Assembly: GCA_026770705.1 (NCBI GenBank)
Contig: JANJGN010000003.1
Location: forward strand, 156,178,001-156,242,000
Reading direction: 5' to 3'
Length of the DNA: 64,000 bases
Origin: Isurus oxyrinchus
Taxonomy: Eukaryota
This document shows, in pieces, positions 1-64,000 of the stretch (positions are counted from its first letter, which is position 1; each line of letters opens with the position of its first letter). The position numbers were made by a program, and so were the translations under genes. The notes below the pieces were generated by a model. The model was not told the DNA's origin. It was given only the letters and a program-made list of their open reading frames with translations, and did not search any database.

Positions 1-789
1 TTGGTGCATAAAAAAGATTACTTGTCCGAACCACAGAAGTCAGGACATACAATGGACACATACCATAGCCAATCTATATAGGGTACCAACTTTCATCAGC
101 GTTCCAATCTGAGATTTAGCATTGTGTTACAGTCTGGCTCCTGAAAGATCATTGGTTAAATCTAATCAAATGGAAGTTCCTAAATTCCAAGAGCATTAGG
201 AGATAGTTTTCCCAGCGCAATTAGATTATTTACCGGGAACTGAAAAGGAAACATTAAAGCATGGTCTATGGCATCTTAGAGCATTATTTTGAATTTTATA
301 CACTGCATATTGGATGCATTTTACTCTGGTGCATAATAGGGAAATGCTAACTATGAACAAATGCTTTCATTTACATGTCCAGAAATAAACATTATTTTTG
401 TGTGTGTTTTTGTATTGCATGCTATTTTCTGCATGTCAATGTGTGTGGACATCCAGTGCAAAGTAAATCACACTAATTTTGTGCCTCATGAAGATGTTGT
501 GACAAGAAACAGTCCATTGTTAGTTCAAGACAATCCCTTTAAATCCAGTCACTGTGCTTAAGCAATTCAAAAAAATGTGTGTCGTTCAAAACCCTGTACC
601 AAACTTACTTTGATGCATGTGTTGCCAAGTCAGTTCAAAAACCTGGACTTCACATTATAAGCATGAGAGAATGAATCAAGCTAACTTGATAAACACAGGT
701 GGCAAGATTTGTTCCACTAAATGCATGACAGCCAATTATGAATCCCAGGAGAAATCCAGATAAGCCATTGTAACTGCTGAAAGGATATT

Positions 790-910
790 TAAGTGACTTC
801 CCTTCCTAATATCTCCTTCTTTGGCTCAGTAACCATTGTAGTCTGATTAAGCCTCTGGGAAGTGCCTTTGGACATTTTTCTATGTTATGTGCACAATATA
901 AATGCAAGCT
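790..910 (+). mobile_element. Old L2-type LINE/SINE 3' tail remnant
   Basis: ctccttctttggctcag...gaagtgcctttggacatttttctatgtta...tataaatgcaag resembles the tail also seen at 36385-36470; heavily diverged. Confidence 0.4.
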
Positions 911-1392
911 TTGTAGATGAGTTCATGTAGCTGAATTGAGTGATCAGAAGGTCATTGAAATCCTTAGACACCCTTAGGAAAAGATGAGTAGTTAAGTTCC
1001 GTACTCTGAAAAGATTGTAAGAAAGAACTATTATAAAGGTTATTTATTGAAAAAAGATCGTGATTTATTATTTTGTCTACTTGTGGAGTTAGATAAAAAC
1101 ATTTACTGTAAATAAATAACTAAATCATTGTTAAGAGGACTTATTCATTGTCTATTTATACATTTGTTTGATCTCAAACTACAAGTTGAGGTCTGAAGTG
1201 ATACTCTACCATGTTAGAAGATTAAATTATGGTCTTATAGAAGTATAGGGTTGTCCAGTGACAAATAGCAATTAACAAACAAGTTTATTGCTCATTTGCC
1301 CAGGTACATTATCAAAAGCTCAACTAGGTTTCAATACAAGGATAAAAATGAAGGTATGGGGAGTTGGAGACTGATTCATGAAAGTAATTTAA

Positions 1393-1907
1393 GGGTAGAA
1401 TTTACCCCCCGTCGATGGGGTTTTGCGGGGGCAGGGCAGGTGCAGACGGGCGCATGTGCTTGAAAGAGCGCAGAAATCTCCCTGAGACACAGAAGTGCCT
1501 CAGGGAGATTAGTTTTAAGTTTTAACAGTTCAATAAAGTGTTGAAAAAATTTTTATGACATGTCCCCTCATGTGAAACTGTCCCATGAGCTGGGACATGT
1601 ACATTAATTGCAATAAAAATTTTTGAGGAAGTTTAAAATCATTCATGAAACCGCATCCCGCCCGTGGATGAGGTTCCATGAAAAATGCGAAGGCTGCCTG
1701 GGCTCTTTGCCTGCCCGCCAACCTTAAGGTTGGTCGGGCAGCTCCGTTAATTGCTTTAATTGATAGTTAAATGGCCTTTGAGGGCTGCGCGCCTGCCAAA
1801 CTGGAAATCTAAATGACACGTGGTGACGTCGGGAAGCATGCCCGACGTCACCCTGTGTCATTTTCGCCTCAGCGAGCGGGTGCTCACTGAGCCGAAAATT
1901 CTCCCCC
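1393..1907. mobile_element. PIF/Harbinger-type MITE (family M1)
   Basis: Termini GGGTAGAATTTA...AAAATTCTCCCCC flanked by TAA (1390-1392) and TAA (1908-1910). Internal motifs (gcctcagggag, acatgtccc..catgtga, gaaaccgcatcc..gtggatgaggtt) are shared with copies at 4301, 17563, 27631, 58790 and 60893. Confidence 0.85.
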
Positions 1908-2081
1908 TAAGAAATGTAAGCCAAAATATACAAAATGTAACAGACATCAATTATGGGTGGAACCAGTGATCACATGGAACCTTTTTTTCTCCAATGCTAT
2001 GAGTAAATTCTGCCTGCTAAAGAAATATCTGCTAAATGAGATTAGCACTAGCATAGTGACACAATACTAATTTGCACCATA

Positions 2082-2323
2082 AACTAAAACAGAATTACCT
2101 GGAAAAACTCAGCAGGTCTGGCAGCATCGGAGGAGAAGAAAAGAGTTGATGTTTCGAGTCCTCATGACCCTTCAACCAGAACAACAGAAGTTCTGTTAAA
2201 GGGTCATGAGGACTCAAAACGTCAACTCTTTTCTTCTCCACCGATGCTGCCACACCTGCTGAGTTTTTCCAGGTAATTCTGTTTTTGTTTTGGATTTCCA
2301 GCATCCGCAGTTTTTTGTTTTTA
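2082..2323. mobile_element. Penelope-like element 3' end, inserted as an inverted repeat
   Basis: About 100-bp arms in inverted orientation, matching the terminus of the GIY-YIG PLE at 62096. Flanked by a 16-bp TSD: ACTAATTTGCACCATA (2066-2081) / ACTAATTTGCATCATA (2324-2339). Confidence 0.9.
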
Positions 2324-2646
2324 ACTAATTTGCATCATAGCAGACATGTTATTCCACTGTACCTATCAACTGTTCAGTAGTGAAGCACTGGAGAAAGTTT
2401 TTAACAGTCACTATTTAAATAAAGTCATAAATAAGTGTATACAGAATAAAATTAAAATTTTGTTATAGCAGAAATCTTGTTATTGGGTAGTATTCCACTG
2501 GGGTGCAAAACTTGGTGAGTTCCTTTTCTAAATGGTTCCTGTCCCATACGTGCATGGTTGGAACTGCTGCCACTGACTCAATCACTCTTTGAAAGAAAAT
2601 ACATGTTCCATTTCAATAATTACGGAGTGGCCACCACTGAACTTCT

Positions 2647-2955
2647 GTCATCTGTGGCTCAGCTGGTATCACTTTTGCCTCTGAGTCAGGTTGTAGGTTC
2701 AAATCCAATTCTGTGAGTTTAGCACAAAAATCGATTGCGGTACTGAGACAGTGCTGTACTGCCAGAGGTGCCGTCTTTTGGATGAGATGTTAAACCGAGG
2801 CATCCTCATATTACTGTTTGTGGGAGCTCGCTGTGTGCAGATTGGCTGCCACGTTTCCTACTTCACAACAGTGACTATACTTCAAAAGTACTTAATTGAC
2901 TACAAAGTGCTTTAGAATGTCCGGTACTCATGAAAAGAAATAAATCTTTTTTTTT
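2647..2955 (+). mobile_element. tRNA-derived SINE, DeuSINE (SacSINE1/AmnSINE1-like), internally deleted
   Basis: A-box TGGCTCAGCTGG and B-box GGTTCAAATCC, then a Deu-domain-like stretch (gtgctgtactgccagaggtgccgtcttttggatgagatgttaaaccgagg), an L2-like tail and a T-rich end. Family name is from recall. Confidence 0.7.
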
Positions 2956-3559
2956 CTATTTGCTTTCAAACCACCCAGGTAACTCGTACGATAAAGGGTG
3001 CTGGATTGAGAGAAAAAGCACATCAAAAATCTTTACAGCAAGTATGCAAAGAACAAATGCACATGGTACATCATTCATCTACTGAGGTAGCATGACAGAT
3101 TGTTGCAGATGCAGAGTTAGAGCAGAAAAAGAAGAATGAAACATAATCGAGAATATGTGCATTCATTTTAGTGAACTACTGAAACATATTAAATGTTATT
3201 GCACCGTTCAATCAACTTGCTAAAAGCGTTTCAGCAATGCACATTTTTATTTCATTTCAGCATTTTAAAAATACAACCTCGCTTACATGTAACTTTCAAC
3301 GCAATCGAAATTTGGATAACACAGTTTCCCCCTTGTGATTTTAATGTGTTCAGTCATGACAGGGTACAGTTCCAATGGAACAGGTTGCTCTGTGGCATGT
3401 CACCCAAGTTGTCATTCTTCATGGGTGAGCCAAGACAGTAAATGCCAACAGGTTAGTTACATATAGAGGTATCACAACCAAATTACTCTGAGCTTGTTCT
3501 TGACAAATTCCAACATACATTCCCTCTAGCAGGGATTAAGAGGGCAGGGATCAGCATCC

Positions 3560-4299
3560 AGGCTGGATTTTATGGAGGCGTGCAGGAGTCTCGCCTACTG
3601 GCTGGAGAGCTGGCAAGAGACCTGTGTTGCCTCCTTGGGGAAGGCCTGCTGGTATTAATTGCCACTGCCAGTGGCAGGTCTTTCCTGGGATCAAAGACCC
3701 AGGGTGGTGGGGGACCTGGAATTTGGGGGAAAGAAGTCCTGCATACAGAGAACGGCTGGCCAATCAGAGGCTCTTTTGAATGGTAGCACCACTGGGGAGA
3801 CCGTGGCTGCTGCCAGAATGACACCTACCAGAGGCCCAGGAACAAGGAGCAAACCAGGCTGCAGGTAAGTGATGGTGGGAGGGATTTTGCAGGGAGGGAT
3901 TTTGCAGGGAGGGGGTTGCAGGCAGAGGGTTGTCCCCACCCCCACTCCCCCACCCACTCCTGCTTCCCTCCTTCCTGATGCCACATCCCCTGGAGACCAC
4001 AAGCAGGCTACACTGTTTTACTTGTGGTGCATGCTGCATGTTGACAGACCCCCCCCATCTCCTGTCACTGGGTTAATACCAACAGTGGCTGGATGAGACC
4101 CTGGATGGTCATTAATTGCCAATTTAAGGGCCTCAATTGGCGGCAGGACGGGAAGTCCGACCCACAGGCCATCCTGCTCATGACTTAATTCTGGCAGAGG
4201 CAGAAAGGCGGTGGGTTTCAGGCATGCTACCGTCCTGCCTAATTTAATGCCCTCCATACAAGCCACATAAGATTCCACCCCATGGGTAAAATTTCTAGC
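3560..4299. mobile_element. Harbinger-type MITE (second family)
   Basis: Starts GGCTGGATTTTA and ends TAAAATTTCTAGC (imperfect TIR). GC-rich non-coding interior. Confidence 0.55.
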
Positions 4300-4300
4300 T

Positions 4301-4977
4301 TGGCAGGCGGGCGGGCGCCCAACCCCACCGAGCGTAAAATGACACGTGATGACGTTGGGCGTGCATCCCAACATCATCGCACACTTGTGCAATATTTTGA
4401 TCGGCGGGCATGCGCTGCAGTGGGCAGCAAGCTCGCCGACAATTAAAAGGCCTATTAAGGCCATTAAAAAGCTAATTAAAAGAGATTTTTCGCTGCCCAA
4501 CCAACCTTACGGTTGGCGGGCAGGCGAAACGGCCAAGCAGCCTTTGCACCTTTTTGGAAATCTCATCCACGGGCGGGATGAGGTTTCCTAAAGTAAATAA
4601 AAATCAAATAAAAACTATTTTTTAATTAATAACATGTCCCTGCTCATGTGACAGAGTCACATGAGGGGACATGTTTCATATCATTTATAAAATCTTTAAT
4701 TTTTTAAAAAATAAGTTCATCTCCCTGAAGCAGCTCTCTGCCTCAGGAAGAGTATGTAGTGTGCACTCGTGCACATGTGCGAAGATCCCACTCGCCCAGC
4801 TTGCACTTCTCCCCCTGCCTGCACAGGCAGCACTGAGCACTGCCACCTCGTGTTTCACGCTGAACAGGCCTTAATTGGCCCATCAGCGTGAAATTGCCTT
4901 CCAGGCCCGATCGCAGGCAGTGGTCGGCTACCCGACTGCACCTGCCGAGCCTGCACACCAAGGGCAAAATTCTGCCT
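4301..4977. mobile_element. Harbinger MITE family M1, opposite orientation to 1393, left end lost
   Basis: Reverse-complement similarity to 1393-1907 and 27631-28247; ends GGGCAAAATTCTGCC. Confidence 0.8.
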
Positions 4978-5559
4978 CATGTCTTATTTACCCCAGCCCA
5001 GGAGCAGCTGCGTTCAACTGCAGTGCCGAACCTACCTGGAAGAAACTATTCAAGTTCCTCCTGAAAAACTTGAAAATATGTCATGACAAGACTATATTCC
5101 TCTTAATTGATGGGATTCTTCTTATTCACTGATCACAACTGGAGTTCAAATACACAAACAATAATAACTGTGACAGTAATTTGAGAGAAAGAGCCCCTCA
5201 TTTCACTGTAAGCCACAAATTTATGCATTAACAGATCAATGCTATGCAATTAACAAGGGATTATTACGTGCGTAAAAATATCAGGTTCAGACAGATTGCT
5301 GTCTTAAAACATATCACTTCTGCTATTTATTTCTCTTAACAGTGCAAATAATACTTAAATATCTTATCACTATGTTTCTGGTTTGGTGATTGGTATAGTT
5401 GTGTTGCACAGATCAAGAATGCTGGAGATGATATTGGCAGTAAGTGTAGGTAAATGAATTTAACTGACTTACTGTGCACATAATCTCTGTGTATGTATAT
5501 ATGTATGAATCAAATAGGTGTATAACATAAACATAGTTATACTGAATGTACACATTGCT

Positions 5560-5945
5560 TTTCCAATGGCTTTAGTAGTGAATCCAATGAGTATTAAGTC
5601 ATATAAATCAGGAAAGTTGCACGTTTAATCGTCAGCCTTGCTGATCTTGTTCAGAGTTGAAGTTGGGGCATTAAAATTGGCTCCAGCACATCCAAGACAG
5701 CGATGGATAATTAACCAAATACCTTGCTACTGATTGTTATCTATTGACCACCTCCTAAAGCGGGAGTCGATATCAGGTGAGAACAGAATTGGCCTTGGCT
5801 ATGATGCCAATAGTTTGAAAAATACACTCCCTGGGTTCAAATATAAATAATGACCATTTGAGTGTGTTACTGAAGGGCAACTGGTGCCTGGAGAACTATA
5901 CCCCAGCAAGGAATCAAGACGTTTGGGAAGGGAGAATATTAGGAA
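5560..5945 (+). mobile_element. Old, highly diverged SINE-like repeat
   Basis: Resembles, from recall, an ancient chondrichthyan SINE (gctgatct...ttggggc..aattggc...gtgagaacagaattgg..ttggctatgatgcc...aactataccccagca); promoter boxes decayed. Confidence 0.35.
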
Positions 5946-7809
5946 GAGAGCATGAGGAGAAGACGGTCAGGAAAAAATGCCTTGCATGGATACCCTTATG
6001 TTTAGACTGGTGATAAACTTTTAAGCCTCTACTTTTGGGCTACAGGATTCATATATACATTTATTCATAGGCTAAAAGTCTATACCTGTCGATTAGGCTA
6101 GTGTTATCCATATACCTTTATGTTTGGACTATTATAAATGTGCTATTTTCTATCCCCACCCCATTTTCTTCTGATCTCACCTAGGTCATCTGCCAACTGT
6201 GTCTGAGACAGGAGGAAAACAAGTTGTTAAAGGACCTCCTGGGAATAATTACTTGCTGACTTCTTAACCTTCTTACTGGAATAGTACCTGGCTTAATTTA
6301 GCACATGCACATAATGACATGGCTGCAACTGGAAACTCAGTGGAGTGAGGAGGGAACTCAATCAATAGCGCACTTCTTGATGGAGTTTGTTGATTCTCAA
6401 ATGTGCTCAGTCACTACATCACTTACCTAGATTGAATTCTTTTCACATGCATCCACAGGTATGTGTCAGTGAAGGGGTTAACACCTATTCCTATTATTCC
6501 CTGTATTTGGGTTCTCAGTAATACTTCCTGAAAGATATAAATTATAGCAAAACTGTGCAAATATATTTCCAAGAAATGAATGGGTTACATGAGAATTCAG
6601 ACTTTAGATTCCAACATCATAGCCACTAAGTGTGACTGCATAGTTTATTTTGCTCAAGTCAGTTGCCTATACAACAGCAATTTACAAGACATCTGGTTCA
6701 CAGTGAAAAGCATCCTGCTAGTCTGCATGCTTCAAAGCACATTGTATACACAGGGAATTAAAATATTTTAACTGTGAGGTTACATGAAAAGGAGGGTTTT
6801 ACAAAACAAACAAAGCAAAGAAAAGAAGAAATGATTTAAACATGCACAGTTGACTCAGAGCTGACAGTGAAAGTAGATCAGTTGAGCATGCTGGTGTGAA
6901 AATCCTTGACCAGTTTTGAATGGCTTGTTATACATGAATGATTATAAAAACAGTTTAAAGAATGCAAGCTGATCTGATCTGAATTAATCACATTTGATTA
7001 CTGCTTTAAAAAAAATTGGGCAAAGTGGACTGACTTGAAAGCGACTGAAGCAATTCATCACTGTTCTCACACCTCAAAAGTGAACAGAGCAACCAGAAGA
7101 TAATCATTGTGCGATTGCATGAATATGTTTGACTGCATTTTTCAGCACTTTACATTTTCTCTAAGAGCTTTCTTGGTGATATCACAAATTGAAGAGATTG
7201 GTGTGTGACCAAAAGCTAATAAGCATTAACTTTGCAGCCATCTGGAGCACAACAAGTGGGATTTTACCAGGCCTCTGGAAGTGGGCTGGGAGGATGGAGG
7301 GCTGGTAAAATGGCAGCAGAGAGCATTGAAAGGGAATCCTGACGTTTTCCATGAAATATTGCAAGAGGTGGGGATGGCAGCAGCTCAGCCACACACTGAC
7401 CAGGGGCAGGAGGCCAATCAAGGTAATTAACTGGCTGTTAACAGCCATTTCACACCTCTGCTGGCATTTTATCTGCATCAGCACAGCTCCCAGCTGCTTG
7501 GGGAGCCTGCCAAGGCATTCTCCCAGTGGCTTCCCGAAGGGGCCTTCTTTCAGTGATGCTTCTTGGCCATTGGAGAGGTCCCACAGAGGCAATGACCGCA
7601 TCAGTAGCTCTGTCACTACCACTGGAAGGTTCACCCCTCTGATCACTGGCTTAGCCACATTAAAAAAATTCTTTCTAACCCTTCGAGGATGCCTCAGCAT
7701 GGAGGCTCCTTACCCCGTGACCTCAGCAGTGGCCATGTCTATCTATCTCTTAAAGGGGCAGAGAAATTTGGTTACAGGTAACTGTAACTGAACATTGTGA
7801 ACAATAATA

Positions 7810-9190
7810 GGTGCGGGAGAAGCTGGAAAGCCTCTCCCAGTTTACTTGATGTTGCTTTGGAGGTATTAGTGGGGGTGACCAGCAGGAGGGTGGAAACTTT
7901 CCACCAGGTGGCAGGAACATATCCAGGCAAGCTGCCAGAAAGAAGTGGGCAGAGGTGGCAGAGAGGGTGAGTGTCCAAAGCATGATCCTGACTTGACTGG
8001 AAGGCAGGCAAAGATCAATGCCCTCACAATAGTAAGCATCCTAACTTATATCTCTCACCACACTCTGCTTAGCCCTGCACCACCTGTAGCCCAGTATCCA
8101 CAAACCTTCCATTTCCTGATTTCCATAACTCACCTCCTTCAACAGTACTCTGCACTTGCTACTGTACTTAACATTATTTTCCCTGCCTCCACACACCCCT
8201 GTGCCATCTTTCAGACAGCAGCAATCTTGAGATGCACATCCTCAATACATAGTGCTACTTTTGAAATTGAACAGACTCCTCTTTGTTCCATGACAAGCTC
8301 ACATGCAATAAGAGAGAGCAGGCAAACCACAGGAGGAAGACGCCTCATTCATGTGCTGTCCCCACTGGTTGAACATCATGGACAGGGTCTGGATCGGCAT
8401 CTGGTGAGGCTAGAGGACCAGTTCTGCCAGGTTTGAAAACATCTTTCACTCATTCCCATCTCACTTAAATCTTACCTGACACACTATGCCTTCGCAGACC
8501 ATTCATCTGTCTCTGCTTACACATACCACTGAATACTAGTTGATGTCCCTTTCTTCCAATTCAGACCCAGAAGCATCACACAGCCCAGAGGGAGCAGAAG
8601 CAGAAAGGGGAAGTACAGTAGCAGAGGAGGCATCGACTTTACACTTGCAGACACCAACTCAGACAACCCATGTAGTGCAGAGAATAGGCTGGGAGGGTTG
8701 CCCATGTGAAAATTCGCCCAACATTAATGCACAGGAGCAAGGAAATGCGAGACAGCCCAGGAAGCAGCTCGCCAGCGAAAGTGCTCGCATCCTATCCCTT
8801 CTGCAGAAAACCCAGCTCAAGTCATTGCAGTCCCACCATACGTAAGACTGATGGCAATACACACAGACCTTTTAAGTGCCTTGTTCTGCCCATCAATAAG
8901 CTTGTGTACAATGTTGGAAAATGCGGAGGAGTCCCGCTCCAGTCTGTGTGCTGTCTTCACACAAGGCATCAAGAATATGCAGTCCAACATGGAGCCAGTG
9001 GTCAGTTCTCTGACCACTGCAGAAAGCTCCTTAACAATGGAGCCTCTAATGACAGCACAGATGGGAGTTCAGACTAATGCCATGTTGACTTTAGGTCCAG
9101 CAACTCCTCTGGCTTACAAAGCTGGAAGCACAGCACAGATGGTGGTGGGGGAGGGAAGAGTGTTTGGGGTGAGAGGACAGGTGCTCTAAA
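7810..9190 (+). pseudogene. Decayed Harbinger Myb/SANT-like DNA-binding protein gene (3 exon remnants)
   Basis: Frameshifted translation LLDVALEVLVGVTSRRVETF...KKWAEVAERVS...KINALT followed by gtaagc; exon-2-like KLTCNKRE..TGG..IHVLSPL at about 8295; acidic and helical exon 3 at 8545-9190. Same layout as the gene at 49370-51025. Confidence 0.7.
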
Positions 9191-9524
9191 AGCCTCACAA
9201 CACACCTTCCGTCTTTTCTCACAGAGAGTGACTACTGAGGCTCAGCTTCCTGGGAGGCGCTGGCTCCGCGGGAGAGGCATATACTGTCCTGTGAAAGCAC
9301 TAATATCCCTAATCCCCAGCCAGCCTCTCAAACGCTGCTCTGACTGCTGACAGACTGTCAGCTTGGCCAGACCCCTAACTGAAATTGAATGCCAGCCGTC
9401 TGCAGCCAGGTCTTGAGCAGCAACATCTCCAAAAGATCCGCCACCACAACCATCTCATCTCAAGTGTTCTCAGCCAAAGTTTAGCAGCTATCCACTTCTC
9501 ATGCTGGAGCAACTGGGGAACCAC

Positions 9525-10770
9525 CTTTTTAATTTACAGGGTGTGTGCATCGCTGGCTTGGTCAGCATTAATTGCCCATCCCTAATTGCCCTCGAGAAGG
9601 CGGCGGTGAGCTTCCTTCTTGAAGCACTGCAGTCCATGTGGTGTAGGTACACCCACAGTGCTGTTAGGGTTCCACGATTTTGACTCAGTGACAGTGATGG
9701 AATGGCGATATATTTCCAAGTCAGGATGATGAGTGACTTGGAGGGGTACTTACAGGCGGTGGTATTCCCACCTATCTGCTGCCCTTATCCTTCTGAATGG
9801 TAGAGGTCATGGGTTTGGAAGGTCCTGTCTAAGGAGGCTTGGTGAGTTGCTGCAATGCATCTTATATACAGTACACAGTGCTACTAATGTTCGTTGGTGG
9901 CGGAGGGAATTAATGGTTGTGGAAGAGGTGCTATCCAAGTGGGCTGCTTTGTCCTGGATGGTGTTGAGCTTCTCGAGTGTTGTGGGAATTGCACTCATCC
10001 AGGCAAGTGGAGAGTATTCCATCACACTCCTGCCTTATGACTTGTAGATGGTGGACAGGCTTTGGGGAGTCAGGAGGTGCATTATTTGCCGCACAATTCC
10101 TAGCCTCTCACCTGCTCTTGTATCCAATTTATATGGCTAGTTCAGTTCAGTTTCTGGTCAATTTTAAGCCCCAGGATGTTGATAATGGGGGATTCAGTGA
10201 TGGTAATGCCATTGAATGTCAAGGGGTGATGGTTAGATTCTCCCTTGTTGGGGATGGTCATTGCCTGGCACTTTAGTGTCACGAACGTTACTTGCCACTT
10301 GTCAGCTCAAGTTTTGATATTGTCCCGGTCTCGCTGCATTTGGACATGGACTGCTTCAGTATCTGAGGAGTTGTGAATGGTGCTTGAACATTGTGCAATC
10401 ATCAGTGAACATCCCCACTTCTGACCTTTTGATGGAAGGTCATTGATGAAGTAACTGAAGATGGTTGAGCCTAGGACACTACCCTGAGGAATTCCTGTAG
10501 TGATGTCTTGGAACAGAGATGATTGTCCTCCAACAACCACAATCATCTTCCTTTATGCTCAGTATGACTCCTAGAGGAGAGTTTTCCCCCTGATTCCCAT
10601 TGACTCCAGGTTTTCTACGGCTCCTTGATGCCACACTCAGTCAAATGCTGCCTTGAAGTCAAGGGCAGTCAATCTCACCTCACCTCTGGAGCTCAGCTCT
10701 TTTGTCCATGTTTGAATCAAGGTTGGAATGAGGTCAGGAGCTGAGTGACTCTGGTGAAACCCAAACTGAC
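9525..10770 (-). mobile_element. LINE-A (CR1/L2-group) RT and 3' end, 5' truncated
   Basis: RT motifs LTALDFKAAFD and PQGSVLGSTIFSYFINDLP; 3' tail shared with 55679-58699. Confidence 0.9.
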
Positions 10771-11515
10771 TGCCCCTAATTGCCCTTGAGAAGGTAGTGG
10801 TGAACCACTCACAAGAACCACTGCAGTCCTTGTGGTGTAGGTACTCACTCACAGTGCTGTTAGAGAGGGAGTTCCAGGATTTTGGCTCAGCGACAGTGAA
10901 GGAAGGGTATAAGATGGTGTAGAGGGGAACTTGAAGATGATGGCATTCCCATTTGCCTGCTGCCCTTGTCTTTCTAGGTGGGAGAGATCAAGGTTCTGGA
11001 AGGTACTCTTGAACTTGGTGAGTTGCTGCAGTGCATCTTGTAGCTTGTACACGCTGCTGTCAATATGCACCAGTGGTGGAGGGGGTGAATACTGAAGAAG
11101 GTGGAAGGAATGCCGATCAGACAGGCTGCTTTGTACTGAAAGCTTTATCAAACTTCTTGAATATTATTGGAGCTGCACTCATCCAGGCAAGTGAGAATAT
11201 TATATCACACTCCTGACTAGTGCCTTGTAGATGGTTAACAGGCTTTGGGGAGTCAGGAGGTGAGTTATTCATTGCAGGATTCCAAGTCTTTGACCTGCTC
11301 TTGAAGTGACAGTATTTATGTGGTTAATCCAGTAAAGTTTCACATCAATAGTGACCCCAGGATGTTGATAGTAGGGGAATTGGCAATGGTAATGCTGCTG
11401 AATGTCAATGGGAGATGGTTAGATTCTCTGTCATCGGAGATGGTTATTGCCTGGCACTTGTATGGTGCAAATGCTACTTGCCACTTGTCAGCCCAAGTCT
11501 GAATGTTGTTCAGTT
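10771..11515 (-). mobile_element. LINE-A 3' fragment (second tandem copy)
   Basis: Restarts at tgcccctaattgcccttgagaagg and repeats the 3' region of the preceding copy. Confidence 0.85.
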
Positions 11516-11534
11516 TTGCTTTTTGTTTAGTTAG

Positions 11535-11935
11535 AACTCATATAGCAAGGCTATTGTAATAATTGGTGCACTACAACTGTATCCAGCTTCCTGAGAGGAG
11601 TCATGCAGCAGTTGGAAAGGGGATAGTCCTTGTCCTTCAGCAGCCAGTCTGCCACCTGAAGGATTGGGTGGAACATAGGAAAATGGAACACTGGTACAAC
11701 ATGAAAACATCATGGCTATTGCGGGGAATCTGGACACAGACCTGGATGACTTGCTGCCTGTGCACACAGAAAATTGAACATTGAGCGAAAGGCATCCTGT
11801 TCTATTAAGAAATATAACTGGCTTGTGATCAGAAGCAACTGGGGCTATGTTGATGCAGTCCATAATGCCAAGTAGCTGTGGGAATCAAACAAATCCCAGC
11901 GTTCTTTCTTCCTGCTGTCAGCCTCCATGAGAAAG
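11535..11935 (-). pseudogene. Harbinger (HARBI1-like) DDE transposase fragment
   Basis: FPQLLGIMDCINIA..PVIFLNRTGCLSLNVQ..SRFP and WLLKDKDYPL..MTPLR match the family motifs GAIDCTH / NRKGFHSLNVQ / WLLGDKGYPL. Convergent with the Myb gene at 7810. Confidence 0.8.
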
Positions 11936-11937
11936 CT

Positions 11938-12557
11938 ATTGAACTGGTCCAGCCATGTAAATACTGTGGCTACAAATGCAGGTCAGAGGCAGGGAATTCT
12001 GTGGAAAGTAACTCACCTCCTGACTCCCCAAAGCCTGTTCACCATCTAAAATGCACAAGTCAGGAGTGTGATGGAAACTCTCCAGTTGCCTGGATGAGTG
12101 CAGCAGTCAAGAAGCTCGACACCATCCAGGGCAGAGCAGCCACTTGACTGGCACTCCATTTACCACAATAAACATTCACTCCCTCCACCACTGACACACA
12201 GTGGTAGCAGTGTGTACCATTTACAAGATGCACTACAGCAACTCACCAAGGCTCCTTCCAAACCCACAATCTCTACTGCCTAAAAGGACAAGGGCAGCAG
12301 ATACATGGGGACACCACCTCCTGCAAGTTCCCCTCTAAGTCACACACCATCCTGAGCTGGAAATATATCGCTGTTCCTTTACTGTCACTTGGTCAAAATC
12401 CTGGAACTTCCTCTCTAACAGCACTGTGGGTCTACCTACAGCACGTGGAATGCAGTGGTTCAAGAAGGCAGCTCACCACCACCAAGGGCAACTAGGGGTG
12501 GGCAATAAATGCCGGCCTAGTCAACGATATCCACATCCCATGAATGTATTTAAAAAA
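11938..12557 (+). mobile_element. LINE-A 3' fragment
   Basis: AWMSAAVKKLDTIQ translation; tail ...gggcaataaatgccggcctag...cacatcccatgaatg followed by an A-run. Confidence 0.9.
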
Positions 12558-13334
12558 AGGTTGTTGCTACCTGTCATCCTGCTGCTCTTTCTCCTGATCT
12601 GGGGACCTGAGGGTGAGTCAAGCAGGATTCCTACATTCACCAATTGAGAACAAGCAAATCCTCACGATAAGAGTTCAGATCGTACACAAACTCATTCTTC
12701 AATTGAATACCGTGGATTTCCACATGCATGTCGCACTGCAGGCCACCTCTAATGGACTAGCACAGTAAGCTGAGAGGAGAAGGGAGCATGAAGAGCAAAA
12801 GGCTCTGATTCGGCAATATCCTAACCAGCTGATGTGACACAAGAATCCCTAATTTGGGCAAGACTAGGCAGGCAACAAATCCATAAATCACTCAACAAGA
12901 AGCAGGCAGGAGGATCCTGAAGCAGTGCTAATTAAAGGGCTATTCAACAAGCTGCAGGTGATTATGTTTCTGAGGAGCCTTTGCTTAGGTAGAGTTGTTG
13001 AAAATACTGGATGGAATCATCCCAGATTTGCACTGTGCAGCAGTGGGCGGGAAAAAGAACCTTATACCTGCCAGCCACTATGGCGGCTCTTCAAGACGGA
13101 TTGTCCCAATCTTGCCTCATTAAGCATGCATTCCCGGGAAACACGCCATTTAGATGGCAGGCGGGCTTTTTTGGACATAGTAAAGGCCTGCCATAATGTC
13201 TTTACCTCCGCTCTGGCCACAGGAGGAACAGCAATCTCACCACTCCTGGCTTGGTAGGCGATGGTGATGTGGTCAGTGCCAATGCTGCACAGAAGAGGTT
13301 GGCCATCCAATGCAGACAGAGGATGAATGATCTC

Positions 13335-14294
13335 AGCAGGTCTGGCAGCATCGGTGGAGAAGAAAAGAGTTGACGTTTCGAGTCCTCATGACCCTTCGAC
13401 AGAACTAGGCGAATCCCAGGAAGGGGTGAAATATAAGCTGGTTTAAGGTGGTTGGTGGGGTTGGGGGGGGTTGGGGGGGGGGGGGAGAGAAGTGGAGGGG
13501 GTGGTGTGGTTGTAGGCAAAAGCAGTGATAGAAACATCATCAAAAGATGTCACAGACAGCAGAACAAAAGAATACATAGGTGTCGAAGTTGGTGATATTA
13601 TCTAAATGAATGTGCTAATTAGGAATGGATGGTAGGGCACTCAAGGTATAGCTCTAGTGGGGGTGTGGGGAGGATAAAAGATTTAAAAATATTTAAAAAT
13701 AATGGAAATAGGTGGGAAAAGAAAAATCTTTATAATTTATTGGAAAAAAACAAAAGGAAGGGGGAAGAAACAGAAAGGGGGTGGGGATGTTTCTTTCTGT
13801 TTCCCCCTTCCTTTTGTTTTTTTCCAATAAATTATAAAGATTTTTCTTTTTCCCACCTATTTCCATTATTTTTAAATATTTTTAAATCTTTTATCCTCCC
13901 CACACCCCCACTAGAGCTATACCTTGAGTGCCCTACCATCCATTCTTAATTAGCACATTCATTTAGATAATATCACCAACTTCGACACCTATGTGTTCTT
14001 TTGTTCTGCTGTCTGTGACATCTTTTGATGATGTTTCTATCACTGCTTTTGCCTACAACCACACCACTCCCTCCACTTCTCCCCCCCGCCCCCCCCCCCC
14101 CCCCACCTCCCCAACCACCTTAAACCAGCTTATATTTCATCCCTTCCTGGGATTCGCCTAGTTCTGTCGAAGGGTCATGAGGACTCAAAACGTTAACTCT
14201 TTTCTTCTCCGCCGATGCTGCCAGACCTGCTGAGTTTTTCCAGGTAATTCTGTTTTTGTTTTGGATTTCCAGCATCCGCAGTTTTTTGTTTTTT
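13335..14294. mobile_element. Penelope-like 3' region inserted as a ~960-bp near-perfect palindrome
   Basis: About 440-bp inverted arms with centre near 13775-13800, closely matching 62096-62540. 13-bp TSD GATGAATGATCTC at 13322-13334 and 14295-14307. Confidence 0.93.
13368..13406 (-). ncRNA. Minimal type I hammerhead-ribozyme-like motif (PLE-associated, variant core)
   Basis: RNA AGUU-CUGUCGA-A-GGGUC-AUGAG-GACUC-GAAA-CG-UC-AACU: stem I AGUU/AACU, 5-bp stem II, GAAA, palindromic ACGU at stem III, GUC cleavage triplet. Confidence 0.7.
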
Positions 14295-15159
14295 GATGAA
14301 TGATCTCATCCATGCAGCCAGGGTAAGGCAACCATCTCATCACTCTAAACCCCCACACTCACAAGGCCATCACACATTCACTGGCATCTCACTCATTGCC
14401 AGCTCAAGGGACATCACCACTCACTCTTTCACACACATACCTTCACATCTCCATCTGGCCTCATCTCCTCAGGAGACTGCCTCCTCAGCCCTCACCATCG
14501 TGAGGCCACTTGCACAGATCAACATGCGCTCCCACATGCACGCTGGCATACCCCTTCTTCCCCAGTACAGCCTTCACCCTGCAGCCTCTTCCTTTGCCTG
14601 AGGCCACTTTGCCCCCTTCCCCAAGGAAGCCCTAACCCTGCAGCTGTTGAAAAGCCACTTTCACCTTACGGCTGGTCTGGTAGGTAGAGACCTGACCTTC
14701 AGCCCCCGTAGAAATGATGTGGTGATGCCTGCGAAGCCTGGCACTAATGACCTTTAGTTCTGCCTGAAGCAAGGTAGGCAAACAAATCTCAAAGTCCTGA
14801 GCAAAGTGCAGCTCGCCAGGTGCATATCACTTATGTACAGTTGTGAAACACGTTGGCATTCTCGGGTGATCCAGTGTGGGGGGGATGATTCCGGTGAGCT
14901 GGGCTTATAATGACATGCAGATGTATTACAATGAAGTTCCTGATGTCTGACGGTGGGAAATGCAGCCCGTCATTGATGGGCAGAGCAGACGATTGCAAAC
15001 TGGTTTCACGACATTGTGAAACTGATTTCTGGCCTTCTCGCCATATTATTCGCTCATGCCACTGAGTATGCCCGCCGCCAACATGTACAGAAAATTCGCC
15101 CACTATTTTTGGTTCTTGAAGGTGATTTTTGCCAAGGAGAGAGAACTACGTGACCCAGG

Positions 15160-16135
15160 TATGGCAGCAGTTGTTCCATTGCCTCCTCGTTTGCAACATG
15201 ACCATGAAATGGAATGGAGGAAGCAGAGAGAGGAAGGAGGGATGGAGAGAGGGGGAGGGGAATGGGAGGCAGGAAGGAGATAACCTGAAAGCCTGTGTAA
15301 GTGGATGGGATGTGAGGGAGCAGCTTATGAGGCTTTGCTTCCACTGAAACAACCTCCTCCTTCCAATTTGAACCCGCCATTCTTTATTTTCACCTTCTCC
15401 ATCACAATGTCCACTTGAACAGCATCCAGCAAAAAGAGCCACCAACAGAAACAGACACCAAACATCTTTATATGGCAACTCATCCACTTACACAAACATA
15501 GATGAACTATTCACCCTTCTGGGTTTCTTTTGTGCCCGTCTTTGCCTTTCCAAGTTCTATGTCATGCCAAGGAGCACAAACCTATTGTCTTCTCTCAGAA
15601 TGGCAGCATTCCTACTCCCACTCCTGCCACTCTGCCAATTCTCTTGCTCTTGCCTGCCAGCTAGCCGTCCCAGACCCTGCTTCCTATACCGAGCTGGTGC
15701 AGTCAGAAGCTGTAATGCTACCCCAGCAGCTGCACCATGGCTGGTGGAGGGTTCTAGCTTTCAGTGGAGAAGACTGCAGATGGTCTTGGGGGACAACCTC
15801 GTGTATCTTTTTGCTTTGAAGGCCAAGCTTCTGCCTGCACCATCTCTGTATAAGCATCAGAGGCTGGCAGGCAACAGCAAGTGCTCTGGCAGAGTGGCAG
15901 GAGTGGGAGCAGGAATGCTGCCATTCTGACAGAGGACAGTCCATGCTGCATGGTTCCATTGCCACTTTCTCTGGTACCTCTGCTGGAGAACATATTACTG
16001 GCCAGCTATTGTGAGTGCCAGCATGTTGTTTTGAGCATTGAGATCTACCACCATGATGACAGCTACCTGAGCCTGCATTGAAGCAAACATGGATCTCATC
16101 GACCTCTATCAGAGCTTCCTCTGCAGCACTGACAC
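15160..16135. mobile_element. Rearranged Harbinger internal fragments (transposase N-terminus-like and Myb C-terminus-like)
   Basis: MAAVVPLPPRLQHDHEMEWRKQREE...EQLMRLCF resembles the N-terminus of Harbinger transposases; followed by a segment with an internal inverted duplication. Confidence 0.45.
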
Positions 16136-17562
16136 ATTGGGCTGGGTTTTACATGCCCTAACTGGGCATTTCCTTGGTGGAGGGCTACATCAAATAGGGT
16201 GGGTGCCAACACCATCACCTTCCCGCCCACCCCTGAGCTCACCCCCATAAGACGGTAGGTTGGCTAGAGCCAAATGATGAGGGGTCAAATGAGTTTGTTA
16301 ACAAACCAATTGAACCCGATAATATGCAGCCCACACCATAATATGGTTGGAAACCCCTTGTCTTCTAGCAGCCACCCTTCAAGTGTGCTTGCAGGTCTGA
16401 AGGCATTAGGGAGCTTGGACCGTCTCAGGATAAAAGCGTCATGGCAATTCTCTAGGAATCATGAGCACATCTTCAGGATTAGCCTTTTGTGGTTACACAA
16501 CAGTTACACATTAATGGAATGGTAACCCTTTAGGTTCAAAAAATCTCTCGGATAATCTGGGAGTTTCGGGATTGCTGTGGCATGTAGCGTGTACTTGTGG
16601 GAGGCCCACCTTGTACCTGACATCCCATTCATTCTGACTGGCTTCATTGCAGGCAAAGTTGATATAATTGGCAGCCTTGGTGAACATCCCAATGCAGTTG
16701 TGGGCAGTTGACAAGGAAATCCTTGCCCCCCCCGCACCCTCCCAACCAGGGCAGAGACCTGGAAGGATCTGGAGGCTAAAAGGTTGACGGTGGTGGTGAC
16801 TTTGACAGCACTAGTAATGGGCAGCCACCAGCAGATCTGCTTCTAGGAAGCTGCAGGTGACTGCTACTACCTGACATGATAATCTGAGCCTCCTGAAACA
16901 CTGCTACTTGGAAATGTCAAGGAAAATCAGCCTCTCCCTGAACACCCTGTGTCGCAGATAGAGCCTTCTGCTGCTCCACCCTCTGTTGTTCAGCTACAGG
17001 TCTCTCCAAAGCAGGCTGCTACTTGTCATATTGATCCTTGTTGACGACCAATCTAAGGTCAAAGTGTCACCCATCCTGATGTGATGCAGAAAACCTCCAA
17101 ACTGCATTAACTCAGCAAAAGTACCGTGAATATCCTTTCCCACTAGTAGGTAAGAATGCAGCTGTGAACACTGAATATTTATTGCTATATGTCAATGGGA
17201 TTGATTCAGTCCCCTCAATCGCCATCGATTCAGTCCCCTCAATCACCATTGTGTTCTCATTATGTTTTCACTGGGGAGTTTCAGGAAGCCTGGGATACCC
17301 ATGAATACATTTTTAAATTTGAAAATATGTTGAAATATCATTCCAATTGAGTGGGTAACATATGCTATTAGGCAACCTGCTCTCCAAAGGGGGTTGTGGG
17401 AAGAAGTCTACTATGCTCCAGTTAAACATGGAAGCCAGCAGGTTGGAGCCAGTTTCCTGATGTACTGACATTTTTCTTGGTTATCATCCCCCCACCTGCA
17501 CCCAAACTCATGCACCCCTAAAGGCTAAAACTCCTCTTAACTTTAAGGGAAGTTGCCATAGA

Positions 17563-18172
17563 GGCCTGAATTTTCCCGTCTACAATTTGGGGGAGGGGCC
17601 CGCCCGTCGACGGAAAAATGACGCAGGATGATGTCGGGAGGAACCCCCGACGTCATCCCAGTCCCTTTAAATTTTTAGGAAGGCGGGCAGACAGTGAAAT
17701 AAGCCCGCCGACCTGTCAATGGCCAATTGACAGCCTGATTAAAGTAATTAAAGACCTGCCCGACCAACCTTAAGGCTGGCGGGCAGGCCAGGAGCCCCAG
17801 CGGGCTTCTGATAGTACATGAAACCTCATCCACTGGCGGGATGAGGTTTTACGTCCATTTTTAAAAAACTTTAATACATTTTATGTGATATTTATTAACA
17901 TGTCCCATCTCGTGTGACATTGTCACATGAGGGGGACATGTTAATAATTTTTTAATTCTTCTATTTTTAAAGTTTTCTGGACTGCCAGTAATCTCCCTGA
18001 GACAGGACTTTGCCTCAGGGAGCAGTGTGCACATTGACAGACGGGGAATCCCTCCACACACACCACCACCACCCCCCCCGCACAGGAAGTGCATAGCAGT
18101 GGCAGGGATTGGCTGTCTGCCCGCCGCCGTGCCGGTGGGGCCCGCTCGCCCACCAAGGGCAAAATTCTGCCC
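17563..18172. mobile_element. Harbinger MITE family M1
   Basis: GGCCTGAATTTT...AAAATTCTGCCC with AGA/AGA TSD and family-typical interior. Confidence 0.88.
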
Positions 18173-19108
18173 AGAGAAATCAAGGGGAAACCATCAATTC
18201 CCAAGCTCCAAGGTAATTTGACAAAGGCGCAAGGTTTGAACACAGTTCTTTTGTTTGCTGTGACTGGATCTATATGTATGAATGTATGTTGCATCTAGCA
18301 AGCATAAATGAGCCACATTATGAGCATGCTGACCTAAACCGCCTGCTTAATGGAACTGTGACGGAAAACACTCTTAAATGCATATACAGAGTTTCCACCG
18401 CACCTTCATCAAATTCAAAGAGTCACATTGGCAGAGAGTCCATGGAAATTGAGGGCAGACATGCCCCCCTTCTTTTGAATTATGCCCAGAAAAGGCAAGC
18501 TGTCTGAAGTGTTCTCCAAGTATGTTTTTTTTTCATCAGGCTGCACATGGAATAAACCAGTATGTACCACAATTGATCCTGCTTTGAAATTGATGTTGGT
18601 GGCCATTAACTTATGCGTAAGTTCTTCACAAATATTCAAACATTATCAGTTGACGGATGCTTTGTCATTGTACCTCTGTGATTTTCAACTATCTTAGTTT
18701 GTCTGTTGGCAGCCGGGGGTGGTGGTGGTTGTGGTGGGGGAGCTGCGGCAATATTCAAGTAAGGACAATTTTCTTCAAATACTTCATGCTCTCATTTTCC
18801 TGCAAGGCTACAAAAAACCCAGAAGTTTTCAATAAAAGTGTCACATCATGTTTTTTATTTTGAAAAGACCACCGTTAAAAAGCTATATTGCCTTGGATTT
18901 CAAATTATCCTTCCAAAGGTCTGGGAATAATTACTGAGCCAAATTTCACTTCCCTCAGTTTTCAGATGCAGAAAAGGTTAATGTCTGGTATGCTGCCGTC
19001 CCCGGCACCTCCCTCGTTTCCCCCTCCACCCCGCCCCATACACCTTAACGGAGGTGAAGAGGTGGAAAACAGATACACTCGAGATAGAATTAGAATGCAA
19101 TGCACCTA

Positions 19109-19680
19109 GGCCCAGATTTTGCGGAGCGGTGGTGGGGAGGAAGGTAGATCAGGTAATGTCAGCGTTCGCCAACATTATCTCTCTGAAAATGATTGCAACT
19201 TCAGGATGTTGGGCACATGCATAACGGCATGGAAATTCTGAAGTAGCCATCTGTCACTCAGGGCTCTGCTGTAGGACTCCCCCAGATCTGGCAGTCACTG
19301 AAATCAGTGAGAATTTTAACTATCCCATTCTCACATTGCTGTTAGAAACCCCATAAAAAGTAACACTTGTTCAACCAGGTGTAACTGGGTTTTTAACCGT
19401 GAAGTGATTAATCAAATTTGAGGAACAACAGCAATGCCCTGAAAAATAATTTTATATTTGTGGAGCGCTGTAAAATGATTAATTGGTAGATTTTTAAAGC
19501 TGATGACGTCACTGCTGCCCCATGCTGTGAGAATCCAATAAAGAACACTGCAACAGGTTGCAAACCATTGCACGCTGACAGAGGTAACATTTCCACCAGA
19601 GAGATTACTAGATCTCTCAGGGAGGCTTCGAGGCCAACACCTAGTGCACTAGCTCCGCCACTGAGCACAAACTTTGGATC
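19109..19680. mobile_element. Harbinger-type MITE (third family)
   Basis: Imperfect TIR GGCCCAGATTTTGCG...CACAAACTTTGGATC, flanked by CTA/TTA. Confidence 0.55.
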
Positions 19681-20725
19681 TTACTGAACAAATACCAACT
19701 CTGAAACACCCCACCCCACCAAAAAAGAATCAGAATAGCAAGCGGCTTTCATAAAATTTACTGTGCCTGAATGATTTTTGTGACGAGTACAATTTGTGCT
19801 CGAAGCTTCTGTATCATCGTGCTGTAGAATCAGCAAAGTAGCATTTTGAAATTCATTGTAAATTGTGAAACAAATAGATTTATACAGAAGTGATAAGTAC
19901 TGATTTTTCATACAGCTTGTGCACTCTTGGAGGTGGAGTTATAATACTACAGCACATATGATGTCTGGGTTTTCTGCAGGAGTTCTCACAATTTGCTGTC
20001 ATAACTTTAGCAGGAAACTGGCCAAAACCCCAGGAAAACACTGTGAATGGTTCTTTGCACTGTTTCTCTGGGTTTCCAATGGTCATTAGCCAAAGTCACT
20101 GTGGGAAATCAGGAAAATCCTCAGAAATTTTATCCCAGAATTTACTCATAAACTCTTGATTATTTATTGGTACCATTGCAGTTAAAGTGTCACAACGGTT
20201 AATCTTCATGCGTCACCAGCAGGTGTTGTGTTAGGTCTGATAGGCACTAGGGGTGCAGATACAGAATAAATCGCAGGCATAGTAATGGAAAAGCTTAATA
20301 AAATAAGTAATAATTGATACAAGTGAGTGCTGTTTGCAAGGCTGTAACATAACCTCAGGATTTAGAACCAGGTTAAACATTTCTCCCTGCTCATGGTATT
20401 GTTTGAAAACTTTATTTATTCAGTAATTTTCAACCAATCTCATGTATCCATTTAATCATTTGTACCTAATATATCTGCTATATATAAGTGATCATTATGC
20501 TGTATCTGATAAAGGCTGTCAGGCAGCCCCACGTGGCACACTGACCATTAGAACACAGGATTCCCGCTCTTGATTCTTTCTGATATTACGTTGAGAAGTG
20601 GAAAATGGATGGTGGATAGAGAGCCAAAAAAATCATAGGTTGAGTCAAAATCCCACTCTCCTGTGCAGCTTGTCATGTTGGGTTTGCAGTGGCATTGATA
20701 AAGGCTGAGGTACAATTCACTCACA

Positions 20726-21271
20726 CACCGTGGGTGTCAGCATGTAAGTCGACTTCTGAAGCCTCAAATAATCCCCCCAAAAACGCTGATCGACTTATAT
20801 GCCGAGTATAAAAGCGAATTGCTGGCATGGATGAGTGTGCTCACCAGTTTAAAATGTCATCGGTATCCGACATAAAGGGCAGGGTTTTCCGTACCCACCT
20901 GCCGCCAGGATCTTCCTGTCCCACCACAAGTCAATGGGCTTCTGGCTGGGGCGCTGCCTCGCTCCTGGCGGGTTCCATCCGTGATGGGGCTGGAAAGCCC
21001 CGGCCAAAGAGTGGGCATGATTCCACACATCTTCGCAACATAGCCTATATCACCCACTTGATCCCTTGCACCTAGTTATAAGGAACCAGTAAATAAAGCA
21101 TCCATTTGTGATGTGAAAAATTGAGGCTGACCACTAATTTGCATATAGCATGCCATGGCTGAAAGGAGGGGTCAACTTATATGCCAAGTATATGCAAAAA
21201 CATGAAATTTGGACCGAAAAAATTGGGTCATCTTATACGCCTGGTCAACTTATATGGCCCGATCTATCGTA
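20726..21271. mobile_element. Tc1/mariner-pogo-type MITE containing a Harbinger MITE fragment (about 20877-21070)
   Basis: Inverted ends CACCGTGGGTGTCAGCATGTAAGTCGAC / GTCAACTTATATGGCCCGATCTATCGTA; subterminal motif (G)TCRACTTATATGCC repeated at about 20790, 21171, 21245 (variant at about 21227). Confidence 0.65.
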
Positions 21272-21949
21272 TTTCTCAATTGGAACATAATACACACAAT
21301 GGCCTTCCCAAGGAGGGTCCGAAGTATTAAACCATTGATCTTATGTTAAATTAATATTAGATTTTAGGTATAAATCGAACCAAAATTCACCAATATAAAC
21401 CCATATATTGGACTCATTCATATGACTTCATGGACTGCCAGATTGCACTTTTGTTTTTTCATGTACATTGTCAGGAACGGAATTGCCATGAGAAACCACT
21501 GTTCTATAAAAGGAACTGGAAATGCTAGATTGAGTCAGAACCAAGAGGAAGTCGATACTACAATTGTAAACATGGTCAATAAACCGCAGCCTTTCCTGCC
21601 TGTTGTTTCCAAACCGCCAACAAGCTTTCTGCTAATTTTCGACATGTTTCCAGCCACCAGCCCAACAGCTTGCAGCCCAGACCAGAACTAAACAGTCTTT
21701 GAAGGTTTCTCTCTTTATGTCTCAGGTCAGCTCCAGATTTACAGTGCAATCGCTAATCCACTAAGATCAGTTGCAAACTTGTCCTTTCCTTTCCTCCTGT
21801 GCACCTCTCAAGCAATAACTCCTCTTTAAAGAATTTTTCCAAACTCGTTTCACAGTGGCTTCCACTCTACATACCAAGTCTGCTGGCATCATAACATTAA
21901 CACCCACAAAGAGCGATTGAACATTACAGTTGAATCCATTTTTAGAAAT

Positions 21950-22745
21950 GAGTTCTAGGGATGTTAGCAATGTTGACAAATCCACATTTATTGTATATCT
22001 GTAATTATTTTAGAATTGTCTTAAAATGCTGTTGTCCTTACGGTGGCAGTGATCCCACAGGAGGTAGGTATAGGTAGGACATTCCAAGATTTTTACCCAG
22101 CAAGGATGTCGGAAAGGCAGGAAATGTCTAAGTCATGATGATGCGTGATTTGGAAGTGTTGGCATTTCCATAACATTACTGCTTTTGTCCTTCTTGGTAG
22201 CAGAGGTCACACGGCTGAGAGGTTAAATGAGGCTTGGTGAACTGCATCCTCTGGATAGTATATACCATAGCAACAGTGAGCTGGTAGTGGATGAGCTGGA
22301 TATTGAATCCAATAGCGGAGGTGCCATTCAAGTCTGCCCTGGTGTTGAGCTGCCTCGCTTGCTGCCCTCAGTTAAGTGAGTGGTGGTATCCCAGCACACC
22401 GCCATCACACTCTGGATATTATCTATTTAGGTGAGACAAAGGCTTTGAGGGGTTAGAGGTTTGTTGTTTGTACGGTCATTTCTGCACTGGTACCATGGTG
22501 TTGATATGACTAATCCAGTTAAGCTTCTGCTCAGTGGTGAGGGATCAGCAATTGGGGTGGACGATCAGGGGAAGTTTGTGGACTTTTTGTTGTTGGAGTT
22601 GGTCATGCTTAGCACCTATATGGTACAAATGTCACCTGTCACTTGTCCAGGTCCTACAGTAGATTGACATGGGATGTTTCAGTCAGAATTGGAATTGTGA
22701 ACACTGCTGAATTGTTACTGAACAGCTGCACTTCTGACCTTATGA
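21950..22745 (-). mobile_element. Old, highly diverged LINE-A-related 3' fragment
   Basis: Collinear but degenerate similarity to 30958-31860 (ttccaagatttttacccag, gcttggtgaactgcatc, cttctgaccttatgat). Confidence 0.6.
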
Positions 22746-22789
22746 TAAATAGAAAACAGTGAAAAAACTGAAATATGGAATATGTTCTG

Positions 22790-23105
22790 CTATTAACACA
22801 TTCTGCTAACTGACCTTTATGCCACTATTAGCACCTGCCTTCACCTTTAACACTACCATTACCACTCCCTTTGTCTTGTGTCTATCTTTGTCATTTAATC
22901 TCTCCTAAGCTCCAACCTATCTCTGACCTTCTATTTTGGTCCACCTGCTCTACAGCCTCTCTTCAACAGCATAATACCCATCACACTTCTACCTCTCTTC
23001 AGCTCTGGAGAACAGTCATATGGTCTCGAAATGTTACCTCTGTTTCTATCTCCATTGATGCTGTCAAACCTGTTGAGTTTTTCCAGCATTTCTTGTTTTC
23101 ATAAC
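22790..23105 (+). mobile_element. Older Penelope-like 3' end fragment with decayed hammerhead motif
   Basis: AGCT-CTGGAGA-ACAGTC-ATATG-GTCTC-GAAATGTT-ACCT followed by ctccattgatgctgtcaaacctgttgagtttttccag, homologous to the PLE tail at 14200-14245. Confidence 0.7.
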
Positions 23106-24114
23106 TGAAATGTGTAGGAATAATTTAGGAATAATTCCTGAAGTACAACTAAACATGCAGTGTGTGAAATTAAGCTTCCAAGAAGTTTGCTTACATCTTG
23201 GTAGAACCTCTGGAGGCTGCAGCAAAGCTTTGGATTAAAACACAGATACTATTTGTGCACTTTATAATCTTGGAGGCAAAAAAATGTCCTCTCTGGAAAA
23301 AGATTAATTATTATAATCCATATAATGCAAATGGTCAACTATCAACAATGTAAATTTATATGGCACCTCTAGCATTACAAAATACCCAACTTTACAATGA
23401 AGGGAGGAAGGCAAGGAAGAGGGTGAACAAACAGAGTTGAAGATCAGAGGGAAATTAGGGTAGATAGTGAAAACATGGTTAAAGAAACAGATTTTAAGGT
23501 TTTCAAAGATGGGGAAATATACAGAGACAAATATAGAGTTAGAATACTAGAGTCATAATTCCTTAAGGCGCTATCACCTACGGTAGTGTAAAGAGAGGGA
23601 GGAGGTAGGTTGTGATCTAGATGATGTTTCACGACTAGCATATGCCCAAACTGAAAAGACTCAGGATCGATGCAAATTGGTCCTTGGGCCTCATCAGCTG
23701 ACTCGTAATGTAGGATTAGAGACAAACAATTTTCTGAAGTTCAAAATCCTGGAAATGACTTCTATCTAGACTATACGTTCCCCACTTGTGAAAGAAGGAA
23801 GCACATTTAAACTTAGCAACTTGAGGGGTATGGAAATCTCTTCAATTCAGTGCTGCAACACCTCTGCTGCTGTGAAAATAGTTCCTCTGCTGTTCCTAAC
23901 AGAATCATTACCTAGAGTGTACTGCTTCCATCCATCAATAAGAAGGTAATAAACAAATTAGCTAATTTGAATCTAACTGAGAAAATCAAGTATTCCTTGG
24001 GACCTTGAACTGAAAGAATGGGAAGGGGAACTTTGTACTGTGGTGGAAATCTTAATCCTCTAAGAACAAGATGTCACTGTTGCCTTAGTTACCAGTGCAG
24101 AAAAAGTAATAGAG

Positions 24115-24352
24115 TATTGCTGAAAAGAGAGACATGTTCCAAAGCTTTTCATCTCTTGTACACATCAGGACAAGTGCAAGAATGCCCCATTTCAAACTAT
24201 CACAATTTATACATATTACCTCCACCCCATTTTCTTCTGTTGTGATCATTTGAAATTTTGCTTTTATCTTGATGAGTGCAGAATGAAAAGCTTTGGCAAC
24301 ATGTTTCTCTATTCAGCAATATTTAAGTTCTGTACTACCAAGCAACAGTTAA
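24115..24352. mobile_element. Second PLE-like inverted-repeat insertion with decayed hammerhead-like motif
   Basis: Inverted arms at about 24112-24206 and 24240-24324; YTGATGW..GAAAAGCTT motif in both arms; possible TSD TAATAGAG (24107-24114 / 24353-24360). Confidence 0.6.
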
Positions 24353-25664
24353 TAATAGAGGATTGAAACACACTCAAATATTACTGGAAAGAAATTAGTG
24401 AGATTCAAATCAAAGATGAAGCAGAAGTGAAGAAACCATAATGATGGACAAGAAGCCAATTTGGGCAGATTAAAGAAACAAATTGCTGCTTCTAATAGAT
24501 TGGAAAGGATCACCAATGACAATGTATTTTTATAAATACCTAATAATGAATCGGAAGATTTCATTATTTGTTAACTTCAGTAGAGGAAAAACCCAACAAA
24601 TGTTTCAGCAATAAGAACTATAGTGTATTTAAATCAAAAGCTTCCTGAACACACAATTGTAAATGAATTGATCAATTACTGAGAATTTAATCAAAGAAAT
24701 TAATCAAGTTACAGAAAGTGTAAGAGTGAGAACTCCCATTTCTATTGAAGGTTCCTGTACTTCACGGGGCATGATCATTTGCCAAAGTCACTTTCCCCTT
24801 ACTACAATGGAACCTCTATTAACTGCCATAATGGAGGGTCGCACACTAACCCCACCCCAGTGGACAATTGAAAGGATGAGTTACATAAAATAGGAAGAGA
24901 TTAATGTTCACAGGCTGTGCAATGTTATACAAATCACTGCCCCATGAAAATTCAAGCAGACAATTGCCAAGCTAATAATTGGACCATATGTTCATAAATA
25001 GAGAAATATGCAATGAAGGAATTATTAAAATGATGATAATGACATTTTTATATGTGTTAAAACTTAACAACACCAATACAAAAGTCAAAGACTACATTAC
25101 GCTGTTCATGCAGCTGCAATTATAACATTTGGTCAATAGGAACAAGAGTCCATTCAACCCCTCAAATTTATTGTAACATTCAATTAGATCATGGTCGAGC
25201 ACTTCAATTTTTTAAGAAAGCTTATACTAAATCTACTAAATTTATTCCCGTGACATACTTTTAGCTTCTTTTGTACTGCTGGCATTGCGACCTGTTCTTC
25301 CATCGTGAAAACAGTACAACATAATCTTTATCAGGTCTGCCATTTCCTTATTGTCCATTTCAGTCTTGCTTGCATGCAGTTTTAATGGGCCCAATTTCCC
25401 CTATACCACTTATAGTCAATACATTTATAAGCTTCCTCAAATGTCCAATATTGCTCACTCTAAAACTCCAAAAACCAGGCTCACCATAAAACTCCACAAA
25501 AATGTGAGAATTCCGCTTTAACAAGAAAATACTCCTATGGGTACAGACAGCATCAAATCACTGGGCTTCCTGCTGCTTTTAAAGAAATAATTGAAATAGA
25601 AGGCTTTCTCTGTGCTTTCTGTATGCTTTATGTAAACATATTTATAAACATCTTGTATTTATAT

Positions 25665-27360
25665 CATAGGAACATAGGAGCAGGAGTAAGTCATTCAGCC
25701 CTTTGAGCCTGCTCTGCCATTCAATAAGATCATGGCTGATTTGGTTGTGGTCTCAACTTCACTTTGCAGTCTGCCCACAACCCCAACCCCCCCACCCCCC
25801 CACCCCAACCCTTGACTCCATTGTCTATCAAAATTCTGTCTAACTGTGCCATAAATAAATTTAATGATTCAGCCTCCATTGTTTTCTGAGGAAAAGAATT
25901 TCACAGACTTTGAGAGAAAACATTTCACCTCACCGCCGTCTTAAATGGTAGACCTCTTATTCTTAAACTGGGTCCCTGGTTCTAGTCTCTCCTACAAGTG
26001 GAAACATCCTCCCAGTGCACATCCTATCAAATCCCCTCAGGATTTTATATGTTTTAATATCTATCATTCTTCTAAACGTCAATGAATATAGGCCCAACCC
26101 ATTCAAACTTTCTTCATAAGATAAGCCTCTCATCCCAGACATGAGTCGAGTGAACCTTCTCTGAACTGTTTCTAAAGCAATTATAGGCAGAACAATATGG
26201 ATGGGGATGGGAAGTGGTAGACAAAACCTCCCCCCGCCCCCAACATACCCCAAGCAGTAAAGTTGGCGTGGAACCAACCTGTTCCACACTAGCTTGCTCC
26301 ATACACATAACACACTGCAGGCGGGCTAAATAGGGGCAGTGTGGGATTTCCGCCCCTCACTAGGGAGGAAGTCCCATCCCTCACTGGAGAGGAAACCCTG
26401 CCCTCAGGAACTGCAGGCCAATCAGGCACTGCCGGGACTACAACCAGGAAGAAGAAGAAAGTCCAATGGATTCCAAACACAGGTAAGTCCAGGGTCTTGG
26501 GCAGGTTGCGGGGGTAGGGTCGCTGTCGGTGGGGGCAGGGGGAGGTATGTTCAATGAAGCAGGCTGGTAGGAAAAAGGGGGTGTTCTATCTTAGAGAAGA
26601 CACACCCCCAATCTGCGAAGGGCAGCCCATGAAGGCAGTTTCTCCCCTTCCTTCCCCCACTTTGAAAATATTTTGTAAAAAAGTGCCCACTCCTGCCCGA
26701 CTGCCCAGGCCAACCATTTTATGGTGTGGGCAGCGTATTATTGGGGTCAATTGGCTTTTAAACAAACCCAGTTGACCCTTGCTTATTTATTTAAATATGG
26801 CTGGCATCACTGAATCCTCTGCCACCACGGAATGTGGAGCGCTTGGCTGAAAGCTACATGAGTTCATAAAAAAAAACATATTCACAAAGTACTTTAAAAA
26901 CACAGATTTTCATATTTATATGATGTGTATGCAAACTAACAATTATATACAGAATGCTACCACACTGTTTTATAGCTTTTTTTTTGCTGGCGTCTGGAGT
27001 CAAGTTAATTTTCAGGTGTTAAAATGGGGGTCACATTGGAAAATCATTTAGGAAACACTGCTTTAAGTCATTAATATAATTGTGAATAGATGAGGCTCCA
27101 GCTCTGATCCTTGTGGCACTCAATTAGTCACAGCTTGTCAACTTGAAAATGTCCTGTTTATCTCAATTTTTTGCTTCCTGTCCATAAAGATGCTAATATC
27201 TTACTCCAAATCCGTGAGCCCCTTTTTTGCATATTAACCTTTTGTGTGACATCTTGTCAAATGCCTTTTGGAAATCCAAATATATTACATCTACTGGCTC
27301 CGCTACATACATCCCACTAGTTACATGCTCAAAAACCTCATAAATTTGTCAAAGATGATT
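25665..27360 (-). mobile_element. CR1 LINE fragments (25665-26180 and about 27060-27360) with an intervening GC-rich MITE-like segment
   Basis: CR1 tail (aggaacataggagcaggagtaagtcattcagccc); translation LETVQRRFTRLMSGMRGLSYEE..LGLYSL. Confidence 0.8.
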
Positions 27361-27630
27361 TCTAAGATAATCACTTTTAGAGGACCACGGGAACAAAATT
27401 CTAACACAGCCAAGAAAACCTCTTAACAGTTTGATTTCAAGACTTGAGAAGGTAATGAAAAATTATATGGGCTATCTGGGGACAAATCAATCTCACTCCT
27501 CTCATAGGCCATGTACAAGGCATCTCACTGTGGTCTCTGCCCCACCAAGCAAACTCCTAAATACTAACTCCACTGTTTTGTTGCCTCAAAATGTTAGGTA
27601 GATGGAAGCAGAAGGTTACAAAGAGAGTAA

Positions 27631-28247
27631 GGGCAGAATTTTGCCCTTGTCAGGCAGGCAAGGTGGGCAGGCCCGGGAGTGGTTGCAAAGCCAACTGTTG
27701 CTTGCGATCGGGCCCTGGCATGGATTTCACGCTGGCTGGCCAAATAACGTAAAGTCAGCATGAAAGGTGCACTGCAGTGCTCAGTGCTGCCAGGGTGGGG
27801 GCGGGGAAGTGTGTGCATACGCCGGGGTGCGCGCATTGAAAGCTCCTTGAGGCACAGAGCTGCCTCAGGGAGCTGAAGAATTTTGAAAATAAAAAATAAA
27901 GAATTAAAGAATATTCATTACATGACAGAGTCACATGAGCAGGGATATGTTAGAAATTAGTTTGAAAGTTTTTTATTTTCTTTTAATCACTGGTCAAAGC
28001 CCCGTGGATGAGGTTTCGCGAAAAATCCAAAGGCTGCTTGGCCTTTCCACCTGCGCGCCAACCATAAAGTTGGACAGGCAGCAAAAATTTTCATTTAGTT
28101 AGAATGTTAATGGCCTTAATAGACTTGTTAATTGTCGGTGGGCACGCTGCCAACTCCTGCACAGGCCTGCCAACCGAAATATTGCGCGTCATTTCACACT
28201 CCCTTGGGTCGGGCACACGCCCACCCGACAAGCGCAATATTCTGCCC
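27631..28247. mobile_element. Harbinger MITE family M1
   Basis: GGGCAGAATTTTGC...GCAATATTCTGCCC with TAA/TAA TSD. Confidence 0.9.
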
Positions 28248-28250
28248 TAA

Positions 28251-29005
28251 ATGAATGGCCAAAACTATGACACACAAAGTTAAACATGAGGAAGGACATG
28301 GTCATCCAATTTGGATCAAAAAAACAAATCAGAATATTTCTTAATGATGAGAGACTGGGAGCTCTGGACGATCACGGTGATTTAGATATCCTTATAGACA
28401 AATAACTTAAAACTAGTGCAGAGGTACAAAAAGTAATTAAAAAGTAATTAGAATGTTGGCTTTTATCTCAAGGGGGTTGCAATAAAAAAGTGATAAAATG
28501 TTGTACAAAGCCTTGGTCTGACCCCATTTGGGCTACTGCATCTATGTTGGGCACCAATGTACATCAGGAAATATATACTGTCCTTGGAGGAGATGCAGTG
28601 CAGTTTTACCAGAACAATACCAGGATGTAAGGGGTTAAATCATGGGGACATGTTGCATAAACTTTTACTTCCTTGAGTCTCGAAGGTTGAGTGCGATCTA
28701 ATTGAAATGTTTAAAATGATAAAGAGATTTGATATGGTATATAAGGAGGAACTATCAGGAAGTTTATCATTACACAAACAAGGTAGAAATCTGAAATTTT
28801 CACCTCCACAGAGTTGTGGATGCTGGGTCAAATGAAACTTTCAGGGCTGAGATTAGCTGAAATTGAGATTTTTGTTAGGTAAGAGTATCAAAGAATATGG
28901 AGAAAATGAAGGTAAATGAAGTTGAGGTACAAATCTGCCATTGTCCAATATAATGATGGAACACGTTCTAGGAGCTGAATGGCTTAAACCTGTTCATATG
29001 CTCCT
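28251..29005 (+). mobile_element. Old CR1 LINE 3' fragment
   Basis: Degenerate similarity to 46200-47040, ending gctgaatggcttaaacctgttcatatg. Confidence 0.7.
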
Positions 29006-30429
29006 ATCTCTCCTGCAAAGCTCCATGAAAGTCTAAACATGCCCTTTTAACTATATAATGAGCTGAACAAGTGCTTCCGCAATTATTTTGTCAGCAACCT
29101 TCTTCGCTACAATAATGTGTGTGCAGAGTGCACAACTATGATATCCCCATAAAAGCTGCCTTGATAAGCCAATTAGTCAATTATTGAATTTTCTGTTAAT
29201 TACATGTATTTAACAGATTAGTCTAAAAGCACTGTAATTGGTCACCAAGCACAAGACAATCCCTATGTTTGAGTTTAATATTGATACAAGATGACAATTT
29301 CAGAATGCTTGCCCTGCGTTTCTTTGCCAGCGACGTGCTATTGTAACCATTGGGAGTGCGCAGATCCATTCTATCCAACTGTGCGTTTACACCAAGCCAT
29401 CATCATTATATCTGACTAGCCATGGGTAACTGACAGTCCAGTACTGATGGTAAATCTGTTTTTGTGTTATTTCACACTTGCTGAAATGGTATTTAAACTA
29501 CCCATGTTGTTTTCTTTCATGAGGGACTGCCACTGAAAGCAACAATCGATTATTTTAGTTTACAAAATTGGACCTGTTTTGATGTAAGATGTTCTTGAAA
29601 ATAAATCCAACTCAGAATGTCTAAGTGCATTTGCTGCCTGTATCACTTCTGAATATCTACGAATATACTTTCATCATATCCTTGACATTGCTGTGTTGAT
29701 AGGAGACTCGCCATTTATATAGGCCCTAAAACAAGTTCCTGCGCCAGAGTTTCAGGGATGAAGAAATAATAAAACACACCAAAGAGTGATACATCACACC
29801 ACGCTTAACAGAGGTACACAGTACAAGACAAGATTGATCAATTGTGATAAGATCAAATTCTGCTGAAGGTCATTCTCATGCAATACTAAGTCACTTCCAT
29901 TCACTTCTGAGTGACTTACCTGCCATAAGTTTAAGTGTGTAAAGTAACCTTACCATCAATCATTTTGTGTTAACATGCTAGCTAAAAAGAAATTCCTATT
30001 CTAATCACTCTACATGCTTCATCATACTGAGTACACACATGTGTGTTACAGCATTGGATGCACTGACATCTTTTCACAGATGTGATTGTGTAGTTTTTTT
30101 TTAAAGAATCACTTAGATGTTTTCCATTTCAACTTTTAACACTGTAGTCTCTTTTCCAGTGCCAAAATGGCCTGATAATATTTATTGAGAGTTAGTCTTA
30201 CATAATGTAAATTGTGGGGTGGTGGTTGGATAGAATTTAGAGGATTATGACACCAGATTGGAGTTACAGATTAGCAGATACTGTTTCAGACAAATACAGC
30301 ACTCCTGTATGTACTAAACAACAACACTACCGTTTCAATGATATTTAGATGATTGAAAGTATTCAAGATTAGGGGCCAAGTTTAGGGGGAAATTGTTTTT
30401 TTTTGACAGTCTAAGATCAGGATAGGTCA

Positions 30430-30870
30430 ACAACAGCTGTTGTTTATATAGCAACTTTAAAACTTCCCACGGTGCTTCACAAGAGAGTTTTCAAACAAAA
30501 TTCGATGCCGAGCCACACAAGAAGATATCAGATAGATAAATGGGTAAGTTTTAAGTAAGGTCTTAAAGAAGAAAAATAGGAGGCGAGGTTTAGGGAGCAA
30601 ATTCCATAGCTGGGGGAACAGCTGCCAATGGTGGAGTAATTCAAATTGGGGTTTTGCAAGAAGCCAGAATTGGAAGAGATTGCATAGGGTTCTGGAGTGG
30701 AGGGGATTACAGAGATATGGAGGGGCGGGGCCATGGAGGAATTTGAAAGCAAGGATGAGAATTCCAAAAATGAAATGTTACTGGGTCACCAGACAATGTA
30801 GGTCAGCGAAGAGAGGGGTGATGGGTGAACAGCATTGGTGCAAGTTAGGGGCATCAAAGTTTTGGATGAA
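30430..30870 (-). mobile_element. L2 LINE 3' fragment
   Basis: caacaac..tttatatagca..ttcccacggtgcttcaca..gtttagggagcaaattcca..ggccatggagggaatttgaa; related copies at 36480-36800 and 51850-52650. Confidence 0.65.
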
Positions 30871-30957
30871 CCCAAAAGCAGCTTATTAATGCTAATTCAG
30901 TATAATTATACAAGCAATAACAGGAAAAGATCACTGGGCCAATCAGGCACACTATCC

Positions 30958-32910
30958 TTTTTTTCATTTGTTCGTGGGATGTGGTGTCACTGGCTAGGCC
31001 AGCATATATTACGCATTGCTAATTGCCCTTGAGAAGGTGGTGGTGAGCCGCCTTCTTGAACCACTACAGTCCATGTCATGTAGGAACATTTACAGTGCTG
31101 TTGAGAAGGGAGCTCCAGGATCCTGACAGTGAAGGAATGGCAATATAGTACCAAGTCAGGAAAGTGTGTGGCTTGGAGGGGAGCTTGCAGGTGGTGGAGT
31201 TCCCATGCATCTTTGTCCTTCTGGGTGGTAAAGGTTGTGGGTTTTGTATGGTGCTGTTGAAGGAGCCTTGGTGAATTGCTGCATAGCATCTTGTAGATGG
31301 TACACACTGCTGCCAATGTGTGTTAGTGGTGGAGGGAATGATGCTGGAAGAGGTGTCAATCAAGTGGGCTGCATGTCCTGGATGGTGTTGAAATTTTTGA
31401 ATGTCATTGTACTTGTACTCATCCAGGCAAATGGAGAGTATTCCATCACACTCTCTGCTTATGCCTCGTAGATGGCTGAAAAGTTTTGAGGAGCCAGGTA
31501 AGTTACCTACTGCAGAATTCCCAGCCTCTGACCTGCTCTTATAGCCACAGTATTTATATGGCTGGCCCAGTACAGTTTCTGGTCAATGGTAACCCCCAGG
31601 ATGTTGATAGTGGGGGATTCAGCAATGGTAATGCCATTGAGTGTCAAGGGCTGATGGTTAGATTCTCTCTTATAGTTGATGGTCATTGCCTGGCACTTGT
31701 TTGGCATGAATGTTACTTACCACTTACTGCCTAAGCCTGAATGTTGTCTAGGTCTTGCTGCATATGGACACAGACTGCTTCAGTTACTGAGGAGTTGTGA
31801 ATAGTGTTTAAGATTCTGCAATTATCAAGGGACATCCCAGCTTCTGACCTTATTATGGAGGAAAGGTCATTGATGAAGCTGCTGGAGATGGTTGTGCTGA
31901 GGGCACTACCCTGAGGAAATCCTGCAGTGATGTCCTGGAGCTGAGATGATTGACCTCCAACAAACACAACCATCTTCCTTTGTGCTAGGTATGACTCCAA
32001 CCAGCAGAGAGTTTTCCCCCTGATTCCCATTGACTCCAGTTTTGTTAAGGTCCTTGATGGGCCGCACTTGGTCAATTGCTGCCTTGATGTCAAGGGCAGT
32101 CAATCTCACCTCACCTCTGGAGTTCAGCTCTTTTGTCCATGTTTCAACCAAGGTTGTGATGAGATCAGGAGCTGAGTGGCCCTGAAGGAACCTAAACAGG
32201 GAGTCAGTGAGCAGTTTATTACTGAAGAAGTGCTACTTGATAGCTTCGTCAATGACACCTCCCATATTTTACCGATGATTGAGAGTAAATTGATGGGGCA
32301 GTAATTAGCTGGTTTGGATGTTTCCTTCTTTTTGTGTACAGGAAAATCCTGGACAATTTTCCACATTGTGTGGTAGATGCCAGTGTTGCAGCTGTACTGG
32401 AACAACTTGGCTAGAAGCACAAGTCTTCAGTTCTACTGGTAGAATATTGTCAGGGCCCATAGCCTTTGCAGTATTCAGTGCCTTCAGCTGTTTCTTCATA
32501 TCACATGGAGTGAATCAAAATGGCTGAAGACTGGCACCTGTGATGCTGGGGACCTCAGGAGGAGGCCGAAATAGATCTAACACTCGGCACTTCTGGCTGA
32601 AGATGGCTGCAAATGCTTTCGCCTTATCTTTTGCACTGACGTGTTGGCCTCCCCCATCATTGAGAATGAGGGTGTGTGTGCAGCCTCCCCCTCCAGTGAG
32701 TTGTTTAATTGTCCACCATTCATAACTGGATGTGGCAGGACTTCAGCACTTAGATATGATCCATTGGTTGTAGGATGGCTTAGCTCTGTCCATCACATGC
32801 TGCTTCCAATGCTTGTCACACAAGTAGCCCTGCGTTGTAGCTTCACCAGGTTGACACCTCGTTTTTAGGTACACTTGGTGCTGCTCCTGGCATGCTGTCC
32901 TGCACTCTGC
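30958..32910 (-). mobile_element. LINE-A copy (RT region to 3' end), decayed
   Basis: KAMGPDNI, NYCPINLLSIIGK, LTALDIKAAID and PQGSAL motifs with frameshifts; tail at 30958. Confidence 0.92.
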
Positions 32911-33873
32911 ATTCTATAACTGGATATGTCCTCTTTTCTCAAGAATTTGCTCAATTCCCTTCTGAAGAATTGTTTTGAATCCAATCTTACTATGTGTTTT
33001 GGTAATCTGTCCTAGAGATGATAACTGTGAAAAAAAAATCTCCCTAATCTTTGCTTAAGGACAAGGTCTCTCATCCTACTATTTGTATCCATCTTGTTGA
33101 AATCTAATCACTTCATATTAATAAAGCCAAATATATCTCCTCTAAGCCTATGTTTTTCTAATGAAAATCAGCCCAACTCCTTGAGACTATTCCGATTACT
33201 CAATGCAATTTACAATTACTCCACCTGCTACCATCTGTGTAACATCACAAAATAATTCTCCTGTACCTATCTAATTCAAAGTCTTCAGTCTAGCTCGTAT
33301 CTGTTATGTTTTGCCATTCAAGGATGTCACATCTGTCATACCTCAAAAGTTCCTAAAGCCAACAATTTGTAATCATGACTGGTCCTTGTTTCAGCCAAAC
33401 AATTATCTGCTAATCTACAGCTGAAGAAAAGCTGCTAGAATGAGCTAGTAAATGCCAATGAAGGACAAACTAGCAACAGAGAATTAAGCAATCAAAGCAT
33501 TCAAATTAACAGAAAATGGCCAAATTGCTAAACAATTTTGTGAGATTTTTCTGAGCAGCGTGTCGAAATTTTTACCTACTTCAAAAATACTAGTACATGC
33601 CATAAAAAAATCCATTAAAAATTCAAACCATAAAACTGAACATTTCAGATCCATGTCAATTCTTATGCTGGTCTATTTGTTCAGTCTTGGAAAAATCTTG
33701 AAAATGTTTTCTGTAAGAATGCCTCCTCCGTAGGGAACTTAGATTCAATTTGAAGTACTTGATTGCATCCAATCACAAACACCTCCCGTCTTCATTGTGG
33801 GTCTAGAATGCTGAGAAAAATGACTCCGTTCTGAACTAAAGGGTGCAGTATAACCATAGGATGTATTTCTTAC

Positions 33874-33931
33874 TTATTGACAAGAATATTTGCCAGGTCT
33901 TGCCGTCTTTCAGCCCAACATCCTCACTTCG
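33874..33931 (-). CDS. Possible small internal coding exon of the host gene (RSEDVGLKDGKTWQIFLSI)
   Basis: Pyrimidine tract ctgttttctcggtttttccattgcttgatag, 58 bp open only in phase 0, donor AA|gtaaga. Phase is compatible with exon 38042-38218. No homology evidence. Confidence 0.35.
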
Positions 33932-34274
33932 CTATCAAGCAATGGAAAAACCGAGAAAACAGCAGATTTGATTTTTTTTGTATAAAATGCCAAAACATTG
34001 AAGAGCATGTACTTTTGGACTTACTTAAGTACATAATATGTAAATAACATACTAAGGGATGTTTATTATGTTATTTATATTTATTAGCGCAACTATATGT
34101 TTACTGTTCCAAAGGCATACCAGTTAGTTTCTACTTCCACTCTTTGAACTATTATTCTGATTTCATTTTTACCTACAGTGCACCGGCCTGTGTTTGGGTG
34201 TCTGCAATCCTTGGCATTCCATGAATTTTCCTGATCAGTAATTAAATAAATAGTTGTTTTCCCCACAATACTCA

Positions 34275-34900
34275 CACTATTCTGCTATTGCACCTCTGTG
34301 TAGTCTTTGGCACAATTGACCACACAATTCCCCTTCGAATCCTTTTCTCTATTATCCAGCTGGGTGGAGATGCCCTCTTCAGGGTCTTCTCTCATCAATG
34401 CACTCATAGCCAGAGCATCTCCTGCAGGGGCTTCTCTTTTCACCCCCAAATCGTTAGCTATGAAGTCCCCAAGGATCCGCCCTTATTTTATTTATCCTTC
34501 TTGTCTACATGATGTCAGGCTCCAGCTGCAGGTTGTATCACTCACCACAACTCACAACCCCTCCACGACCTGTCAGTCTGCTTGTCTGACATCTGGTCCT
34601 GGATGAGCCATTATTTTCTCCAGTTAAACATTAGAAAGAATGAAATCACTGTCTTTAGCTCTTGACACAAGCTCTGTTCCCTTGACACTGATTCTAACCT
34701 CCATATCCACTTGTTTCCCTATCTCTGTAATAACCTCTTAACCTTCAACCATACAGGAACTCTGTGTTCCTCTAAGTCTGGTCTCTTGTGCATCGCCCAA
34801 TTCCATTGCATTATTATTGGCAGTCATCTTTTCAGCCGTCTAGGCCTTAAGATCTAAAATCCTTTCCCAGATATCTCTGTGGCATCACCTCACTCTTGAA
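34275..34900 (+). mobile_element. L2 LINE RT/3' fragment (tail resumes at about 36365-36470 after a LINE-A insertion)
   Basis: VFGTIDHTIPL resembles the L2 motif AFDTIDH.ILL; CLSDIWSWMSHYFLQLNIRKNE resembles CLSDI..WM..NFLQLN..KTE. Confidence 0.7.
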
Positions 34901-34904
34901 CTTC

Positions 34905-36363
34905 TAGCTCAAGTTACAACACTGGCATCTACCTGGCAATGGAAATTGCCCAGGTAAGTCCTGAACACAAAAAGCAGGACAAGTCCAACCTGGCCAATTA
35001 CTGCCCCATCAGCCTACTCTCAATCATCAAGAAAATGATGGAAGGGGTCATCAACAGTGCGATCAAGTGGCACTTGCTTAGCAATAAGCTGCTCACTGAT
35101 GCCCAGTTTGGGTTCTGCCAGGGCCACTCAGCTCCTGACCTCATTGCAACCTTGGTTGAAACATGGACAAAAGAGCTAAACTCCAGAGGTGAGGTGAGAA
35201 TGACTGCCTTCGAGATCAAGGCAGCATTTGACCAAGTGTAGCATCAAGGAGCCCTAGCAAAACTGGAGTCAATGGGGATCAGGGGGAAAACTCTCCGCTG
35301 GTTGGAGTCATACCTAGCACAAAGGAAGATGGTTGTGGTTGTTGGAGGTCAATCAACTCAGTTCCAGGACACCACAGCAGGAGTTCCTCAGGGTAGTGTC
35401 CGAGACCCAACCATCTTCAGCTGCTTCATCAATGGCCTTCCTTCCATCATAAGGTCAGAACTGTGGATGTTCACTGATAATTGCACGATATTCAGCACCA
35501 TTCACAACTCGTCAGAATCTGATGTCCATGTCCAAATGCAGCAAGACCTGGGCAACATCCAGGCTTGGGCTGACAAGTGGCAAATAACATTCACGCCACA
35601 CAAGTGCCAGGCAATGACCATCTCCCACAAGACAGAATCCAACCATTGCCCCTTGATGTTCAATGGCATTAGCATCGCTTAACCCCCCCATTATCAACAT
35701 CCTGGGGGTTACCAGTGGCCAGAAACTGAATTGGACTAGCCATATAAATACTGTGGCTACAAGTGGAGGTCAGAGGTTAGGAATCTTGCGGCTAGTAACT
35801 CACCTCCTGACTCCCCAAAGCCTGAGCACCATCTACAAGGCACAAGGCAGGAGTGTGTTGAAACCCTCTCTTGCCTGGATGAGTGCATCTCCAACAACAC
35901 TCAAGAAGCTTGACACCATCCAGGACAAAGCAGCCTGCTTGATTGGTACCCCACCCACAAACATTCATTCCCTCTACAACCGAAGCACAGTGGCAGCAGT
36001 GTGTACTATCTTCAAGATGCACTGGAGGAACTCACCAAGGCTCCTTAGACAGCACCTTCCACACCCAAGACCACTACCATCTAGAAGGACAAGGGCAGCA
36101 GATACAAGGGAACACCACCACCTGCAAATTCCCCTCCAAGTCACTCAACATCCTGACTTGGAAATATATCGCTGTTCCTTCACTGTCGCTGGGTCAAAAT
36201 CCTGGAACTCCTTCCCTTACAGCACTGTGGGTGTACCTACAACATATAGACTACAGCAGTTTAAGAAGGCAGCTCACCACCACCTTCTCAAGGGCAATTA
36301 GGGGTGGGCAATAAATGCTGGCCTAAGCAGCAACGCCCACATCCCATGAATGAAGTTAAAAAA
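34905..36363 (+). mobile_element. LINE-A copy (RT to 3' end)
   Basis: NYCPISLLSII, QFGFCQGHSAPD, GVPQGSV, MFTDNCT; tail with A-run at 36358. Confidence 0.93.
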
Positions 36364-38041
36364 AGCTTTTAATCATCCCTCCTAACAGCTCCTTTCTTGG
36401 CTCGGCATCAACAAGTCTGACTACTTGTCTATGAAGTGCCCTGGGCCCTTTTCCTACATTAAAGGCAGCATCTGAACAAAACAACTACAATTTACATTAC
36501 ATTTCATTCATTGTAATAAAATATCCCAAGATGCTTTACAGCAACATTATCAGACAGAATTTGACACCTAGTCACCTAAGATATTTGAGCAGGAACTGAA
36601 AAACTTGAGCAAAGAGGTAGGTTTTAAGGAGCATCTTAAAGGAGGAGAGGGAAGCAGAGAGACAAAGAGGTTTAGGAAGGTAATACCAGAGCTGAAAACC
36701 TAGTCACCTGAAGGCTAATGGTGATGTGACAAAAACTGGGATGCACAAGAGGCTCAGAGATTTTTGAGGGTTGTAATGCTGAAGGAGATCAGAGACAGGG
36801 AAGGAAGTTGTTGCCATTTTAGAAGCTCTCCTTACTCTATTACGTTTAAGTAGTTATGTAACTGTGGTATATGAAAGAACAATCTCTGTATTTATCTATC
36901 ACAATGAGTAAGAATAATATTTTCAAGTATCAACCAAAAAACATTTACTTCATGGTCTCTAAGCACGTGCACACAAACCTCTTTTGTCAAAAACTATGAT
37001 CACTAGGCCATGTGCTTCATGTAACAGTAGAACATTCAACTCACCATGACCATTGCCCTAATAGATCTACTACATTGTCAAATGACATTTAAAAACTGAC
37101 AAAAGGTGTGTTTATAAATATTGCTGGCAACAATAACAGAACAACATGATTAAAAGCTCAAAGGCTTAACATTTTCATGCAGAATTGCCTGGAAGTATGA
37201 TGGGGAGTTCAGTTATACTTCTTTCCCCAAATTTTCCACAACTCCCAATGCATAATGATCTCTTTAACGTACTCATGATTTGGTCCAGAATGCAACACAT
37301 TTCCCCTACAAATTGGTCCAATTGGTTTAGCAAATCGTTACATCATTTCAAACACAGGCTGGGAAGCAATATCAGTCCTTCTGCAAACATGCAGGTCTAA
37401 TATGCAATAAACAAATGTATGTTTTAATTAACCATATTATTGCACCAGTAACTATTTACACTTTAGTAAGTGCAGCTGGCAATGTTTCTTTGTTAAATGC
37501 ACAGCCTTTTCTGCCACTATTTGTCAAGAAATTAGAAACATATTCCTTTTATTAGCATTTACAATTTCAACACAAATTGAGCATTTAGATCTCTCCAGGA
37601 TACTCTGTAATTGTTGAAGTCTCAAAGGTAAGACAGGAATTTTAAGTTTGCCAGTATCCATAGGAAAACATAAAACCACAGAGAAACAGTTAACACATAA
37701 AAGACCAATCAGAAGCTGGGAATTCTTAAACATGCCAGACAATAGCGTTCACAAAGAAGAGTAGCAGCCTCTAGTGGTGAATCTGTTGTTCTATTGCTTT
37801 TAACCTGGTATCTCAAGATTACAAGCTTAGAATCAATGTTCCTCTGTTAAATTGCATCACTGTACCACAGTCTAATTCAACAGAATAATATCCATTATTA
37901 TCTGAACTTTCCTTATTTTAGTCTTTGCCAGCAAAGGAAGGCCAACATATTTCTTTACTATATTTCTAATTCTGTATTTTAGTCATAGCAATAAAGCATT
38001 CAGTTACAATTTGTAAGGTATTTCCCAATGGGTGTACTTAC

Positions 38042-38218
38042 GGCAGGATGCCCAGGGCAGTAGCTGTAACTGGCATGGGATTGATAGTGAACATTAGCCC
38101 TAGGGTAGGTGTAACTGTTCCAGGCAGACTGGTTGTTGTTCCATTGTGGTGTAAAACCAGGGCTCATGGTGACTCTCGCTTTACTGTTCTGGTATGTTCT
38201 CACTGCAGGGCCTGGCTG
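38042..38218 (-). CDS. Internal coding exon of an unidentified host gene (59 aa, Q/N/Y/S/P-rich)
   Basis: Acceptor ttttattgatccctag|CAG; 177 bp phase 0-0 encoding QPGPAVRTYQNSKARVTMSPGFTPQWNNNQSAWNSYTYPRANVHYQSHASYSYCPGHPA; consensus donor GCC|gtaagt; GC-elevated island within AT-rich unique DNA. Confidence 0.75.
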
Positions 38219-38639
38219 CTAGGGATCAATAAAATTAGAACTGTAAATAGCATTCAGTGCAGCAAATATAAAATACAATTTGCCATCCTTGTGGTCAAAT
38301 AACCAGTATCATAAGTTAACAATTTTAATTCAAGAACACTTTTAATAAGCTAATTTTTCTTAGATTATATTTTGTAATTATGCATTGAAAGACTTTTTGT
38401 GTAATTCTCAACATTTTTTCCATTGTGAAAGTATAGCAATGGAAACCCCATGTATGTTGAATTCTGGTAGGAGATAACTACAGTGCTGAAAGGTGTCGTC
38501 TCTTACCTGAGTACTGTGCTCAGGTAAAAAGTCACTAAAATAACTGTATGCTCCTTGGGCTCAGCCTCATGAATCTGGAAGGAACTTCAGGACGATACCT
38601 TAACTCTCAAGCCTCCAATAATTAAGTCCATTACTTGCA

Positions 38640-41570
38640 CAATGGATAAATAATTGGCAAATTAAGTTCAATACAGATAAGTGTGAGGTAGCACATTTTG
38701 GTAGGAAGAATAGGAAGATCACTTATTACTTGGAAGGTTCAAGTCTAGGTGGGGTAAAGGAACAAAGGGATCCAGGAGTACAAATATATCAATCACTAAA
38801 AGTTGCACCATAGGTTAGCCAAAAAAATTCTGATCAAGAACTTGGCTTTATTTATATTGGGGGATAGAATTGAAAAGTAAGGACGTTATGCTAAATCTAT
38901 GTCAAACCTTGCTTAGACCACATTTAGAGCACTTTGCGCAGTTCTGATCAAGATATTATGAAAATGATATTGAAGCATTGAAGAGGGTGCAGTGAAGATT
39001 TACAAGGATGATACCAGAAATGCGTGGGCATACATGTCAAGGAAGGATTGACAGGCTGGATCTCTGTTCTCTTGAAAAAAGAATCCTGACTGGTAACCTA
39101 ATAGAGAGCTTTAAAACTATGAAAGATTTTGATAGAGTGGATACAGAGAGTATGCTTCTTCGAGCTGAATTTTCCTGTCCCAACGCAGGGCTGAAGTATG
39201 TCAGGCAGGCTTTGAAAAAGTCGGGATTTTCTGGCCCCAACATCAGTGGGCATCGTCGCAGGTTGGCAGGAAAATTTGGAGAGCTGTTGTGGGTGGGAGA
39301 GTTTACAGTCGGGTGGGCTGTTCTACATTTATGTAGGTCATCCTGAAGTTGGGTGAAAGGTTTTAAAGTCATTTTCTGCGGCATTATAAACAGGAGAAAG
39401 GTTCGAAGATTGGTTTGGCTGTTCTAAAGACGGGGCGATGTGTCTAAAGTCGAATGGGCAGTTCATGGGCAGGCCAAAGTGGGATAAGGGGTCAGATTCG
39501 AAGCCCGCATGTAGATGTCCCAAAGGCACACCTCCAGAATTGGGCATTTTATGGAGTTAATGGAATTGAACCAGTTTTGGTAGCTGACGTGAATCACACC
39601 AGCACAGAGCTGGTGTAAACCATGGGGAATAGTGGTTTGGAGGCAGGCACTATCTGAAAGCTATGTTCAAAATGTGTTGTCTATTGTACATGTCATAAAG
39701 AAATGCTGTATCTTAAGTTATATGTATCTTTTATTCAGTGAGTGATGATAGGGCTTTGTTTTGAAAAAGTAAATACCCATTAAAAAATGTTGCTAGGCTG
39801 TTAGTTCTGATAAATGGCAAGCTATCAAGGAAATAAACAATTCTGAAAGTAGAACATCTTCAGATGCATTAGAGTATATTATCCTAAATAACGTGCTATT
39901 CTACATCATACAATGGTGAAATCCAGATCTAATAGTGTGAAATGTCCACACTGCTTTGATTTTATCCCTGGAAGTTCAACTCACCCATTTGTTTGGCTGT
40001 TTCAAAGCTTTGATGGATGGCTGAGCTTCTAGCTGAGTTCAAAGTCATTAATGGAATCTGCTCAGGAGACTTTTTTGACACATTTCTTCAGTGGAATCAC
40101 ATTATGAATGCTTGGCTGGCTTCCAAACCCGCTAATAGGGCAAGGTTTTATGCTCTTCCACTGATGGATTTGAAGGTGTGGGCTCATTAAATCCAGGGAG
40201 TGCCCTCCTAATGTCCCTTTGGCCCCATTGGAGAGACCCCAAGGCTTTACCCCCCCAGTATCCGTTTCCCACTGACCTCTCAAACCGCCCCCCCCACACC
40301 TCTTGCCACCCCTTATGGAGCAAGCCAGCTTAGCACCTAGCAAGATCCAAAGCCACAAGCTTCTGTCCCGAAGTGCTGGAAAGCTGCTGGCAGATCTCTA
40401 AGGCAGGATGTCCTGTTCCTGAGGGGTGGAAATCCTTCCTCCAGCATATAAACAGCAGCAAGGCAGCTGTTATTCCCCTCAGTTCCTCCCCCCCCACCAC
40501 CAATTTTATAGCTTGTGGGTGGGAAATCCAGCATCTCATGTAATTCATCCCATGGTTTCTGCTCGACAGGGGTGGTTCATAGAGTTGTGCAGCAGAATTA
40601 CATTATGAATGCTTGGCTGACTTCTAAATCCATTGATAGATTCTGCTTAGAAGGGGCTGTTGAAACAGTTACCAAGGGGAATGTGAGGCTGTTCTGTTTG
40701 ACAGATTTATGAGCTTTCAAGGAGATAATGTTTTTTAAATGGATTTTCAAGTAATGTTTATTTATTTTGACTGATTATCAGAGACTTCTAAATGTCACTA
40801 TAAAGCTTGTGAGTTCTATTTATAGTGGATACCAGGTGGATAGTTTGGTGGGTACGAGGGTAAGATGTATATAGGGGTAAAGGGTGGAGAAGTGAGGGGA
40901 GTATGGGGGTGAGGGGGTAGGGTGCTATGGGGGTGAGTGTGTTATGTTGGGTGAAGAGTATGGAACAGGGATGGGGGGTGAGGGGGTGAGGGAATAGGGG
41001 AGGAGGGCCTCACACTCATCTGCAGAACTGAGTCAATGTCCAGCAACCAAGGGTGGGCCTTTTCACCTGGCTGCTTTGGCATTGGCCTGTTTTCATCTCT
41101 GCCTTGGGCCTGCTGCCAACTCCAGCCATCCCCAACTCCCCAACATGAAGATAGTGTTGAAGGGCACTGCCAGGTGGAAGGCGGAATTATGACATCGGGA
41201 AACCTTCAAACTCCCGATTTCTACCTCATAGATGAAAATCTGGCCGGTCTTGTGGGAAAGAACATAACTAGAGGCCATCAATATAAGATAGTCATCAAGA
41301 AATCCAATAGGGAATTCAGAAAAAAAACTTCTTTGCCCAAAGTATCATCAGAAAGTGAAATCTGCTACCACAGGGAGTGGTGGAAACGAATAGTTTAGAT
41401 GAATTAAAGAGAAAGCTAGAGAATCAATTCAGAGAGAAGGGGATGGATGATTATGGTGGTATATTTAGAAGACAAAAGATAGGAAGAGGCTTGAGAGGAA
41501 CATAAACACTGCAAGGACTGGTTGGATTAAAAGGTCTCTTTCTGTGCTATATATCCTATGTAACCTTATG
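38640..41570 (+). mobile_element. CR1 3' fragment split by a ~2.1-kb insertion
   Basis: CR1 sequence runs to ...gatacagagagtatgctt (39160) and resumes cttgtgggaaag..actagaggccatcaatataag (41249). Confidence 0.8.
39162..41245. mobile_element. Composite Harbinger-type non-autonomous element
   Basis: Termini GAGCTGAATTTTC...GAAAATCTGGCC interrupt a CR1; TSD not clear. Confidence 0.55.
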
Positions 41571-42357
41571 TAGTCTTAGAGCTACCAGGTCACATTAATA
41601 GAGCTTTTCACAAGTTATAACATCTACTTTGAGTTCAACTTTGGTCAGCAAATTTATCTAGTTCATCATATGACATTCCCAGGAGTGGTCCTATATCAGT
41701 TTTTTACCGGACAATAGGTGATACTGCCAGGTTTTTCCAATGGAGTTTCTGTCTTTAGGGATCAGCTGTAATGAACTAACCCAAGGTAAAGGACTGGGCA
41801 AGCGAAGTATTGTTCAGCATCCCAGTTTTCTGTTTGTTTTTAATACTATACTGGAAAAGGAGAAAGTCACAACTCTGGGAATATAAAACTGCTGTATGAG
41901 TGATGAATGCAATCTATCTCATCAAAGACTTTACATCATCCATTTCATTCCATCTAATACATACCGCCCATTCTCCAGAGATAATGAAGCAAAATTCTGT
42001 AATATTTAACCAACTTGATGTAATTCTAATTTATTGCCTTCCAAAAGTGACATTATTCTTCAGCCTCAGTAGCACAATAACCCAGTAACCATCATGGCCC
42101 TAGAGTATTAGATTATCTTTGCCTACACCTATTGCTATAATTTCCAAACTCCTTCACAGTCATTTATCCAGCGACCAGAAGTATACCTGTTGCATTAAGC
42201 TGTGAGACTTAAAGGACTCTTCAAAGATAGAACAATCTCTTTTCATTCAGAACAATTAGTGGATTACTTATGACTAAAGACAACTCAATATTTTAACATT
42301 CAAAATCTCTCACTGATATTTTCAAATGATGCCCAAGTTTATGTTACTCATCACTTG

Positions 42358-42660
42358 TCACATGAAGGGTTTTGATAGAGTAGTTACTGAGAAACTGTAG
42401 ATATGAGAAATAGGAAGATCATTAACTAGAAGACACAGACCTAAGGTAACTGGCAAGAGAATCAAGTGGGAGATGAAGAGATATTCTGTTACACAGTAAG
42501 TTTTGATGATCTGGAATGCACTGCCTGAATGGATGGTGAAAGCAGATTTAATGATAACTTTCAAAAGGATGTTACATATATACTTGGAAAGGTACAACAA
42601 AATACAAGGATATGGGGAAAGAGCAGGGCAGTGGGATCAACTGGATTGATCTTTCACAAG
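42358..42660 (+). mobile_element. CR1 3' fragment
   Basis: atgaagggttttgatagagta..gagaaactg..gatctggaatgcactgcctgaa; same family as 60360-60700. Confidence 0.7.
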
Positions 42661-43344
42661 TACATAAGAACATAGGAATTAGGATTAGGAATAGCCCTTT
42701 TAGCCCATCGAGCCTGCTCCATCATTCAATAAGTTCATGGCTGGTCTAATTGTAGCATTCCACTTTACAGCCTGTTCCCAATAGCCTTTGACACCTGCGT
42801 AGTTCAAAAATCTAACTCAGCTTTGAATACGTACAATGACTTAGCCTTCACATCTCTCTGGGGTGGAGAATTTCAAAGATGAATGACCCTCTGAGAGAAG
42901 AAATTCCACCTCATCTGTCTCTGAAACGGGCACCCACTTGTTTTGTAACTAATTCCTCTTGTTCTAGATGCCCCTATCAGGTGAAACATCTTCTCAGCAT
43001 CTAACCTGCCAAGCGCCCTAAGAATCTTCTATTTTTCAATAAGATCACCTTTCATTCTTCTAAACTCCAAGAAGTGTAGGCCCAACCTGCTCAGTCTTTC
43101 TTCCTAAGACAACGCTTTCATCCCAGGAATCAAACTAGTGAACCTTCTCTGAACTGCCTCCAACATAAGTATATCCCTCCTTAAGTAAGGAGACCAGTAC
43201 TCTAGGTGCGGTGTCAACAGTTGTAGCAAGAATTCCTGCTTTTATAGTCCATCCCCTTGCAATAAAGGTCAATATTCCATTTGGCTTCCCAGGTACTTGC
43301 TGTGCCTGCATGCTAACTTTTTGCGTTTTACATACAAGAACAAT

Positions 43345-43740
43345 CACGGTAGACCCCTCGTTGTTCAAATATGTCCAAACTGTAAATGATTTCATCATTT
43401 TCTGTGGGTCGCCTCATGACTGAAGAGTTCAATGCAGGATTAGCATGGTCATCCACAGAACTGGCAGTTCATGTTGTCATTGTTGTTGCTTGGGGGAACT
43501 TCTGCAGCTGTCCTGCCTCTGGCCTACTTTGCAATGATGTTGAAAGTTTGGCATAGATGGTTTTCGAAAGGTGCTGAACCAAGTTTCAGTCCTTGTCTCC
43601 ACCGGACCAGTTGGCTGCAGAGTTTTCCCAGGAGAGGTGGTCTGCAATGAAGATGTTTGTAGGGCTCGTTTTTTAGGGTGGCCCTATTTCATTTGTATCG
43701 ATCACCCTGATGTCATGATCCTTCTATACCACAGCATTCT
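43345..43740 (-). mobile_element. RTE-clade LINE 3' fragment
   Basis: GHPKKR..DHLSWENSAAN..NCQFCG*PC*SCIELFSHEATHRK*, resembling the C-terminal C2H2-like end of RTE/BovB ORFs. Confidence 0.65.
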
Positions 43741-43869
43741 GCAGTCTCTCTTCATTTAAATAATATTTGGCTTTTCAGTTCTTCCGACCAAAAGAGGATA
43801 ACCTCATATTTTCCCACATAATACTTCATCTGCCAAATGGACCTACCTATATCGCCAAACAGGCTCATT

Positions 43870-44609
43870 GTGCTGAATTTTTGGGCCCCCCACGCAGCCC
43901 TGAGGTCAGGAACAGAGGCAGGTTCGCCCAAAAATACTGGCGCCAGCTCACTTGACAGTTTCAGGATGTCTTTGCTGTCACGGCCATTTTGTCTTATGCA
44001 GATTTGGTGCCCGAGAAGGTCACCCAGCCCTATGAGTCAGGCAGGCAACTAGGCTGATCAAGCATCTTGAAAAAAGGTAAGTTAAGGAGTATAAGTGGGA
44101 TTTTCCATCTAGCCTTCAGTTTCACAACTCAACAGGGAGCAAATCAACTGCCTGGATGTGGGCACCCAGCAGCAGACAGGGCTGCAAGCACTCCTGGCAA
44201 GCCTACAGTCCCACCCTGCATGCCTGGTTGGGGTACAGCCAAAGGCCACCCTGAAGAGGAATCCCTGCTCAACAACTGTGGTAACCTGACTGCTTTTTTG
44301 TTTTTATTTAATGTTTTTAGAAAGCGGCTGAGAGAACAATTTCTTGTGAGGTGCCCTCTCAGTTACTTAGCTTGTATTGCAGCCGGGTGCTTCCCTGCAG
44401 CTGGAGGACCTCCGATTGGTCCTCCAGCTTCAAGAGCCAACCTAGCAGGGATACTGGATAGGGAATTGGGCAGGGAACCTGTCTCCATACCAATTAAAGG
44501 CTCACCCACATGAAAATCTTAACCTTAATCAGATTCCCATCAGAGGTGGGTTGGGGGCCTGAAAACATTCCAACTCCTGGTTCCTGCCTACATGGCAAAA
44601 GTTCAGGCC
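43870..44609. mobile_element. Harbinger-type MITE inserted in CR1
   Basis: Imperfect TIR GTGCTGAATTTTTG...CAAAAGTTCAGGCC, with CR1 on both sides. Confidence 0.65.
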
Positions 44610-45619
44610 TTTGTGCCCTCCTCACGATTTGCTTTCCGACTATCTTTGCATCGTCAACAAATTTCACTACAATATACTCGGCCCTTTCATCCAACTCATT
44701 ACTGTAGATTGTAAATAATTGAGGTCCCAGCACTGATTCCTGCGGCACTGCACTAGTTACAGTTTGCTCACCTGTTAAGGAACAATTTATTCTGGTTCCT
44801 TGTTTTCTATTAGTTAGCCAATCCTCTATCCATGCAAATATATTATCCCCAACACCATGGGCGGAATTTTATGTGCCCACTGGCATTAGGCATGTTCTGT
44901 TCAGAGTGGATAATATAGCAGAAGGCCAAATATCAGGCTCATGATGACATGAAACCAGTTTACGATTGTCCGCTCAGCCAGTCGATGGTGAGCTGCGTTT
45001 CCTGCCATCGGATGTCAGGAACCTCGTTGTAATCCATCTGCATATCATTATAAGATCACCTGCCGGAATCATCCCCTCCCCTGCCCAGTTGGATCGTCTG
45101 CCTACGATATGTTTCACAACAGCATATATACGGCATGCACTTGGTGGCCTGCACTTTGAGGGGAACTCAGAGGTGAGTGCACAGTAACGTTGCACAGTGC
45201 TCGCTAGGGTCGTCTGTTGGACTTCAAGGTCAAGGCAACTTGGAGCAGGTGGGCAAGGGCTGCCTTGTAGTTGAAGCAACTTAGGGGGTTCAAGGGCTGC
45301 CCTGCAGTTGAGGGACTTGTGGGGGGGGGGGGCAAGGGTTGCCATGTGGTTGAGGCAACTTGGGGGGGGGCAGGGAGAAGGGCTGCCCTGCGGTTGAAGA
45401 TAGTGCATAAGAACATGCGGGGTGGAGGGGGGGAAGCGGCCACGCATAAGAGAAACCTTGTATAAAGTGACCTCTGCAGCTGAGTCTGTTCAGAGACACC
45501 AACATTGGTGTGGAGTCGGACCTCGAGTTTATCTGCCCACTCAAGCAACACAGAGGCATGAAAGTGCCACCAAATGCTCCAGAGCTTTTCACCCCTCAGG
45601 CACAAACTACAAACTAATG

Positions 45620-47050
45620 AGTGTAACTCCACCATTTAAAAAAGGAGAGAGGGAAAAAACAGGGATTTAAAGACCAGTTAGCCTTACATCAATGGTAGGG
45701 AAAATGCTAGTCTATTATAAAGGATGTGGTACTTCGAAAATATCAACAGGATTAGACCAAGTCAACATGGATTTATGAAAGGGAAATCATGTTTGACAAA
45801 CCTACTGGAGTTTTCTGAGGACGCAACTAGCAGAATAAATAAGGGAGAACCAGTGGATGTGGTGTATTTGGATTTTCAGGAAGCTTTTGATAAAGTCCCA
45901 CATAAGAGGTTCATGTGCAAAATTAAAGCACATGGGTTTGGGGGTAATATATTGGCATGGATTGAGGATTGGTTAGCAGGCAGGAAATAGAGAGTAGGAA
46001 TCGATGGGTCTTTTTTAGAATGGCAGATGGCGACCAGTGGGGTACCACAGGGATTAGTGCTTGGGCCCCAGCTATTCACAATATATATCAATGATTTGGG
46101 TGAGGGAACCAAATGTAATATTTCCAAGTTTGCTGATGACACAAACTAGGTGGGAATGTGAGCGGTGGGGAGGGTATTACGACAATTTAGACAGGTTGAG
46201 TGAGTGGACAAATACATGGCAGGTGCAGTGTAACATAGATAAGTGCAAAGTTATCCACTTTGGTAGGAAAAACAGAATTGCAGAGTATTATTTAAATGGT
46301 GATAGATTGGAAAATGTTGATCTACAAAGGGACCTGGATGTCCTTGTACACCAATCACTGAAAGCAAACATGCAGGTGCAGCAAGCGGTTAAGAAGGCAA
46401 ATGGTATGTTAGCCTTCATTGCAAGAGGACTTGAGTACAGGAGCAAGAATGTCTTACTGCAGCTGTACAGGGCCTTGGTGAGAACACACCTGGAGTATTG
46501 TGTGCAGTTTTGGTCTCCTTACCTGAAAAAAGATATACTTGCCGGAGAGGGAGTGCAGTGAAGGTTCAGCAGACTGACTCCTGGGATGGCTGGATTGTCA
46601 TATGAGGAGAGATTGGGCCAACTAGGCCTGTATTCACTGGAGTTTAGAAGAATGAGAGGGGATCTCATTGAAACAAATAAAATTCTGACAGGGCTGGACA
46701 GACTGGATGCAGGGGTGATGTTTCCTCTGGCTGGGGGTCTAGGTCAAGGGGTCACAATCTCAGGATACGGGTTGGGCCATTTAGGACTGAGATAAAAAGA
46801 AACTTCTTCACTCAGAGAATGGTGAACCTGTAGAATTCTATACCACAGAAGGCTGTGGAGGTCAAGTCACTGAATATAGTTAAGAAGGAAATAGATAGAT
46901 TTCTAGACTCTAAAGGCATCTAGGGGTATGGGGAGAGAGTGGGAGATGGCATTGAGACAGAGGATCAGCCATGATCATATTGAATGGCGGAGCAGGCACA
47001 AAGGACTGAATGACCTACTCCTGCTTCTATTTTTCTATGTTTCTATATTT
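45620..47050 (+). mobile_element. CR1 LINE (RT to 3' tail) inserted into the Harbinger element
   Basis: [70 protein letters not shown]; tail gactgaatgacctactcctgcttctat. Confidence 0.95.
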
Positions 47051-47464
47051 CTAGTGGACTGCAGGACAGTTGGACAACTCGGCATGCTGCACAATCTCCT
47101 TGCTAAAGCTGGCCCTGCAGGCACTCACAGCCCCTTGCAATGTCACCATCCCAGTTTGGACCAGTCTCCCCCATGGTTCAAGCTAACAGTGCAGCCTTGC
47201 AATGCGGGTTAGGAGAATGCCTGTGCCTGAGCTGAGAGCACAGCATGCAGTCCAGTGGGCAAAGCTGCCGCCAATCGGTCAGATGGAGTGGGGCAGAGAT
47301 GGGTGAGATTTCGGGTAGCCATGCAGCGTACTAAACTCTGGCCATCCAAATGGTGGCCAGCACTCTGCAACAGGCATTAAGGGGTCTTCAGACTTAACCA
47401 AGAGAGGTTCTTAGTACACCCATGCTAACAATCTTTCATCCTGCAGGAGGAGTACATCAGGAGC

Positions 47465-48659
47465 ATGGAGTCTGGTGAACTAGCTATATGCCTCGTGGTG
47501 TACAGAGCGCGAAGATGATGGAGAAGAGAGTGACGGAGGCTCCTGGCTGCACAGAAGGAGCAGCACCCTCTGGAAGAAGCTGAGGCTGTGGCTCCTGCAC
47601 ACGTCACCGAAGAGTCACAGTGAGCCGTCACTGGTCAGCACCTAGCTAGACCCATGGTCATAGGTGCCTTTCAATCCTGCAGATGACCGAGAACCGGTGT
47701 TGCCAAAGAATGCAATGTCTAGGGAACTGGTCAGTCACAGGTGCCAGCTACTGGAGGATTTGGCGCCACGGGGACATTCAGGGCATCCATTGCCAGTGGC
47801 CGTGGAAGTGACTGTGGCGCTCAATTTTTACGCCAGTGGTTCCTTTCAGGGCTCCAGAGGTGATCTCTGTGGGATATCACAAGCCTCCAACCACAAATGC
47901 ATCCATGAGGTTATGAATGTCACCTTCACGAAGGCACACAATTTTGAGCATTTCGCCCGGGACCAGGGCAGCCAGGCTGCAAGAACAATTAGATTTGCCC
48001 TGATGTCGGATTTCCCACAGGTGCAGGGTGTGCCATCGACTGCAATCACATGGCGCTCAGATCTCTGTTGCAACAAGTGGTCAACTATGTCAACCATAAG
48101 GGTTTCCATTCAGCTGATGTGCGACCACCACAAATGCATCCAATATTTGCCCACGGTTTCCAGGGAATGTCCACGACTCTACATTCTCAGTCGGTCACAG
48201 ATCCCTGCAGTCTTCCAATGTCCACAGAGGCTGCAGTGATGGCTCCTCAGGGACAAGGGTAGCGGATGTGGCTGATGACACCCATGTGGTAGCCTCAGCA
48301 GAGTAAAGGTATAATGGGGTTCATTCTGCAACTCGCAACTTGGTGGAGCAAACCTTCGGGATGTTGAAATTGAGGTTCTGGTGCCTGGACTGGTCTGGCG
48401 GAGCCCTGCAATACAGTCTGCAGAGGGTGTCATGCATCGTCGTCGTCTGCTGTGCCCTTTACAACCTGGCACTGCAATGGGGAGAGGAGCTGGCTGAGGA
48501 GGAGATGAAGGAGCTGGAGGTCTCCTCCGATGAGGAGGACGTTGACAGGGATGAGGGTGAGGAGGTCCTCGAAGGCAACGATGATGACAATGAGGCTCTC
48601 GCACTCATGATGCCCTCATAGCTGTTGGATTTGTGGAGGATGATGGTGGCATGCAGTGA
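47465..48659 (+). pseudogene. Harbinger HARBI1-like DDE transposase, frameshifted
   Basis: GHPLPVAVEVTVALNFYASGSFQ..GDLCGISQ, FPQVQG/AIDCNH, NHKGFHS, FPGNVHDSYIL, WLLRDKG, VEQTFGMLKLRFWCLDWSGGALQY..VVCCALYNLA, acidic tail. Confidence 0.92.
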
Positions 48660-49369
48660 GGAGACCCCATAAGATCCTCACATTGCATCTGTGAATGTTT
48701 GATTCCAGTCTGGCTTATGACAGCGCACATGCCCTCTGTGATAATGTTCCTGTCATGGAGATGCAGTGGAGGCCCTAATTGTCGCTCAATTGCAGGAGGG
48801 TGATGACGACATAGAGTGAGGATACTCCATAGGTCTTCACATAGCCTCTGAGAAAGTCTGATTCCTGTCTGGCCAAGGGCAGCTCAACAGCGCTCTGTGA
48901 TCAGGGTCATATCATAGAGACACAGCCGTGAAACTTTAAAAGCATCTGATTCTTTGTCATCCTTCAGCACCTGACCTGTTTGGGAGCACAGCATCACAGG
49001 TCACAGATGCTAACAAGATGGGGGCCAGATCCACCTTCCAGACACTGAGAGCACATAGAGAGAATGAGAGTGACGCCTGCCCACAACATTCTGGCAGTAA
49101 TGACAAGCACCATCAAGGTGCAGGCATCAGTAATGTGTCCAGGGAGTGCGAGACCAGACCATCACTGTAGTCTGAAGGCTGCACAGAGCACAGAGAAGTG
49201 GTGCTGGACTGAGACACCTTCCTTTATCTTATGCAGAAAAGTTTCACATCTGAGTGACAAGAACACTGCTCATGAGGACAAGGAGCCATAGGCAGCGAGA
49301 CATAGTTGAGAGTTTATTCACAATAGTGAAAATTCTGTATAAGTGATTAACACTCATGCCCAGGCTGTG

Positions 49370-51025
49370 CAACTTAACCTTCCTAACCCTGCTGCTACAT
49401 CTTGGTGCTCCTCCGATATCCACAGCGGAGGTGGAGGCAGCCTGCTGACGGCTATGATGAACTTGGTGGGCATCCTCTGGAGGGCCGAGACCTGGAAGGC
49501 CCCGGCCTGCTTTTGCAGTCTGCTGTGTGGCAGTGGCACCCTTCTCGACCTGTTGATCTGGAGCCTCTGGGGGTCACAGTAAGAAGGGATTTGGATTAGC
49601 CGGATGCTCCCGGAGTCACCTGGGTGGATGACCTGGGGTGCGCATCTGCTGATCCTCCTTGCTATGGGTGCCTAAGGGTCCCTGACTGACTCCTTGAGGA
49701 GAAGCTGGAGTGAGATCGAGTTGTCCCTCGCTCCTCTCGTGTACACACTGTTGGAGGCCAACAATGGCATCAGCGATGAAGTTGAGCCTGGGCAGCAGTG
49801 CAGGACCAATGTCCTGGACCAAGGTCTCGATGGCAGCTGCCATCCTACCAGTGTTGACATTGGTGTGTTAGCATGCCGGCACTATCACCTCAGCCTGAAG
49901 GCGGATGGACTCCTCCATCGTGCCTTGCAATCTGAAGAGTGCAGTGAACATCCCTCCCTGATGTTCTCGAGCTTGCCTTTGCAGCACCAGCAACTGTTAC
50001 ATGACTGAGTCCAGAGGCTCGCCATCTGACTCGGACTCAGCAAATTTCTGCCCTCCAGAAGTCCTCCGAGTGCCAGACACCTGAGAAGTCCCTGTCGCCA
50101 CCTTCTGTAGATCAGACAGTGTGATGTGCTCACCAGATTGTGATCCCGAGGGTACTCTAAAGCTTAGTCCCACCGAGATGTGTGTCTCTGCACTGGTAGA
50201 AGGTGTGGGTGAGTGCTTCAAATTCCTCTTCAGAGGTTTCTTCAGGGCTTGATTGGAGGCCCTGGGTCATGTACCCCCTCGGTTGTTTCCCAGCTCTGCC
50301 TGTGAAAGCAAGGAGAAATAACTGATGTATGGCAGGGGACTGCAGAACAGGGCACATCACTCACAGCATGGTTGTCTGAAAGATGTTGCACTGCTGGATC
50401 CTCCTCACTTCATTGAGCACCGCTGACCTCACTGTCAGCACAGGAATAGTCCAGATCCCTGCCAGCTAGCTGGATGGCTCTATTTTCAAAGTCCATGAGG
50501 ACCTTGACTTCAGACGTTACTCCATCAGTCTGCGATCTCTTCCTCTTGTTGTGTGCCAGCTTGTCCTACATGAATAGAGATGGAGAGAGTGTAAGCAGGA
50601 CACCTGCCAGGCTGGATGATAAATGTACCTGACATGTGTGAGTGGTCCCATGGATAGGATGAGGACAATGAAGGTGTGTGAGAGAGAGTGAATGGTGATG
50701 TCCCTTGAACTGGCAGTGAGTGAAGGCCCTGTGGATGCGTGATGGGTTTGTGAGTGTGTGAATTAAGAGTGATGAGAAGAGTGACTTACCGTGGTGGAAT
50801 GGAGGAGATCATTCATCCTCTTGTGGCAATGGGTGGCTGTCCCCTTTTGCAGGGTGGTCCCACTGGCCACGGCCGCCACCACCTCCCAAGCTGGATTGGT
50901 GATGCCACTGCCCCTCCTGTGGCCAGAACAGGGTTAGGAGACATCACTGTAGGCCTCCTCGGCATCCAAAAGCTGCTGGAAGGATGCAAACCATGGGGCT
51001 GCAGTCTTTTTGCCTTTTGGGCCAT
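49370..51025 (-). pseudogene. Harbinger Myb/SANT-like gene, three exons, decayed
   Basis: Exon 1 ...PAWEVVAAVASGTTLQKGTATHCHKRMNDLLHSTT|gtaagt (about 50790); exon 2 DKLAHNKRKRSQTDGVTSEVKVLMDFENRAIQL...|gtgagt; long exon 3 from about 50300. Confidence 0.85.
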
Positions 51026-53789
51026 CCTGTCTTCTGACAGCAGTTCTGGGCTGGAAACACAGAGGTGTGTGTGCAGCTGCACATTAAGCATGGTGCCCGG
51101 CGTGAGGAAGTGGCACAGTGATGGCATGGTGGGCGAATGAGAGCCCAACCACCAGGGATCTGACGTGTTTCCTGGGAATGCATAATTAATGCAGCATGAG
51201 AAGCCACCATTGAGGCTGGCGGGTAAACCATCATTTACCCTGCCTGCTACTGCACTTAGTGCAAATCTGGATGATTCCACCATCTTGTGCAATAACTTTT
51301 TATGTGGCACCTTATCAAATGCCTTTGGGAAATCCAAAAACACTACATCTACTGGTTACCCTTTATCCACCATGTTCACTCTACCTGATTGTATACCAAT
51401 TTTCTAAATGCCTTCCTACTACTTCCTCGATAGTGAAGTCTTGCATTAAATCAATGATAGACATTAAGCTGCTTAGCCTATAGTTTTCTGCTTTCTGCCT
51501 TCCTCCTTTCATGAACAGAGGTGTTATATTTGTAGTTTTGCAATCTGCTGGGACATTTCCAGAATCTAGGGAACTTTGGAAGATTACAACCAATGCATCC
51601 ACTGTTTCTGCAGCCATTTCTTATAAGACCCTAGGATGCAGGCCATCAGGTCCATGGGAAAACCATTAGTTTTCCTAGTACTTCTTCTCTAATGATCATG
51701 ATCGTTTTAAGTTCCTCCCTCCCTTTTGCTCCCTCTGATTCTGCTTTATGAAGTCTCTCACTGGGCTATAAAAACTTGCAATAAAGAGTTGTTGATTCTT
51801 ATAAACAGCACAACTGAAATGACGGAAGAGCGGCAGCAATAGCAGCAGCAGCATGTTACTTTGCTGTAGTGCCCCTCATATTCAAAAGAATATGTTGGAG
51901 CACTTTACAAATAGGAATCAGGAGGAAATTGAAGCTAGAGCTTTGTAGGAAGAGTATGGGAAAACATCAGTGCAGACTAGGGTCTCCAGCTATCTTTAAA
52001 AGCAGAGAGGGAGGTGATAAGGAGGAGATATTGAGACAGTTTGAATGGGCAGATCCAGGGAGGTTGAAGGAGCAGCTGCCAACAGTGAAGTGCAGCACTT
52101 GGAGTAACACAGAAAGCCATGGGGCATCACTAAGGTAGGGCTAAGATAGGGTAGGATGGAACCATAATGAATGTTAAAGCAAGAACAAGCATCCTAAAGT
52201 TTACTGGAGGTTGGCAAATACGGGCATGATTAAGAATGTGAGAATGTAGCCATGTTGTATAAGGAAAGACACAGACTGTAGCAGCCTAGATGACTTGTGG
52301 TTTTTGTTGAATGGAATTTGGGAGTTTGGATGAGTATGACACAGGAGAAGTAAAGCTGTGGGTTAAAGTTTTGGCAGAAAATGACAGATGTGGAGGGAAG
52401 GGGCAAGTGGGTAATGTTTTGGAGGCGTTGAGTGTTGAAGAAAGATGTTAGTGATGATAAGGTGTGGGAATGAAATCTGAGCTCAGGGTCCAGCAGTCCA
52501 CTGAGATTCCACAATTCTCATCTTAAACTGAAGAGGCAAACAGGGAGATTGATTGAATCAAGGCCAGAAGTGTGTAAGCGTTGTAAAAACCAAAGAGAAT
52601 GGTCTCAGTTTTGTTACCATTTAACTGGAGGAAGTTTAAGAGATGAGTCCACAAAATGGTGTCTTGCAATTCAGCCCAAATTTGTCAGTTTGTGTTTTAA
52701 ATGTTTGCTTTTTGTAAACTTTGCCACTTTAAAGTTCGGTGTAATGTAATGTATTGAAGGCTGTCCAGAGATGTCAATCTTTACGCAAGAGGACAAAATA
52801 ATTTTCTTTATCAGTTACCCAGAAGGAAGGATTGCTTTTATATGCATTCTTATAGACAGAGGCACTAACTTTAACTTTTAGTGATGGCGTAAAATGAACG
52901 ATATTGGATTGGCTATTCAACACACAGTTTGTTCAACTTTTAGTTGCATCGACTTTACCAGAGGGTAAAATTGGGTTCGTTGTATAACAGGTGCCACATC
53001 CAAAATTGTAGTATAAAGGATTGATGCTAAATGTGATGTATGGTTTGCATCGTCAGTGGCGTGGGATCATGTGTCAACAGAACATGGAGAGAGATAGTTC
53101 TATGCAGAACCTAGTACCGAGACTATAATGTACATAGTTAATATAATGTTCAATAAAAGGTTGTTTGCCAACAGCCTTGCCTCCAGCAGTATCTGTAAGT
53201 CCAGATCATGAACAAACCTATTTAAGACCCACAACGATGTTAACAGACAGTGACGGAGGAAAACACAATGAAAGAAGCAACCAGTGAAGAGCCCAGCAAG
53301 TGGAAGGAGCAGCAAGAGAAACAACTGCAGGGCAACGACAGTGGCATCGTCAACCAAAATCTAGAAAAGGCTACAATAAAGGGGAACCATGGAGAGAATC
53401 CAACCTTTACTAGAGTGCTTCAATCATGCGGAAGGTCCAGATCACGCCGAGAAGTGGCATAACTGGCATTGCAGGTTTACCAGAAGAGCTTTGAGACTAG
53501 CAGAGAAGACCAGCAAGGAACAGGTCACAATAGATAGTAGTGCAGACGTTGTAATTGTCAGACAGGGAATAAATGAAGACATGGTGAAATATGAAGAAGT
53601 TAGCAAAGCCTTTGGCACTTATTTTAATCTTCGAAGAAACATCTTTATAGAAGGGGAGAAGTTCAAGAGATGATATGAGCGAGCATAGATTCCCTCATTA
53701 ATGATTTATGCCCAATCGCTGGATTCAGGGGTACTGAAAGATGAATTAATTCAGGATGACATTGTTGTAGGAGTCTAAGACAAGACTTT

Positions 53790-55041
53790 GGGTGGAATTT
53801 TCTGTACCCATTGGCATCGGACGTCATGGCAGGCGTGAGCGGTCAATATAGTGAGAAGGCCAAAAATCAGTTTCTCGACATCGTGAAGCCAGTTTGCAAT
53901 CATCCGCTCAGCCCGACAATGGCGGGCCGCTTTTCCTGCTGCTGGACGTTGGGAGCTTCATTTTAATACATCTGCATATCATTATAAGCTCTGCTTGCCA
54001 GAATTATCCCCCCATGGTGGATCATCCAGGCATGTTGGCAGGATTGCACACTGGTGTGTTTCCTCACTAAACATAAGCAACATGCACGTGGTGGGCTGCA
54101 TTTCACTCGGGATTTTGAGGTTTGTTTGCCTACCTTGCTTCAGTCAGCATTCGCAGTCATCAGCGCCAGGCTTCACAGGCAGAACCACATCACTCTTGGA
54201 GAGGCTCATGGTCAGGTCTCTGCTTATGAAACCAGCTGTAAGGCAGGGGTAGCTTTTCAACTGGGTGGCTGCAGGGCTATGGGATGCTTGGGGAATGGGG
54301 AGAACTGGTCTCAGCCAAGGGGAGAGGCTGCAGGGCTAGGGCTGTACTGGAGAAAGGGGTATCCCAGGGGGTGTGTGTGTGGGGACACATGTTGATCTGT
54401 GCAAGTGGCTTCAAGAGGGTGAGGGCTGAGGAGGCAGCCTCCACAGGAGATGAGGCCAGATGGAGATGTGAGAGTGTGTGTGAGAGACTGAATAGTGATG
54501 AGTTTAAAGCAATGGGATGGTTGCCTTACCGTGGCAGCACAGATGAGATCATACACCCTCTTTCTGCACTGGGTGCTGAACCTTTTCTGTGCAGCGTTGC
54601 CACCACTGACCACCTCTGCCACCACCTCCCAAGCCAGAGTAGTGACACTGATGAGCCTCCTGCAGCCAGAGCAGGGTTGAGGACATGGCAGCAGGCTCCA
54701 ACAGTGTCCACAAGGTATCACTGGGGTGCATTTCTGAATCAGGGGCTGCAGTCTTCTGGTCTTTTGGGGCCGTGTCTTCTGTGCAGTGGTCCTGGGGTGG
54801 AATCAGGGAGAGGTATGCACGCAGCTGCACTTAAAATGTGGCGCCTGGCATGAGGAAGCGGCAAGGTGGCAGCTTGGCAGGCGAATCGGAGGCTGCTCAC
54901 CAGCGAAATGGCGTGTTTCCCGGGAATGCATGATTAATGAGGTAGGATGGGGATGAAAACGCGCCATTGCGGCCAGCGGGTAACACGTCCTATTTCCTAC
55001 CTGCTACCACACTCTGTGCAGATCTGGGACAATTCCATCCC
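53790..55041 (-). mobile_element. Non-autonomous Harbinger deletion derivative with Myb exon 1, inserted in Gypsy gag
   Basis: GGGTGGAATTTT...CAATTCCATCCC flanked by TTT/TTA; encodes TLAWEVVAEVVSGGNAAQKRFSTQCRKRVYDLICAAT|gtaagg. Confidence 0.88.
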
Positions 55042-55678
55042 TTATCAGATCTTGAGGGAAGGTTTGACCCTTTCGAAGGCTATGCAGTTAACAAGGCAGG
55101 CAGAAGTGAGAAAGCAAAACCAGGTTTTTATTCGAGGTAAGAAAGAAATCTCGTGGGAGAAAAGTGTCTGAGTCAGTGCAGATTGTAGCACGTAGAAGTA
55201 ACGGTGCACCTAATCTAAAACAGAGGAAGAGTGAAGGAGGCGTGGTGGCTACCATTATGCATGTTCTCATTGTGGTGGGAAAAGCCTGCATTGGCACAAA
55301 GAATGCATCGCCATTCCTGCGAGAAGAGAGGCCATTTTAAATCAGTTTTCCAAGCAAAAAGCTCATCATACAAAAATTAAAGGAGAAAAAACAAAGATCA
55401 TCTAATAAGTTGAAGAAGAGAAAGATCATGAAATGCCCATTCTTTAGAGAAATTACAGGATCAAATGGGAACTACTGGAGCACAAACATTACGGTCAATG
55501 TACACGAAACTAACTTCAAATCAGATGTTGGAATGAGAATTTCAATTCTTTCAGATACAGAACGGAACTGTTAAAACCAGACTTCCTGCAGCCATTGACC
55601 ATAAGGCTTCATGGTCCAGGAGGCATTCAGTTGAAGGTCAAGGGAAAGTGGCTGCCAAATGTTAGTACAAAGGAAGAG

Positions 55679-58600
55679 GTGATGGCCTAGTGCTCTTGAT
55701 GCTGGACTAGTAATCCAGAGATGCAGGATAATGCTCTGGGGAATTAAAAGTCTAATGTTGATCATGAAACCATTGCTGATTGTCATAAAAATCCATCTGG
55801 TTCACTAATGCCCTTTAGGGAAGGAAATCTGCCGTCTGGCCTATATGTGACCCCAGACCCACAGCAATGTGGTTGACTCTGAAATGGCCTAGCAAGCCAT
55901 TTTTATTTGTCAGTTGTAACAAACTGCTACAAAGTCACAAAAAAGGAATGAAACCAGATGAACCACCTGGCATCAACCTCGGCACAGGGAACGACAACGG
56001 CAATCTCAGTTCTGTCGACTCTGCAAAGTCCTGCTTACTAACGTCCGGGCACTAGTGCCAAAGTTGGGAGAGCTGTCTCACAGACTCCCCACAGAATCAT
56101 ATCTTATAGATAATGTCCCACACACCACCATCACCATCCCTGCTGGTGGGGCAGGACATACCCAGCAGAGGTGGAGGCACAGTGGTATACAGTCGGGAGG
56201 GAGTTGCCCTGGGAGTCCTCAACATTGAGTCCAGACCTCACGAAGCCTCCCTCAGTCCAGGGTGGCAAAGGCGCAGAATGTACTCCGGATGGGGACTTCA
56301 ACGTCCATCACCAAGAGTGGCTCGGTAGCACCACCACTGGCCAAGTCCTAAAGGACATAGCTGCTAGACTTGGTCTGCGGCAGGTGGTGAGGGAAAAACA
56401 TACTTGACCTCATCCTCACCAACCTGCCTGCCTCAGATACATCTGTCCATGATAATATTGGTAGGAGTGACCACCGCACAATTGTTGTGGCGATGAAGTT
56501 CCACCTTCACATTGAGAATACCCTCCATTGTGTTGTGTGGCACTACCATAGTGCTAAATGGGATGGATTTCGAACAGATCAAGCAACTCAAGTCTGGACA
56601 TCCATGAGGCACTGTGGGCCATCAACAGGAGCAGAATTGTACTCAAACACAATCTGTAACCTCATGGCCCAGCATATCCCCCACCATACCATTACTTTCA
56701 AGCCAGGGGATCAACCCCGGTTCAATGAAGAGTGCAGGAGGGCACCAGGAGGAGCAGCACCAGGTATACCTAAAAATGAGGTGTCAACCTGGTGAAGCTA
56801 TAAAACAGGACTACTTGCATGCCAAACAGCATAAGCAGAAAGTGATAGACAGGGCTAAGCGATCCCACAACCTATGGATCAGAACTAAACTCTGCAGTCC
56901 TTCCACATCCACTCGTGAATGGTGGTTAAACAAATAAACAACTCACTGGAGGAGGAAACTCCACAAATATCCCCATCCTCAATGATGGAGGAGCCCAGCA
57001 CATCACTGCAAAGGGTAAGGCTGAAGCATTTGCTACAATCTTCAGTCAGAGGAGCTGAGTGGATGATCCCTATCTGCCTCCTTTGGCACCACAGATGCCA
57101 GTCTTCAGCCAATTTAATTCATTCTACATGATATCAAGAAATGGCTGAAGGCACTGGATAGTGCAAAGGCTATGGGCCCTGACAATATTTTGGCAATAGC
57201 ACTGAAGGCTTGTGCTCCAGAAGTTGCCACACCCCTAGTCAAGCTGTACCAGCACAGCTGCAACACTGACATCTACCCAGCTATGTGGAAAATTGCCCAA
57301 GTATGTCTTGTACACAAAAAGCAGGACAATACAACCCGGCCAATTACTGCCCCATCAGTCTACTCACGATCATCAGTAAAGTAATGGAAGGGTCTTCAAC
57401 AGTGCTATCGAGCGGCACTTGCTTAACAATAACCTGCTCACTGACACTCCTGACCTCATTACAGCCTTGCTTTAAACATGGACAAAAGAGCGGAACTCTC
57501 AAGGTGAGGTAAGAGTGACTGCCCTTAACATCAAGGCTGCATTTACCTGAGTGTGGCATCAAGGAGCCCCAGCAAAACTGGAGCAATGGCAATCGGGGTG
57601 GGGGGTGGGGGGGAACTATCTGCTGATTGGAGTCATACCTAGCACAAAGGAAGATGGTTGTGGTTGTTGGAGGTCAGCCATCTCAGCTCCTGGACATCAC
57701 TGCAAGAGTTCATCAGGGTAGTGTCCTCGGCCCAAACATCTTCAGCTGCTTTATCAATGACCTTGACCTTCCTTCCATCATAAGGTCAGAAGTGGAGATG
57801 TTCGCTGATGATTGCACAATGTTCAGCACCATTCACGACTCCTCAGACACTGAAGCAGTCCATGTCCAAATGCAGCAAGACCTGGACAACGTCCAGGCTT
57901 GGGCTGACAAGTGGCAAGTAACATTCACGCCCCACAAGTGCCAGACAATGATTATCTCCAACAAGAGAGAATCTAACCATCGCTCCTTGAAATTCAATAG
58001 CAAACCTATCACTGAATCCTCCACTATCAACATCCTGGGGGTTACCATTGACCAGAAACTGAATTGGACTAGCCATTTAAATACTGTGGTTACAAGAGCA
58101 GGTTAGAGGCTTGGAATCCTGTGATGAGTAACTCACCTCCTTACCCCCCAAAGCTTGTCCACCATCTACAAGGCATAAGTTAGGAGTGTGATAAACTATT
58201 CCCCGGTTGCCTGGATGAATGCAGTTCCCACAACACTGAAAAAGCTTGACACCGTCCAGGACAAAGCAGCCCACTTGATAGGCACCGTATCCACAAACGT
58301 TCACTCTGTCCACCACCGATGCACAGTAGCAGCAGTGTGTACCATCTACAAGGTGCATTACAGGAATCCAACAAGACTCCTTAGACAGCACCTTCCAAAC
58401 GCACTACCACTACCATCTAGAAGGACAAGGGCAGCAAATTGATGGAAACACCACCACCTGGAAGTTCCCCTCCAAGTCACTCAGCATCCTAACTTGAAAA
58501 TATGTTAATGTTCCTTCACTGTCGCTGGGTCAAATTCCTGGAACTCCCTCGCTAGCAGCACTGTGGGTGTACCTACACCACATGGGCTGCAGCGGATCAA

Positions 58601-58699
58601 GAAAGCAGCTCACCACCAGCTTCTCAAGGGAAGGTAGAGATGGGCAATAAATGCTGGCCTGGCCAGTGAAGCCCACATCCTGTGAATGAATAAAAATAA
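55679..58699 (+). mobile_element. Near full-length LINE-A: tRNA/SINE-like head followed by a single APE-RT ORF (decayed)
   Basis: APE motifs RGGGTVVY, GDFNVHH, LDLILTN, GRSDH; RT motifs HQGSVLGPNIFSCFINDL and MFADDCTMF; possible TSD AAGAG (55674-55678 / 58700-58704). The Gypsy protease reads through when the insert is removed. Confidence 0.92.
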
Positions 58700-58789
58700 A
58701 AGAGAAATCACAGGTATTTTGTATGTGATCCAAAAGCAAAAATATTCATTATTAAGTTGAAAAGCCTGCACTCATCTATAAAGTACATT

Positions 58790-59430
58790 GGGCAGGATTT
58801 TTACCTCACTGGGCGGGAGCATCAGGTGGGCCTGGAACCGGTTGCGAAGCCACCCGCCACCCACCAGCTCCAATCAGGCCTCAACATTAACGGCTAGCCA
58901 GCATGAAACGTGCGCTACAACGCTGAGTGCTGCTGGGGTTGGGGCAGGTGGAGGGCAAGCGTGGAAGTTTGTGTATGCACCCGAGTGCGCGCATTGAAAG
59001 CTCTCTGAGGCTCAGAGCTGCCTCAGGGAGCTGAAGGTTTTTAAAATAAAAAATAAAAAACTTACAAATGTTAAAAACATGTCCCATGTGACTTCATGAG
59101 CAGGGACATATTATAAATGACATTTCACGATTTAAAAACATTTTTAATTCCTATTGGAACCGCATCCTGTCCGTGGATGAGGCTTCATAAAAAATCCAAA
59201 GGCCGCCTAGCTGATTCATCTGTCTGCCAACCAAAAGGTTGGATGGGCAGTGAGAAATTGAATGCAATTAATACTTTAATGGCCTTAACAGGCCAATTAA
59301 TTGTCGGCAGGAGTGCTGCTGACTCCCACATGCCCCTGCGAACCGAAATATCACGCGAGTGCACGATGACGTCGGGACCCTCGCCTGAACTCATCATTGC
59401 ATCATTTTACATTTGCATTGGTCAGGCGTC
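58790..59430. mobile_element. Harbinger MITE family M1, right end truncated
   Basis: Starts GGGCAGGATTTT; collinear with 27631-28247. Confidence 0.8.
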
Positions 59431-59458
59431 CATGAATTGGAAAACCTTGAGAAACCCA

Positions 59459-59734
59459 GGCAGAAGATTTCCTGGGCCTGAATCTTCCATTTGGCCTGCG
59501 AGGGCGGGCCCTGCACGCCAACGCATAAAATGAAGTGTGGTGACGTCCGGCGTGCGTCCCGATGTCACCGCACGTCATTCCGATCTTCAGGTAGCGCTTC
59601 CGGCTGTGCGTCACACCGGGCGGGCCTTAATTGGCCCGCCCACGTAAAATGGCGGTGTGCAGCCGATCACGGGCAGCAATCAGCTTCGTGCCCACTCCTG
59701 CACAGCCCGCCCAACGAGGAGAAAATTCTCCCCC
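59459..59734. mobile_element. Short, internally deleted M1-type MITE
   Basis: Ends GAGAAAATTCTCCCCC; CpG-rich; both halves match the ends of 60893-61438. Confidence 0.7.
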
Positions 59735-60359
59735 TGGGAACAACAGGTGAAGAAGCCGGACAAAACTGGCCAAGGCACACAACAAACAACAGCAGATGCA
59801 TTGTCATGCATTCCTGTTGAGAAGCCTGAACAGGAGGACAGAAGTCTTGTTGAGGAGACACAGTCATATACCTCATAGACTACAAAATTCCTACCAGCAC
59901 AAAAAGCAGATGAAGATTGTGCTAAAATTAGAAAATACTACTAAAAAAATGGCCAGAATATGTTCCAAACAAGCTCATCCAGGAAAGTAAATAATGTATT
60001 TATTGGAGTCGGAGACTTGGGGGGAGAAGTAGTATCAAGGTGGGTGGAAAATCCAGAGGGGGGGTGTGGGATGAGTCTGGTGGGCTGGCGTTATAATGGT
60101 TTGCTGATATATTACAATGACGTTCCCAACGTCCGATGGCAGGGAATGCGGCCTGCCATCGGTGGGCTGAGCGGATGATCACAAACTTCTTCACGACATA
60201 GTGAACCCAATTTTTGGCCTTCTCTATTGTCCACTCATGCCACAGAACACGCCCGACACCAGCGGGCACAGAAGATTCCAGCCCCAGAGTTTTAACCATC
60301 CCATTGCCTAAAGTATTCATTGTACATTGGGAAATTTGGTTTGATAGAAGTGTTCATCA

Positions 60360-60700
60360 CCATGAGGGGTCTAGACAGAGTAGATAGAGAAACTGTTCCG
60401 TTTGATGGAGAGGGTGAGAATTGGAGGACATATATCAAAGGTGATCGACAAAAGAACCAAAGTTAACATAAGGAATCTTTTTTTAATGCAGTGAGTGGTT
60501 AGGATCTGGAATGCTTTGCTTGAAAGTGTGATGGAGGCAGATTCAACTGTGGCTTTCAAAAGGGAATTGGATAATTATCTGGAGAGAAAGATCTGCAGGG
60601 TTTCAGTGTAAGAAGTGAGTCTAGCTCAATTGGTCTCGCAGAGTGCCAGTGCGGAATTGATGGGCCAAATGACTTCCTTCTATACTATAACCATTTAATA
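60360..60700 (+). mobile_element. CR1 3' fragment
   Basis: atgaggggtctagacagagtagatagagaaactgttcc..gtggttaggatctggaatgc..gggccaaatgacttccttct. Confidence 0.75.
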
Positions 60701-60892
60701 ATTCTGACAGTTATGGATGGCCTATTACATATTAATTAAAAGAAAAACAGTAAAGACACAGTAGAAGCAACAAAGACTAGATGCATATAAGTTCTGTACA
60801 GTAGAACTTGCCAATGACAATGTCCAATGTTGAACTAAGTCCAGTTTACAATAAAATCTATTCCTCTTGCATAGACACAAAAGAAACTTCAA

Positions 60893-61438
60893 GGCCAGAA
60901 TCTTCGGGTCGGCGTGCAGGGCTTGCCGACACATAAAATGATGCGTTGTGACGTCAGGCGTGTGTCCCGACGTCACCGCGCGTCATTCAGATCTTCAGTT
61001 TGGCGGGCGCGCACCAGAGTCAGCTGCGCGTCAGCCAAACTATCAAAGGCCTATTAAAGCCATTTAAGTATCAATTGAAAGAATTAACAGAGCTGCCCGT
61101 CCAGCCTTAAGGCCGCCTTCGCATTTATCATGAAACCTCATCTGCGGGCGGGATGATGTTTCTTGAAGGTTTTTAAACTTTAATAAAAATTTTAATTAAA
61201 TTCATAGACATGTCCCAGCTCAAGTTTTTGAAATCTTTTATTGACTTTTTGATAATGAAATTAATTTCCCTGAAACACGGAGCTGCCTCAAGGAGATTTT
61301 TGCGCTCTTTCATGCGCACGGAGTGCTCAGCGTTTCTGGATGCGCGTCACGCTGGGCAGGCCTTAATTGGCCCGCTCCCGTAAAATGGTGGTGCGCTTGC
61401 TCCCACTTAGCACCCCCCGATGGGGAGAAAATTCCCCC
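60893..61438. mobile_element. Harbinger MITE family M1
   Basis: GGCCAGAATCTTC...GAAAATTCCCCC with CAA/CAA TSD. Confidence 0.85.
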
Positions 61439-62095
61439 CAACTACCTGTTATCTAAGGATACAGCTTTTCATCACTATAAGCATATCTGTAAAGAGAACA
61501 AGCAAAAATAAAGAACTTGAACTTTTAAATTCCATGTCATTGATTACAATTGAGAAATTCTAAAACCTTGGTGTTCACACTTTCTCGAAGTCCCTGAAGT
61601 AATACTATTTCTACCGGAAAATATAAAAATCCAAGAAAACAAAGCTTTAAAATTCCCCATATACCTCACAGCCCCAGTATTCTGTTTTGCTTAACAACTC
61701 CATGTATGCGTAAGGGACGGAAGAGGACAAACAATTTCCTGTGTATATTAGATTTCCTGTACTGCTGATTAAGAAGTCAGAATGCAGCAAACCTCACCGG
61801 CATCTTCTGTCAGGTTTATTTCGTGAAAATAAAATGTTTGTATGTTTTGGGAAGCTGCAGGAATTTTCTGGGCTAAAGCCTAAAAACCCAGCCAAATCCT
61901 CAGAAAGTCGCACACGGAAACAATAAAAAATTGCTTCTGCTGTCCCCTCCTCCCCCGAAAATGCTGTGAATCAACAAACTCTCCAGTTGCAGTTAGCCAC
62001 AAGTACAGTGAAGTAAATGTTTTATTGCCTTGAAAATTGAAGTAATAAGCTTTATAATACATATATATATATATAAATATAAAAAAAAAACAAAA

Positions 62096-63550
62096 AGGTC
62101 TGGCAGCATCGGCGGAGAAGAAAAGAGTTGACGTTTCGCGTCCTCATGACCCTTCTACAGAACTTGAGTTCGAGTCCAAGAAAGAATTGAAATATAAGCT
62201 GGTTTAAGGTGTGTGGGGGGGCCGGAGAGAGGGAGAGAGAGAGAAGTGGTGGGGGTGTGTGGTTGTAGGGACAAACAAGCAGTGATAGAAGCAGATCATC
62301 AAAAGATGTCAACAACAATAGAACAAAAGAACACATAGGTGTTAAAGTTGGTGATATTATCTAAACGAATGTGCTAATTAAGAATGGATGGTAGGGCACT
62401 CAAGGTATAGCTCTAGTGGGGGTGGGGAGAGCATAAAAGATTTTAAGATATTTAAAAATAATGGAAATAGGTGGGAAAAGAAAAATCTATATAATTTATT
62501 GGGAAAAAAAGGAAGGGGGAAACAGAAAGGGGGTGGGGATGGGGGAGGGAGCTCACGACCTAAAGTTGTTGAATTCAATATTCAGTCCGGAAGGCTGTAA
62601 AGTGCCTAGTCGGAAGATGAGGTGTTGTTCCTCCAGTTTGCGTTGGGCTTCACTGGAACAATGCAGCAAGCCAAGGACAGACATGTGGGCAAGAGAGCAG
62701 GGTGGAGTGTTAAAATGGCAAGCGACAGGGAGGTTTCAGTCATTCTTGCGGACAGACCGCAGGTGTTCTGCAAAGTGGTCACCAGTTTACGTTTGGTCTC
62801 TCCAATGTCGAGGAGACCACATTGGAAGCAACGAATGCAGTAGACTAAGTTGGGGGAAATGCAAGTGAAATGCTGCTTCACTTGAAAGGAGTGTTTGGCC
62901 CCTTGGACGGTGAGGAGAGAGGAAGTGAAGGGGCAGGTGTTGCATCTTTTGCGTGGGCATGGGGTGGTGCCATAGGAGGGGATTGAGGAGTAGGGGGTGA
63001 TGGAGGAGTGGACCAGGGTGTCCCAGAGGGAGTGATTCCTACGGAATGCCGATAGGGGGAGTGAAGGGAAGATGTGTTTGGTGGTGGCATCATGCTGGAG
63101 TTGGCGGAAATGGCGGAGGATGATCCTTTGAATGCGGAGGCTGGTGGGGTGATAAGTGAGGACAAGAGGGACCTTATCATGTTTCTGGGAGGGAGGAGAA
63201 GGCGTGAGGGCGGATGTGCGGGAGATGGGCCGGACACGGTTGAGGGCCCTGTCAATGACCGTGGGTGGAAAACCTCGGTTAAGGAAGAAGGAGGACATGT
63301 CTACGGAACTGTTTTTGAAGGTGGCATCATCGGAACAGATGCGACGGAAGCGAAGGAACTGAGAGAATGGGATGGAGTCCTTACAGGAAGCGGGGTGTGA
63401 GGAGCTGTAGTCGAGGTAGCTGTGGGAGTCGGTGGGTTTGTAATGGATATTGGTGGACAGTCTATCACCAGAGATTGAGACAGAGAGGTCAAGGAAGGGA
63501 AGGGAAGTGTCAGAGATGGACCACGTGAAAATGATGGAGGGGTGGAGATT
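62096..63550 (-). mobile_element. Penelope-like element (Neptune-like): RT C-terminus, Cys linker, GIY-YIG endonuclease and 3' repeat
   Basis: LPFLDLSVSISGDRLSTNIHYKPTDSHSYLDYSSSHP..IPFSQFLRFRRICSD, PCPRKRCNTC, FTCISPNLVYCIRCFQCGLLDIGETKR (YIG reads DIG, then a frameshift). Confidence 0.93.
62126..62164 (-). ncRNA. Minimal hammerhead-like motif in the PLE 3' repeat
   Basis: AGUU-CUGUAGA-A-GGGUC-AUGAG-GACGC-GAAA-CG-UC-AACU. Confidence 0.65.
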
Positions 63551-64000
63551 AAAACCCGCTTTCACAGCCATATCTCCTTTCTCAGTGACTGTCTCCGTCT
63601 CCGACTTACCCCACGTGGATTTCAACTGAAATTCCACCCCTCATGTTTCGAACCCACCCAGGATTACAGGTATCTCTGGGACATAAAACGTTTCTCGGAC
63701 TGCTGTTCCCGTCACATTCTGAAATCCACACTCAGTGCCATGCGCCGCCATATGAACACACTCGACCTCTCGTTCCAGCAGCACCGCCGTACCCTTTTGC
63801 AAAGCTGCACGTGCCCCCAGTTTCATTTTATTCTTCCGCTCATCCGACACCTCAACGAGAAACTTTTTCTCTTTCTCTCAAGTGCTAAGGAACGCAAGCT
63901 CCAACAACTCATCGACACCAACACCCATCTAAGACCCTCCACCCCTGCCTGTCCCTCCGTCCCCACCCCATCTTCCAAACCCAACCCCAGCCGTGTATTC
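63548..64000 (+). mobile_element. N-terminal part of a Penelope-like ORF, open to the window edge
   Basis: Stop-free frame IKTRFHSHISFLSDCLRLRLTPRGFQLKF...KERKLQQL...PNPSRVF with a PLE-like FL..C....L.P.GF motif; joined divergently to the inverted copy. Confidence 0.75.

Follow-up and report, generated by a model that had tools for sequence, protein, structure and literature searches.

Does a hammerhead ribozyme that lacks the nearly invariant A at position 6 of its core still cut, and does the retroelement that carries it need the cut? The question is raised by a 64,000-nucleotide stretch of DNA from Isurus oxyrinchus, called the window below, in which five copies of a hammerhead motif of a Penelope-like element (PLE) have U at this position. 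The role of hammerheads in PLEs is debated, RNA processing being set against a mere passenger state (PMC8557442). That role is put to a natural test by a family which has reached a very high copy number with one of the nearly invariant core bases replaced. If the U6 core cleaves, it is one more natural exception to the hammerhead core consensus, and large vertebrate families go unseen in descriptor searches. A U6 core without cleavage would support the in vitro result that PLE insertion is independent of cleavage.

The hammerhead motifs

An earlier note on this DNA had described five type I hammerheads, none of them with A6. All five are present in the window, each 39 nt long and with the core, the G or A at position 12 and the cleavage triplet that had been reported, and U6 is found in every one. 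The best-preserved copy lies at 13368-13406 on the minus strand, with U6 at 13399 and a predicted cut after 13372. It is the sole intact copy apart from U6, every canonical core letter being present except at position 6, and the other four differ from it at 2, 2, 3 and 7 sites. The plus-strand copy at 14160-14198 (U6 at 14167, predicted cut after 14194) has an A12, put down to CpG decay, and a GUU triplet. The minus-strand copy at 62126-62164 (U6 at 62157) has a G-G mismatch in stem II. The remaining two are decayed: the copy at 2144-2182 (minus strand) has an inserted G in the core, and the copy at 2189-2227 (plus strand) reads U6, U7, A8 and A12. The palindromic ACGU that was attributed to the motif is found in four of the five copies, since the 2144 copy has lost the palindrome and reads ACAU.

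All five copies thus depart from the canonical core C3-U4-G5-A6-N7-G8-A9 / G12-A13-A14-A15.1 at position 6. The features of a PLE minimal hammerhead, i.e. stems I and II, G10.1-C11.1, a base after A9, palindromic 15.2-16.2 and an NUH triplet, are intact in one of the five and are the majority states across the contigs described below. The location also fits, as the motif lies in the pLTR, about 390 nt beyond the ORF stop of the 62126 copy's element. The identification as the minimal type I hammerhead of a PLE pLTR is therefore borne out. Another core register in which A6 would be restored was rejected by eye, because the shift breaks C3-G8.

A degenerate pattern matched three of the five copies and gave no match in 100 shuffles. 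With a structure descriptor in which position 6 was left free, four of the five copies and a weak site at 63249 were found in the 64-kb window, every one with U6; no A6 motif was found there with this descriptor. On 12 shuffles it gave 0-2 matches each, none of them strong. None of the 19 Rfam matches of the window at E<=5 is a hammerhead, which counts only as far as the Rfam models recognise minimal PLE motifs with A6.

Insertions and element anatomy

The five copies represent three insertions of one PLE, namely two inverted pairs with target-site duplications and one element 3' end. The insertion at 2081-2322 consists of two inverted hammerhead-plus-tail arms and is flanked by a 16-bp duplication with one mismatch (2066-2081 / 2324-2339). 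Both arms begin at the 5' edge of stem I (window 2183-2189), and four of the 12 listed inserted-letter joints also go to the corresponding edge at 14160; truncation may prefer this place. The insertion at 13332-14293 consists of two inverted pLTR arms that are 94% alike and joined near 13790, with an exact 14-bp duplication (13322-13335 / 14295-14308). MicroRNA-like Rfam matches at 13697-13875, below the gathering score, correspond to the fold-back junction of this pLTR pair.

The element 3' end at 62096-63562 carries a broken ORF and a pLTR. The ORF (62553-63562, minus strand) is the C-terminal part of a PLE RT/GIY-YIG ORF, 5'-truncated and broken by a frameshift near 62780 and an internal stop. 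The full ORF or its start was not found in the window. The part at 62771-63562 (264 aa) gave 111 protein matches, many with RVT_1 and some with GIY-YIG. Its best named relatives are shark proteins with 57-63% identity, and the top match, P0001, scores both GIY-YIG and RVT_1. The fragment by itself has no Pfam match, and the ORF of EN+ PLEs, an RT with a C-terminal GIY-YIG, is recognised here through these relatives. A pLTR after the ORF, inverted 5'-truncated copies and an optional 30-40 nt tail were all found; inverted truncated copies and such a tail are standard PLE features (PMC8557442). The 62k pLTR is about 8% diverged from the 13k type, and its linker is different.

Other retroelement fragments lie at 35657-36301, 46058-46561 and 57627-58106. 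The 57627 frame scores as a reverse transcriptase, and the 35657 and 46058 frames are without a Pfam match. An open frame at 47664-48239, also without a Pfam match, resembles by eye what we take to be a fragment of a Harbinger-type transposase.

Position 6 across the family

Of 24 runs available, four (X1, X2, X19 and X23) were aligned on 14108-14300 at 80% likeness and with a 2% threshold for variants. From X1 82,595 contigs were aligned and from X2 82,586; the organism labels of these two runs differ. It should be noted that the depth figures are depth-weighted contigs and not reads, that X2 is partly uncounted, and that X1 possibly has the same source as the window. The variant rows number 53, of which 40 are listed, and the tallies by kind span all rows. 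In each of X1 and X2 the sole place with T>A is 14140 and the sole place with T>G is 14201, so position 6 (14167) has no A or G at 2%. T>C occurs at four places in X1 and five in X2 outside the listed rows, and C may be present at position 6. U6 thus looks family-wide as far as these contigs go.

At position 7, T accounts for 33/30% and G for 4/4% of the depth (X1/X2). Other CpG sites are 7-13% decayed; the variation at position 7 exceeds this, which suggests a division into subfamilies at the one free position of the hammerhead. G12 makes up 80.5/78.6% and C17 96.1/93.5% of the depth. The AAAA and GUU variants of the earlier note are thus seen as described, but they are minority states in both runs. 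No A>N place of X1 falls within the core, and A9, A13, A14, A15.1 and the extra A are accordingly fixed at 2%. X1 and X2 have almost identical variant spectra. X19, a small-share run and hence weak, has one contig across the motif, of depth 3.1, with no change listed at 14167; in X23 two reads aligned, neither of them over the motif.

Contigs of sister families mostly end before the core, with loose ends before 14206, and the position-6 figure is for that reason restricted to one family. Downstream of the motif the depth rises to about nine times the core value, and sister families are probably more abundant. A summed core depth of 4.1M in X1, set over single records of 11-47, suggests a copy number in the region of 10^5 for the family, which is a rough guide, as depth is not a copy count.

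The non-canonical core that had been claimed for the whole family also included an extra A and a one-pair stem III. U6 stands, with A and G below 2% of the depth in both runs. The other two are ordinary, because the published consensus of PLE minimal hammerheads contains both, with an extra base between 9 and 10.1, G10.1-C11.1 and palindromic 15.2-16.2 (PMC4209133).

Contigs and window copies also define the 3' end of the element. The sequence beyond the cut site (14195-14293, plus strand) has two 3' ends, at about 14262 and about 14293, separated by a 31-nt optional tail. Loose contig ends and the ends of window copies cluster at 14262 and 14293/4, which places them 68 and 99 nt downstream of the predicted cut, and by analogy with the anole PLE they are likely RT start sites. 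The insertion copies run unbroken through the predicted cut site and up to 68 or 99 nt beyond, and in X1 the depth has no step there (9.1M at 14194, 7.9M at 14197). Such uncut passage is not specific to U6, since genomic copies of any PLE show it.

Shark relatives and sister families

In sense translation, 26 of 28 residues of motif and tail agree with white-shark COMMD9 models, and a basking-shark model matches in part. On these matches we take the host to be a lamniform shark. Motif and tail (14162-14245) form part of the coding sequence of the models: in three COMMD9 isoforms of the white shark they lie between the Pfam domains, of which there are two, and a basking-shark AMBP-like model also contains them (P0112, P0116, P0117 and P0113). 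A likely 5' splice donor is found at 14242-14249 (plus strand), 49 nt past the cut site, and in P0112 and P0113 the element-derived peptide stops there. This suggests exonisation or a donor of the element's own intron.

A Ser codon in white-shark P0112 is compatible with U6-C7-G8. P0113 is uninformative on position 6, because its match begins at stem II. In zebra-shark P0003 a PLE ORF continues into L-M-K-G...P-K-R-Q, and the Met codon fixes A6-U7-G8. The antisense translation of white-shark P0114 gave a gapless alignment to the motif (27 of 42), in which a Thr codon, read in a checked frame, fixes U6 and G5. In this copy C3, G5, G8, A9, G12, A13 and A15.1 are kept; loop II is changed and it has A10.2-U11.2 and U17, which is why we assign it to a sister family. 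A degenerate sister-family copy in the window itself (23001-23100, plus strand) has G6, A7, A10.2-U11.2 and several mismatches. The codons of these relatives make A6 the likely ancestral state, and U6 may reach beyond one family, as the single copy in P0114 hints.

An antisense peptide search of a word-indexed database found none of 22 candidates. Motif scans gave no match in viral contigs and one match each, by chance, in metagenomes and in prokaryote genomes.

Age of the family

The family had been called recently mobile, and the data do not support this. CpG decay stands at 7-13%, the two arms of the 13k insertion have diverged at 7 of 395 sites, and protein models from two shark genera contain the tail. 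At the epaulette-shark mutation rate of 7e-10 per base per generation (PMC10587355) the arm divergence would correspond to about 13 million generations, a value that is surely too high because of CpG decay, copying errors and rate differences. The family is of low divergence, and young in relative terms only; the arm divergence suggests no recent movement.

Constraint and folding

Comparison of the 13k and 62k pLTR types gave 2 differences in the 39 sites of the motif, 10 in the 46 of the adjacent linker (P=0.033 against the motif, one of two comparisons) and 21 in the 269 of the upstream pLTR (P=0.75). Both types carry U6. Among five close sequences, the insertion-bearing copy being excluded, none of the nine stem pairs is changed on both sides and one is changed from G-U to A-U. 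Evidence of selection on the hammerhead fold is weak, though not absent.

In folding of the isolated motif, stem II forms with P 0.90-0.97 in three copies and 0.51 in the mismatched copy. U6 pairs astray with A15.1 (P 0.12-0.82). With A6 on a C7 background a 5-pair misfold is predicted instead, and the open fold drops from 0.034 to 0.000. When 20-30 nt of natural downstream sequence are included, the predicted hammerhead fold is nearly gone, but natural flanks suppress it no more than shuffled flanks do. The upstream linker was considered as an off-switch for the hammerhead and rejected, as 34-82% of shuffles were equally low, and so was the downstream pyrimidine tract as a specific off-switch (94% of shuffles equally low or lower). 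The tail hairpin reaches a z of only -1.85. The double-hammerhead fold has -10.1 against -18.2 kcal/mol for the dimer minimum; this is given no weight, because nearest-neighbour energies ignore the tertiary core.

Interpretation of the U6 core

The earlier note had left open whether U6 is a tolerated variant or a sign of an attenuated ribozyme kept as a structural signal for the RT. By analogy, published work on position 6 favours attenuation. The natural A6C hammerhead cleaves at <0.1/min (PMC3088659). In 0.3 mM Mg2+ a mouse-gut ribozyme cleaves at 0.3/min with A6 and at 3.55e-6/min with A6C, and in Mn2+ the A6C form keeps 0.18/min (PMC7151607). In a full mutational scan CUGA-turn mutants were of low activity, the C3G/G8C swap being the sole exception in the text available (PMC9901934). 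The hammerhead of the anole PLE cuts only with protein, and its mutants insert normally, the main template being uncut RNA; the available text reports no RNA ends at the cut, and RNA trimmed to +20, without C3 and G8, still inserts (PMC11167929). The last observation weakens the idea of a structural signal for the RT. Naiad PLEs multiply although they lack canonical hammerheads (PMC8557442).

Our preferred reading, with a probability of about 0.55, is that the motif is a weakened PLE minimal hammerhead, carried by a successful family and rarely cutting. In brief, the source elements of a lamniform-shark PLE with an ancestral A6 would have gained A6U and likely kept it throughout their spread. 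U6 would lower the cleavage rate in Mg2+, and residual cutting, if any, would need a dimer formed through ACGU and probably the element's protein, while a weak constraint on the fold would persist. The RT would start 68 or 99 nt downstream and copy through the uncut site. Since reverse transcription likely begins downstream on uncut RNA, the family could have multiplied despite rare cutting with little lost, and the findings suggest that the element spreads without needing the cut. They comprise the hammerhead anatomy, U6 in five of five copies, A or G at position 6 in less than 2% of the depth, and copies that are unbroken across the cut site. A search for a cleavage assay of A6U found none; the rates are borrowed from A6C and from ribozymes with tertiary contacts, and would hold for U6 by analogy.

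The rest of the core being fixed while N7 varies, and the core kept along with U6 in the sister copy P0114, would fit a working ribozyme equally well. U6 could then be a selected variant that tunes the rate or avoids a misfold, with useful dimer cleavage in the presence of the PLE protein or of a cation such as Mn2+. Among the listed rows core variation is seen only at the free position 7, P0114 implies U6 with a changed loop II around kept core letters, and A6 on the C7 background misfolds in silico; moreover, the natural A6C hammerhead cleaves well in Mn2+ (PMC7151607) and that of the anole is protein-assisted (PMC11167929). Against these points, no stem pair has changed on both sides, the motif is conserved no better than the upstream pLTR, U6 itself pairs astray with A15.1, and an Acropora motif with A6 has the same misfold potential (PMC4209133). 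The support from sister families comes from a single back-translated copy, and the sister copy in the window itself has G6. We consider such a selected variant possible but doubtful. More tentative still is the wider proposal of an old, selected U6 core common to several lamniform-shark Penelope families, with cleavage confined to a dimer that is assisted by protein or favoured by Mn2+; every CUGANGA descriptor would then miss hundreds of thousands of motifs.

The motif might also be catalytically dead and persist by descent or through overlap with another signal, such as protein binding, a promoter or splice sites. The near loss of the predicted fold with natural downstream sequence, the likely splice donor 49 nt downstream and a conservation like that of the rest of the pLTR agree with this. 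The motif is nevertheless better kept than the adjacent 46-nt linker, the sister copy P0114 keeps the core, and downstream competition with the fold is no stronger than in shuffles; as for a signal to the RT, that of the anole element dispenses with the 5' half of the hammerhead (PMC11167929). We regard a dead motif as unlikely, and less probable than either form of the selected variant. A rival in which the family consensus is A6, and U6 reflects local decay or chance in a few copies, draws on the five copies amounting to three insertions only and on the damage that four of them otherwise carry. This is already largely refuted and very improbable, given that A at 14167 is below 2% of the depth in two runs, that the Ser codon of P0112 fits U6-C7-G8, and that the single X19 contig spanning the motif has no listed change at 14167.

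Comparison with known systems

No description of an A6U or U6 hammerhead core, or of a shark PLE hammerhead, was found among the literature records listed; the alignments of Lunse et al. and repeat databases may hold the variant. The available parts of PMC6155905, PMC7229834, PMC6765202 and a 2026 retrozyme preprint contain no U6 core. The closest match is the minimal hammerhead of metazoan PLEs (Cervera and De la Pena 2014, PMC4209133), with which the shark motif shares type I topology, a 4-bp stem I, a 5-bp stem II starting from G10.1-C11.1, a nucleotide after A9, loopless palindromic 15.2-16.2, the NUH triplet, the location in a pLTR and the close inverted pairs. By our reading, the published alignment has the extra base in 54 of 56 motifs and A6 in 56 of 56, the latter count being biased because the descriptor fixed the core boxes. 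Its published core variant is U3-A8, and cartilaginous fish are absent from the part of it that was available. Only U6 departs from this consensus; on the sequences compared, the U6 core is what is new, the remaining features of the motif being already known for PLE minimal hammerheads.

The Poseidon element of Anolis carolinensis (PAc; Frangieh et al. 2024, PMC11167929) resembles the shark element in having a hammerhead followed by two 3' ends and a 30-40 nt tail, and in copies made from uncut RNA. PAc is active and assayed, and its ORF runs from stem II, whereas the shark element is known from sequence and its ORF copy is broken. In non-LTR retrozymes, monomers that each contain a type I hammerhead are arrayed head to tail in tandem, unlike the copies in the window, which are inverted pairs or an ORF-linked end. 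A natural pyrimidine at position 6 is shared with the A6C hammerhead of phage Bcep176 (Perreault et al. 2011, PMC3088659; Naghdi et al. 2020, PMC7151607), which cleaves weakly in Mg2+ and better in Mn2+. There the base is C and not U, and it occurs at a single phage locus, whereas the shark variant is carried by a high-copy retrotransposon family.
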